A model generated the notes under the pieces. That model had not been told where the DNA came from. It saw only the letters and a program-made list of their open reading frames with translations, and did not search any database. From Promethearchaeota archaeon (lineage in GTDB: Archaea > Asgardarchaeota > Lokiarchaeia > Sigyniarchaeales > SOKP01): a DNA stretch of 53,769 bases. The translations under genes were made by a program, and so were the position numbers. The stretch is from the NCBI GenBank assembly GCA_029838195.1, contig JALGVJ010000025.1, positions 1-53,769 on the forward strand, written 5' to 3'. Positions within the stretch are counted from its first letter, which is position 1. Each line of letters begins with the position of its first letter. Of this stretch, positions 1 to 53,769 are shown one piece after another.

Positions 1-91
1 TACGTCTTTTGAAATGTTCAATGAGGAATCTTTAGAAGATGTGATCTTCTCATGTAAGGTAAAATAAAGAATCATCGAATTTCTTACTTAT

Positions 92-973
92 TCATGGGTT
101 TTCATGAAATGATTCTAAAATTTCATCTATATTGCTTTCTATTTTAAATTTTTTATCAAAAAATCGGCAAATATTTTCTAAGTCTCGTCGCAAGATGGAG
201 CGCGCATTAGGATGAGTAGAAGGGACGGATTGAAGCCAATCAATGATGAGGATGCGTCCCTCCTCATCCACGATAACATTAAATTCTCCAAGGTCGCCAT
301 GAATTAATCCTGCTTCTAAATAAATGATGCGCACTTGTTCAATGATCTCATTGAAAAGATATTCCGGATCATCAACCTTTTTGTAATAATAAAGCTCCTT
401 ACCTCTTAAATATTCCATAACAATGGTATGACGATTTACGGCTATTGGTTTGGGAGTATCAAGGTTTAATTCATGGATTTTCTTTAATGCATCATATTCT
501 TTATGAGCAGCAAGGCGATTCACATATAGCCACGAATAATGCGTTCGCTCACCTACGATATTTCTTAGTCTCTTAATTTGCTTGAAGCTAGTGCGGCCGA
601 TTCTGTACATTTTTAGGGCATATATATTCTGAGCATCATCCATGCAACCATACACGTCAGATTCTTTTCCCTTGCCAATGGCCGGACCCAACTGACTGAT
701 GATGTTTTTCTCCACTAATGCATGAAGGGCTAAAAGATCGTACCCAATCGAGTTTAGGGTAAATCCAATTTCATTCGTTGAGGAGTCTCTGATGATTAAA
801 TCTTGTTTATGGACTTTCTTGAGACGGTAAAGGGTTTCTTCCATGGGATAACGAGCATAAAACCTAATGTCTTCTATGGGAACGAATTCTGAGCGCACCA
901 TTCCTCGCTCAATTGCCATGAGAATGCGTAAATCTTCTTTCTCCAATTTTGGAAGAATCCTTGCCGCTCGCAC
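92..973 (-). CDS. rio2: RIO2-type atypical Ser/Thr kinase (ribosome biogenesis)
   Basis: N-terminal wHTH (DLRILMAIERGM, GYDLLAL), GKGKESDVY P-loop, IHGDLGEFNV catalytic loop, IIDWLQ. GTG start. Confidence 0.95.
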   Translation of the reverse strand: MRAARILPKLEKEDLRILMAIERGMVRSEFVPIEDIRFYARYPMEETLYRLKKVHKQDLIIRDSSTNEIGFTLNSIGYDLLALHALVEKNIISQLGPAIGKGKESDVYGCMDDAQNIYALKMYRIGRTSFKQIKRLRNIVGERTHYSWLYVNRLAAHKEYDALKKIHELNLDTPKPIAVNRHTIVMEYLRGKELYYYKKVDDPEYLFNEIIEQVRIIYLEAGLIHGDLGEFNVIVDEEGRILIIDWLQSVPSTHPNARSILRRDLENICRFFDKKFKIESNIDEILESFHENP

Positions 974-1137
974 ATGTTAAATTAAGTTTCAAGCCTTAAA
1001 AGATTTTATCATTAAGAGAAATACCCTAGTATTAACTTTATTCTAAGGCGCTAGAATAAGATCTTCCTTATTTTTTTAGAGGTAAATAAATTGAAACATA
1101 TGGGATTATGTTCCTGAAACTCTAAAAAAGAAATGTT

Positions 1138-2022
1138 TTAGCGGGAAAGATTTTCCGCGCTTTTTTCATTTTCTACTTTATTGTCCAGAAAAAATTCCAA
1201 AAATATGAATTCTTTATATACCTTATAGAAATTTCTTAATTTCAAGCCATTTGGCACTTCAAAAATGAGAGTGGGAAGTAAAATGGCTGTAATTAACAAA
1301 GAAATATCGATAATAGAAATGTAATAAATATATTGAGTAGAAGGTTCTTGAAACGCAAACAAGAATATCCCTTGGGAGAGATATAACACGATTCCCGTGC
1401 TAATGAGGAGCCCCACTCCCGAAAAGATGACAGCTTCAAAATCTTGCTCCCAAGCACTAATGATTGTCATGATCAAAAATGCTCCTGCCGTAACTACATA
1501 TAACCACATAGAAATATTAATCCAAAAATTGTATGTACTTGCGCTCACGACCACATTTCCGTTCGAGGAAGGCCAACTATAGGAGAGAAATAAATTTATT
1601 ACCGCTGCAATCGGCAGGATTAATGATAATATTGTTAGGAAAAAATAGAGCCGAACCGTAGTCAGATGAGTAAAAATGAGTTTTGCCTTTTCTTCTTCCT
1701 CTTCTAACCCTAATAACATTTGATCTATCTGCTTTTGGACGTGTTCAGGCACCTTCTCTTCGAGAAATTTAATTTCGAGAAATTCCGCCGGATATTTTGA
1801 AAGTAATCTTTGAATCGACTCTTTTGCTTTTTCTCGTTTTTGTGGAGTGGTCTTCGGCCCATTCCATAAGTATGCGATTCTTACGTTCTCATCAAGAAGG
1901 ACACACGAATCATGAAGCAAGAGATTTTCTTCTTCTTCTATCCAATTTTCATTTTTTTCATTAAAAATGAAAGTTCTCAACATTATTATCTCCTCTTCTC
2001 GTGAAAAAATGAATTCATCCAT
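1138..2022 (-). CDS. Membrane protein with N-terminal gelsolin-like domain and about 4 C-terminal TM helices
   Basis: LLLHDSCVLLDENVRIAYLWNGPKTT...KAKESIQRL...EEKVPEH fits the gelsolin repeat pattern (LxxxDxxxL...YxWxG). An acidic linker and four long hydrophobic segments follow. The start may be ATG at 1983. Confidence 0.6.
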   Translation of the reverse strand: MDEFIFSREEEIIMLRTFIFNEKNENWIEEEENLLLHDSCVLLDENVRIAYLWNGPKTTPQKREKAKESIQRLLSKYPAEFLEIKFLEEKVPEHVQKQIDQMLLGLEEEEEKAKLIFTHLTTVRLYFFLTILSLILPIAAVINLFLSYSWPSSNGNVVVSASTYNFWINISMWLYVVTAGAFLIMTIISAWEQDFEAVIFSGVGLLISTGIVLYLSQGIFLFAFQEPSTQYIYYISIIDISLLITAILLPTLIFEVPNGLKLRNFYKVYKEFIFLEFFLDNKVENEKSAENLSR

Positions 2023-2128
2023 GATAATAAACGAAAATAAATAAAAGAAGTTTAGTAAAAAATTAATGAAAGGAAGGGAATTTAATAAACCACATCCATG
2101 ATTAATGATTCCATTTCACGTGGTTTTT

Positions 2129-3025
2129 TCAATTCTCAATCCGTTTTTTTATTTTTTCCCACAACTCAGAAATATAAGAATGATATTCCTCAATTTCAGC
2201 AGGAGTTATTTTTTTAAACCGTCCTTGCTTTTTAAGATATTCTTCAATGGGTAATCGCTTGGTAGGATCAAGATACTTCATGCTTGAATGTGAAAGCTTG
2301 AATTTTCCTTGCTCGACTTCGTATAAAGGCCAGAATCCCGTCTGCACGGCTAATTTCCCTATTTTTATCGTGTCTTTCGGGTCATATCCCCATCCTGGAG
2401 GACATGGCGAATGTATGTGAATATACCGCGTGCCCTTAATATCTCTTGCTTTCTTGAATTTTTCATAGATGTCTAAAGGATAAGCGGCACTCGTCGTGGC
2501 CACGTAAGGAATACCATGAACCTCCAATATTCCCGGCATGTCCTTCTTTCTCTGAGTTTTACCTTGTGGAGTGGTCGTGCTAAAGGCTCCAGGAGGCGTG
2601 GACCCACTTCTCTGAACGCCCGTATTCATGTATGCTTCATTATCATAGCAAGCATAAATAAAATTTGTCCCGCGCTCGGCAGCTCCGCTCAAGCTCTGAA
2701 TTCCTATATCTGTCGTGCCCCCGTCGCCAGCAAAAGCCACCACGCAAATCTCCTCTTCTAAATTCTTTGCTTCTAAAGAGGCTACTATTCCGGAGGCAGA
2801 AGCGCCTGTTGTGGCAAAAGGGGTGTGAAGCACTGAAACTTTCGTAGTGCAAAAACCTTGCATGCCGTGTAATACTGTCAAGCAGCTTGCTGGTACGGTG
2901 ATTATTGTTTTTGGTCCTAATGCTTTTAAGGCCATTCGATACACCAATGCCATTCCGCAACCCGAACAAGCACGCGTGCCGGGATATATATATTCTTCTT
3001 CCGGAAGATCCATGACGTTAACCAT
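2129..3025 (-). CDS. porB: Pyruvate/2-oxoacid:ferredoxin oxidoreductase beta subunit
   Basis: ACSGCG, TPP motif GDGG...YDNEAYMNTG, SPCPPGW. Confidence 0.93.
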   Translation of the reverse strand: MVNVMDLPEEEYIYPGTRACSGCGMALVYRMALKALGPKTIITVPASCLTVLHGMQGFCTTKVSVLHTPFATTGASASGIVASLEAKNLEEEICVVAFAGDGGTTDIGIQSLSGAAERGTNFIYACYDNEAYMNTGVQRSGSTPPGAFSTTTPQGKTQRKKDMPGILEVHGIPYVATTSAAYPLDIYEKFKKARDIKGTRYIHIHSPCPPGWGYDPKDTIKIGKLAVQTGFWPLYEVEQGKFKLSHSSMKYLDPTKRLPIEEYLKKQGRFKKITPAEIEEYHSYISELWEKIKKRIEN

Positions 3026-4307
3026 TTTTTCTTTCCTCCTCTTTAAGAAAATCTAATTCATTTAATTTTAATCCTAAATAATCCGTTTGTAGGTATATTT
3101 TTCCTTCTTTTGCCTCTTTAAGTGCCCTTTCCACACCTTCTTTAATCTGGTCATTAATAATATCTCTTCCGCCCAATCCAACAATGAAACCCTTAATAAA
3201 TGGAGGGTTTTTCAAGCCATAAAGAGATGCCTTCAATTCATAAGCTAGCACTCCCTCAAACCCATATCCTATATCTCTATCAAACACGATAATATTATCA
3301 AACTTCTTTAATTCTTCTCGCAATATTTCTCTCGGAAAAGGTCTAAAAAGGCGAAGGCTTACTAGCCCTATTTTTAAACCGTCTTTTCTCAACTGTTTGA
3401 CAACGAGCCTGCTCTGAGAAGCCACGGAACCCATGGCAAAAATGATAGTTTTGGCATCGTCCGTCATGCATGTCTTGTAAATTCCGTTTCCAATCGTCCT
3501 GCCAAATCTCTCACTAAATTCGTCATGAACCTCTTTAATGATTGGTATAGAATTTTCAAGCGCTCTCTGGAGCGAATATCGATACTCAAAATAACCTGGT
3601 GCCGTTCCTTCTTCTCGCTTCACTACATGAGGGGTGGTAACGGGGTCCACGCCTTTTACGTGCGATATATCTGATAGATTAATGTGGTGTTTTAAAGGAG
3701 GTAAAAAGGCATCGATCTCTGCTTGTTGTTCCAAGCGTACGGGCATTAACGTGTGGGATAAAATGTATCCATCATACCCAATAATTACGGGTAAAAAAAC
3801 TCGGGAATCTTCAGCTATTTTAAAGGCTTGTAAGTTGGTATCATAGATCTCCTGATTATTTTCACAAAAAAGTTGGATCCAGCCAACATCCCTCACTGTA
3901 ATGAAATCTTGATGGTCCGTCCATACAGACCAGGGAGCTCCCGTTGCTCTCGTGGCTATATTAATTATGATGGGTAATCGATTTCCTGCGGCCCAAGGCA
4001 GCAGTTCATACATCAACATGAGACCATGCGATGACGTGGCGGTACCTACTCTTGAGCCCGTGGCGGAAGCGGCACAACAAGCTGCTGCTGCAGAATGTTC
4101 GGATTCTACGAGCAAGAATTGCGCTTTCAACTTTCCATCTTGGATGAATTCGGCAATTTTTTCTACCAACGGAGATTGGGGCGTGATGGGATAAGCAGAC
4201 ACGACTTCGACTCTAGCCTGTCGGAAGGCATGAGCGGCCGCATGATTTCCCGATAAAATCAAGGTAGTGTTTTCTTCTGCTTCCATTTGGGATTCTATCG
4301 TGGTCAT
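3018..4307 (-). CDS. porA: Pyruvate/2-oxoacid:ferredoxin oxidoreductase alpha subunit
   Basis: SGNHAAA, YPITPQ, VESEHSA, TATSSHG. Start moved to ATG 4307, which overlaps the porD stop (ATGA); the track starts at 4370. Confidence 0.93.
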   Translation of the reverse strand: MTTIESQMEAEENTTLILSGNHAAAHAFRQARVEVVSAYPITPQSPLVEKIAEFIQDGKLKAQFLLVESEHSAAAACCAASATGSRVGTATSSHGLMLMYELLPWAAGNRLPIIINIATRATGAPWSVWTDHQDFITVRDVGWIQLFCENNQEIYDTNLQAFKIAEDSRVFLPVIIGYDGYILSHTLMPVRLEQQAEIDAFLPPLKHHINLSDISHVKGVDPVTTPHVVKREEGTAPGYFEYRYSLQRALENSIPIIKEVHDEFSERFGRTIGNGIYKTCMTDDAKTIIFAMGSVASQSRLVVKQLRKDGLKIGLVSLRLFRPFPREILREELKKFDNIIVFDRDIGYGFEGVLAYELKASLYGLKNPPFIKGFIVGLGGRDIINDQIKEGVERALKEAKEGKIYLQTDYLGLKLNELDFLKEEERKNG

Positions 4308-4603
4308 TCTAACTCTACCTCTTCCATTGTAATTGCTTTTACAGGACATTCTTCCATGCAAATAGCACATCCCTTACAATAATTAAAATCTATTTTTGGA
4401 GGAATAATTCTTTCAATGACCGCTTCAGGACAATATAGCCAGCATGTAAAGCAACTGGGTTTTCCTGATCGTGCTGGTATGCATTTTTCCACGTTGATGA
4501 TGGGTTTTAACTTGCTCCATGAGCCCGTTTTTCCTGCTTCTCCAATCACGCTTTTTTGTACGGAACTGAGTATTTTTTGGTAATCTTTTTTTGAGTCCTT
4601 CAT
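4304..4603 (-). CDS. porD: 2-oxoacid:ferredoxin oxidoreductase delta (ferredoxin-like) subunit
   Basis: KTGSW..KP, C..CFTCWLYCP and CKGCAICMEECP 4Fe-4S motifs. ATG 4603 preferred over TTG 4636. Confidence 0.92.
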   Translation of the reverse strand: MKDSKKDYQKILSSVQKSVIGEAGKTGSWSKLKPIINVEKCIPARSGKPSCFTCWLYCPEAVIERIIPPKIDFNYCKGCAICMEECPVKAITMEEVELE

Positions 4604-4775
4604 GATTCGTAGAGATATTTTTTTTATTAAATCCAATTATTTATTGTTTGAAACGAATATGACTTTAAAATTCTTATGATTTGAAAAATTAAATAAGATA
4701 CATGATATACAAGAAAGGTATTAATTTCACCATTTTATCCTTGTTCTTAAACAATTTCCGCACTATAAACTGAAC

Positions 4776-5378
4776 TTATCCACTTATTCTCATGATTTCC
4801 AAGCTTTTTTCCATGAGCTCAATGTTTTTTTTCCCAATAATCTCTCCAAAATATTTCAGGACGATTGCTTTCAAGTCGCTCATGGAAATTTCCGGTATGG
4901 CTTTCGTTAATAATCCTAAGATCGGAACATTCACGACCAGAATACCTTCCACGATTAAATCATGGGTCATGGCGAGTTGGCTCACGTCTGCCACGATTAT
5001 TTTGACACCATCATTCAATTCAAAATTATCGATGAAATACTGTGGGTCTTTATTGGTATTAATTATCATGATCCCGTTGTTATTGATGGATTTAACGATC
5101 TGGGGCGTGATGATGGTCTCATCTAACACGATAACTATATCGGGATGTTCAATTTGCGCCCTATCCCAAATCACCTCCTTTTTAGATAATTTAGCAAATG
5201 CCTGAACCGGAGCGCCCCTTCTTTCAGCTCCAAAAGAGGGATAGGCATGAACATCCGTGAATTTTCCGCTATTAAAGGCGGCTTCTGCGATTATTTGCGA
5301 AGCGGTCACGCCTCCTTGCCCACCTCGGCCATGAATGATTATATTAATGAGTTCATTCGCTTCTTCCTCACGTGTCAT
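4776..5378 (-). CDS. porG: 2-oxoacid:ferredoxin oxidoreductase gamma subunit
   Basis: HGRGGQGGVTA, PSFGAERRGAPV. Confidence 0.93.
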   Translation of the reverse strand: MTREEEANELINIIIHGRGGQGGVTASQIIAEAAFNSGKFTDVHAYPSFGAERRGAPVQAFAKLSKKEVIWDRAQIEHPDIVIVLDETIITPQIVKSINNNGIMIINTNKDPQYFIDNFELNDGVKIIVADVSQLAMTHDLIVEGILVVNVPILGLLTKAIPEISMSDLKAIVLKYFGEIIGKKNIELMEKSLEIMRISG

Positions 5379-5580
5379 GAGTCTTTCCTTAATATCATCT
5401 CTTTAAATAAAAGAAAGTTCCTTTTAAGAAAAAATCCTTCCAAGAATTAAAAATTTTTCATTATTTTTATTCAAGCCTCATGGACGGGAAAAAATTTTCA
5501 TGGTTTTTCCCTTGAGGAAAAAAACTAATAATTATGAAATGCAAATAATTTATTATAATATTATGAATCGGTGGAGATGA

Positions 5581-6414
5581 ATGAACGGGTCCGATGATCT
5601 TCATTTTTTTGAAGGAAGAGAACGTCGTCGATTGTTTTACCAACAATGGATGTCTCGCTCGCATGTCAAGGCTCACGTGATCGGGCTTCATGACCTTGCT
5701 TCGCACTCGGACAGGTTTAAATTAATAGCAGACTATTTAACAGAGAAAGGGTACGCTTTTCATGCGCTGGATTTACGAGGACATTATCGCAGCAAGGGCG
5801 AGATTGCGGGAGAAATTGATAGTATGGATCATTTAGAAAAAGATTTAGTATTATTCCTCGATTTCCTGAAAAATCAAGAGAAAAATGAGAAATTCTTCAT
5901 ATTAGGACATGGATTTGGCGCTTTAATAGGGCTCATGTACGCCATCCGCCATCCCGATTTGCCGGGCATCATTGCATGTGCACCAGACCTTGGAACAGTT
6001 AAAAAGATCAAAATGGGCAAAAAATTGGTGAAAAAAATAAGTAACCGCTTGTCCCAATCCATTTCTTGGGAAATTAATCAAAATTTACTGACCAGTGATT
6101 TGAAAATTCTCAAGCAATTTATTAAAGACAAGAACGTGTTAACCTCCATCACCCTAAATACGGCATCAGAGAAAAAAAAAATGCAAAAATGGGTTCTGTC
6201 CCGTGAACATATGCTTGAATGCCCAATTCTCATTCTCCTAGGTGGAAATGACAAGATCGTGGATGGGAAAAAAATAGAACATTTTTTTAACAATATTAAA
6301 AGTCCTGATAAGACCCTCAAAAAATATGAGGGATTCCTACACGACCTCTTAAATGAAAAAAACCGAGCTCAAGTGTTTCAAGACATCCATGTTTGGCTGG
6401 AAAAACACGCATGA
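5581..6414 (+). CDS. Lysophospholipase/monoacylglycerol lipase-family alpha/beta hydrolase, nucleophile Ser absent
   Basis: DLRGH, GHGFG at the GHSxG position, Asp (DKIV) and His (LHDLLNE). Confidence 0.85.
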   Translation: MNGSDDLHFFEGRERRRLFYQQWMSRSHVKAHVIGLHDLASHSDRFKLIADYLTEKGYAFHALDLRGHYRSKGEIAGEIDSMDHLEKDLVLFLDFLKNQEKNEKFFILGHGFGALIGLMYAIRHPDLPGIIACAPDLGTVKKIKMGKKLVKKISNRLSQSISWEINQNLLTSDLKILKQFIKDKNVLTSITLNTASEKKKMQKWVLSREHMLECPILILLGGNDKIVDGKKIEHFFNNIKSPDKTLKKYEGFLHDLLNEKNRAQVFQDIHVWLEKHA

Positions 6415-6529
6415 CCCTCGAATCCCCCGCCTTCATTATTTTTTTAAATTAGAAGAAAGTAAGAAAAATCCGGCAGAAAGGTGAGAATATCACCCGTTTC
6501 CTTACTTCCCATGGAATGGAGTCTCGTGC

Positions 6530-7318
6530 CTATAAATATCTCTGATATAAATCTTGAATGAAATCCCTCCATTCCGCTTGAGATTTCTTCTTGTAAGCTT
6601 CCCTTCCACACTCATCTTCTAAATCGAAACATCGCTCTATCAGTTTTTTATTCATGATATTTAATGTTGATTTGATGAGATACATGAAAGAATCCATGCG
6701 CTTCGAAAAGGTTCTCATGAATTTCTTGGTATTGACTTCCAATTCAGAAAGAGGAAAAATCCTCGTGGGAATGTTCAAGTTTTTTAACTCTTCCAATCCA
6801 AACTCATCCGATGTGAACAAGACGTTCTTCGCCACTGGATACCCCAAAGCTAAAAGCGGCAATATTGTGGCTCCCGTTTGCGGATAGATCGATAAGGCGA
6901 TCTCCGGCATTCTAAAAAACATCTCCTCACGAGGACGATCAGCAAAAATCCGTAAATCTGCTGCTAGTACCAGTTCCATTCCATATCCTATGGCACTCCC
7001 TTGCACTTGAACTATCACCGGTTTTAACATGGTCACGATTAATTGATTGTTTAATCGCCCGTATTTCTTTAATTCTTCAAAATACTCGGGATCCTCATCC
7101 ATATTCTTAGATTTTATGTCGATGCCCGCACTGAACACGTGCATTCCTGAACTCTTGAGCAAGATGCACTTGGCTCTCTCATCTTTATCGGCTTGCTCCA
7201 AGCGATGATATAATCCTTTCATTAACTCTAAATTAAATGCGTGGACCGGCGGCCTATTCAACGTGATCGTTGCCACGCCTCCCTTAACATCATATAATAC
7301 GATATCTTCATTATTCAT
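6530..7318 (-). CDS. Enoyl-CoA hydratase/isomerase (crotonase) family
   Basis: ATITLNRP, FSAGID, GYGMELVLAAD, MPE. Confidence 0.92.
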   Translation of the reverse strand: MNNEDIVLYDVKGGVATITLNRPPVHAFNLELMKGLYHRLEQADKDERAKCILLKSSGMHVFSAGIDIKSKNMDEDPEYFEELKKYGRLNNQLIVTMLKPVIVQVQGSAIGYGMELVLAADLRIFADRPREEMFFRMPEIALSIYPQTGATILPLLALGYPVAKNVLFTSDEFGLEELKNLNIPTRIFPLSELEVNTKKFMRTFSKRMDSFMYLIKSTLNIMNKKLIERCFDLEDECGREAYKKKSQAEWRDFIQDLYQRYL

Positions 7319-7459
7319 GCATTATCATAACATGAAATTTTAAAAAAAGTTTCTATCCTCCCCTAAACCCCATCAACATTTTGTAAATTTAATAATAAAA
7401 ATTATATATAAAAAAAATGAATTAATATTTACCAATATTTTTTAGATTGTGGAAAAATC

Positions 7460-10198
7460 ATGAAACCTAAAAAACTTAGTTCCTACATCATGATCATTTG
7501 TCTCATTGCCCTCTTTACTTGTAGCATGAGCATGTATTTCCTCATCCTTCCCACAAGAGGAGAATCAACCGCAGAAAAAAAACAAGTCCTCGTCCTTTCC
7601 GAAGGAGAGGATACCTTATTCGTGCAAAGTTTAAGGGTAGATGAAGACAACTTCGAGGTGATCGTTGGCGATATCTCATTAATTGATTCCGCCGATATCG
7701 TCATCCTTTTCGACGTGGACCTGCCCTCACCTGGCAAGGCAAGACTCGTGAACTACGTGGAAAATGGAGGGGCGCTCCTCATCTTCATGGGAAATGACTT
7801 GCACGCTGATCCTTCGTTATTATTAGATTTGAACTTGCTGACCACTACGAATTTTGAAATAAACGAAGAAACTCATCTTTTCATCGTGCGTGATGAAAAT
7901 CATCCTATCGGTAAGAATATTGATTGGAATTCAGCCCCAAATATGAAAGTTGATAGCATGACAAGAATTCCCCTTCAAAGTTTCAACCCGTCTGCCCAGC
8001 CCATTGTTGATACTTATCCTGTCTCTCAAAATCTTGCCATCGATGAATATCGGCAGCCCATTTTGGTGGAAATGAGCCGTGGGAAAGGAGATATCCTCTT
8101 TTTTGCCGGTTGGCTTGAAGAAGGTTATAACAAGGATTTCAAACTCTGGCCCTATTTTAATTACCTTCTTTATTCTATGTTGCTCGAAAGTCTAAATGAA
8201 TCCTTCGATACCTACCCCGTGTGGCCTTATTCCCCAGTTCCTCATCTTACTGACCAAATAATCCTCGCTATCATGATCATCGCTCTTGTGATATTAGCCA
8301 TCACGTTATATAAGGTCGTAAAAAAAAGATCTGCCACGAAAATGGATCAAGCAACGATTAAAGCATTAGAACGCATTGCTGAAGAAGAAGAAAAAAGAAA
8401 ACTGGAAGAAGCAAGAGCTCTTGAAGAAAAATTAGAAAAACACGTGGATTTAAAAGATGATTGGGAGGTCATCGGCATCCATCGTCAGCTCGGAGGATTC
8501 CTTTTTACCCTCTTTATTGGCCTCATCATCGTTATCCCCCAATTATTAGTCTCCAATTTCGTCATGCCTCAAATCATACAACCCTACCCCCAAGCCGCCG
8601 GATGGTATTATCTCACCTATAATATATTTCAAATCGCTTGGCTTCTCTTCGATTTTGGAACCTCCTATGCCTTGGCTAAATATTTTTCCCAATATCGGGT
8701 GAAAAACCCTGAAAAAGCCATTCATTACATTCAGATTTTTGTATGGTGGCAATTATTCACGGGTCTTGTCCAAGTTTCGTTATTTGCATTTATAGGATCA
8801 TTAATCTATCCGCATACCAATTTAGCTCACATGAGCTGGATCTTCATCACCTTCTCCTTAGTCCAATACCCGGGATTCTTTCTTGTATTCATGTACACGT
8901 TTCAAGGAATGCAGCGCTCGGATTATCACTTGATCCTATATGTTGCGTGGGAAGTGGTGTTTCTCATTATAGGGCAAGTAATTTTCTGTTATCTTGGGCG
9001 ATTATGGGGGGCAGCCAATCCTGCCATAGGAGAAGCGCTAGGCGCTGGGATAGGATATTCTATTGCAAGATATTTCGATTATTGGGCGACTTTTGCATTA
9101 TCCGTGGTTATCTTTAAGAAAATGGGATTCTCACCCACAACATGCTTCAGAATCGACTTTGACAAGGAAGAATTTCGTGAAGTGATGCGCTATGGTTCCC
9201 GCCTAGCATTTGGTGAATCATTTGTTCAAATCGGATATTTCCTTCAAATCCTCATCGCAAGTGCATTCATAGCAAATTATAGCAATGAATTTGGTTATTT
9301 TCAGCTCACGTGGAACATTGGAATGATAATTCAAATCGTCACGCTTTACGGGCAATCACTCTTAGGTGCGTTTAGTGAATCCACGGCCCATGGAAAGAAA
9401 ACATTAACCAAACTTTATATTTTTCAAGCATTCCGCTGGGGAAATTATTTCGCTTACTTTTTAATCTCTGTACTTTTCGCAGTAGGGGCAAAATTCATAG
9501 TAGGAGCAGCTGGTGAGGAATATGGGGGTCCTGCGGTGCGGTTTTTGGTACCCTTACTCATTTTTCACTCGTTTGGAGTTTATTCTTGGCTGGTTGATGC
9601 GGTATTTGAGGGCACGGGCCGGACAGATTTTGCTGCTTATGTTTGGATCATCGAGCAGACTGCGCGGGCAATTTTAATGTATATTTTAGTCGTGATATTC
9701 AAAGACATGATCATGGTTTTAATAGCTTACATACCTGCGGTTTTTACAAAAGATGTGGTGTCGTGGATTATCGTGAAATACAAGATCACGGATTACAAGT
9801 TGTACATCTATAAGACCTTTATTACACCGCTTTTAGCAGCAATATGCAATTACGTGGTTTTATTTTTTATTGGAGAGCTTTTTTGGGGCATTAACATGGG
9901 AGATAAGATCATTAACACGTCGATCATTTTCATAACCGGGATTTTCCTGTTCCTTTATTTCTACGCTTTCATGGACGGCTTTTTCGGGGGATATGATCAC
10001 AATACGATTCAAGAGCTCGAGAAAGCCACCAAGATGGTTAAGGGAAAATTGGGGATTCTTTCCAAGCTGATTTACAAGGCGGCGTATGCGGGTGCGAGAA
10101 TCAGTCCTCTTCATGATAAATTCAAGATAGATATTTATGAGACGGCCATGGAAGAGGCGTATGAGCTGACGCTTGAAAAGCGGATTTTAAAAATTTAA
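7460..10198 (+). CDS. Large membrane protein: predicted extracytoplasmic alpha/beta domain fused to a MOP/MATE-like flippase domain
   Basis: N-terminal TM, soluble domain (YVENGGALLIF, GKGDILFF; class-I GATase-like), TM, charged coiled coil, then a polytopic domain (FDFGTSYALAKY, FQGMQR, FEGTGRT) typical of MOP exporters. Confidence 0.65.
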   Translation: MKPKKLSSYIMIICLIALFTCSMSMYFLILPTRGESTAEKKQVLVLSEGEDTLFVQSLRVDEDNFEVIVGDISLIDSADIVILFDVDLPSPGKARLVNYVENGGALLIFMGNDLHADPSLLLDLNLLTTTNFEINEETHLFIVRDENHPIGKNIDWNSAPNMKVDSMTRIPLQSFNPSAQPIVDTYPVSQNLAIDEYRQPILVEMSRGKGDILFFAGWLEEGYNKDFKLWPYFNYLLYSMLLESLNESFDTYPVWPYSPVPHLTDQIILAIMIIALVILAITLYKVVKKRSATKMDQATIKALERIAEEEEKRKLEEARALEEKLEKHVDLKDDWEVIGIHRQLGGFLFTLFIGLIIVIPQLLVSNFVMPQIIQPYPQAAGWYYLTYNIFQIAWLLFDFGTSYALAKYFSQYRVKNPEKAIHYIQIFVWWQLFTGLVQVSLFAFIGSLIYPHTNLAHMSWIFITFSLVQYPGFFLVFMYTFQGMQRSDYHLILYVAWEVVFLIIGQVIFCYLGRLWGAANPAIGEALGAGIGYSIARYFDYWATFALSVVIFKKMGFSPTTCFRIDFDKEEFREVMRYGSRLAFGESFVQIGYFLQILIASAFIANYSNEFGYFQLTWNIGMIIQIVTLYGQSLLGAFSESTAHGKKTLTKLYIFQAFRWGNYFAYFLISVLFAVGAKFIVGAAGEEYGGPAVRFLVPLLIFHSFGVYSWLVDAVFEGTGRTDFAAYVWIIEQTARAILMYILVVIFKDMIMVLIAYIPAVFTKDVVSWIIVKYKITDYKLYIYKTFITPLLAAICNYVVLFFIGELFWGINMGDKIINTSIIFITGIFLFLYFYAFMDGFFGGYDHNTIQELEKATKMVKGKLGILSKLIYKAAYAGARISPLHDKFKIDIYETAMEEAYELTLEKRILKI

Positions 10199-10299
10199 AT
10201 CTCATTTTTTTTTTTAGCATTATTAGAAATTTATTGATTTTCAGGGCGCTTATTCTTGCATTCTTAAAAAATATCATACATGGGAAATTTTACTTTATT

Positions 10300-11343
10300 A
10301 TGAATAAGGGAGAATCAAGCCCATCACTCGCGATTTTTGAAGACAATCTATTCACGTGGGTAGATTCCTTTAAAATACCGGCTCAAGCAAGCTGTTATTC
10401 GGTCATTCGTTCCAAAAAGAAGCCTTCGTTGTATGGAATCACGGATATGGTATTTAATCTTTCGATACCGCAACGATTAGAAGAATATTTTTCCTCGTAT
10501 CGGGAAGAAAACAAGGAAGAGTGGGTTTCTCACATTCAATCTTATCAAGATCCTAAAACGGGCTGGTTCAAGGAAGGAGTATTCAATTACGGTTTTCATT
10601 TTAAAGAGCACAGTACGGCATTCGCCATCTCGGCCTTGCACTTGTTAGGAGGACGGCCTGTTTTTCCCCTGCGGCTTGCTAAAAAACTCAATACACGCAA
10701 GAAAGTCGAGAAATGGCTAAAAAAAACGCCCGAATGGGGGTTATTATATTGGCCGGGCTCGCATAAGGGGGGTGGGGTGGCAGCAATCTTTGCTACGTTA
10801 GGCCCCGAGTTTCATCCTCATGAAAATTTTTTCGAGTGGTATTTTGACTGGTTAGATGCCCGAGCAGATCCGGATATTGGTTTTTGGAGGTTGGGCTGGA
10901 TTCATAGGATAAACAAGAACAGGTTGACGATACAAGAATTAGGAGGTGCCGTGCATTATTATTGGGTGTATGAATTCATGGGGCATCCCTTTCCTCATCC
11001 TGAAAAAATCATTGATGCCACCTTATCATTACAAAATGACCTTGGATTATGGGATGGAGAAGTATCATATTGCATCGATTTAGATGCCATGTTTTGCCTT
11101 TTGAGAAGTTGCAAGCAAGCGGGAGGGTATCGAAAAGAGGATATTCAAAAAGCTGTAAAAAAATATTTAAGACATGTGATCCCAACATTAAATGATAAGA
11201 GATTCTTATTTGAGCAATATACCAGCGCTCATAAATTAACCGGATGTTTGGAGGCAATTGCGGAAATTCAAAAACATTATCCGCGGCTGGTGGAGACGCG
11301 GGTTCCTTGGCAAGAAACGTTAGACATTACGCCTTGGATTTGA
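10300..11343 (+). CDS. Hypothetical protein, probable (alpha/alpha)-barrel with prenyltransferase/squalene-cyclase-like repeats
   Basis: Repeated motifs YQDPKTGWF, ADPDIGFW, LQNDLGLW. ATG 10300 preferred over TTG 10234. Confidence 0.5.
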   Translation: MNKGESSPSLAIFEDNLFTWVDSFKIPAQASCYSVIRSKKKPSLYGITDMVFNLSIPQRLEEYFSSYREENKEEWVSHIQSYQDPKTGWFKEGVFNYGFHFKEHSTAFAISALHLLGGRPVFPLRLAKKLNTRKKVEKWLKKTPEWGLLYWPGSHKGGGVAAIFATLGPEFHPHENFFEWYFDWLDARADPDIGFWRLGWIHRINKNRLTIQELGGAVHYYWVYEFMGHPFPHPEKIIDATLSLQNDLGLWDGEVSYCIDLDAMFCLLRSCKQAGGYRKEDIQKAVKKYLRHVIPTLNDKRFLFEQYTSAHKLTGCLEAIAEIQKHYPRLVETRVPWQETLDITPWI

Positions 11344-11458
11344 TTTTCATCAAGAATTATCATGTTAATAATCATGCTTTAAAATTTACTTTCGTTAATG
11401 AGGAGTAATTATCAGTCTCTTATCATTTTTAAAAAAAAGAAATGATGTAATTCATATC

Positions 11459-14368
11459 ATGTCCATGGATGAACATAGTCTCGCCGGGATTGATAGTAAG
11501 AAATTGACTCCTATGATGCAGCATTGGTATCACGTGCGTAAAAAATATCCTGAAGAATATTTAATCGCATACCGCATGGGCGATTTCTTCGAATTTTTTT
11601 ATGAAGATGCCGAGCGAGTGAGTAAATTATTAGGAATCACGCTAACCAAGCGAAAAGTAGGAAATGAGTCATATCCGCTAGCGGGCATTCCTCACCATTC
11701 CGGCAATTATTTGATTAATTTGGTAAACATGGGCCAGACCGTCGTGGTGGTGGACCAATTAGAAGATCCCGCAACGGTTAAGGGGCGAATAATTAAACGA
11801 GGCGTGGTTAAAATTTTGTCTCCTGGCACGATCATGGATTCAGAAATGATAAGATCGAACGAAAACAATTATATTGCAGCCATCGTAAAGGAAAAGAGAG
11901 GCTATGGCGTGGCATTTGCTGATTTAACCACGGGAGAATTCTTGAGTGCCGAGTATTCAGCAAAACTGAGAGATCCCATGGAAAAACTATTGAGTGTTTT
12001 TTCTCAACATGACCCCGTGGAATTAATCATTCCTTCGAAATTAAAAAATGATGAAAATTTATTAATTTTTTTAAAGGATTTAATGGACGCTCTAATTAAA
12101 CCTCATCCGGATCATTGCTTTACTTTGGAGGAAGCCCGGACAACAATTATGAGGCAGTTTAATCTTTCTAACTTGGAAGGGTTTGGATTAGAAGGGCATC
12201 CGCTTGCCATTCAAGCTGCGGGAGGGCTATTAGCGTTCTTGAAAGAAACCCAGAGAGACACGCTTCCGAACATTTTTAAGATAACGTTAATTCAAGAGGA
12301 AGGAATCCTTCATTTGGATTACATTACTCAGCAAAATCTTGAGCTCACCAAATCCTTATGGGAGCGGGGGAAAGACGTCACGTTATATTCGATATTTAAT
12401 TGTACGCACACTCCCATGGGAGGACGTTTGTTAAAGAAAATCATTTTAAAACCCTTAACGGACATTGAAGAGATAAACTATCGACTCAATATCGTGGAAA
12501 AATTCAAACAAGATATTTTCCTCCGCTCAGATTTACGTGAAAAATTGAAGGAACTGGGAGATCTTGAAAGATTTATAAATCGGATAAATTATTCGGGCAC
12601 GTGTAATGCCCGGGATTTGAATAATCTCAAGAATGCTCTGGGAAAAATCCCCGAAATAAAAAAATGTTTGAAAAAAGCAGCAATTCCGGAAATTTCAAAA
12701 TTTTTATCAAGAATTTCCGAGTTTGAGGAAGTTCGGCGCTTAATAGAAGAAGCTATAGAAGAAAATCCTCCTCCTACCGTGAAAGAAGGAAACATCATCA
12801 GATCGGGATATGATGAGCGAATAGATGAGTTAAGAGACATTCTTCATAATGGAAAAAAATATATTTTGGAATATGAACGAGCTCAGAAAAAACGATGGAA
12901 TCTAACATCAGGCTTGAAAGTGGGACATAATAATATTTTAGGGTATTACATTGAAATTACAAAAAGAACGCTTCAGTTCATTCCTAATATTCCTCCCGAT
13001 TACGTCGAGCGGCAGACATTAAAAAATGCAAAGCGCTTCACGACCGCCGAGCTGAAAAAATTAGAGGAAAAAATCATCGAAGCAGAAGAGAAGATTTATG
13101 ATTTAGAATATGAGCTGTTTTGTAAAGTAAGAGAAAAAGCAATGGAAAACACGCCGGTGATTTTAGAAACTGCCAGGAGCATGGCAATGATAGACGTGTT
13201 ATCCTCTTTTGCGGAGATAGCGGAAAATTACAATTACTGTAGGCCCGTCATTAATGATGATGACAAAATAATCATTAAAGAGGGACGGCATCCCGTTATT
13301 GAACAAATAAACTACATGGAACCGTTCATTCCTAATGATTGTTATTTAGATACAGAAAAAGAGCAAGTCCTCATCATTACGGGACCCAACATGGCAGGTA
13401 AATCCACGTATTTGCGTCAAGTGGCCTTAATTTGCTTAATGGCTCAAATGGGAAGTTTTGTTCCTGCTTCCTCTGCCACCATTGGAATAATTGACCAGAT
13501 CTTCACGAGAATTGGCGCTTCAGATGATTTGGCCCGCAAATTAAGCACCTTCATGATCGAAATGACAGAAACCGCAAAAATCCTTAATTATGCCACGACA
13601 AAAAGCTTGGTCATCATCGATGAACTGGGAAGAGGGACAAGCACGAGTGACGGGCAGAGCATCGCAATGGCAACTCTGGAAAAACTTCATGAAATGCAGG
13701 TCAAAACACTTTTCAGCACGCATTATCATCAGCTTACTGAAATCAACTTGCCACGCGTCAAGAATTATCATCTAGATATCATTGAAAATGAAGATGGAAG
13801 CATTAATTTTGTCCGAAAATTGAAACCGGGAAGCACGGATAAATCGTATGGAATTCATGTCGCTCGTGTTGCTGGCCTTCCCGATGATGTCATCATTCGA
13901 GCCTTTGCCATTTTAGAAGAGATAGAAAACCACGATCCCTTTATAAAAACCGTGCGAAATCATGATAATGAAAAACATGAGGAACAAGCCCTTGATAAGG
14001 TAATCTCAAGTAAGAAAAAAACCCTTGAAGCCCTAAATGAAAAATTAAATGCAATCAAAAAACAAATTTCTAAGCACGAAGAAGAATTGGAGCGAAAAAA
14101 TGCCTTGATCAAGGAAAAAGAGAATAAGATTCGAGAATTAGAATTGAAAAGCGAAGAACTCGTTCAAAAACTCTCCAAAAAGCCATCCTCTAAAAAAAAA
14201 TTCGTGCAAACCTCATTTTTTAAACCCATCATAAAATCAGAAGTAAAACTTGATGCTAATATAAAACAAGTGGTTGAAATCCTCAAAAATCTTGACATTG
14301 AAAATCTTACCCCTGTAGAAGCAATGAAAGCAGTGATTAAGTTAAAAGAAAAATTAGAAGAAAAATGA
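11459..14368 (+). CDS. mutS: DNA mismatch repair protein MutS (MutS1)
   Basis: TPMM, RMGDFFEFF mismatch-binding motif, TGPNMAGKST, STFMIEM, DELGRGTS, SYGIHVA. Confidence 0.98.
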   Translation: MSMDEHSLAGIDSKKLTPMMQHWYHVRKKYPEEYLIAYRMGDFFEFFYEDAERVSKLLGITLTKRKVGNESYPLAGIPHHSGNYLINLVNMGQTVVVVDQLEDPATVKGRIIKRGVVKILSPGTIMDSEMIRSNENNYIAAIVKEKRGYGVAFADLTTGEFLSAEYSAKLRDPMEKLLSVFSQHDPVELIIPSKLKNDENLLIFLKDLMDALIKPHPDHCFTLEEARTTIMRQFNLSNLEGFGLEGHPLAIQAAGGLLAFLKETQRDTLPNIFKITLIQEEGILHLDYITQQNLELTKSLWERGKDVTLYSIFNCTHTPMGGRLLKKIILKPLTDIEEINYRLNIVEKFKQDIFLRSDLREKLKELGDLERFINRINYSGTCNARDLNNLKNALGKIPEIKKCLKKAAIPEISKFLSRISEFEEVRRLIEEAIEENPPPTVKEGNIIRSGYDERIDELRDILHNGKKYILEYERAQKKRWNLTSGLKVGHNNILGYYIEITKRTLQFIPNIPPDYVERQTLKNAKRFTTAELKKLEEKIIEAEEKIYDLEYELFCKVREKAMENTPVILETARSMAMIDVLSSFAEIAENYNYCRPVINDDDKIIIKEGRHPVIEQINYMEPFIPNDCYLDTEKEQVLIITGPNMAGKSTYLRQVALICLMAQMGSFVPASSATIGIIDQIFTRIGASDDLARKLSTFMIEMTETAKILNYATTKSLVIIDELGRGTSTSDGQSIAMATLEKLHEMQVKTLFSTHYHQLTEINLPRVKNYHLDIIENEDGSINFVRKLKPGSTDKSYGIHVARVAGLPDDVIIRAFAILEEIENHDPFIKTVRNHDNEKHEEQALDKVISSKKKTLEALNEKLNAIKKQISKHEEELERKNALIKEKENKIRELELKSEELVQKLSKKPSSKKKFVQTSFFKPIIKSEVKLDANIKQVVEILKNLDIENLTPVEAMKAVIKLKEKLEEK

Positions 14369-14465
14369 GACCCTCATTATTTTCACGCTTTACAAATATT
14401 AAAACCAAATATTTCTTTTTTAATTCCAATTAGTAAGAAACAACAAAAATGAGAGCGAGTTTTTC

Positions 14466-15209
14466 ATGAAAATTTCCATTCTTTCCACGAAAAGGGAAGC
14501 TGGCAAGGTAGCAGCTAAGAAAGCAGAAGAATTGTTTTTACGGGTTTTAAATGATAAAAAAACCGCACGTTTCGTGGCTGCCACGGGGTCCTCCCAATTT
14601 GATTTCTTACGGGAATTATGCGCTTTAACCACGATTCCTTGGGAGCGAACGGAAATGTTTCACTTGGATGAATATCTGGGCTTATCCGAAGATCATCCTG
14701 CAAGTTTTAGGTATTATTTGAAAGAACGGCTTGTCAATAAGATCCATCTTGGTACTGTCTATTTCATTCAAGGAGATGCTCCTGACCCGAAAAAGGAATG
14801 TGAGCGATTAAATCACCTTATCTCTCAACATCCCATTGATATTACCTTCTTGGGTATTGGAGAAAACGGACATCTTGCATTTAACGACCCGCCTGCTGAT
14901 TTTAACACGAAAGATCCCTATATAATCGTGAATTTAGATGAAAAATGCCGTCAACAGCAAGTCGGAGAAGGATGGTTTAAGAATTTAGAAGAAGTCCCGA
15001 CAAGGGCCATTTCAATGTCCATCACCCAAATTTTAAAATCCACGTTCATTATATGTATCGTTCCTGAGAAAAGGAAAGCCGAAGCCGTGCGGGATTGCCT
15101 ATCTCCTAAAGCGCCCATATCTCCATGGCATCCCGCTTCTATTTTAAAAACTCATCCTAATGCTTGGGTTTTTTTAGATGAGGAGTCTGCATCTCTCTTG
15201 GAAACGTGA
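14466..15209 (+). CDS. nagB: Glucosamine-6-phosphate deaminase (NagB family)
   Basis: ATGSS, FHLDEY, GIGENGHLAFNDP, PASIL..HP. Confidence 0.9.
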   Translation: MKISILSTKREAGKVAAKKAEELFLRVLNDKKTARFVAATGSSQFDFLRELCALTTIPWERTEMFHLDEYLGLSEDHPASFRYYLKERLVNKIHLGTVYFIQGDAPDPKKECERLNHLISQHPIDITFLGIGENGHLAFNDPPADFNTKDPYIIVNLDEKCRQQQVGEGWFKNLEEVPTRAISMSITQILKSTFIICIVPEKRKAEAVRDCLSPKAPISPWHPASILKTHPNAWVFLDEESASLLET

Positions 15210-15385
15210 GCTTGTTCCCAATGCAATATTTCGATGAAAATTTGGGCCTTAACTCGATTACGTGTTTCATGAAATTTAGACCCTCCTTAATTATATATTA
15301 ATGCCAAGAAATATTTTTACAAGAAGATTAATTTATTTGATTTTTTATGATATAATGAATTCGTTTACTGAATTATCTCAATAAC

Positions 15386-17257
15386 ATGGAAAGAAAGAAA
15401 ATAAAAAAAATAGTTCATGCGGAAAAAATTGCAGCGGGAGAAGTAATTGAACGTCCTGCGAATGTGGTAAAGGAATTAATTGAAAATAGTATCGATGCGG
15501 GCGCCCGTGAGATTAAAATTTTGATCAAAAACGCCGGCAAAACGGTGATTGAAGTAATTGATGATGGCGTGGGCATTCCGCCTGAGGAAATGGAAATCGC
15601 CTTTCACCGTCATACAAGCAGTAAAATTCGTTCAATCAAAGATCTTGAATCTCTTCAGACATTAGGCTTTCGCGGAGAAGCCTTGGCAAGTATCGCCGCT
15701 ATCAGTAAAATTCAAATTACATCACGCACGGAAGAAAATGAGTTAGGAACGCAATTAATCTTGGAAGAGGGTAAAGTAATAGAAAAAAAAAGCGTTTCTT
15801 GCCCGCGTGGTACTGACATGAAAGTGTTAAACTTATTTTATAATATACCCGCTCGCAAGAAATTTCTTAAATCAAATAACACGGAATTAGGACATATCAC
15901 GGATATCGTTCAAAGATATGCCTTGGCAAATCCGGAATTGCATTTTTATTATGTCCATGATGACATGCAAATTCTCAATTGTCCCTTATCAAATGATTTG
16001 AAAACCACGGTATTTCATCTTTATGGAAAAAACATTGCTCGCGAAATGATTCCCTTTGAATATACCGACAAGGAGAAATTCATTTATCTCCACGGGTTAT
16101 TAGGATCCCCTAAAATTGCAAGAAAATCCCGGAAAGATTCCAGTATCTTCTTGAATAAACGGTATATCATCAGTGATATCGTGTTCAAGGCAGTACAAGA
16201 AGCTTATAAGGGCACGCTCATGGTAAATCGGCATCCCTTCTTCATTCTTTTTCTCGAAATAGATCCCTCCCATGTTGATTTCAACGTGCATCCCAAAAAG
16301 CTACTCGTGAGATTTGAAGACGAGGAATTAATTCATTCTAAAGTTCATGAAGGCGTCCGCCCATTCTTGAAAAAGCATTTCATGAGAGAAGAAAAAGTCT
16401 ATGTGTCCACGGAATTAAAAGAGTTCATGGGTACTGATTCTTCATCACCTAAATCAAACACCGAACATGCTATAGAAGAAATAGAATCTGGAAGCACGGT
16501 TATTAAGCAAGAAACCTCAATGGATTCCCTCAATCTTCCTCCCGAATCAATCCAAACCTCTTTATTAGATCACGTGAGAGGAGGGCTGACTCAGAAGAAA
16601 TCCAACTTGGAAACCCTTATTCGAGAGAAATATATCGTGGAGAAAAATTTTCCTCGCATTAAGCTCATTTCTCATACAGGCCAATTAAGTAATAAAAAGT
16701 ATATCCTCTTGGAAGGCATGAATCAAGAGGGAGAAGAGGGGTTCTTCATCCTTGATCAACACGCAGCCTCCGAAAGGATTACAAAGGAATATTTCTTAGA
16801 ATTATTAAAAAGCTCAAAAAAACAAAAACAAAAATTAATCGTTCCCTTGAAAATCGAAGTTTCTCCAAGCGAGAAATATTATCTGCTGGAGAATCTTTCT
16901 CAATTTCAGGAGCTAGGATTTACATTCGAACATTTCGGAGGTAATACCTTCATCTTGAGGGATGTACCCCTCGTTTTTGATAAGACCATTAATCCATCCA
17001 TCATTAAAGAAATCATAAGCGATATTACGGAAATCGGAAAAGAACATTCTTTTTCGGAGGTCAAGGAAGAAATCATCAATTATTTATCTTGTCATAGAAG
17101 TATTCGGGGAGGGGAGGATTTAGCCCTCAAGGATATTCATGAATTGCTCGTGAACCTGGCAAGGTGTAAAGATCCGTTCCATTGTGCCCACGGCAGACCG
17201 GTTTTGAAATTTATTTCCTTCAAGGAATTAGACAAGCTCTTCAAGAGAACCGGATGA
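15386..17257 (+). CDS. mutL: DNA mismatch repair endonuclease MutL
   Basis: IAAGEVIERP, KELIENSIDAG, GFRGEAL, endonuclease motif DQHAASERITKE, CHRS, CAHGRP. Confidence 0.98.
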   Translation: MERKKIKKIVHAEKIAAGEVIERPANVVKELIENSIDAGAREIKILIKNAGKTVIEVIDDGVGIPPEEMEIAFHRHTSSKIRSIKDLESLQTLGFRGEALASIAAISKIQITSRTEENELGTQLILEEGKVIEKKSVSCPRGTDMKVLNLFYNIPARKKFLKSNNTELGHITDIVQRYALANPELHFYYVHDDMQILNCPLSNDLKTTVFHLYGKNIAREMIPFEYTDKEKFIYLHGLLGSPKIARKSRKDSSIFLNKRYIISDIVFKAVQEAYKGTLMVNRHPFFILFLEIDPSHVDFNVHPKKLLVRFEDEELIHSKVHEGVRPFLKKHFMREEKVYVSTELKEFMGTDSSSPKSNTEHAIEEIESGSTVIKQETSMDSLNLPPESIQTSLLDHVRGGLTQKKSNLETLIREKYIVEKNFPRIKLISHTGQLSNKKYILLEGMNQEGEEGFFILDQHAASERITKEYFLELLKSSKKQKQKLIVPLKIEVSPSEKYYLLENLSQFQELGFTFEHFGGNTFILRDVPLVFDKTINPSIIKEIISDITEIGKEHSFSEVKEEIINYLSCHRSIRGGEDLALKDIHELLVNLARCKDPFHCAHGRPVLKFISFKELDKLFKRTG

Positions 17258-17441
17258 TGTGTAAAAGGACATGTTTTGACAAGAAATTTCGATGATTTAA
17301 AAAGGCTTAAATACTTAAATCCGTATTGAATGCTTGAAAAAGAAAAAATGAATCAAGAGGGGTTCTTAAATAACTGATACAATAAAACTAACTATAAAAT
17401 TCCGTTTGGATTTAGGTCTAAAAAGAAAAAGATATTTTTCT

Positions 17442-17717
17442 TTAAGCTTTAGAAAACGCTATTGCTTCTATCCCTTGTAATCCATCAATTTTTTGTAAAT
17501 CCTTTTCTATCCTATCCGTTCCACCCCATTCTTCGGGATATCTAATGCGAAGTCGTGCTTTTTTTAAACCAAAGGCTACGGGTATGATTTCATGTTGTTC
17601 TAAGACACAAGCTTCATCCAACACGCTTTTAACTTTCTCTATGAGAAGATCGAAATCAACTTCGGTCTCCTCAGGAATGATATCAATTAACGCTATAAAT
17701 TCTCCCATTTTTTCCAC
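17442..17717 (-). CDS. ef1b: Archaeal translation elongation factor 1-beta
   Basis: IIPEETEVD, PVAFGLK, GGTDRIE; directly downstream of the zinc-finger gene. The start may be ATG 17708. Confidence 0.92.
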   Translation of the reverse strand: MEKMGEFIALIDIIPEETEVDFDLLIEKVKSVLDEACVLEQHEIIPVAFGLKKARLRIRYPEEWGGTDRIEKDLQKIDGLQGIEAIAFSKA

Positions 17718-17764
17718 CTTCTTGAAACATGTAATTTTTTCGTCAATTTTTCTAGTAACTCATA

Positions 17765-17938
17765 TCACGGTCCTTCGAATTCACACTTTAAACATTTATA
17801 CGATTTTCCCATCAATCGACACTGCTCGCATCGCCATATTGTAACATCTCCGCAATTAGGACACGGAAAATGCACGGCACTCTCATATGGCGCAATCGGA
17901 CGGCCACAACAGAAACACGTGTTTTTCTTAAAAGACAT
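17765..17938 (-). CDS. Small archaeal zinc-finger protein (DUF1610/HVO_2753-like), 57 aa, not in ORF track
   Basis: Hand translation: MSFKKNTCFCCGRPIAPYESAVHFPCPNCGDVTIWRCEQCRLMGKSYKCLKCEFEGP*. Four CxxC motifs, FPCPNCG and terminal FEGP; upstream of aEF-1beta as in many archaea. Confidence 0.93.
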   Translation of the reverse strand: MSFKKNTCFCCGRPIAPYESAVHFPCPNCGDVTIWRCEQCRLMGKSYKCLKCEFEGP

Positions 17939-18150
17939 GGTTCTAACAATAATTATTTAAATCTTAACAATTAAAAGTCGGGATGCCTTTAATTTTTTTT
18001 GCCTCCTTTAAATCAATAAACTCATTAAACTTTATATTCATGTGTAACATGCATTATATATAGAATAAGTTATCATTATCAGTATCATTATTATGCTAAT
18101 TTGAAATAGATCTTTTTTTAAATAAAAATAAAAAATTATAGGGTTTTCTC

Positions 18151-18675
18151 ATGCCGGAAAATAAAGTAAAAAAATATTTCAATCTGGTGGAAATCTGGTC
18201 ATGGTGCGACATATGCAAGGAACACATTAATATCCGCGTGGATAAAAAAGAAATCCTTGAAGGACTTCAAATGGGAATTTATACAAAGGAATACCCCCAC
18301 GTAAACCCACATCCCGACCCTGACGATCTCGATGACCCCTCCGTCAATGAACACACGCTCTATGTTTATATTAACAAAGATTTTGACGTTACGGGGGTTA
18401 AAAGCTTTTTTGGCGACTCTCCCAGCTTGGATGAATTTAAACCTGCTACTCCAACGGAAGAAGTTAGAATTCCCATTGTCGTAAAAGACATTCCCGAGAT
18501 GTCCGTTCATTTAGGAATGCTAACGCAAGACGAGTACGTGGTGTTGAAAATCTGCGATGGAATGAATACCATTGAACAAGTGGCAGAAATCGCTCAAAAA
18601 AGCTTGGAAGAAATCGAAGCCATGATGGAAAAATTGAGAAAAAAAGGCTTGGTAAAAGTAATTAAGCGAGCTTGA
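18151..18675 (+). CDS. Hypothetical protein: N-terminal CxxC/His domain plus C-terminal winged HTH
   Basis: WCDIC...YPH...EH.LYVYI; C-terminal VLKICDGMNTIEQVAE...LRKKGLVK. Confidence 0.7.
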   Translation: MPENKVKKYFNLVEIWSWCDICKEHINIRVDKKEILEGLQMGIYTKEYPHVNPHPDPDDLDDPSVNEHTLYVYINKDFDVTGVKSFFGDSPSLDEFKPATPTEEVRIPIVVKDIPEMSVHLGMLTQDEYVVLKICDGMNTIEQVAEIAQKSLEEIEAMMEKLRKKGLVKVIKRA

Positions 18676-18804
18676 TCAAATAGAAAGCATGTTTAAATCA
18701 CTTGAAATACCTTTACTTCCAACCTTATTTTAGAAAAATCAGTCATGATGAAGGAAGTTTCCACATGTAAAGATCTTAATAACTCGGTATTTTTTCAAAA
18801 AAAT

Positions 18805-19455
18805 CTAAATTGGTTTAATGAGTTCTTTCCCTTTCTCAAAACCCATGTGGAGGGCTATAATGTTATGATCAGGCTCTCGCAACCATTCTTCAATTACCTC
18901 TTCGTAATGCTTTAGTTCGATAAAAGGCAATTTTCCCGTAGCAATGGCAAAACCTAACATGAGAAGGTTTACTTGCTGATTCGAATTAAAATGTTTTAAA
19001 GCTAACTCCGTCGCATTCAGCGTGTAGATTTCTTCCGAATAGTTCTTTAATTGATCTTTTATCTTTTCTAACGGAGGATATTCTTGCAAATCTGCTGTAA
19101 CAAGAATCGGGGGAATGGTGCGTTCGTTTAAAACAAATGTTGTTTTATCAGAAGCAAAAATCCCACGCCTTAACGCCTCCACGGGTTCGAGACAAACAAA
19201 AAGATCTGCATCCCCATGACTTATTAAAGGAGATTGCAAGTTTTTTCGCTCATCCTCACGTAATTTTTTTTGATACCGCGTGTGACTCATGATAGAGCCT
19301 TCCCGCTGCGCAAGTCCGTGCATTTCGCTTCCAAAAATCCGCTCCACACCTGCTTTCTGGGCGGCAAATTCAATCAAGCGCTTCAGAGTAATGACTCCTT
19401 GGCCTGCCGTACCAGCAATGACTAAATTAACGATATCGTGCTCATTTACCGTCAT
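18805..19455 (-). CDS. iorB: Indolepyruvate:ferredoxin oxidoreductase beta subunit
   Basis: AGTAGQGVI, SEMHGLAQREGS, LEPVEALR. GGAGGTG SD precedes ATG 19455. Confidence 0.92.
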   Translation of the reverse strand: MTVNEHDIVNLVIAGTAGQGVITLKRLIEFAAQKAGVERIFGSEMHGLAQREGSIMSHTRYQKKLREDERKNLQSPLISHGDADLFVCLEPVEALRRGIFASDKTTFVLNERTIPPILVTADLQEYPPLEKIKDQLKNYSEEIYTLNATELALKHFNSNQQVNLLMLGFAIATGKLPFIELKHYEEVIEEWLREPDHNIIALHMGFEKGKELIKPI

Positions 19456-19518
19456 GAGGTACACCTCCGCCTTTTTCTTGCATTTCGCTTGGAATTTATA
19501 ACTCCTTTAAAGAAACAG

Positions 19519-21465
19519 TTAAATCTCACGAAATGGCACCTCCACGCTAAGTGCATTAATAATTGATTTATGTATTGCGTCGTTTGGGCAAATCTGATAA
19601 CATACACCGCATCTGATGCATCTATCTTGATCTATTTGCATGGTTTCCCTTCCCTCCACTTCTACTCTTCTCATGGCAGGACAGCTCAAAATGCGGCTAC
19701 ATTCATGACACATCTGGCATCCATAGACTTGATACGTGATCTCTTGATATTTTTCTCCTTGCGCTTCCAATTGCTTAATTTGACTCATGCGCCATCGATG
19801 CGCTTGTAAACCACACTCTCTTTTTATTACGATAACTTTCAGCCCATCAGTTTCCAATGCCTTTTTTATCGTGCTGGTGAGCTTTTTCGGATTATAGGAG
19901 TCTTCTACTCGCAACCATTGAACTCCCATAGCTTTACAGATGCGTTCGATGGAAAAGCCTTGTCGGAACAGAAAGCGAAGCACGTCGTCTTGATGCCCCG
20001 TCATTGCAGTCCAAGAGTTTTCAAAAATGATGAGAAGGATGTTAGAATTATAGCCCACGGCTTCTGCTAACGGGCTTAATCCGGTGTGGAAAAAGGTAGA
20101 ATCTCCGATCATCGCAAGAATTTTCTGATCAGTTTTAGTAGACATGCCGATTGCCGCACTCAAGCCTCCAGACATGCAAATAACGAGATCAGAACATTGC
20201 TGCGGTGGGAAAAAAGACATTACATAGCATCCGATGTCACCGCACACCACAGTATTGGTTAAATGGTTGGTAGCTTTTAAAATGGAATATAATGTGGCTC
20301 GTTCGGGGCAGCCCGCACAGAAGGTTGGAAACCGACTAGGAATTATGGCTTGGTAGGATTCAAATAACTTGGCAGCTATTTTCATGCGGGGATTAGACTT
20401 TTTATTAAATATTTTAGCTAAACAATTAGCGACCAGTCCCGTGGAATATTCATTATATTTGGGAAAATATTTTTGTCCTAAGATTTCTACATTTAATTTT
20501 TCCGAATGAGCAATTTCTGAAATCTTTACTTCCAAAAAAGGTTCTAATTCCTCCACCACTACCACGCGATCCAGGTCTTGCATGAAATCCAAGATTTCTT
20601 CATGATTTAAGGGATAAATCATTCCTAATTTCAACACGGGCACATCATCTAATGACAATTGATTTAGGGCTTCTAACGTGTAGCCGTATGGAATTCCGCT
20701 GGTGATGATACCTACCTTGTTCGTTCCCGGAAGAACTTTATTAATTTTCAAGGAGGGTACTTCTTCTCTTAACCGCTCGATGCGCTCATATAATCTCACG
20801 TGATTATTTATGGCATGAGGGGGCAAGGAATTAAATTTTGGAATATTCCGCACGAATTCTCCTCGTGCCTTTCCCTTGACGATGGGTCCCAGATCCACGA
20901 ATCCCCGCGAATGGGCACTTCTCGTGGACATTCGAAAATCAATTACCAAATCATACCGTTCGGAAAGATCAAAAGCCAATTTAATCCAATCCTTACATTC
21001 TTGAGGGGAATGGGGTTCAAAAGTGGGAAGATGTAACATCCATGAATAAAATCGTTCATTCTGCTCCTGATGCGAGCCTAATGAGCCTGGATCGCTTCCA
21101 ATAACCACGACCATGGCTCCTGGATTAGGCCCATTTAATGCAATAACGCTCAAGGCATCGGAGGCCACGTTCAAGCCGACGTGTTTCATGGGATTTAAAC
21201 TGCGGCAACCGGTCCAAGCCGCGCCGGCACAAGAGGAAGTTGCAACGGCTTCATTAACCGCCCATTGATGAACTAAATATTCTTTGAATTCTGGGAAATT
21301 ACGCAAGATTTGATGGAAATACTCTCCGATATCACTGGTAGGCGTGCCCGGATATTGAGAAACGTATGACACGCCCGCTTCTAGACAGCCGCGCACTAAT
21401 GCTTCATTTCCAAGCATTAAAACCCTGCCTTTTTCTTGTACAAATCTCGTATCTTTTTTTGGCAT
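19519..21465 (-). CDS. iorA: Indolepyruvate:ferredoxin oxidoreductase alpha subunit
   Basis: LGNEALVRG, YPGTP, MKHVGLNVA, FCAGCP, GDIGCY, GDSTFFHTG, C-terminal ferredoxin CIRCGVCYQICP. Confidence 0.95.
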   Translation of the reverse strand: MPKKDTRFVQEKGRVLMLGNEALVRGCLEAGVSYVSQYPGTPTSDIGEYFHQILRNFPEFKEYLVHQWAVNEAVATSSCAGAAWTGCRSLNPMKHVGLNVASDALSVIALNGPNPGAMVVVIGSDPGSLGSHQEQNERFYSWMLHLPTFEPHSPQECKDWIKLAFDLSERYDLVIDFRMSTRSAHSRGFVDLGPIVKGKARGEFVRNIPKFNSLPPHAINNHVRLYERIERLREEVPSLKINKVLPGTNKVGIITSGIPYGYTLEALNQLSLDDVPVLKLGMIYPLNHEEILDFMQDLDRVVVVEELEPFLEVKISEIAHSEKLNVEILGQKYFPKYNEYSTGLVANCLAKIFNKKSNPRMKIAAKLFESYQAIIPSRFPTFCAGCPERATLYSILKATNHLTNTVVCGDIGCYVMSFFPPQQCSDLVICMSGGLSAAIGMSTKTDQKILAMIGDSTFFHTGLSPLAEAVGYNSNILLIIFENSWTAMTGHQDDVLRFLFRQGFSIERICKAMGVQWLRVEDSYNPKKLTSTIKKALETDGLKVIVIKRECGLQAHRWRMSQIKQLEAQGEKYQEITYQVYGCQMCHECSRILSCPAMRRVEVEGRETMQIDQDRCIRCGVCYQICPNDAIHKSIINALSVEVPFREI

Positions 21466-21565
21466 GACGATTCAATCGTGATATAGGGAGAATTTTTAAT
21501 TCTGTAATAACTGAAAAAAAAAAAATCTTATCATTATTTTAAATAATCGGAGTTATAGGAACGTC

Positions 21566-21868
21566 TCAATCCGGGTTTTTCTCATCCTTGACCTCTTCAT
21601 CTAAGTTTTTCATTCTAGTCTCATGTAAAATTTTCAATTGAGCTTCTCCATGAAGTGCTTTTAATTGATCAAAAATGGTAAGCAGTCTCCATATTTAGGT
21701 CCTTTATTAGTATAGACCCATCTCCAGAAGGGAATGCTCAGTAGCGTCTCGATAGCGGCAAAACCTACTAAGCATTCATCCATTTTCAAGATGAATTTCG
21801 CATATAAAGGTAATACCGACGGAGTCAAGTCTGTAAAGATTTTTCACCCTTTTATTTTCCACCTTCAC
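21566..21868 (-). pseudogene. Possible degraded ~100-codon gene remnant
   Basis: AGGAGG SD plus GTG at 21868. Open segments in two frames can be joined only with two indels in homopolymer runs. No recognisable family. Confidence 0.25.
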
Positions 21869-22448
21869 TTTTTACCTCCTTTACCATGATTTTTTTAATT
21901 ATAAAGACGGGTAATTGATAATCTTCACTATTTTTAAACCTTATCTTTCCTCCTTTATTAACGGCTTCCAGCTTCTAGTTAGTTCAAAAATTTTTCACAT
22001 AACTTCCCTATTACTGCTTATAATTTAATAAGATATATCATAAAATCTAATAACTTTTCCTTTATCTCTTTTCCTTTCTCATGAGCTATTGATTTACCTT
22101 TCGGGTCAATTTTTTGATTCATTTAAGTCAACGCTTCTCTTTATCATATACGCTATACCTTGTTTTTATTTTTTTCTACCTCATTTTATTATACCCTGAT
22201 AGTTTCTAAAAATGCAAGCAGTTCAATTTTTTACTCACGATCATTTCATTTATTGCACAAAACCATGCCCATTTCCCATCATTTTGTGCAAAAAATTTTA
22301 TCTTTCAGCGGGCACTACTCTAAATACTATGCTCGACTAAAATGGCGCTTTTCCGCTTTACCGCTTATCCATTTACCCCTCCTCTAAAACTCTTTTCCGT
22401 TTATTCAAATATCTATTTGACTAACTTTTGATTAGAATTTTTTGGATA

Positions 22449-22463
22449 GAAAAAATTTATAAA
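22449..22463 (+). promoter_or_regulatory. Candidate BRE/TATA promoter for Lokiactin
   Basis: GAAAAAATTTATAAA about 140 nt upstream of the actin ATG. Other TATA-like words lie nearby. Confidence 0.3.
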
Positions 22464-22598
22464 CATGAAATTAAATTTATTTTATAAGTGTATTTATAAT
22501 TTCCCCAAAAATTATAGTACCATTATAAATTAAAATTAAAATTGTAATAAATTTATCAATAAATACAAAATATAAAAATCACGAGCTGAAAATGTATC

Positions 22599-23744
22599 AT
22601 GTCTGATGAAGAAAGCTTTTTAAGCGCAAAAGCCTTGGTAATCGATAACGGTACCGGCATCTCCAAAAATGGCTTCGCCGGTGAAGATCAACCCCGATCC
22701 GTCTTTCCCACTCTCATTGGCTACCCAAAATATGAAAGCATCATGACTGATGTCGAACACTATACAAGAGAATATTACATCGGCGAAGAAGCCATGCAAC
22801 TTAAAGGTGTCCTCAAATTAATGTTTCCCGTAGAGCATGGCATCATTGAAGATTGGACTGCGATGGAGAAGATTTGGCACTACACTTTCTATACTGACTT
22901 ACGAATTGACCCGAGCGAACACCCCGTCTTGCTTACGGAGGCCCCCCTCAATCCACGTCCCAACCGTGAAAAAATGGCAGAAATCATGTTCGAAACCTTT
23001 AATGTACCTGCTTTATATGTTTCCATGCAGGCCGTATTATCCCTCTATGCTTCCGGTAGAACCACCGGGTGCGTTATAGATATTGGGGATGGCGTCTCAC
23101 ACGTCGTACCCATTTTCGAAGGATTTGCCTTGAGTCATGCCATTCAAAGAATTGATTTGGCGGGTCGGGACATTACCAATTATTTACAACGCCTCTTGCG
23201 ACAAAAAGGACACTCTTTTACTACTTCCGCCGAAAAGGAGATTGTGAGAGATATAAAAGAGAAGCTCTGTTATGTCGCTATTGACCCTGAAAAAGAAATG
23301 ATGCTCTCCAAAAAGGTCGCTGGAATGGAAAAAAGCTACATGCTACCTGATGGAGAAACCATCAATGTCGGCGTCGAACGCTTCTTAGCTCCTGAATGCT
23401 TTTTCAATCCCTCCGTGATTGGAAAAGAACTCGAACCATTGGATGATGTGGTTGTAGGGGCAATTTCTGAATGCGATGTGGACTTGAGAAGAGATCTGTA
23501 TAGTAATATCGTACTTTCCGGAGGCTCTACGATGTTCCCAGGTATCAAGGAACGCCTGACGAAGGAAATCAAAGAACAAATACCCGAATCAGTAGACGTA
23601 AAAATCATCGCCCCTCCCGAAAGAATGTATTCCGTTTGGATTGGTGGCTCAATCTTATCATCCTTGAAAACCTTCCACCGAATGTGGGTCACTAGGCGGG
23701 AATACAAGGAGATGGGGCCCCAGGTAATTCATCGATGCTTTTAA
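22599..23744 (+). CDS. Asgard actin (Lokiactin)
   Basis: [97 protein letters not shown]-terminal HRCF; colinear with eukaryotic actin. Confidence 0.98.
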
Positions 23745-23795
23745 GCCGATGGGGACCCTTGCAATTGCAAATTAAGTGTTTGTATTATTATAATT

Positions 23796-23828
23796 TGTTG
23801 TTTTTTTTTTATATTTTTATTCTTTTAT
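23796..23828 (+). terminator. T-rich archaeal-type terminator after Lokiactin
   Basis: TTGTTG-T10-ATATTTTTATTCTTTT, 50-85 nt after the stop codon. Confidence 0.5.
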
Positions 23829-24340
23829 GAGCTTTTTACTATCAGAAATTAAATTTGGATCTTTTTTTAAACCATTTTTTAATAAAGAGAAATAAGAGGT
23901 TGTAGCTTTAAGTTTAAAAAATTTATTTCTCATGATAGAATGCCCATCAGGTTTTCATTTTAATTGTCATTCAATAAATTATTGCCTTGTTGTTTATTTT
24001 AATTTATTCCATCTAGCATTTGATTTTATTTCCAAAAAAGATAAAATAATTTTAGAAAAGTCATGTAAAGAAATGGGGTTAGATTAAGATGAGTTTTTAA
24101 TAAAGGATAAAAAAACACAATTAGAATTTAAATGCAAGCTAAATTTTTGAGAACAAATAGTGTAAGAAAGCATGTGCGATAATGAAAAAGGAAGAGAGAA
24201 AATTTTAAGAAAGGAAACGTGGAAAAATGAGATTAAAAAAGATAATCTTGCCGGATGGCCGGGTAATAACTTCGCCTAGAAATGGTAAAGTGAAAATATT
24301 AAAGAAAGGAATTGATAAGAATTAAAAAATTATTTTTGTC

Positions 24341-25450
24341 ATGGAAATTTTTAATTGGTTAGAGATGACCGAATCAGATTATCTAAAACGAATCCGTTCA
24401 TTAGAGAGAGAAAATGAGCAGCTGAGAGCGATCATCAACAGAATGAAGGAGAATCCTCTCATTATTGGCACGGTGGAGAAGGTATTAAAAGATGGGCGCG
24501 TGGTAGTGTCCCATGCGCCGGGTAATCGGGTTCTAATCCCTCCTAGGCCTGATTTGGACCCTTCTCCGGGAGATCTCGTGACGTTACACGGCAGCAGTTT
24601 TCAAATCATAGAGATTTTATCGAAAAACATTCGAGGTCACGTGGCTGCCATGGAATTGGTTGAAACCCCCAATGTCAGTTTTGAGGATATAGGAGGCTTG
24701 GATGAGCAGATTCAAGCAATTAGAGAGGTCATTGAGTTACCATTATTGCATCCGGAAATTTTTGAGGAGATTGGAATTGAAGCACCCTCAGGAGCGCTCT
24801 TGTCGGGTCCTCCTGGCACCGGAAAGACCTTATTAGCGAAAGCCATTGCCAATTCTTCAAAAGCTCGGTTCATTCACTTAGTGGGTTCGGATCTAGTCCA
24901 GAAATTTATCGGAGAAGGCTCACGCATGGTAAGGGAAGTCTTTCAGCTTGCCAAGATCAACACGCCTGCTATTATTTTCATTGATGAAATAGATGCGATT
25001 GCGGTGAAGCGAACAAGTGAAGTATATAAGGGAGACAGGGAAGTTCAGCGAACGTTCATGCAGCTCTTAAGCGAACTAGATGGTTTTGCGAATACAGAAG
25101 GAATCATGTTTTTAGCAGCAACAAATAGAGAAGATGTCTTAGATCCGGCGATTTTACGTCCCGGTAGGTTCGATAGAATCATCCGTTTTCCCTTACCAAA
25201 TGAGGAAGCGAGATTAAGTATATTAAAAATTCACGTCCGCAGGATGAATTTGAAGGAAAATATTAACTTGAATAAATTAGCCAAGATGACAGATGGTTTT
25301 AGTGGTGCCCATATAAAGGCATTATGCACGGAAGCGGGGATAAAATGCTTGCGGGAGGGAAAGAGACAAGTAGAACAGAAACATTTTGAAAGCGCCTTGG
25401 TAGAAATAATGGATGAGGAACATGGTGTAAAAGAATACATCTATTCTTAA
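24341..25450 (+). CDS. pan: Proteasome-activating nucleotidase (PAN, AAA+ ATPase)
   Basis: N-terminal coiled coil and OB domain, GPPGTGKT, IFIDEIDA, DPAILRPGRFDR, C-terminal HbYX (IYS). The start may be ATG 24365. Confidence 0.95.
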   Translation: MEIFNWLEMTESDYLKRIRSLERENEQLRAIINRMKENPLIIGTVEKVLKDGRVVVSHAPGNRVLIPPRPDLDPSPGDLVTLHGSSFQIIEILSKNIRGHVAAMELVETPNVSFEDIGGLDEQIQAIREVIELPLLHPEIFEEIGIEAPSGALLSGPPGTGKTLLAKAIANSSKARFIHLVGSDLVQKFIGEGSRMVREVFQLAKINTPAIIFIDEIDAIAVKRTSEVYKGDREVQRTFMQLLSELDGFANTEGIMFLAATNREDVLDPAILRPGRFDRIIRFPLPNEEARLSILKIHVRRMNLKENINLNKLAKMTDGFSGAHIKALCTEAGIKCLREGKRQVEQKHFESALVEIMDEEHGVKEYIYS

Positions 25451-25569
25451 AAAAACATGCTATTTATTCAGTTAGATATTCTTCCGAAGTGGAAGAATTT
25501 TTGAGTTAAAAGATCTTAATATTTTTTAGGAATTCTTTTATTTGGAAAGCGAAGTTCTCGTTATTTATC

Positions 25570-27006
25570 ATGAATAATAAATCTTTTTATTTAGAAGAGT
25601 ATTTGAAAAAAGTCAATCGGAAGGAAAGACAAGACATTTTAAAAGAAATAATTACTAATTCGAATGAGGAGAAATTAAGGAAGAGAGCTTTAGAATTGAT
25701 GAGCGAAGAAGATGAGGGCAATAATTTCCCATTTTTTTCGAATCTCTTTCTTTCGGATGAATCGGAAGTCGTGAAACAAAAAGCGGGAGAAATCTTGATA
25801 GATCATTATCTGGGCCATCTAGAGATTTCCTCTCTTTTTCGTCATATTTTATTTCATGGAGGGAGCATTGAACAAAAATGTTTAATTCTTGATGCCTTAG
25901 CTAAGATGAATAATAAGAATTCCTTGAATTTGGTAAAATCATACGTGAAATTCCTCTTTAATTCTTGGAAAGGAAGTGAAAAAATGGAATGGGAAGAGAT
26001 TTCCTCATCTTTTTTCAAATTCATCTCGTATACCTCCGAGATCCTCATGCTTGCTTTTAATTTAACCTTAAGAGAATATTACGTGAAAGAGCGAGGATAT
26101 AGTGTCACCTTGAAAAATGGCAAGATTATTTTATTAAATTGTGAGGGTTCGAACTTGAAAGAGATTCCGGAGATTAAATTCATTGAAAAACTCACGGATT
26201 TAGAACACCTTTTATTACAAAAAAATCACATCATCCGGATATCGGGACTAAATCACCTAAAAAATTTGAAAACGTTAAACTTGAATGAGAATGCGATTGA
26301 AAAAATTGAAAATTTGGAGGGACTTTCTAATCTAGAGGTGTTAGATCTTTCACATAATAAAATTAAAATGATTGAAAACCTCTCGTCCTTGAAAAACTTG
26401 AAAAAGTTATTTTTAGATCATAATCAAGTAGAAAAAATTACGGGTTTGGAAAATCTCGAAAAATTGGAGGAATTGAGCATCAGTAATAATAGAATTCGTA
26501 AAATAGAAAATTTAAATCATCTCATTAATTTAAAAAATTTAAACCTTTCATTTAATCAAATCAAGAAGATGGAAGGATTTGAAAATTTGACCAATATAAT
26601 TTGGTTGCATCTCAATAACAACGAGCTTTCGCGAATTGAAGGGTTGCATCATAATCTCCTCTTGAAAGGGCTTTATCTATCGAATAATGAGATTGAAAAA
26701 ATAGAAAATCTCGAAAACTTGGAAAATCTCAAGAAATTGGAACTCTCTAATAATCGCATTAAAAATATCGAAGGATTAGAGAATCTCAAAAATCTTCAAG
26801 AGCTCTTTTTAGATAGGAACCGCATCCGAGAAATGGAAGGCTTAAACCAATTAGAAAGCTTGATCATTTTGTTCTTGGAAAGAAATAATATCTCTCAGTT
26901 TAAAGGAGTTGATGGGTTAAGAAATTTAAATTTCATTTTCTTGAATGATAATCCCTTAACTCAACAAAGCCAGAGATTATATGAGAGAAAAAATAGATTT
27001 CCTTAA
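25570..27006 (+). CDS. HEAT-like N-terminus plus SDS22-like leucine-rich repeat protein
   Basis: Helical repeats (LRKRALELM, LSDESEVVKQKAGEIL), then about 12 LRRs of 22 aa (LxxLxxLxLxxNxIxxIxxLxx). Confidence 0.92.
   Translation: MNNKSFYLEEYLKKVNRKERQDILKEIITNSNEEKLRKRALELMSEEDEGNNFPFFSNLFLSDESEVVKQKAGEILIDHYLGHLEISSLFRHILFHGGSIEQKCLILDALAKMNNKNSLNLVKSYVKFLFNSWKGSEKMEWEEISSSFFKFISYTSEILMLAFNLTLREYYVKERGYSVTLKNGKIILLNCEGSNLKEIPEIKFIEKLTDLEHLLLQKNHIIRISGLNHLKNLKTLNLNENAIEKIENLEGLSNLEVLDLSHNKIKMIENLSSLKNLKKLFLDHNQVEKITGLENLEKLEELSISNNRIRKIENLNHLINLKNLNLSFNQIKKMEGFENLTNIIWLHLNNNELSRIEGLHHNLLLKGLYLSNNEIEKIENLENLENLKKLELSNNRIKNIEGLENLKNLQELFLDRNRIREMEGLNQLESLIILFLERNNISQFKGVDGLRNLNFIFLNDNPLTQQSQRLYERKNRFP
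26191..26958 (+). repeat. Degenerate 66-nt coding tandem repeat (LRR units)
   Basis: Eleven full 22-aa units and one partial unit, from LTDLEHLLL to FLNDNPL. Confidence 0.85.
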
Positions 27007-27086
27007 TGATTTTTTATCAAGCAAGCTTCTCCAAGAAAAAATCAAGTTGATTGATGAAATCAAGGAAGATTAAGCAAGCGAGATCA

Positions 27087-27647
27087 TCATTTTACATAAT
27101 CGTCAATCCATAACTCCATCAACACCTCATCATGATAGGACGTGTTTAAATAAAACTGCTTCTTTCTCACGCCCACTTTCTTGAACCCCATTTTTTTATA
27201 TAGATGGAGTGCTCTCTTGTTACTGGAAAAACAACTTAAGATGATTTTTTTTTTATTATTTATTCTCTTGGCTTCTCGAATAGCAAAATCAATTAATGCC
27301 CTTCCCACTCCTTTATTACGAAACTCCTTCCGTACAATGATGCCTAAAATTCCCACGTGAGAAGCGGCATCCCACTCGGAATTAGATATTTCGCACTGTC
27401 CGATAATGTCATGCGGCTTTTTTAAACCAGGATATTCGGCTACCACGCATGTCTCATGTTCTTTTTTCACGTGATCATACCACGATCGCTTTTCATGGTC
27501 CGTGAGAACTGGAATGAAAATCGGAAGATATATTCCCTCCTCCACTACTTCATTGAAATTGTTCCAAATTCCATCCACATCCGATTTTTTTATATGTCGA
27601 ATAATTATCTCTTCATTTGTATCTTCCAATCGGGTGCGTCGTTCCAT
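27087..27647 (-). CDS. GNAT family N-acetyltransferase
   Basis: VRKEFRNKGVGRAL, NKRALHLYKKMGF. Confidence 0.93.
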   Translation of the reverse strand: MERRTRLEDTNEEIIIRHIKKSDVDGIWNNFNEVVEEGIYLPIFIPVLTDHEKRSWYDHVKKEHETCVVAEYPGLKKPHDIIGQCEISNSEWDAASHVGILGIIVRKEFRNKGVGRALIDFAIREAKRINNKKKIILSCFSSNKRALHLYKKMGFKKVGVRKKQFYLNTSYHDEVLMELWIDDYVK

Positions 27648-27886
27648 GAGAAATTAAAGGTTTGGTTAATAAAGAATTTTTATCCATGGCATACAAAACG
27701 GCCATTTCAAGAGAGGTTTCTACAATGGAAAGAAATTTATGACTCATCGCTCATTCCATCACGACCCATCGTTTGGAAACGAACACGTTCCCATTCACCA
27801 TCCCTAACATACGACATGAAATAGAATGAAAAGTTTTTAACCATGAATGAAGAATAATTTTATAAGATACCGAAAAATATTAATTA

Positions 27887-28330
27887 ATGTGTGAAGATTC
27901 TACAATGACCGATAAATCAAATGAAAATTCAACTGAAAAAAAAGAAGAAATAGAAGAAAAAGAAGGAAAATCGGCAAGAGATAAAGTTTCTCTCAAGCAC
28001 GTGTCCGTAAAAAAACAAGAACCGAGTCCCGAAGCCATAAAATTAGCAACTACCCTAAAAACCCAAATTCTTACCTATGACTCGTTCGAAACCCTCTCCA
28101 ACGATGAAAAAACTATGCTGGAATGTTTCATGAATAGGAGATTATTCCTCTCCCGCATTGCAATTATAATGAATCAAAGCAGGGTTCCATTAGGCCTCCC
28201 ACCCCTAAAAAAAGCTGAACTAGAAGAAATTTTATCTAATTTAATAGCGAAAGGATACGTTGCCTCGGAAATCGTGGGAGAAAACCGTGTATATTACCTG
28301 ACAGAACGAGGAAAAAGTAGGGTTCTGTAA
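27887..28330 (+). CDS. Hypothetical winged-helix protein with charged N-terminal tail
   Basis: ILSNLIAKGYV...RVYYLTERG wing motif. The start may be ATG 27905. Confidence 0.7.
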   Translation: MCEDSTMTDKSNENSTEKKEEIEEKEGKSARDKVSLKHVSVKKQEPSPEAIKLATTLKTQILTYDSFETLSNDEKTMLECFMNRRLFLSRIAIIMNQSRVPLGLPPLKKAELEEILSNLIAKGYVASEIVGENRVYYLTERGKSRVL

Positions 28331-28377
28331 TCACTCTTCATTAATTTGGCAAGAAAGAAAAAATTCAAGAAAATAAT

Positions 28378-28695
28378 TCAATCCTTCTTTAAAATTAGCT
28401 TATTAATCGGGATATCCTGATATTCCCCATTCGGATTCGTTCTTCTTATGGTTAAAGGAAGGATCTGGGATTTTAACTCTAATTGAGCAATCTTAATGGG
28501 ATCAATCATGTTTTTTGGCTTATCTACCAAAATGGGTGCACCAAAACTGATTTGAAGCGCTCGAGCACCCACGATACGCGCCTTTTCATAACGCGTGAGA
28601 AAAATCGGGCCAATCTTCACGTATTCTCTTACTTCTCTATACTTCTTACGTAACTCTCGCGATTCTAAGAAGCTAGACACGGTTATCCTAACCAA
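28378..28695 (-). CDS. rpo6: RNA polymerase subunit Rpo6 (RpoK/RPB6)
   Basis: [24 protein letters not shown]...LPLTIRR. Start is TTG 28695 or GTG 28680. Confidence 0.97.
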
Positions 28696-28843
28696 AAAAT
28701 GAGTTTTAATGTTGATTAAAAGGAAGCATGTATAATAATTTTTTCGGTTTTATCAAAACAAAAATGAAATAAACCTTCCATTTATCCATTCCTACTGAAT
28801 AAGAAGTTATCTTTCACGTGGTTAACGTTTTGCGAGAAAAAGA

Positions 28844-28934
28844 TGCGCGAAGGGAGGATCGAACTCCCGACCTACACGGTTTACTCCCAAAATGCTGGTG
28901 TGAGCGTGTCGTCATACCACTAGACCATTCGCGC
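28844..28934 (-). tRNA. trnV: tRNA-Val(CAC) with 19-nt intron
   Basis: Reverse complement: acceptor GCGCGAA/TTCGCGC plus A discriminator, D arm GTCTAGTGGTATGAC, anticodon stem ACACG/CGTGT, T arm GGGAG-TTCGATC-CTCCC. Anticodon CAC at 28900-28902. 91 nt = 72 + 19-nt intron; no encoded CCA. Confidence 0.93.
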
Positions 28935-29262
28935 AAGATTTTCAAGGTTTATCGGGTTCATCTTGAATATCATTAATCAACTAATTAAAATGCGTGAATA
29001 TTTAAAAAATTTTAGGAAGAACCAAGTAATTATCAAGATTAAATTTTTTCTTATAAGACAGATAGGTCATGAAACCTAAGATTTTCATGTCATGGGCAAG
29101 TCATGATAAAATAAAGGTAAGTAAATATTAATTCCTTGTTAATTTATTTTAAGAGCTCGCTTGAATGTGTAATAATTATTCCAAAGAGTCTTAAGTTTAA
29201 TAAGATTTGTCTCGTAGAAAAATATAGTAAGAAAGAAAAAAGAATAATTGAGTTTAGGAAGG

Positions 29263-31632
29263 ATGTCAGCCCCTTTAAAAGAGGAATACGTGAATCATCC
29301 CCTCATTAGAAAAGAAATAATCAAGAGGCGATCGTATCAGGAAAATATTTTCATAAATTGCCTTAATAAAAATTCATTGGTGGTCATCCCGACGGGTTTA
29401 GGCAAGACAATCATTGCATTAATGCTTGCCGTGCAACGATTAACTGAAATCCCCGATTCTCGAATTATTTTCTTGGCGCCGACAAAACCCTTAGTAGAGC
29501 AACATCATGCTTCCTTTTTAGAGTTTACCACGCTTCCTCAAGAGGAGTTAAAATTAATTACCGGCTCTACACCCCCTCAAAAGAGAGAAAAAATTTGGAA
29601 TGATGTGAAAATCGCCTTCATGACCCCCCAAGTCTTACAAAATGATATTATTTCGAGGATATATTCCTTAGAGGATGTTTCTTTAATCATTTTTGATGAA
29701 TGCCATCGAGCCGTAGGGGATTATGCATACTGCTTCATTGCGAAGAAATACATGCAAGAGGCTAAACAACCGCAAATTTTAGGGCTAACGGCGAGCCCGG
29801 GCTCAACGAAAGAAAAAATAACGGAAATAAAAGAGAATCTCTTTATTGAGCACGTGGAGATTAAGACAGAAACCGATCGTGATGTAAAGCCCTACGTGCA
29901 TGCGATAAAAAATGAGTGGGTCAAGATTAAATTACCTTTAGAGTTTTTGGAAATAAGAAATATTTTAAAAGAAAACCTTAAAAATATTTATAAATCTCTC
30001 AAAAAAATGGATTTAATAAATACCTACGATGTAAATAATGTTACAAGGAAAGACCTTCTCTCATTAGATAGTGTTATTAATAAAAGAATTTCGCAAGCGA
30101 GCACGAATGAGGATAAATTTGAATTATTTGATGCCAAGAAAAAAGTGGCCAATGCCATGCGATTGAGTCACATGATGGAGCTCATTGAAACTCAAGGAAT
30201 TCATGCATTAAATGAATATTTAACGAAAAATCAAAAAAAAATTCAAAAAAATAAGGCAAATAAATCTCTAAAAGAATTGTTTTACACGAAAGACGTGAGA
30301 AGGATAATCTCACTCACGGGCCAAGCCATTTCTAGTGGCATTTACCATCCAAAACTCGAGAAATTAAAAGAGATCCTTCACCAGCAGTTGAAAGAAAATG
30401 AGCATTCCCGCATCCTGGTATTTTGTCATTTTAGGGATAGCGTGAATAATATCGTGAAATTTTTAGAAACTGATGACTTCATACGGGCTCATCGATTCGT
30501 AGGACAGCAAACTAGGGAATCAGATAAAGGACTTTCTCAAAAAGAACAAGTGAAAATCCTCGAAGATTTCAAGCAAGGAATTTATAACGTGTTAATCGCC
30601 ACCAGCGTTGCCGAAGAAGGGTTAGACATAGCAGAGTGTGATCTAGTGGTATTTTATGACGTGGTTCCAAGCGCCATCCGATCCATTCAAAGAAGGGGAA
30701 GAACGGGAAGAAAAAAAGAGGGCAAGGTGCTCATTTTAATGGCAGAAAATACTCGTGATGAGGGCTATTATTGGGCAGAAAAAATTAAAGAAAAAAACAT
30801 GAAACTCAGCTTGAAAGAAATGAGAGCCTCGGAAGCACAAAACAAAACTCATGGAAAAGAACAAAAAGATATCTTGAGTTATTTAAAGAACATGGAAAAC
30901 GATAGGGCGGAATCAGAAACTCCTGGAGGAGAAAAAATCCCAAAAAAGAAGGAGGAATCTCCCCTAACTAAAGAAGAAAAAGACTCTAACGAGATTACAA
31001 TCGTCTGTGATCATCGAGAAACTGCTTCTCCCGTCGTACGAGCGTTATCACTCCAAGGTGTTCGCGTTCAATTAGAACATTTACAAGTTTCCGATTATAT
31101 TCTTTCCAATCGGGTAGGCGTCGAACGTAAAAGCTCAAAAGATTTTAATGATTCCTTAATCGATGGACGTTTATTCAAGGAATTAAAAGAATTAAAAAAT
31201 AATTTCAAAATTCCTATCTTAATTTTAGAAGGAGATCCCTTCACAGACTCCACCGTGACCGAAAATGCCCTCTATGGCGCTTTAACCTCGATCATTTTGA
31301 ATTTTAATGTTTTTATTTATAAAACGGCAAGTCCCGAAGAAACGGCACGCATGCTTCTTGAATTGGCAAAAAAAGAACAAACTAAGAAAGAAACGTCCAT
31401 TAACTTACGCCCTGAAAAAGCCCCCTTTAAAACTTCGGACTTAATGGAATTTATCATTGCAGGCATCCCGGGAGTAAATGCCTCACGAGCTAAAAATTTA
31501 CTTAAAGAATTCAAAACTCTACAAGCGCTTTTCAATTCTGATATTCCCGATCTTACGAAAGTCGAAGGAATCGGAAAATCTATCGCTCAACAAATATATA
31601 AATTAAGCAGGTTTAAATATCAAGAAGAATAA
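29263..31632 (+). CDS. hef: Hef helicase-nuclease (FANCM-like SF2 helicase plus ERCC4/XPF nuclease plus HhH)
   Basis: PTGLGKT, DECH, TASPG, QRRGRTGR, DHRE, VERKSSKD, IPGV/VEGIG. ATG 29263 preferred over TTG 29248. Confidence 0.96.
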   Translation: MSAPLKEEYVNHPLIRKEIIKRRSYQENIFINCLNKNSLVVIPTGLGKTIIALMLAVQRLTEIPDSRIIFLAPTKPLVEQHHASFLEFTTLPQEELKLITGSTPPQKREKIWNDVKIAFMTPQVLQNDIISRIYSLEDVSLIIFDECHRAVGDYAYCFIAKKYMQEAKQPQILGLTASPGSTKEKITEIKENLFIEHVEIKTETDRDVKPYVHAIKNEWVKIKLPLEFLEIRNILKENLKNIYKSLKKMDLINTYDVNNVTRKDLLSLDSVINKRISQASTNEDKFELFDAKKKVANAMRLSHMMELIETQGIHALNEYLTKNQKKIQKNKANKSLKELFYTKDVRRIISLTGQAISSGIYHPKLEKLKEILHQQLKENEHSRILVFCHFRDSVNNIVKFLETDDFIRAHRFVGQQTRESDKGLSQKEQVKILEDFKQGIYNVLIATSVAEEGLDIAECDLVVFYDVVPSAIRSIQRRGRTGRKKEGKVLILMAENTRDEGYYWAEKIKEKNMKLSLKEMRASEAQNKTHGKEQKDILSYLKNMENDRAESETPGGEKIPKKKEESPLTKEEKDSNEITIVCDHRETASPVVRALSLQGVRVQLEHLQVSDYILSNRVGVERKSSKDFNDSLIDGRLFKELKELKNNFKIPILILEGDPFTDSTVTENALYGALTSIILNFNVFIYKTASPEETARMLLELAKKEQTKKETSINLRPEKAPFKTSDLMEFIIAGIPGVNASRAKNLLKEFKTLQALFNSDIPDLTKVEGIGKSIAQQIYKLSRFKYQEE

Positions 31633-32059
31633 TGAAATTAAAAATAATTGGATAAACCTCCTTTTATTTATCCATGTAATGTTTCGATTTCTATTTATTT
31701 TGGTTTATTATCTAAAACATTCTTATAATTCGTCCTCCCATGTATTCAATTTTCATCTTTTAAAATGATTAAGCGAAAAATTTATTAATCGCCATCCTTA
31801 TAAAAAAATTTTTTACTATATTAATTCTTCCCTCTTGCTAATACATTTTTAATATGATTAAACAAAAAAACTCACATGACTATTTCATGCAAATATTTCT
31901 GAGAAAATGCGGTTAAAAAAATTAAAAATATTTTATGTAGGGTATAAAAAATCGTTTAATAATAAGAATAGATATTTTTTAATATTCAATGAAACATAAA
32001 TAATATAAGATAACGATTTTCTTTTTTCAGTTTAAATGCCATGAGGGAGTGGGTCGAAA

Positions 32060-32647
32060 ATTATAAAATTTAAAATTGTCGTAGCGGGCGCAAAAAACGT
32101 GGGAAAAACATCACTCATCCGAAGATATGCCACCGGTAAATTTGAAACTTCAACATTAAGTACTATTGGTGTTGATTTTGAGACCAAAAAAATAACGGTC
32201 GATGATATGGATATTCTTTTGAGCATTTGGGATTTTGCAGGAGAGGAAAAATTTCGTATATTATTCCCATCTTATGTTTCTGGAGCCTCTGGGGCTTTAT
32301 TGCTCTACGACATCACAAATAGGGAAAGCTTATTAGATCTTCGGGATTGGATGAAGGTCATAACCTCTGTTCCGTATCCACCGAAAACAAAATTATTACT
32401 TGAAACAAAACTTGATTTAAAAAAGGATCGGAAAGTAAAGATCAAGGAAGCAAGAAAATTTCTCAATGAATTCGATTTTCAAGGGGATATCATCGGAACA
32501 TCGGCAAAAACAGGAGAAGGCGTGGAGGAAGCATTTGAATTATTAGGAAGGGAGTTATTAAAATATTCTCTCAGCGAATGCCCAAACTGTGGTAAGCCAT
32601 TTCCCTTAGAACTTAAATTTTGTCAGTATTGTGGGAAAAAAAGGTAA
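32060..32647 (+). CDS. Rab-like small GTPase with C-terminal zinc ribbon (start uncertain)
   Basis: The frame is open from 32045: KFKIVVAGAKNVGKTS (G1), STIGVDF, WDFAGEEKF, TKLD, TSAK, CPNC..CQYC. The track start (32099) lies inside the P-loop. Confidence 0.9.
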   Translation: MIKFKIVVAGAKNVGKTSLIRRYATGKFETSTLSTIGVDFETKKITVDDMDILLSIWDFAGEEKFRILFPSYVSGASGALLLYDITNRESLLDLRDWMKVITSVPYPPKTKLLLETKLDLKKDRKVKIKEARKFLNEFDFQGDIIGTSAKTGEGVEEAFELLGRELLKYSLSECPNCGKPFPLELKFCQYCGKKR

Positions 32648-32778
32648 AAATGGGCGTTTATTAAATATTTTTTTAACTTATTTTTCATGAAATAGGAATA
32701 AAAGTCCTTTCATTTAAAAAAGAATATAATTGAGTGAATATTTACTTTATAAAATATAGAGAAGATATGAATTAAACG

Positions 32779-33886
32779 ATGATTCAAAAGCATTATAACT
32801 TTCAAGAGGACATTCAAGAAATCATACGTCGTATTGAAAAAGATGGCATTTCATTCAAGGACAAGATGATTCTCGTAACGGGAGGTGCGGGATTTCTTGG
32901 TTCTTGGGTCTGTGATGTACTGGTAGCTCAAGGAGCTTATTGTATTTGTTTGGATAACTTGAGTTCTGGGCGGTTTGAGAACATTGCTCACCTGCAAGAC
33001 GAGGAGAATTTTCGGTTCATCAATCATGATATAAGCGATCCAATTTATTTTGGGTTAACGCATCACCCAAATGGCGTTTGCATAGGAGAGGTAAAAAAGA
33101 TTGACATTGTTATGCACATGGCAAGTCGGGCATCACCGTTTGAATTTCAGAAATACCCAATTGAAATCATCAAGAGCAACACGTTAGGAACAATGAATGC
33201 TTTAGAGATTGCGAAAGCACACAATGCCATATTTTTTTACACGAGTACCAGTGAAGTATATGGAAATCCGCCTCCGGAACATGTTCCAACTCCAGAGACC
33301 TATTTTGGCCATGTAAATCTTGCATGAAATCCATGCAATGAGCAGAAATCCGGTCGGTCCCAGGAGTTGTTATGACGAGTCAAAAAGAGCGGGAGAAGCA
33401 ATAATAAAGGCATATGAGTTGCAGCATGATTTAAATACAAAGATCGTAAGAATCTTTAACACGTCGGGTCCACGCATTCGCCATGGGCCGGAGTTTGGTA
33501 GAGTTATTCCCAATTTTATTTACCAAGCCCTAAATAATGAAGATCTCACGGTATTTGGGGATGGTTCACAAACGCGTTCTTTTACCTATGTTGTAGATGA
33601 GATCGAAGGCATTTTAAAAATTGTTGGGAGAAAAGAGACATTAGGAGAGGTTATTAACTTGGGGAATAACCAAGAATTTACCATTTTAGAACTTGCAAAA
33701 CTGATCATCGAGCTCACGAATTCCGAATCAAAAATTACCTTTCTACCCTTACCCATTGATGATCCTGCTCGACGCTGTCCCGTATTGGAGAAGGCAAAAA
33801 AACTCATAAATTGGGAGCCAACAACTCCATTAAAGGAGGGTTTAAGAAAAACGATAGCATGGTTTAAAGATAATGACTTCGAATGA
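32779..33886 (+). CDS. UDP-glucuronate decarboxylase-like NAD-dependent epimerase/dehydratase, interrupted by a 31-nt insert (track ORFs 32779-33327 and 33320-33886)
   Basis: TGGAGFLGS, HMASRASP and STSEVYG in ORF1; NPVGPRSCYDESKR, RIFNT.GP and GDGSQTRSF in ORF2. Removing 31 nt gives one 358-aa frame. Confidence 0.9.
33317..33347 (+). other. 31-nt structured insert; candidate BHB-type mRNA intron
   Basis: Contains the hairpin TTGCATG-AAATC-CATGCAA and is bounded by the direct repeat AAATC (33315-19, 33346-50). Excision restores GTA AAT CCG. The insert itself is clear; its identity as an intron is inferred. Confidence 0.5.
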
Positions 33887-34400
33887 ACGAAAGAATCAAA
33901 AAAAAAGTAAAATTTCCAGTTCGAAGATTTTTCAAAAATTATTAACCATCTGCTTGCTTGGAGGAATTGTTATTCTTTCAGGTTTAATTATATTTTACAT
34001 TTCTAATCCTGAACCAGGGTATTATGATTTTGGAATCTTGAATTCCGAAAAAAAAGCAGAGGATTACCCCACTTCCGCTCATGTAAGAGAGAAAATTGAA
34101 TTTTACGTACATGTTGAAAATCATTTATATCGCAACTTTACTTTTCAAATTAGAATTCTCACGGGAGATGAATACACGCAATTAAGCTCTAATGGTTCAG
34201 AAAATGCAAGATTGAGGTATAAAGTGGGAAATGTCACTTTAATAGAGGGTCAGAAATGGCTCTCTCCAAAATTATGGGCAACATTTAATACGCCGGGTGA
34301 AAATAAACTAATTATTGTGGAATTATGGGAAATTACCAATAGTAATGAGGTTGTTTTTAGAGATATTTTATGGTTGCGCTTGACAATAGTTCCTCGATGA
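33873..34400 (+). CDS. DUF1616-like membrane-anchored protein
   Basis: Single N-terminal TM, FGILNSEKKAEDYPT, VENH, C-terminal LWLRLTI. Start overlaps the upstream stop. Confidence 0.7.
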   Translation: MTSNERKNQKKSKISSSKIFQKLLTICLLGGIVILSGLIIFYISNPEPGYYDFGILNSEKKAEDYPTSAHVREKIEFYVHVENHLYRNFTFQIRILTGDEYTQLSSNGSENARLRYKVGNVTLIEGQKWLSPKLWATFNTPGENKLIIVELWEITNSNEVVFRDILWLRLTIVPR

Positions 34401-34411
34401 ACCAGAATTGG

Positions 34412-35785
34412 TTATCCCGACCCGATGATGTTAACATCTTCAATTTTAACGTAAGGCGCTCGATAAGGCCCATAAATCTCTATTTCTTTTGATACCATCG
34501 AAATCTTTTTAAATAAATCTAAAAGATTAATACCAATCATTGTTTCATTTAAAGGCGTTTTAATTTCACCGTCAAGGATCAAATTTCCCATTAAGATTAA
34601 CCCTGAAAAATCTCCCGTGGCAATGTTGGGAGAATCACCCGTATATTCAAACCAGATCCCTCTTTTAATACTTGTAAGCAATTCTTCTTTGGAGGCTGTT
34701 CCCGGTTCTAATATAAAATTAGTAATTCCAATAGAAGGAAATCTCGCATAAGAATTTCTGCTCGCATTTCCCGTGCTTTCAATGCCTTCTTTTCCAGCCG
34801 TATAACTATTATGGAGCAGTCCTTCTTTAAGAAAAGTCCCCTTTTCTAGGATTACTTTATTTTGACAAGGAACGCCTTCTCCATCAAATTTAGAAGAGCC
34901 GGTAGCTCCTGGAATTAATCCCTCATCCTTTATCGTGAGCAAATTACTTCCTATTTTTTCACCTCGTTTTCCCACGAGAAAACTTCTCTTATATTGAAAA
35001 GTCTCTCCATTTACGGCAGATGATAACGGATTTAAAATCAGATTGATCACGCCTTTTGGTGTCAATATCACGGGGGCTTTCATGCTTTTTATTTTCTTTC
35101 TATTCAAATTTCTTTTAGCATTACTAAGAGCTTTTTCTGCTGTTTCTTGGATTCGGAGATCTTTTAACTTTCTTACTGATTGCCATTCAAATCCAGAAGA
35201 ACTATCTTTCGTAGTCTTGTCTTTCACCACGATTTCCGATGAAACTGAAACTAATGTTTTTTTTCCTTCTATTTCTAAACCATTAGAATTAAGGATAATT
35301 AGGTCCTTGGAATTGGTAGAAAGCTCTCCTGATTGAGAAATTGCTTGCTCATCTTCCTCACAAACAGTTATCATGCTTTTTATTTTTCCCATGGCATCTT
35401 CTAGTGTCAAATGTTCTATTTGTTTATCAAAAAGATCTTTCACATTTGGATAGTTCTTGTATGATGAGGGTAAACATTTATAATCAAGATCCCCGGTACC
35501 CAGATGCATCAACTTGAGAGCATCGTTTATAATTTTGATAAAAATTTTTTTATTTAATCTATTCGTGTATGCAAATCCCATTGAGCCATTTTTATTTATG
35601 ACCCGAATGCTTATGCCCTCGTCTATTCCCATTTGAGAATGCTTGATGGAATTTTCTTCAATTTCAATTGTCAAATATCGTGACTTGCTATAAAAAATCT
35701 CCACGCTGTCCAAGTTAGAACCTACCCGCTCCGTATGTTCTAATCCAAACCGAGCAAGTGCATGGATATCTACTTCCCCTGCCAT
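34412..35785 (-). CDS. pmbA: TldE/PmbA family protein
   Basis: FDGEGVP, STGNASR, TGDFS; no HExxxH; adjacent to tldD. Confidence 0.9.
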   Translation of the reverse strand: MAGEVDIHALARFGLEHTERVGSNLDSVEIFYSKSRYLTIEIEENSIKHSQMGIDEGISIRVINKNGSMGFAYTNRLNKKIFIKIINDALKLMHLGTGDLDYKCLPSSYKNYPNVKDLFDKQIEHLTLEDAMGKIKSMITVCEEDEQAISQSGELSTNSKDLIILNSNGLEIEGKKTLVSVSSEIVVKDKTTKDSSSGFEWQSVRKLKDLRIQETAEKALSNAKRNLNRKKIKSMKAPVILTPKGVINLILNPLSSAVNGETFQYKRSFLVGKRGEKIGSNLLTIKDEGLIPGATGSSKFDGEGVPCQNKVILEKGTFLKEGLLHNSYTAGKEGIESTGNASRNSYARFPSIGITNFILEPGTASKEELLTSIKRGIWFEYTGDSPNIATGDFSGLILMGNLILDGEIKTPLNETMIGINLLDLFKKISMVSKEIEIYGPYRAPYVKIEDVNIIGSG

Positions 35786-37252
35786 TCAATTTAAACCTCC
35801 TACGGTAACATTTCGAATTAAAACGGGTGGACCTCCATCACATACTCTAACGCCTTGTCCTTGTTTTCCACAAACTCCATCAGAAAATCCCATTTCTTCC
35901 TTAGAGCCTATTCCTCCGATTTTATTTAGAATTTCTAAAATCATACCGGATAAGGATACATCTCTCATGAGTTCTCTTGTTTCACCATTCTTTATGGCAT
36001 GGGATAATTTACACTTGAACTGGAAATTTCCTGTTATGGGGTCTGTATATCCATATTGAAAATCCTTGCAAAATAATCCTTCCTTTACATCTTCGATCAT
36101 TTCTTCTAACGTCCAATCTTGAGGTTCTAATAACGTGATGCCCATTCTAACAAGGGGTCTATCTGAGGTAGAAGCAGCCCTTCCATGCCCGTTGGGAGGT
36201 AGATTCATCCTGGAAGCAGTTTCAATGTCATGTAGGTAATTTACTAAAATTCCATTCTTGATCAAATACGTTTTTTGAGCAAGAATACCCTCTTCATCGA
36301 CGAAATAACTGCCAAATAATTCATGAGGAATATGAAATAATTTTCCCTTTCCCATGGTAGGATCATCAATGATATTAACGGAATCATCGGCTACTTTCTT
36401 GCCTAAACAGCCTTTTAGCAAGCTTTGATCGTTCAATATAGCATCTGCTTCACAAGCGTGTCCAAATGCCTCGTGGATCATGACTCCCGCTAATTTTGGG
36501 TCCATGATGATGTCAAACGTGCCGCCAGGAGGGGATTTCGCATCGAGTAAATCCAAAGCTTCCCTTGCTGTCTTTGAACTTAATTTTTGAGCTTGGTCGG
36601 TACTAAATATTTCAAACCCTCCTAACCCTCCCACAGAATTCGTTGCTTTTTGAATAATTCCATTTTTTTGTGCATGTACGATATTAAATAATCGCAACAA
36701 GCTCACGTATTGCTTGATATCACTTCCATTGGAATCTTGAAAAAGAGTAAATTCCTCCCGATCCATGTAATATGTTCTCGTGTTTTTCACGAGGGGAGAA
36801 TAGCCTGAAGATGTGGCTTCATGGACCTTGACTAGTTCAATCTTATCTTCGATATCTACATCTTTTAAAGGTTTTCGTGCCCGGAGCTCGAATTCTTTTA
36901 TCAAGGGATCTCGTTTTATGAGGCTAAATTTATTTGGGGTCAATCGCTCCGATAGCTGAGCCATTTTAATCGTTTTTTCAAAAGCATTAATTAGACTTTC
37001 TTTAGAGAGGTCTTTTATCACAGTGAATCCCCACCCTCCCCTCACGAATGCTCTAATACCGCATTCTAAAATCTCCAAGGAAGAGATCTCCTTGCTTTTT
37101 TGATTAGTAAAATCTAATATTGTTCCTCTATTCAATTCACAGCGAAGATCCCAATATTCAATATTATTTTTAGCAAGTGCATGAAATTTTTCCCGTAATC
37201 CATCATTAAAAACCTTAAACTCATCAATATTTTCCAAATTCATCTCTCCCAA
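35786..37252 (-). CDS. tldD: TldD family metalloprotease
   Basis: HEAFGHACEAD, DEEG, NGHGR, CGKQGQ, GGP. Confidence 0.93.
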   Translation of the reverse strand: MGEMNLENIDEFKVFNDGLREKFHALAKNNIEYWDLRCELNRGTILDFTNQKSKEISSLEILECGIRAFVRGGWGFTVIKDLSKESLINAFEKTIKMAQLSERLTPNKFSLIKRDPLIKEFELRARKPLKDVDIEDKIELVKVHEATSSGYSPLVKNTRTYYMDREEFTLFQDSNGSDIKQYVSLLRLFNIVHAQKNGIIQKATNSVGGLGGFEIFSTDQAQKLSSKTAREALDLLDAKSPPGGTFDIIMDPKLAGVMIHEAFGHACEADAILNDQSLLKGCLGKKVADDSVNIIDDPTMGKGKLFHIPHELFGSYFVDEEGILAQKTYLIKNGILVNYLHDIETASRMNLPPNGHGRAASTSDRPLVRMGITLLEPQDWTLEEMIEDVKEGLFCKDFQYGYTDPITGNFQFKCKLSHAIKNGETRELMRDVSLSGMILEILNKIGGIGSKEEMGFSDGVCGKQGQGVRVCDGGPPVLIRNVTVGGLN

Positions 37253-37379
37253 TCAAATTTTCGAAGCATAATAATGCAAATTTCCATTTTTCTTTATAAA
37301 GAAAAAATCGAGTACTTGCTTTTTGTATTTTATAAAAAAATTTGAAGCTTGTTTTAAAAAGTTTCGTATTTTCAATTAT

Positions 37380-37628
37380 TTAAGAAAGGAAACGACGCGG
37401 GACTTTCATGGTTTGGAATTTTAACACCATGTTTTCAAGTTTTCCTTCTTTTAACTTTTTCATAATAGCAATCGCTTGATGGGGAGAACACTTCTTAGAA
37501 AACTTGGTGGCGGAATTGAATTGAAAGGTCTTATTACACGACAGGCATTTTTTTTTCTTTATCTTCTGAGCAGAATAATGCCAATATCCACAATGATAAC
37601 AGCGATAAAAATAATACAAATTATTCAT
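37380..37628 (-). CDS. Small zinc-ribbon protein (DUF1922-like)
   Basis: YRCYHCG...KKKKCLSCNK. Confidence 0.65.
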   Translation of the reverse strand: MNNLYYFYRCYHCGYWHYSAQKIKKKKCLSCNKTFQFNSATKFSKKCSPHQAIAIMKKLKEGKLENMVLKFQTMKVPRRFLS

Positions 37629-37925
37629 GGATAAATCCTTAAATTTAATTAATGGGGTTAAATTTTTAAATAACGATTTTTATTTTATTCTACGAGTGCA
37701 ATTCTTAACTATTCATTCTTCATTGAAGATTACCTGTCGTGTGAGGTAAAGCTCTATCGTGATAAAAAATTTTTAGATTTTAAACACCCAGAGAGATAAG
37801 GATTTCTAATTTCTTTTCAAACCTCTTTAACTATTAACTCGTGAAGTTAATAAGGCGCAAATAAAAAAGATAATAATATATTTCATCTTATTTTCAACTA
37901 AAGAATTGTTTTATCAGTTAATGGT

Positions 37926-39284
37926 ATGTCGCACGAATTTATTCATCCTATAGAAACAAGATATAGAACGGAAATCGCTCGATATTTTACGGAAGAGAAC
38001 AAGCTGGAAAAATGGCTTCAAGTAGAAGCTGCCTTAGCGATTGCCCATGCAAAAGTGGGGACAATACCCCTTCAAGCGGCAGAAGAAATCAAGAAAAAGG
38101 CGAATTTACAACACGTCAAATTAGAACGGGTAAAAGAAATAGATAAAGAAATCCATCATGATCTCATGGCGATGGTAAAAGCATTAGCTGAACAATGCGA
38201 AGGTGATGCTGAAAAATACGTGCATTTGGGAGCCACTAGTTATGACATCGAAGACACGGCTCTTGCCCTTATCTTGCGGGATGCGTTGCTCCATGTTAAA
38301 TCAAGAATTATTGAATTGATAAAGATCTTTATCAATTTAATGAAAAAAACCATCAATCTCGTATGCATAGGAAGAACTCACGGTCAGCATGCCATCCCCA
38401 CAACCTACGGAATGCGATTTGGTGTATGGGCATATGAACTTCATGGTCACGTGGAAAGGATAGATGAAGCACTCCCACGGATTTCTCACGGAAAAATGTC
38501 GGGAGCCGTGGGTACCATGGCAAGTTTTGGAGATGTAGGAGAAAAAATTCAAGAAATTGTCATGAAAGAATTAAATCTTAAACCTGTATTAATTGCTAAT
38601 CAAATCATTCAAAGAGATCGTCATGCAGAGGTTCTATTTTTAACTACTTTAATAGGTCAAACTTTAGCAAAAATCGCACGACAAAACCGGATCTTACAAA
38701 GAAATGAGATCGCTGAAATGTTTGAACCCTTTAAGAGAAAGCAAGTCGGAAGTTCTACCATGCCCCATAAGCGAAATCCGCACAAGTCCGAAAGAATCTG
38801 CAGCTTAGCTAGAATCTTAAAATCGAACATGATTGTCGCATTAGATAACATGATTTTGGAAGACGAAAGAGATTTGACCAACTCTGCCTCGGAAAGAGTA
38901 ATTTTTGCTGAAAATTTTGTTTTCTTGGATTTTATGCTTGAAGAATTGAGTAAAAACATGAAAAATATTGAATTAAATCAAAAAAATATCAAGAAAAACC
39001 TAAATTTAACGAAAGGAGCTTGCATGGCAGAACGGCTCATGATGGAATTAGTTAAAAGAGGAATCGGTCGGCAAAAAGGACATGAACTTCTCAGAAAAGC
39101 GGCCATTCAAGCCAGGCAAGAAGGCAAGCACATGAAAGAAATCCTCCATGAAAACGAAGAAATCAAAAAGAGATTTACAATAGAAGAATTGGATGAATTA
39201 TTCGATCCGCATCAATATATCGGTACGGCAGTTTCGCAAGTAGAAAATTTAATCTCGTTTCTTAGCCAAAAATACATCATGTAA
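37926..39284 (+). CDS. purB: Adenylosuccinate lyase
   Basis: HHDLMA, VHLGATSYD, GRTHGQHA, GSSTMPHKRNP. Confidence 0.97.
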   Translation: MSHEFIHPIETRYRTEIARYFTEENKLEKWLQVEAALAIAHAKVGTIPLQAAEEIKKKANLQHVKLERVKEIDKEIHHDLMAMVKALAEQCEGDAEKYVHLGATSYDIEDTALALILRDALLHVKSRIIELIKIFINLMKKTINLVCIGRTHGQHAIPTTYGMRFGVWAYELHGHVERIDEALPRISHGKMSGAVGTMASFGDVGEKIQEIVMKELNLKPVLIANQIIQRDRHAEVLFLTTLIGQTLAKIARQNRILQRNEIAEMFEPFKRKQVGSSTMPHKRNPHKSERICSLARILKSNMIVALDNMILEDERDLTNSASERVIFAENFVFLDFMLEELSKNMKNIELNQKNIKKNLNLTKGACMAERLMMELVKRGIGRQKGHELLRKAAIQARQEGKHMKEILHENEEIKKRFTIEELDELFDPHQYIGTAVSQVENLISFLSQKYIM

Positions 39285-39298
39285 TTAATACCATTATC

Positions 39299-40489
39299 AT
39301 GAAAGAAAAAGAAAAAGACCTTTATGCCAAGTTAGGAGTATCCTCTCAAAAAAAAGAGGTCCATGAAGCAATTAAGGATATCGATAAAGGTCTTTTTCCG
39401 GGAGCTTTTTGTAAGATTGTTGATGATATTGCCGGGAGAAAAGACTATTGTTCTATCATTCATTCGGATGGCGCCGGAACTAAATCATGCTTGGCTTACA
39501 TGTTTTTCAAGGAAACAGGAAACCTCTCAGTATTTAAAGGATTAGCGCAAGATGCGACCGTGATGAACGTGGATGATCTCTTAGCTGTGGGCGCTAAAGA
39601 AGGCATGATTTTATCTAATATTATTGGTAGAAATAGTAGATTAATCTCTGGCGAAATGATCGCTCAAATCATTAATGGATATGCTGAATTCTGTGAAAAA
39701 TTAACTTCAATTGGATTAAATATTACCTTCTGCGGAGGTGAAACCGCAGATATTCCTGATTTAGTAAGAACTTTAGTGGTCGATGCCACTGTTTTTACAA
39801 CCGTGAAAAAAGAGGATGTAATTGATGCGTCTCGAATTCAACCGTCGGATGTCATAGTAGGATTAGCGAGTGATGGAAAGGCAGTATATGAAACAGAAAT
39901 AAATAGTGGTATTGGAAGTAATGGACTTACTCTAGCCCGACATGGAACATTATCCCATCATTATTATAACGCATATCCCGAATGTCATGCCGAAGAAGGA
40001 GATGAAAAATTATATTATTTTGGCAAATGGAACTTAACAGATGAAGTAAAAGAACTGAACATGACTATTGGCGAAGCTTTATTATCACCTACACGCACGT
40101 ACGCTCCCGTATTAATTGAAATTTTAAATAAATTTAAAGATCAAATTCACGGCATCATCCATGCCACGGGCGGGGGTCAAACCAAAATCTTAAATTTTGG
40201 AAACGGGATTCATTATGTTAAAAATGATTTGTTTGAAATACCCCTCATTTTTAAAATAATTCAAGAATCTTCTAATACCCCTTGGAAAGAAATGTATCAG
40301 GTATTTAATATGGGGCATCGCATGGAAATCGTGTGTAATGAAGCGGTGGCTCCCGATATCATTACAATTGCCAAAAAACATGAAATAAATTCAAAAATCA
40401 TCGGATTCTGCGAGAAAGCAGAACAAAAAAATCGAAATTCTCTTGAAATCTCCACGGAAATAGGTACCTTTAAATTTAATAAACATTAA
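39299..40489 (+). CDS. purM: Phosphoribosylaminoimidazole (AIR) synthetase
   Basis: HSDGAGTK, MNVDDL, GGETAD, GIGSNG, LLSPTRTY, HATGGG, VFNMG; follows purB. Confidence 0.9.
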   Translation: MKEKEKDLYAKLGVSSQKKEVHEAIKDIDKGLFPGAFCKIVDDIAGRKDYCSIIHSDGAGTKSCLAYMFFKETGNLSVFKGLAQDATVMNVDDLLAVGAKEGMILSNIIGRNSRLISGEMIAQIINGYAEFCEKLTSIGLNITFCGGETADIPDLVRTLVVDATVFTTVKKEDVIDASRIQPSDVIVGLASDGKAVYETEINSGIGSNGLTLARHGTLSHHYYNAYPECHAEEGDEKLYYFGKWNLTDEVKELNMTIGEALLSPTRTYAPVLIEILNKFKDQIHGIIHATGGGQTKILNFGNGIHYVKNDLFEIPLIFKIIQESSNTPWKEMYQVFNMGHRMEIVCNEAVAPDIITIAKKHEINSKIIGFCEKAEQKNRNSLEISTEIGTFKFNKH

Positions 40490-40502
40490 AGGAAGAATTA
40501 AC

Positions 40503-41447
40503 ATGAATTATGATGTAATCTGTATTGGTGCCGCTCTAATTGACATGGTAGCTAGAGTAGAGCGGCATCCTTTAGAGGATGATGAAGTTTTTGTTTCAGA
40601 TTTAAGTCTTTTATCGGGTGGCGCTGCTGCTAATACAGCAGTAGCGTGTGCGAAGTTGGGATTAAAAACCGCATTTATAGGAAAATTGGGGTTAAATGAT
40701 ACCTTTGGAAACAAGATTCTTGAAGATTTTAAGAAAGAAAATGTAAGTCTTGATTTTATTAAATATAGCACGGAATATGGAACGGGTTCAGCTTATGTTG
40801 CTCTCGATAAAAAAGGAGATCGTAGGATATATGCTTATAGTGGAGCTGCCAATTATTTATCTGTAGAAGATATCGCAGAACAAGAAATATTAACATCTAA
40901 AATCATTTATCTGAGTAGTTTAAAAAATTTAGCACCCTTTATCGCCGCTGCGAGAATTGGACAGAGTCATGACTTACCTGTTATTTTGAATCCAGGAATG
41001 CTAATCATTGAACAAGGATTTGATGCAATTCGAGAATTATTAGAAAAAATCGATATACTCATCCTTTCATTAAGAGAATTCTGTACCCTGATGAAATTAG
41101 AGCATGAAGAATTAAAAGATTCAGAAATAAAGAAAACAGCTATCTCCTCCTTGCTCTCGTCAAGCATGCGGTATGTCATTATTACCATGGGAGATAAAGG
41201 TGCGAACGTGATTAATGATGCAAATAATGAGCGGGTACCTGCAGCAAAAGTACCTAAAGTCGTGGATACGACTGGAGCCGGTGACTCTTTTTCAGCCGGG
41301 TTCATTTACCGGTTCAGTAAAGACATGAGCTATGAGTTTGAGAAAATTAAAAAGTGCGTTGAAGCGGGAAATTTTGTAGCAGGTAAATGCATCCAAGAAG
41401 TGGGAGCAAGAAATGGGCTTCCCTCCAAGAAAGAGGTGCCTTTTTAA
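40503..41447 (+). CDS. PfkB/ribokinase-family carbohydrate or nucleoside kinase
   Basis: GGAAANTA, VDTTGAGDSF. Confidence 0.93.
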   Translation: MNYDVICIGAALIDMVARVERHPLEDDEVFVSDLSLLSGGAAANTAVACAKLGLKTAFIGKLGLNDTFGNKILEDFKKENVSLDFIKYSTEYGTGSAYVALDKKGDRRIYAYSGAANYLSVEDIAEQEILTSKIIYLSSLKNLAPFIAAARIGQSHDLPVILNPGMLIIEQGFDAIRELLEKIDILILSLREFCTLMKLEHEELKDSEIKKTAISSLLSSSMRYVIITMGDKGANVINDANNERVPAAKVPKVVDTTGAGDSFSAGFIYRFSKDMSYEFEKIKKCVEAGNFVAGKCIQEVGARNGLPSKKEVPF

Positions 41448-41532
41448 CGATTTAATTTAAATTGTCATGGAAACCGTTTCTTTTTAAATTATGTAATTTT
41501 TATACTCATTATAAAAATCATGGAGTTCTCAA

Positions 41533-42567
41533 GTGAACACGATAAACGAAATTTTTTCAAAACGGATGGTTTTATTCGTAGAAATATTCCTCCTATTACT
41601 TGTGAATTTTTTCTTATCGTTAATTCCTTTTCTCTTTCTTCCCTCCTTATTACCTAGCGATTCTGTTTTTTACGGAATTTTTTTTTATTTAACACGACTC
41701 GTGCTTTTTCTAATTGCCATTCCCCTCTCCTTGTATATCTCTAAATTATTAATAAAACCAATAGAAAACGAAAAATTGTCTCCTCCACCTCATTTAAAAG
41801 AATTATTTACCTTTTCAAGATCGAATTTTACTACTCAAGTATATCATGGAATTCTCTTGCTTTTTTTAATCTTTATTCCTCTTGATTTTTTAACCTATTT
41901 ATTCCTTCCCAACATGATTGAATATATTGGACGTGTTTTAATTGCTAATCAAACTAACCGTTATATCATGTTCGATGATTATTTCCTATTTCTTTTTGCC
42001 GTCGTGATAATTCAGTTATCCTTAGCCCTACAAGAAGAAACATTTGCAAGGGGTTTTATAACCATTCGAGGGGCCCATCACGTGAAAAAAATGTCCGCCC
42101 TCATGATCTCAGCTTGGTACTTCGGATTCGGCCATTTTGCCTATTTTTTTAGCCCCATTAGCCGGGAATATCCCACATGGTATCCTTTCTTGTGGTTCGC
42201 TCAAGCATTTTTCATAGCTATAATTCTCTCCTCCTATATTCTTAAAAAAAAGTGGATTTTTCCCCTTATATTTGCTCATGGTTGTAATAATATAATTTCC
42301 GCTCACGTCTTATGGAATTATTTCAATGGATATCCCTTCGAAAGAATGGTTCTATTTCTATACATTCCCCTATTATGTGTTAGTGGGATTCTTTATGTGG
42401 CACGATACACTGCTATCAAAAAGGGCATCGAGCTTGTTTGGTATAATTTTAAAGCCTATATTAAAGAGGAAAAGCAACTTGAAAAGTCGAAATCTTATTT
42501 AATCTTGACAATCCTCCTCGATCTCTTATTTGCGCTAGCAATTTTTGGCATTAATATAATATTATAA
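41533..42567 (+). CDS. CPBP (Rce1/CAAX protease-like) intramembrane glutamic protease
   Basis: Polytopic; EETFARG, FGFGH and HGCNN motifs. Confidence 0.85.
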   Translation: MNTINEIFSKRMVLFVEIFLLLLVNFFLSLIPFLFLPSLLPSDSVFYGIFFYLTRLVLFLIAIPLSLYISKLLIKPIENEKLSPPPHLKELFTFSRSNFTTQVYHGILLLFLIFIPLDFLTYLFLPNMIEYIGRVLIANQTNRYIMFDDYFLFLFAVVIIQLSLALQEETFARGFITIRGAHHVKKMSALMISAWYFGFGHFAYFFSPISREYPTWYPFLWFAQAFFIAIILSSYILKKKWIFPLIFAHGCNNIISAHVLWNYFNGYPFERMVLFLYIPLLCVSGILYVARYTAIKKGIELVWYNFKAYIKEEKQLEKSKSYLILTILLDLLFALAIFGINIIL

Positions 42568-42581
42568 AGGTAATAAAAATC

Positions 42582-43106
42582 ATGGTAAAATTTGGTATAA
42601 TTGCGGATACTCATGTAAAAAAAGAAAAAAAAAAGGAAAAATATGAAAAAATCCTCAACCAATTAAAAATTATTTTTAAAGATGTGGATGTAATTATTCA
42701 TGGGGGGGATGTATGCGATGAATGGTTTATCAGCGAATTATCTACCATTGCACCTGTTAAATGCGTGAAAGGTCATGAAGATGATATAAAAAACATGAGT
42801 ACCTTTATAAAATTAAAAATAGGACCTTACAGGATTGGTGTCATTCACGAAATTCCCGCGGATGTAGAAAGATTTTGTAAAAAAGAGCAAATCAACATTT
42901 TAATTCACGGACATACCCATTATCCACTCATTAAATCTACTCCTTACAAGATCCTCTTATTAAATCCGGGAAGCCCCACTTGTCCTTCCGTACCCCCTCA
43001 AAAACAAGGATTCCAAAAGCCAGTAGCTCGTCCCACGGTTTTAACTTTAAAAATTGACGAAAATAACATGTTATCCACGTATATCATTACATTAAAAAAT
43101 GAGTAA
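42582..43106 (+). CDS. YfcE/MJ0936/Vps29-like metallophosphoesterase
   Basis: ADTH, HGGD, VKGHED, HGHTH, NPGS. Confidence 0.9.
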   Translation: MVKFGIIADTHVKKEKKKEKYEKILNQLKIIFKDVDVIIHGGDVCDEWFISELSTIAPVKCVKGHEDDIKNMSTFIKLKIGPYRIGVIHEIPADVERFCKKEQINILIHGHTHYPLIKSTPYKILLLNPGSPTCPSVPPQKQGFQKPVARPTVLTLKIDENNMLSTYIITLKNE

Positions 43107-43198
43107 AAATTAAATAGTAATTAGGTTATCTCTTTTATATGATTATTCAATATAACGTACATGCAATTAGGTGAACAATAACGGTCTCAAAATTAGAA

Positions 43199-43579
43199 TT
43201 GGTGCTGAAAGAACTGAATGAAAATGGAAATTTCAAGGCTTCTTTATTCGCAACTTCTACAGGCTTAGTGCTTGCTTCGCAAAAAAGTCAAACCATCGAT
43301 GAAACTATCATAGCGGCTATGGCCTCGTTGCTAAGTGATGCAGCTTATCGGGTCGCAGACGAGATGCAATTGTCGAGGATGGAAATGCTGAAAATTCGGT
43401 ATCAGAAAGAGTACATCATGTGCCGTAATATCGTAGTCTCGCCTGATGGTACTCAATTTTTACTTGCGGTTTTTGGAACTCCGCCGGAATCGCAAGATAT
43501 TGAAAAATATTATGATCAACTGCTCGATTGGGCCGTAGAAAATTCCCTTCCTGATTTGAAAAAATTAACGAGCATTTAG
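43199..43579 (+). CDS. Roadblock/LC7 domain protein
   Basis: LKEL..ASLFATSTGLVLAS...IAAMASLL...A.RVADEM pattern. The frame is open upstream to 43175. Confidence 0.85.
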   Translation: MVLKELNENGNFKASLFATSTGLVLASQKSQTIDETIIAAMASLLSDAAYRVADEMQLSRMEMLKIRYQKEYIMCRNIVVSPDGTQFLLAVFGTPPESQDIEKYYDQLLDWAVENSLPDLKKLTSI

Positions 43580-43799
43580 AGCTTAAAAGAGAGTTGATTC
43601 AAGCATTAAGAATTTAAGCTGATTGTTTATATAATTTAAGATTTTTTAGCTCTGGATTTTAAAATAATTTCAAATTTAAATGCTCACAATTCCATTTCCC
43701 TGAATACGTGAAGTATTAAATTTTAATTTGAACATTTAAAAAATCTCCTTTTTTATAGTCATTCTCGAGAGGTTTAAAAATGTATTATTCAATGCATTA

Positions 43800-44099
43800 T
43801 TGTTCGAGATGCGAATTAAAGATCCCTTGCTTGCACTTCTTTATCTACCTGGTATTGTATTTTATTTCATGAAAATCCCTAATGTAGCTTTAATCTTCTT
43901 CATTTTTTTACAACTCCACTTGATCTTTCTCATGGTTCATGGAAAAATAAAAACCATCATTGAAGAACAAGTTAACATGCAATTGGAAAAAGAGAAAAAC
44001 GATATATTAATTCAATCCAAAGTGTGGAAAGGAGAATTAAGGATATTTGAATCGAATCAAGGGCAGTTTCTTGTTTTCTTGGAGCACTTAATAGATTAA
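43800..44099 (+). CDS. Hypothetical small membrane protein
   Basis: Two hydrophobic segments and a short soluble tail; TTG start; no family recognised. Confidence 0.45.
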   Translation: MFEMRIKDPLLALLYLPGIVFYFMKIPNVALIFFIFLQLHLIFLMVHGKIKTIIEEQVNMQLEKEKNDILIQSKVWKGELRIFESNQGQFLVFLEHLID

Positions 44100-44146
44100 A
44101 AAGCGAATCAAGCTATTGTAGAGACCCGCTAATTTTCAAGATCATC

Positions 44147-44779
44147 TCATAAATTGTTAAAAAAGGCCACCACGAGGGCCGAAACTTCCTCTTCATGACC
44201 CCAATAAAAATGATCTGCTCCTTGGATGATGTGGTATTCTTTAGGATCGGAATAATCAGCAAAATGAGCATGAAATCGCTCCATTAAGGCAATCGGGTCA
44301 TTAGTACCTTGAATGAACAATTTTGGTTTTTCTGAATTAGAAAGTTTTTTATATTTTTTTCCCATGAAATCCCAAGGAAAAGAAATGGCCACGTATCCGA
44401 CAATAGCTTCAGAATAATTAACTGCAGAGCATCCTATTGCAGCCCCATACGAATACCCTATAATTCCCACCCGTGCTTTCTGCTTTTTTTTAACTAGAAA
44501 ATCAATGCATGCTTTTACATCACTTAATTCACCTCTTCCATTTGAGTGAGTTCCCGTGGATTTTCCCACCCCTCGAAAATTAAATCTTAAACAAGAAATG
44601 TTTTCTTCAACACATTTTTCAAATATCGCGCTTACCACGTTATTATGCATCGTACCCCCAAACTGAGGATGAGGATGCACGATCAAGGCTGTTGGTAATG
44701 AATTGGCATGAGAATCGAACCATTCTGCTTCTAATTTAATGGGATCATTGTCGATGAATAAACGTTCACGAATTACCAT
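44147..44779 (-). CDS. Alpha/beta hydrolase (COG2945-like)
   Basis: HPHPQFGGTMHNNVV, FNFRGVGKS, GYSYG, GTND, ADHF. Confidence 0.92.
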   Translation of the reverse strand: MVIRERLFIDNDPIKLEAEWFDSHANSLPTALIVHPHPQFGGTMHNNVVSAIFEKCVEENISCLRFNFRGVGKSTGTHSNGRGELSDVKACIDFLVKKKQKARVGIIGYSYGAAIGCSAVNYSEAIVGYVAISFPWDFMGKKYKKLSNSEKPKLFIQGTNDPIALMERFHAHFADYSDPKEYHIIQGADHFYWGHEEEVSALVVAFFNNL

Positions 44780-44837
44780 GATTTTATTTAAGGCATGGAT
44801 TTATTAAAAATAATATTAATGTGAATTACCAATCATC

Positions 44838-45689
44838 ATGTACAACACCATAATTATAAAAGAAAAGATCAAGCAATTTCTCATAGAAGATTGTAGTTAT
44901 AAGGATATTAGTTCTTTTATTTTACCGGAAAAGGGGCCTGTAAGAGCTAATATCATCGCTAAAAGTTCGGGATATATTTCTGGATTAGAAGAATTAAAAA
45001 TCCTTTATGACCTGTTAGGAGTCACGGTCAACCTCCATAAGAATGATGGTGATCCCATTAAGCCGGGGGAGATCATTGCGCTCTTGGAGGGAAACGTACA
45101 CGCCATCTTATTAGGAGAACGTGTTGCTCTTAATTTAGTGACCCACATGAGTGCCATTACTTCTACCACTAAAAAGTATGTGACTCTCGTGGAAAATGCG
45201 GGTAAAAAGATAAAGATTGCCTGTACCCGAAAAACTTTACCTGGTTTGAGAATTTTTGAAAAGAAAGCTGTAGAACTGGGAGGAGGGGACCCTCATCGGT
45301 TCTCCTTGGATGATATGATTTTATTAAAAGATACTCACTTAAAATACTATGAGGGAGATGTGAAACGCTTATTATTTGATACCATGAGGAAAGTTAGCTT
45401 CACGAAAAAAATAGAAATAGAAATTGAGAAAGCAGAGGATATACTCATGGCTGCTCGAAATGGAGCAAATATTATCATGCTCGATAACATGCCCCCTCGC
45501 GAAGTAAAAAAAGCAATTACATTATTAAATATAAAAGGATTGAGAAAAAACGTGTTAATTGAGATTTCTGGAGGCATAAATGAGGATAATTTTGAACAAT
45601 ACTTAGAAGCGGAACCGGACATCATTAGCATGGGACATTTAACTCAATTTCCTACGGTACATGTGGATTTATCCCTTCGATTCGCATGA
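44838..45689 (+). CDS. nadC: Quinolinate phosphoribosyltransferase
   Basis: ERVALN, TRKTLPG, HRFSLDD..LKDTH, IMLDN, EISGGI. Confidence 0.96.
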   Translation: MYNTIIIKEKIKQFLIEDCSYKDISSFILPEKGPVRANIIAKSSGYISGLEELKILYDLLGVTVNLHKNDGDPIKPGEIIALLEGNVHAILLGERVALNLVTHMSAITSTTKKYVTLVENAGKKIKIACTRKTLPGLRIFEKKAVELGGGDPHRFSLDDMILLKDTHLKYYEGDVKRLLFDTMRKVSFTKKIEIEIEKAEDILMAARNGANIIMLDNMPPREVKKAITLLNIKGLRKNVLIEISGGINEDNFEQYLEAEPDIISMGHLTQFPTVHVDLSLRFA

Positions 45690-45701
45690 GCATGACTCTA
45701 C

Positions 45702-46094
45702 TCAATCAATAATGATTTCATGCATGGAACTTATCATTTCTTTTAGACTTTTTATTTCCTGATAAAAATCCTTGATGATACCTGCTTCTCCCACGGTTAA
45801 GATTAATTCGATCTTTCTATCCGCAATTCTCCAATCCGTCGTCGTTTTTATCACGTGCCTGTATTTCAGGAATAATTCCGCGATCATATTGATAAGCGAT
45901 TCTCTAAATGGATATACCAAATGAATTGCCATGATCTTGTATCCTTTTAAATTATCTAGGTTCTCATGAGTTTCAATAAAATTAGCAATTGCATCTCGTA
46001 GCGCATCACTTTTTGAGCTAAATCCCATGGATGTCCTGACTTTTTCAAACCGTTCTAATAAGTCCTCTGTAATTTGTAAAGATATTATGGGCAT
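45702..46094 (-). CDS. NikR-like ribbon-helix-helix regulator
   Basis: IISLQI...GFSSKSDALRDAI RHH plus an ACT-like C-terminal domain. Confidence 0.8.
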   Translation of the reverse strand: MPIISLQITEDLLERFEKVRTSMGFSSKSDALRDAIANFIETHENLDNLKGYKIMAIHLVYPFRESLINMIAELFLKYRHVIKTTTDWRIADRKIELILTVGEAGIIKDFYQEIKSLKEMISSMHEIIID

Positions 46095-46163
46095 GATTAT
46101 ATGTCATAAGAAAGGGTAATAAAAAATATTTGTTTTCCTGAAAATTTCAACTTGTACCTTAGT

Positions 46164-46853
46164 TTAAATGGGTAAATTTTTCAGCATTTTCTTTGGACAA
46201 TTTGCAAAAAGTTGCTTGAACATGACATAAAATTTACTCAAGCCTTCCTTGAGTTCGATGGGTTCCCCAATTTGAAGTGCGCCCCAATAGATTTTCGAGA
46301 ATTTTTCTACTAATTCAGCATTTTTTAATGCATTGGAAGGAGATTTTCCGCAAGCAATGGCACCATGATTTGCCAATAAAGCACCGTTTTTATATCCTAG
46401 CGCCTTCAACGCCACCTCCCCTAAATCTTCTGTATGTGCCTCTCCATAAGAAGAGACATCTATTTCCCCTCCCATATAAATGATTTGTTCTTCCATTATT
46501 ATAGGAATGCTTTTTCGGAGAACTGAGAGAATGGTAGCATAGGTGGAATGGGTGTGAATCACGCATTGGACTTTAGGACGAGCCTTGTATACGGCTAAGT
46601 GAAGTTTAACTTCCGTGGAGGGAAGCTTTCCTGAACTAAGGGGTGTTCCGTCAAATGCCATGTGTACAACTTGATCTTTTGTCAAAGTTTCATAGATATT
46701 TCCAGATGGCGTGATTAACATCTCTTCTTTTCTGGGAACTCTCACGCTCACGTTGCCTTCATTATTCTGATTTAACCCTCTCTCATAGACTTTTTTAGCA
46801 GTTTCCACTACATCCATTCTTAATTTATCTAAAAGTTCATCTACTTCAGACAT
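46164..46853 (-). CDS. Class II aldolase/adducin family (FucA-like)
   Basis: GNVSVR, ITPSG, PSTE..LH, IHTHS, LANHG. Confidence 0.92.
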   Translation of the reverse strand: MSEVDELLDKLRMDVVETAKKVYERGLNQNNEGNVSVRVPRKEEMLITPSGNIYETLTKDQVVHMAFDGTPLSSGKLPSTEVKLHLAVYKARPKVQCVIHTHSTYATILSVLRKSIPIIMEEQIIYMGGEIDVSSYGEAHTEDLGEVALKALGYKNGALLANHGAIACGKSPSNALKNAELVEKFSKIYWGALQIGEPIELKEGLSKFYVMFKQLFANCPKKMLKNLPI

Positions 46854-47048
46854 GAGTTATTAAATGTATAATTTGTTAAAAATATTCATGAAGGCTTATT
46901 TTTCTAGTTTTTTTAAAAAGAACATGAAAAAATCATAAATCATTAATAGTCTTTTGTTTAAAAATAAATGAAATTTTTTTTTTACTTGGTAATAATGGAC
47001 TTTATAATCTTCTTGGAAATATAAGTTATATAATGTTTCTTTCCAATT

Positions 47049-48137
47049 ATGGGTCGCATGATCTTTCATTGTGATTTGGATTGTTTTTTTGCTTCCGTTG
47101 AAATTAGAGATAATCCTGAGTATAAAAATAAGCCTGTTATCATAGGAGCAGATCCTAAAGGTGGAAAAGGAAGGGGCGTGGTTAGCACGTGTTCTTATGA
47201 AGCTCGAGAGTTTGGATTGCATTCTGGAATGCCCATTTCTCAAGCCTATAAGCAATGTCCTCACGGAATTTATTTGAGACCTTCCTTTAAAAAATATAAA
47301 CAAGCTTCGAAAGAAGTCATGACCATTTTAAAATCCTTTACTCCTCATTATCAACAAGCTGGTCTTGATGAGGCGTATTTAGACGTTTCAGAAACGTGTG
47401 ACTCTCCATCAAGAGCAATTATATTAGCAGAACAAATCCAAAAAGAAGTTTTTAATAAAGTCGGCATTACGGTGTCCATCGGATGTGCCGAAACAAAATC
47501 TTTGGCAAAAATTGCCAGCGATTTAAATAAACCCAATGGCATTACCATGCTCATGTTGGACGAGGTTCAAACCATTTTAAAAGACTTGGATATCACTAAA
47601 ATTCCCGGAATAGGAAAAAAATCAAAAAAATATTATCATGAAAAGGGAATAAAAACAATCGGAGATTTAATTAAATTAACCAAGGAACAAGCGATTCATT
47701 TACTCGGGAAAAGAGGGTTATGGGCATGGAACGTGGTACATGGAATCGATAATAGAGAAATAGAAACGTTTCCTCATTTCAGAAAATCCATGAGTAAAGA
47801 ACGAACCTTTCATGAAGATACTAACGATTTTGGTAAAATATTATCCACGCTAGAGAAAATTGCTGATAAATTAAATAAACATGCGAGAAAAAACGATCTA
47901 TTTTTTCGAACTATTACTTTAAAAATCCGTTTTTCAGATTTTAAAACGTTCGTGCGTTCTAAAACCTATAGATACCCCATTCAAGGAAGTCACCTGATCT
48001 TAAAAACGATTTTAGAATTATACGATGAGTTTTCAAACCGGAAAAAAAAAGTTCGATTAATCGGAATTAAACTCTCAAATTTTTTACCAAGAGCCTCGAA
48101 GAAGCAGACAACTCTCATGCAATACATGATTTCCTGA
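47049..48137 (+). CDS. dinB: DNA polymerase IV (Y family)
   Basis: HCDLDCFFASVE, SYEAREFG, GLDEAYLD, AKIASDLNKPNG, IPGIGKK. Confidence 0.96.
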   Translation: MGRMIFHCDLDCFFASVEIRDNPEYKNKPVIIGADPKGGKGRGVVSTCSYEAREFGLHSGMPISQAYKQCPHGIYLRPSFKKYKQASKEVMTILKSFTPHYQQAGLDEAYLDVSETCDSPSRAIILAEQIQKEVFNKVGITVSIGCAETKSLAKIASDLNKPNGITMLMLDEVQTILKDLDITKIPGIGKKSKKYYHEKGIKTIGDLIKLTKEQAIHLLGKRGLWAWNVVHGIDNREIETFPHFRKSMSKERTFHEDTNDFGKILSTLEKIADKLNKHARKNDLFFRTITLKIRFSDFKTFVRSKTYRYPIQGSHLILKTILELYDEFSNRKKKVRLIGIKLSNFLPRASKKQTTLMQYMIS

Positions 48138-48143
48138 AAAATT

Positions 48144-49067
48144 TTAATTTCTTCGGTTCTCATAAATTAATTTTATTATTTTTTCATGTAAAATACCATT
48201 ACTTGCCACGATGCCCGGACTGCTAAAAATTAATTTTTTATCCTTAAATTTTAAAGGGACACCATTCAAATCTGAAACTTCGCCTCCTGCTTCTTTCACT
48301 AAAATTTCCCCGGGCACAAAATCCCAAGAAAAAGATAAGTTAGGGTCTAAGTGTTTGATATAAAAATCTGCTATTCCTCTTGCAATCTTGCAAAATTTTG
48401 CCATGCTATCCATGGGAAGGACTTGAGAAACTTTTGCCTTAACTGCTAATTCTTTTACCCAATCTTTGTTATAATGTAAGGATTGACACATTATAGTGCT
48501 CTTTAATTCGCTCGTATTGCTGACGGATATCGGCCGGAATGTTGAATCTTGAATAGAAACTCTTGCTCCGTTTCCTTTCTCTGCTATATAAATAGTGGTG
48601 CTCATCTCATCATGCAACGGTACAGCAATGATTCCTAGTTCCGTGGTCCCTGCAACTCTAAACCCAATTCCAATCGCATACCAAGAATTTTCTAAGTATC
48701 CCAACGTTCCGTCAATCGGATCAATAGTCCATGTTCGCGATGAGTCTTGCACTTTCTTGTCATCGTAATTCTGAAAATTTAAATAACGTGTAATTCCCAA
48801 TTCATTAAAACACTTTTCAATGGGAAATTGTAACCGCCTATCTCTTATCTCCGCTACCGATTCCTCAGCAATTAATCGATCTCCCGGAAATCTTTCTTTA
48901 ATAGAAGAGGTAATAAATATCTGAGAGGCGTAATCCGCTAATGTGACTGGTGTCTGATCTTTCTTTGTATAGGACACGATCTCTTTTTTCCTAAACCACT
49001 CCGTAATTTCAGATGCTTTTTTTACCAGTTCGATTGCAAATTTTAATTCTTCTTGATAAGCTCCCAC
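48144..49067 (-). CDS. 3'(2'),5'-bisphosphate nucleotidase, inositol monophosphatase superfamily (HAL2/CysQ-like)
   Basis: KKDQTPVTLADYASQ, AEE, WTIDPIDGT, DSMAK, WDF..G..LVKEAGG. Confidence 0.85.
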   Translation of the reverse strand: MGAYQEELKFAIELVKKASEITEWFRKKEIVSYTKKDQTPVTLADYASQIFITSSIKERFPGDRLIAEESVAEIRDRRLQFPIEKCFNELGITRYLNFQNYDDKKVQDSSRTWTIDPIDGTLGYLENSWYAIGIGFRVAGTTELGIIAVPLHDEMSTTIYIAEKGNGARVSIQDSTFRPISVSNTSELKSTIMCQSLHYNKDWVKELAVKAKVSQVLPMDSMAKFCKIARGIADFYIKHLDPNLSFSWDFVPGEILVKEAGGEVSDLNGVPLKFKDKKLIFSSPGIVASNGILHEKIIKLIYENRRN

Positions 49068-49102
49068 GATAATCCTTCATGTGTTTTTTCTTATTCTCAT
49101 GG

Positions 49103-50407
49103 TTATTTTTTACTTTCAATAGCCAAATATCCCAAACAGAGTTTTAATACGTTTTCTAAAGCACCATCTTCGATCTTATCGGGAGTATCTGTGGATTGAT
49201 GATAAAAATTTACCATGTCAGATACTCTCATGCTCATGATAGTGCTCGCTTTAATCCCTGCTTTAGAAAACGCTGTAGCATCCGTTCCACCGCTCATTTG
49301 ACCATAAATCTTTTCCAAAAATGTTTCAGCGCCCCCCATTCCTGCTGTACTTACCTTTACACCTATTAATTTCGAAGCTTCCATTAACTTTTGAACTACA
49401 ACCTCACTATGAATTGTCCGAGTCGTTGGTTCTTCTTTAAGTACATTAATATCATCTTTACTGGCAATGGCATCCATGTTGACGACTTCGGTGTCTAGTT
49501 TTTTTAGTTCTTCATGATGTTTTTCTACATAGCGAAATGCCCCTCTTAGAAAGGCTTCTTCGCATCCGAAGGAGATCAAGCGTATCTCAGTGTTATCTGG
49601 AATGAGTTCTTTATTTCTTTTTAACATCTTCCCAATGGCTAATACAATGGCTACGGCACTAAGATTATCCACGGCGCCCGGCACCTTATTCGCTAATTCC
49701 CCCGGAGATACAAAAAATAATAATAATATCATGGGGATCCCTCCAATAATCAAAAACCAGATCGCAATGATGAAAAAAATTGCCGGCATTTCCGTACTCC
49801 CTAATATCATGAAAATAATGGTTGCAATTAGAAAAATTGCGCTATAGAGGGACCAAGCAATGAAGATGATAATACCTAAGAAAACTATAATGATATAACC
49901 TACCTTGAAATATTTTAATAGATTAAACTGCAAGGCACTATCATGATGACCCGAGAAGATAATGAGTTTTTTAATATCTCCTTTCCCCCGAAGCGTGCCA
50001 ATAACGTTTTGGGATTCTTTTTTTCTGAAGAGAACATCTATGAATTCTTCATAGTTAAAAAACTCTTTCCACATTATCAGAATTCCAATGAAAACAAGGA
50101 TAAAAGTCAATATAGGTAAGATCACTTTCCACGTCAGACTCAACGTTTCACGGGTTAAGAAAAAGCACGTGAATGATAAAGCCATCAAAATAACCGCAAT
50201 TTTAATCCAACCAAGGGCAGCTCGAGGATGACACGTGAAGGGCTCAATCTCTACTTGTTCGCACGTTTTTTCTAATTCACTTTTAATAATTTCTGCGGAT
50301 TTTGCTTCTTGTGGGCTACAGGGCATTCTAGGGCCGCACTCATCAATTATTTTTTCGATAATATCGTGCATGTATTTTGAATCTTCTTCCAAAATTTCTA
50401 CACTCAT
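49103..50407 (-). CDS. M28 family metallopeptidase with inserted TM hairpins
   Basis: GHHDS, GAVDN, GCEE, NMD, YH..TD; about 4 hydrophobic segments inside the domain. Confidence 0.88.
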   Translation of the reverse strand: MSVEILEEDSKYMHDIIEKIIDECGPRMPCSPQEAKSAEIIKSELEKTCEQVEIEPFTCHPRAALGWIKIAVILMALSFTCFFLTRETLSLTWKVILPILTFILVFIGILIMWKEFFNYEEFIDVLFRKKESQNVIGTLRGKGDIKKLIIFSGHHDSALQFNLLKYFKVGYIIIVFLGIIIFIAWSLYSAIFLIATIIFMILGSTEMPAIFFIIAIWFLIIGGIPMILLLFFVSPGELANKVPGAVDNLSAVAIVLAIGKMLKRNKELIPDNTEIRLISFGCEEAFLRGAFRYVEKHHEELKKLDTEVVNMDAIASKDDINVLKEEPTTRTIHSEVVVQKLMEASKLIGVKVSTAGMGGAETFLEKIYGQMSGGTDATAFSKAGIKASTIMSMRVSDMVNFYHQSTDTPDKIEDGALENVLKLCLGYLAIESKK

Positions 50408-50798
50408 GAATATAACCTTAATAAATAGTCAATTTTTATTAATATAGTAAATGATATATTGGGTAATAAACGTTTATTTTTCAATACTTGGCTATAACGT
50501 TTTCATTTTTTACAAAGATTTTTAATCTTGATTATTTTCATGTCTTTAAATTTTAATTAAAAAGAAAGGGTATTAATGAACGTCGAATTTTTAAGGATGA
50601 TCTAGTTTTAGTTAGGGGAAAAACTTTCTTTTTTCCTTAAAATTTTCAAGAAGCAAGGGGAAAATAATCTCAGCATTCATGCGATAAATCATCAAATATT
50701 AATTAAAAATAAAATATTTAATTAAATAGTCACCAAATAAGAATAAGTTATAAAATAAGAAGTAAAATCAAAGATTTATGTAGACCAGAGGAAAAGAG

Positions 50799-52280
50799 AT
50801 GAAGTTAACGAATTTTGAAATTATTTATAATGAAGATCGGGTGAACATACCGGATAAGAATAGAATTAGAGAAAGCTTGGTTAAGATATTGGGACAGGCC
50901 AACGTATCAACTCGCGAGATCGATTTGTTAGCATATTCCAAGGATGCTTCACTCATCGGTAACAATTGGACGATCAAGGGCAAGATTGGAGGCTTACCGG
51001 ATTTTATCACGTGGCCGGAAACAGTGAACCAAATAAGCGAGATCCTAAAACTGGCAAATGGGGAAAAAATTCCGGTAATCCCTTATGGAGAAGGGTCGGG
51101 CGTGGTGGGCGGCGCTATCCCCGTGCGGGGAGGGATCATCATTGACATGAAGAAATTCAATAAAGTTCTTGAAATCAATGATAAAGATTTGACCGTTACG
51201 GTCGAAACCGGAATGAATGGAATGAATTTAGAACGCTATTTAAATGCAAAAGGTTATACTTGTGGACACATACCCCAATCGATTTATACCTCCTCCGTGG
51301 GAGGGTGGATCGCTCATAGAGCTGCCGGGCAATTCTCCACGAAATATGGTAAGATTGAAGATATCGTAATTGGAATGGAAGTTGTTTTACCTCAAGGGGA
51401 TATCATAGAATTTAAACCAATTGTTCGCTCTGCGGTCGGGCCCCAATTAAATAAGTTGTTTTTGGGTAATGAAGGATCTTTAGGAATAGTTACAAAAGCA
51501 ACATTACGGATTTGGCCTTTTCCGGAAAAACGAGCTTTAATATCCTATGCTTTCCCTACCTTTGAGGATTCAATAGAAGCAATTCGGGAGATTCTGAGAG
51601 AGCAAGTTTATCCCGCCGTGATTCGAATTTATGATGCAGATGAAACGACAAGGCATTTTGAAATGGTAGAAAAAGCGAAAGATAAAGTGATGGTCGTTTT
51701 TGTATGCGAGGGAAATGCAAGGTTAGTGAATCTTGAAGAAGAGATAACCCGGGAAAAATGTGAAAAACATGCCGGAATAGATTGCGGAGAACATCCCGTT
51801 GAACATTGGTTTGAAACCCGATTCCGAGTCACGGAAACCAGTACGGTTCCACCAAATAAAATGATCGCCGATACCATTGAAGTGGCGGTGTCTTGGACCA
51901 ATGTTTCAAAATTATATCATGCTGTCGTGGAAGCCGTTCAAAACATAGATGGAATATTTTTAATAACTGCACACGTGTCTCATTTTTATCCGAATGGAGT
52001 GGGCATCTATTTTTCGTTTGCGGGAGTAGAAATGCAAGATAACACGGATTTTGACCTCTATAAAGAAACATGGCGAGTTACCATAAAAACGGTATTAGAC
52101 TCAGGAGGGTCGATTGCCCATCATCATGGCATTGGAATAAATAGATCAGAATGGATGGATGAGGAATGGGGAAAAAGCATGAATATAATGCGAGCGTTTA
52201 AAAAAATTGTGGACCCGAATAATATATTAAATCCGGGAAAAGTATATGAAAGCATTTGGACGAAAGGAGGTGAAAAATAA
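50799..52280 (+). CDS. FAD-binding oxidoreductase of the VAO/PCMH family, alkyl-DHAP synthase-like
   Basis: PYGEGSGVVGG, GHIPQS...SVGGWIA.RAAGQFSTKYGKIED, G.EGSLG, HVSHFY...IYF, HHHGIG, DPNNILNPGK. Confidence 0.85.
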   Translation: MKLTNFEIIYNEDRVNIPDKNRIRESLVKILGQANVSTREIDLLAYSKDASLIGNNWTIKGKIGGLPDFITWPETVNQISEILKLANGEKIPVIPYGEGSGVVGGAIPVRGGIIIDMKKFNKVLEINDKDLTVTVETGMNGMNLERYLNAKGYTCGHIPQSIYTSSVGGWIAHRAAGQFSTKYGKIEDIVIGMEVVLPQGDIIEFKPIVRSAVGPQLNKLFLGNEGSLGIVTKATLRIWPFPEKRALISYAFPTFEDSIEAIREILREQVYPAVIRIYDADETTRHFEMVEKAKDKVMVVFVCEGNARLVNLEEEITREKCEKHAGIDCGEHPVEHWFETRFRVTETSTVPPNKMIADTIEVAVSWTNVSKLYHAVVEAVQNIDGIFLITAHVSHFYPNGVGIYFSFAGVEMQDNTDFDLYKETWRVTIKTVLDSGGSIAHHHGIGINRSEWMDEEWGKSMNIMRAFKKIVDPNNILNPGKVYESIWTKGGEK

Positions 52281-53537
52281 ATGGAAATCTTAGAAAAATA
52301 TAAATGGATGCTCCCTCTTCTCAATAAATTACCTAAGGTAAAACGAATTCTGTTTAAAAATTTGAGAAATGTGAAAAAAAACTTTTATCCTGAAGGAGAA
52401 TACAAAGCCGATGTTAAAAATCTTATTAATTGCATGTTATGTCCCAACATGTGTCGATTTGATTGCGGTTCCCTTCAAGCAGCCCAAAAAGAATCCATGA
52501 GTCCCGCTTATAAAGCACGTATCGGCTATTATCTTACTATGGGAAAACTCGATTATAGTGATCCGGACTTCGTGGATTTGATGTATAAATGCACGAATGA
52601 AGAAAATTGCAAGATTTGGTGTCCATTCGATTTTTCCGTGGTTTCACTATTAGAAACTGTGCGAGAAGATATCAATGATAAAGGATATATGCCTGACTAT
52701 TGTAAGCAACAAGTAGCTAACTTGGAAAAAACAAAAACCATCGAAGATCATGAGATCTTTAAAACTTATAAAGAAAAGGGAATCGAAAACATAGAAAGCG
52801 ATGGAGATGTGGATGTTTTTTATTACGTGGGATGCGAAATGATGAAATTTCCTGAAGTCGTGAAAGCTAATATTGAAATCTTGAAAAAAGCAGGAGTTAA
52901 ATTTGCCTTGAATTTAAATGAAAGAGTTTGCTGTGGAGCACCCGCCTTTAATATAAGGGCTTTAGAGGTCGCTCGTAATTTAGCAAATAAGAATAAAGAA
53001 TTATTTCTAAATACGGGAACAAAACTCGTGATATCTGATTGCCCGGGCTGTGTTGTCACTCTCTCAAAGCGTTATCAGCAATTAGATATTAAGTTGGATC
53101 TTAAAATCGTTCACATTACGCAATATTTCAACCAATTAATCACGGAGGGAAAATTGACCTTTAAAAAGCCGGTATCTAATGAAATGCAAAAGATTACCAT
53201 CCACGATCCTTGCCTCCTCGCAAGAAATCTAAAAGATACAAGATCCATCCGTGAAATTTTGGGAAAAATGGAAGGAATTGAGGTAATTGAACCCATTTAT
53301 AATAAAGAACATGTTCATTGCTGTGGATGGAGCGGAACATTGCATTTAGCTGACAAAAATCTGGCGATAAAAGAAGCGACGAATAGAATTCAAGAGTTAA
53401 AAGAAACGGAAGCAAGCATGATCGTGACCACCTGTCCCTTGTGCGAATTAGGCTTGGCTTACGGATTGTCTGAAAAAGATAAACAAGAAATTAAAATTTT
53501 GGATCTCAGCACATTGATTTATGATACTTTATACTAA
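52281..53537 (+). CDS. Fe-S oxidoreductase with two CCG domains (GlcF/GlpC/HdrD-like)
   Basis: CMLCPNMCRFDC, CTNEENCKIWCP, GC..CCG..CPGC, DPC..CCG..CPLC. GGAGGTGA SD; begins immediately after the upstream stop. Confidence 0.9.
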   Translation: MEILEKYKWMLPLLNKLPKVKRILFKNLRNVKKNFYPEGEYKADVKNLINCMLCPNMCRFDCGSLQAAQKESMSPAYKARIGYYLTMGKLDYSDPDFVDLMYKCTNEENCKIWCPFDFSVVSLLETVREDINDKGYMPDYCKQQVANLEKTKTIEDHEIFKTYKEKGIENIESDGDVDVFYYVGCEMMKFPEVVKANIEILKKAGVKFALNLNERVCCGAPAFNIRALEVARNLANKNKELFLNTGTKLVISDCPGCVVTLSKRYQQLDIKLDLKIVHITQYFNQLITEGKLTFKKPVSNEMQKITIHDPCLLARNLKDTRSIREILGKMEGIEVIEPIYNKEHVHCCGWSGTLHLADKNLAIKEATNRIQELKETEASMIVTTCPLCELGLAYGLSEKDKQEIKILDLSTLIYDTLY

Positions 53538-53673
53538 TTCTCTTACCATGAGCACTGCTTACATTAAGATAATAGATGAGCCGTTTTTCCTCTCCATCTT
53601 CTTTTTTCTTTAAGATTTTCTAAATTTGTATTTTTTATTATTTTTTCAGTGTTACCTGAGGGTATTTTTAAGT

Positions 53674-53769
53674 TTATAATATAGCTTGTTTTTTAAGTTT
53701 TTTAAATCTCATTCCGACAAAACCCTCAATTATAACACATCTGGTTTCGTCGCCCCCTCGGAAAATCAC
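53674..53769 (-). CDS. Possible 3' end of a gene entering from beyond the window
   Basis: Open frame VIFRGGDETRCVIIEGFVGMRFKKLKKQAIL* from the window edge; too short to identify. Confidence 0.3.
   Translation of the reverse strand: MIFRGGDETRCVIIEGFVGMRFKKLKKQAIL

What the first reader, a model, noticed from the sequence alone, without database searches (positions are those of the whole stretch)
33305..33357. Candidate tRNA-endonuclease (BHB-type) intron in an Asgard protein-coding gene
Seen: the conserved motif YFGHVN-PVGPRSCYDESKR is split by exactly 31 nt that add a stop and a frameshift, separating the NAD-binding half from the catalytic YxxxK. Both halves are otherwise intact. Hand folding gives an inner helix UC-UUGCAUG/CAUGCAA-(U)-GA (33318-26/33332-41), a 3-nt bulge AAA (33315-17), a central helix AUGU/GCAG (3 of 4 pairs, one G-U, one A.G mismatch), a second AAA (33346-48) in a loop AAAUCC, and an exon-exon helix UUGGCC/GGUCGG (three G-U pairs). 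Cutting after the second nucleotide of each AAA, the EndA rule, removes 33317-33347 and restores GUA AAU CCG exactly, giving 358 aa. The geometry parallels the tRNA-Val intron in this window (3' loop AAACC versus AAAUCC). Known: BHB introns in mRNA occur in crenarchaeal cbf5; I know of none described in Asgard metabolic genes. Inference: EndA/RtcB-dependent mRNA splicing, possibly controlling nucleotide-sugar synthesis. Alternatives: (1) a templated or slippage insertion, since the insert resembles copies of the local CATGTAAATC; (2) a mobile-element footprint with a 5-bp AAATC duplication; (3) a split enzyme restarting at ATG 33338; (4) an assembly error.
Basis: partly seen in the sequence, partly recalled or inferred. 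Interest (0 to 1): 0.88.

Follow-up and report, generated by a model that had tools for sequence, protein, structure and literature searches.

The report
tRNA-type intron in Asgard sugar gene
A 31-base insert that breaks a sugar-nucleotide enzyme gene of an Asgard archaeon is most likely an intron of the kind normally cut out of tRNAs; it sits at the same codon in 14 related genomes, which suggests these close relatives of eukaryotes splice some messenger RNAs.

Summary
A UDP-glucuronate-decarboxylase (UXS) gene at 32779-33886 is interrupted by 31 nt (33317-33347) carrying a stop and a frameshift.

It is not an assembly error. Contigs from two independent public studies bridge it without a difference. 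Thirteen other genomes, in four genera of the same Asgard (Promethearchaeota) family, carry a 30-31 nt insert at exactly the same codon, while about 115 relatives lack it precisely.

All 14 inserts fold into one relaxed bulge-helix-bulge, supported by compensatory base changes. Cutting after the second nucleotide of each bulge restores Val-Asn-Pro in every allele.

- Both exons are under strong purifying selection (dN/dS 0.1 or less where measurable).
- Six alleles have no start codon for the second half.
- Synonymous codons flanking the insert are chosen to build the exon-intron helices only in insert-bearing alleles.
- The genome encodes an alpha/beta EndA pair and RtcB.
- I verified the same kind of insert in pyrG, rpl11 and elp3 of this genome.

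No RNA data were available, so splicing is inferred, not shown.

In print, coding-sequence introns of this type are known only for crenarchaeal cbf5. This scan has flagged similar cases elsewhere, including in this genome.

The parts
32779..33316 (+). Exon 1 of the UXS-type UDP-glucuronate decarboxylase gene. It holds the NAD-binding Rossmann half and ends after the first base of the Asn codon.
   Evidence: ORF and translation. Pfam Epimerase profile positions 1-126. Orthologues about 355-365 aa long and uninterrupted.
33317..33347 (+). 31-nt intron. It contains the in-frame stop TGA at 33325-27 and shifts the frame.
   Evidence: The boundary is fixed by alignment to intron-free orthologues and by 13 other alleles with a 30-31 nt insert at the same site. 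Unique in the genome. Bridged by contigs of two studies.
33348..33886 (+). Exon 2, the catalytic YxxxK half and C-terminal domain, including the stop codon.
   Evidence: Pfam Epimerase profile positions 134-240. Human UXS1 structures 2B69 and 4GLL match at E about 1e-46.
33311..33314 (+). Central helix H, 5' strand (exon). It pairs with 33342-33345.
   Evidence: Three of 4 pairs form in G000. C-G in 13 alleles becomes U-A in G000, a change on both sides.
33315..33317 (+). 5' three-nucleotide bulge. The predicted cut lies between 33316 and 33317.
   Evidence: It is a strict bulge in all 14 alleles, because the opposite strand runs straight from h' into H. The cut rule restores the conserved junction.
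33318..33341 (+). Intron hairpin h'. 33318-19 pair with 33340-41, U33339 is bulged, 33320-26 pair with 33332-38, and the loop is 33327-31.
   Evidence: The first five pairs are conserved in relatives, with G-C changing to A-U in five alleles.
33342..33345 (+). Central helix H, 3' strand (intron).
33346..33348 (+). 3' three-nucleotide loop. The predicted cut lies between 33347 and 33348. It faces unpaired C33310 (and A33311), so it is an internal loop rather than a pure bulge.
   Evidence: The same relaxed geometry is seen in all alleles.
33298..33308 (+). 5' strands of the exon-exon helices. The outer helix is 33298-303 and h is 33307-08.
   Evidence: RNAalifold consensus. These pairs form in 96% of cells in intron-bearing alleles against 71% in intron-free ones.
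33350..33358 (+). 3' strands of the exon-exon helices. h is 33350-51 and the outer helix is 33353-58.
28844..28934 (-). tRNA-Val(CAC) gene with an intron of about 19 nt. It is a local comparator substrate of the same splicing enzyme.
   Evidence: Rfam tRNA model, 55.7 bits, with 21 inserted positions in the anticodon loop. Sequence read.

Best explanation
The 31 nt at 33317-33347 are a bulge-helix-bulge (BHB) intron in the pre-mRNA of a UXS-type UDP-glucuronate decarboxylase.

In the transcript, exon 1 and the 3' part of the intron form a 3-4 bp central helix. It is flanked by a strict 3-nt bulge on the 5' side and a 3-nt loop on the 3' side. An intron hairpin and exon-exon helices clamp the two sides.

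The host's two-subunit (alpha/beta) splicing endonuclease EndA would cut after the second nucleotide of each bulge. RtcB would then join the exons, giving a 358-aa enzyme that reads ...GHV-N-PVGPR..., and the intron would leave as a small, probably circular, RNA. Unspliced mRNA yields only a 182-aa N-terminal fragment.

Shown here: the insert is real DNA; it is conserved at the same site in 14 genomes of 4 genera; the structure covaries; the cut rule restores the conserved codons; both exons are under purifying selection; the enzymes are encoded.

Inferred: cleavage, ligation and the circular product.
For: (1) The insert is real. Contigs of two separate studies bridge 33047-33565 and 33159-33616 with no differences or gaps.

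(2) It is conserved. Of 129 family genomes with the orthologue, 14 have the second half in an open frame of only about 183-193 aa. Fetching those loci shows a 30-31 nt insert at exactly the same codon, in genera g1, g2, g6 and g11. The same-genus relative G001 has a 30-nt, in-frame version with a TAA stop.

(3) The structure covaries.
- 91% of cells pair, against 38-57% when partners are slid by 1-3 columns.
- Three pairs change on both sides: C-G to U-A in H, G-C to A-U in h', and G-C to A-U in h.
- The covariation score is reached by 1 of 500 shuffles.
- RNAalifold finds the same helices on its own, plus a 6-bp outer exon-exon helix.

(4) Cutting after the second nucleotide of both bulges gives Val-Asn-Pro in all 14 alleles. 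This is the rule reported for cbf5 (PMC2738675).

(5) The gene is functional.
- No other stop occurs in the 179 + 95 codons examined in any allele.
- dN is 0.04-0.2 while dS is saturated, so dN/dS is 0.1 or less for both exons where dS could be computed.
- The split gene is the only close orthologue in G000 and, at E 1e-60 or better, the only one in 13 of the 14 genomes.

(6) The exons are co-adapted to the intron. Intron-bearing alleles use GGG, CAC, GTA, AAC, GTA and GGT at the flanking codons. Intron-free alleles mostly use GGA/T, CAT, GTN, AAT, GTT and GGA. Third-position entropy drops only at the structural codons (Mann-Whitney p = 0.005). Exon-exon pairs form in 121 of 126 cells against 127 of 180.

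(7) The machinery is present.
- An EndA paralogue carrying the Tyr, His and Lys residues, and a second paralogue lacking the His; both have N- and C-terminal domains.
- A full-length RtcB.
- Asgard archaea are reported to have the broad-specificity (alpha-beta)2 enzyme (PMC5829648).

(8) It is not alone in this genome. pyrG, rpl11 and elp3 carry 31-, 28- and 31-nt inserts, and removing each by the same rule restores conserved motifs.
Against: - There is no RNA evidence of any kind. No RNA run holding this sequence was listed.
- The motif is relaxed, not canonical. H has only 3 of 4 pairs in G000 and in 9 other alleles.
- The 3' bulge faces one or two unpaired nucleotides.
- The G000 fold alone is not better than shuffled sequence.
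- The specificity of this organism's EndA is untested.
- The shared synonymous codons in the flanks could partly reflect spread of intron plus flanks by recombination rather than selection.
- My own motif-plus-reading-frame scan of the genome showed no excess over controls, so it gives no independent count of such introns.
Confidence: 0.85

Rival explanations
1. Split enzyme: the insert permanently divides the gene. The two halves are made as separate polypeptides that assemble, or only the N-terminal half is used.
For: Both halves are intact and conserved. In G000 an in-frame TTG and ATG lie inside the insert, and eight alleles have an in-frame TTG.
Against: Six of 14 alleles (G001, G130, G128, G124, G119, G108) have no ATG, GTG or TTG between the preceding in-frame stop and exon 2. 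Exon 2 is nonetheless under strong purifying selection in them. The cut falls inside the conserved GHVNPVGPR motif, between the Rossmann half and the catalytic Tyr/Lys. The model does not explain covarying helices or co-adapted synonymous codons.
Confidence: 0.04
2. Translational bypass or recoding: the ribosome hops over the 30-31 nt, as in phage T4 gene 60 or the mitochondrial 'byp' elements, or it combines stop read-through with a frameshift.
For: The insert has a hairpin with a stop codon four codons after the Val codon in every allele. In G000 an AAU codon occurs at both ends of the insert.
Against: Matching take-off and landing codons that would give Val-Asn-Pro exist only in G000. In the other 13 alleles the triplet before the Pro codon is UAC or UAU. 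A GUA-to-GUA hop would give Val-Tyr-Pro, and it is impossible where the triplet is GCA. Read-through would insert about 10 residues into the catalytic core. The exon-intron helix H and its compensatory change have no role in bypassing.
Confidence: 0.03
3. Inactivated gene: the insert is a neutral or disabling insertion in a decaying pseudogene, arising from slippage, templated insertion or a mobile-element footprint.
For: The insert brings a stop and a frameshift. In G000 a 5-nt direct repeat flanks it.
Against: - The insert persists at the same site in four genera while synonymous sites elsewhere are saturated.
- There are no secondary lesions, and dN/dS is 0.1 or less.
- No flanking repeat exists in the other alleles.
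- The sequence is unique in the genome.
- A truly damaged orthologue looks different: G012 has lost the GxxGxxG region.
Confidence: 0.03
4. The insert is removed from the RNA, but by something other than EndA/RtcB, such as an unknown nuclease and ligase or a guide-RNA-dependent process.
For: The motif is relaxed, and EndA cleavage was not tested.
Against: The geometry (3-nt bulges, a 4-position central helix, cuts after the second bulge nucleotide) is exactly the EndA rule. It also holds for three other genes and for a tRNA in the same genome. No other candidate machinery is indicated.
Confidence: 0.05

Closest known systems
BHB intron of the cbf5 pre-mRNA in Crenarchaeota (Watanabe 2002; Yoshinari 2006; Yokobori 2009, PMC2738675)
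   Same: - A short intron inside a coding sequence, at a catalytic motif.
- An 'unconventional' (relaxed) BHB.
- Cleavage between the second and third bulge nucleotides.
- A host with a hetero-oligomeric EndA.
- Lineage-specific presence and precise loss.
   Different: A different gene (a sugar-nucleotide decarboxylase, not an RNA-modifying enzyme) and a different phylum (Asgard/Promethearchaeota). The distribution is much patchier: 14 of 129 genomes, interleaved with intron-free alleles inside each genus. Splicing of cbf5 was shown experimentally; here it is only inferred.
tRNA introns of Asgard archaea, including the tRNA-Val(CAC) intron in this window (28844-28934)
   Same: The same presumed enzyme pair, similar length (about 19-31 nt), A-rich 3-nt bulges, and a relaxed 3' side. 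Asgard tRNA genes are reported to be heavily interrupted (10.64898/2026.10.13.758758).
   Different: The substrate is an mRNA, so half of the motif must be built from codons. That need is met by choice of synonymous codons. Splicing decides whether a protein is made at all.
BHB intron in the 5' UTR of Haloferax volcanii HVO_1309 (PMC7714728)
   Same: An EndA substrate in an mRNA. It was confirmed there by circular-RNA sequencing and in vitro cleavage.
   Different: That intron lies in the untranslated leader and does not interrupt the reading frame.
Unconventional HAC1/XBP1 mRNA splicing in eukaryotes (own knowledge, not tested here)
   Same: Spliceosome-independent removal of a short intron from an mRNA. 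It changes the reading frame, and the exons are joined by a tRNA ligase (RtcB in animals).
   Different: The nuclease there is IRE1, not the tRNA endonuclease. The recognised structure is a pair of stem-loops.

Membership tests
Archaeal BHB (EndA-type) pre-mRNA intron | Strict canonical hBHBh' motif: a 4-bp central helix, two pure 3-nt bulges, and both outer helices directly adjoining. | tested here: not met
   The 5' bulge is strict. H has 4 of 4 pairs in only 4 alleles (G001, G071, G065, G061) and 3 of 4 in the other 10, G000 included. The 3' trinucleotide faces 1-2 unpaired nucleotides.
Archaeal BHB (EndA-type) pre-mRNA intron | Relaxed motif of the kind accepted by (alpha-beta)2 EndA: a central helix, at least one true bulge, and a flanking helix. 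| tested here: met
   All 14 alleles have a strict 5' bulge, 3-4 H pairs, and h' of 5 or more pairs (2 + 7 in G000). 91% of cells pair, against 38-57% in slid controls. cbf5 introns are likewise 'unconventional'.
Archaeal BHB (EndA-type) pre-mRNA intron | Cutting after the second nucleotide of each bulge restores the conserved reading frame. | tested here: met
   It gives Val-Asn-Pro and an open frame in 14 of 14 alleles.
Archaeal BHB (EndA-type) pre-mRNA intron | The helices are maintained by compensatory change across lineages. | tested here: met
   Three pairs change on both sides in the 12-pair core. Four do in the RNAalifold structure. Synonymous codons are co-adapted only in intron-bearing alleles.
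Archaeal BHB (EndA-type) pre-mRNA intron | The host encodes a splicing endonuclease of the broad-specificity two-subunit type and an RtcB ligase. | tested here: met
   Two full-length EndA paralogues are present, one with the Tyr/His/Lys residues and one lacking the His. RtcB is present. Presence of the specificity loop (L1) and actual specificity were not tested.
Archaeal BHB (EndA-type) pre-mRNA intron | The spliced mRNA and excised (circular) intron are observed. | not testable with these tools
   No RNA run was listed. No spliced-form contig or protein was found.
Programmed translational bypass (T4 gene 60 type) | Matching take-off and landing codons flank the bypassed segment. | tested here: not met
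   They are present only in G000 and absent in 13 of 14 alleles.
Naturally split gene (two polypeptides) | The second half has its own start codon. | tested here: not met
   Six of 14 alleles have no ATG, GTG or TTG in frame upstream of exon 2.
Mobile-element footprint | A target-site duplication and other copies in the genome. | tested here: not met
   The 5-nt repeat occurs only in G000. There is no other copy in the 4.5-Mb genome. A 16-nt match at 20576-20591 lies inside an intact 648-aa ORF and is a chance match.

The most novel reading that the evidence does not exclude
This intron is one of many. Members of this Asgard family may routinely depend on EndA/RtcB splicing of messenger RNAs, including essential ones (rpl11, pyrG and elp3 in this genome).

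On this reading, introns are repeatedly lost precisely or gained within genera, and the flanking codons evolve to build the splice motif. That would be a true exon-intron gene architecture, with spliceosome-independent mRNA splicing, in the closest prokaryotic relatives of eukaryotes. Splicing could also serve as an expression switch, since unspliced mRNA ends at a stop codon held at a fixed position in all 14 alleles.
Probability: 0.6. Interest if true: 0.9.

Novelty: new member of a known kind. Interest (0 to 1): 0.8.

Why it matters
In the papers I could search, introns of the tRNA type inside a coding sequence are documented for one archaeal gene, cbf5 of Crenarchaeota. A 2020 paper states this explicitly (PMC7714728).

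A second, unrelated gene carrying such an intron in Asgard archaea has several consequences.
- mRNA splicing by the tRNA machinery would not be a crenarchaeal oddity. It would exist in the lineage that gave rise to eukaryotes, where RtcB-dependent mRNA splicing (XBP1) still occurs.
- Annotation is affected. These genes are called as two fragments or as pseudogenes, so Asgard metabolic reconstructions undercount intact genes.
- The 14 alleles, with intron-free sisters in the same genera, form a natural experiment. They can be used to study intron loss and gain and how coding sequence is constrained by a splice motif.
- The prediction is directly testable with two recombinant proteins and a 90-nt transcript.

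Tried and rejected
- RNA evidence: no RNA holder was listed. Only DNA-derived contigs could be laid.
- Spliced-form proteins: a search of longer proteins found no full-length protein 90% or more identical to G000. The best match to any intron-bearing allele was 95.5%, so no candidate cDNA-derived product turned up.
- Spliced-junction pattern in metagenome contigs: 52 hits, all from unrelated organisms' UXS genes. The best nucleotide identity to any intron-bearing allele was 68%.
- Genome-wide census by motif plus reading-frame phase (H of 3 or more pairs, h' of 2 or more, both flanking frames open for 70 or more codons). Correct-phase hits were no more frequent than wrong-phase controls at any stringency or length class. 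Ordinary gene-gene junctions swamp the signal, so a homology-based census is needed.
- A regular-expression search for the H and h' sequence motifs gave only noise.
- blastn-short of the insert against the genome found no second copy.
- ARAGORN at default settings found no tRNA in the window. With introns allowed it gave noisy calls, some with implausible introns of about 800-2400 nt, so I did not use it to characterise tRNA introns.
- A single-sequence fold of G000 is not informative.
- Rejected readings: assembly error; slippage or templated duplication of the local sequence (the insert is conserved in four genera); a footprint with target-site duplication (seen only in G000); ribosomal hopping; a split enzyme.

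Full report
**What is in the window.**
- The plus-strand frame opening at ATG 32779 encodes the NAD-binding half of a short-chain dehydrogenase/epimerase. It reads ...TYFGHVNLA and stops at 33325-27.
- A second frame continues from the insert with ...NPVGPRSCYDESKR and runs to 33886.
- Pfam places Epimerase profile positions 1-126 on the first piece and 134-240 on the second.
- The second piece matches human UDP-glucuronate decarboxylase UXS1 (2B69, 4GLL) at E about 1e-46.
- The nearest database proteins, 80-87% identical, are uninterrupted proteins of about 356 aa. They are named UDP-glucuronic acid decarboxylase and come from Promethearchaeota/Promethearchaeia (Asgard) assemblies.
- Removing 33317-33347 gives one 358-aa frame reading ...TYFGHVNPVGPR....

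**Is the insert real DNA?**
- Logan contigs from two different studies, a sediment and a hydrothermal-vent metagenome, cover 33047-33565 and 33159-33616 with no differing letter and no gap. One of them may be the sample of origin.
- The independent evidence is comparative. The same-genus genome G001 has a 30-nt insert at exactly the same place.
- A search of all 135 genomes of the family found the orthologue in 129. In 14 of these, including G000, the second half lies in an open frame of only 183-193 aa.
- Fetching those loci showed a 30-31 nt insert between the first and second base of the same Asn codon in every one.
- The 14 genomes belong to four genera: 2 of 2 in the window's own genus, and 5 of 53, 2 of 10 and 5 of 41 in three others.
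- In the three other families of the order, 15 of the 16 genomes searched have the orthologue uninterrupted; the sixteenth gave only a contig-end fragment.

**The structure.** Aligned, the 14 sequences share one architecture, read 5' to 3':
- an outer exon-exon helix;
- a short helix h (GGG with CCC in most alleles);
- one unpaired C;
- the central helix H (ACGU with GCGU or GCGC in most; AUGU with GCAG in G000);
- a strict 3-nt bulge (AAA or AAU);
- an intron hairpin h' whose first five pairs are conserved (UCUUG with CAAGA);
- then, on the return strand, a trinucleotide (AUA, or AAA in G000) before exon 2.

Counting pairs for the 12-pair core gives the following.
- 91% of cells are paired, against 38-57% when the 3' partners are slid by 1-3 columns.
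- Three pairs have changes on both sides: C-G to U-A in H (G000), G-C to A-U in h' (five alleles of one genus), and G-C to A-U in h (G001).
- U.G becomes U-A in three alleles.
- Only 1 of 500 shuffles reaches the covariation score.

RNAalifold, given only the alignment, returns the same helices and adds a 6-bp outer exon-exon helix. That helix has a further compensatory A-U to G-C change.

The motif is relaxed rather than canonical. The pair of H next to the 3' loop is A-U in four alleles but A.C or A.G in ten. The 3' trinucleotide faces one or two unpaired bases. In G000 alone the fold is no better than shuffled sequence. A recent preprint cautions that relaxed BHB-like shapes are common by chance. 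For these reasons I rest the case on the comparison, not on the G000 fold.

**The cut rule.** EndA cuts between the second and third nucleotide of each bulge, and the cbf5 work found its exon-intron borders consistent with this (PMC2738675). Applied here it removes 33317-33347 in G000. In all 14 alleles it yields GUA-AAY-CCN, that is Val-Asn-Pro, the sequence of every intron-free orthologue.

**Is the gene alive?**
- None of the 14 alleles has any other stop in the 179 codons before or the 95 codons after the insert.
- Between alleles of different genera dN is 0.04-0.2. dS is saturated (0.9 to above 2, or not computable), so dN/dS is at most about 0.1 for each exon.
- The insert has therefore persisted through complete turnover of synonymous sites, while both halves stayed under strong constraint.
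- G000 has no second close copy; the next-best match is 40% identical.
- A truly damaged orthologue exists for contrast. G012 has lost the GxxGxxG region and has a frameshift.

**Exon co-adaptation.**
- At the flanking codons whose third bases lie in the helices or bulge, intron-bearing alleles use GGG (11 of 14), CAC (13), GTA (14), AAC (12), GTA (13) and GGT (12).
- The 20 intron-free alleles examined use G at that Gly position once, CAC twice, GTA 9 times, AAC 3 times, GTA 5 times and GGT 9 times.
- Third-position entropy is lower in intron-bearing alleles specifically at these codons, not across the other 53 codons around them (Mann-Whitney p = 0.005).
- The nine exon-exon pairs form in 121 of 126 cells with the intron and in 127 of 180 without it.
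- Either selection keeps the splice motif, or intron and flanks spread together by recombination. Both readings treat the insert as a functional unit.

**Distribution.** In a maximum-likelihood tree of the exons, alleles group by genus. Intron-bearing and intron-free alleles are interleaved inside each genus, and at least 7 changes of state are needed. The inserts resemble one another across genera. The simplest reading is an old intron with repeated precise losses, as proposed for cbf5, but lateral spread is not excluded.

**Rivals.**
- A split enzyme is contradicted. Six alleles have no ATG, GTG or TTG in frame before exon 2.
- Ribosomal hopping needs matching take-off and landing codons. 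These exist only in G000, and in the other alleles hopping would give the wrong residue or is impossible.
- A mobile-element footprint is contradicted. The 5-nt repeat is peculiar to G000, and the insert has no other copy in the genome.
- A 16-nt match elsewhere in the window lies inside an intact ORF.

**Machinery and company.**
- The genome encodes an EndA paralogue of 202 aa with the catalytic Tyr, His and Lys at the expected spacing, read by eye from the sequence.
- A 199-aa paralogue lacks the His. Both have the N- and C-terminal endonuclease domains.
- A full-length RtcB is present.
- This fits the (alpha-beta)2 enzyme with broad specificity reported for Asgard archaea (PMC5829648).
- Following leads from earlier notes of this scan on the same genome, I checked three other genes myself.
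  - pyrG is split by 31 nt (C56:72469-72499).
  - rpl11 is split by 28 nt (C47:5651-5678, minus strand).
  - elp3 is split by 31 nt (C23:59892-59922, minus strand).
- In each, a central helix with 3-nt bulges can be drawn, and the same cut rule restores a conserved motif and a single frame.
- A ribosomal protein gene interrupted in this way argues that the cell really does splice such inserts.

**What is missing.**
- No RNA run was listed, and no spliced-form contig or protein was found.
- My genome-wide scan by motif and frame failed to rise above its controls.
- Splicing is therefore inferred.

**Comparison with what is known.**
- It works like, and meets the relaxed definition of, the cbf5 pre-mRNA intron of Crenarchaeota.
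- It fails the strict canonical BHB definition.
- A 2020 paper states that cbf5 was then the only BHB intron reported in an archaeal mRNA besides the Haloferax 5' UTR case it describes (PMC7714728).
- My searches found no paper describing such introns in Asgard protein genes.
- This scan has noted similar introns in other Asgard and DPANN genomes and in this genome. I treat those notes as leads only.

**Verdict.** This is a new member of a known kind. It is well supported comparatively, awaits RNA confirmation, and is of high interest because of where it occurs.

Noticed in passing
G000 C56:72469-72499 (+), C47:5651-5678 (-), C23:59892-59922 (-): pyrG, rpl11 and elp3 of the same genome are each split by a 28-31 nt insert. 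Removing it by the same bulge rule restores conserved motifs (DQDFGTYERF, TGGSASGGPP, GHDVDKIELIVMGGT).
   Followed up: partly
window 28844-28934 (-): tRNA-Val(CAC) with an intron of about 19 nt. ARAGORN misses it at default settings. Its 3' side is also relaxed, with AAA followed by unpaired C residues before the anticodon stem resumes.
   Followed up: partly
all 14 intron-bearing alleles (window 33325-33327; L004, L035-L046): In every allele the unspliced exon-1 frame ends at a stop (TGA, TAA or TAG) exactly four codons after the Val codon, near the top of the intron hairpin. This may be chance in an AT-rich loop, or a safeguard that ends translation of unspliced mRNA.
   Followed up: no
L007 about 1060-1150 (G012 orthologue): This intron-free orthologue lacks about 28 codons covering the GxxGxxG NAD-binding motif and changes frame. 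It is probably a real pseudogene or an assembly fault.
   Followed up: partly
G000 C53:22036-22353 (-): A 106-aa fragment closely similar to part of the EndA beta subunit on C8. It may be a duplicate, a strain variant, or part of the genome's 7.9% estimated contamination.
   Followed up: no
window 32099-32647 (+): The gene just upstream looks like a Ras/Rab-type small GTPase with a C-terminal CxxC...CxxC zinc-ribbon tail. This is read from the translation only; no family search was run.
   Followed up: no
G000 C4:57, C53:288, C78:5: A 41-nt sequence, identical in two copies and differing by one base in the third, recurs within a few hundred bases of three contig ends. It is probably part of a repeat that broke the assembly.
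   Followed up: no
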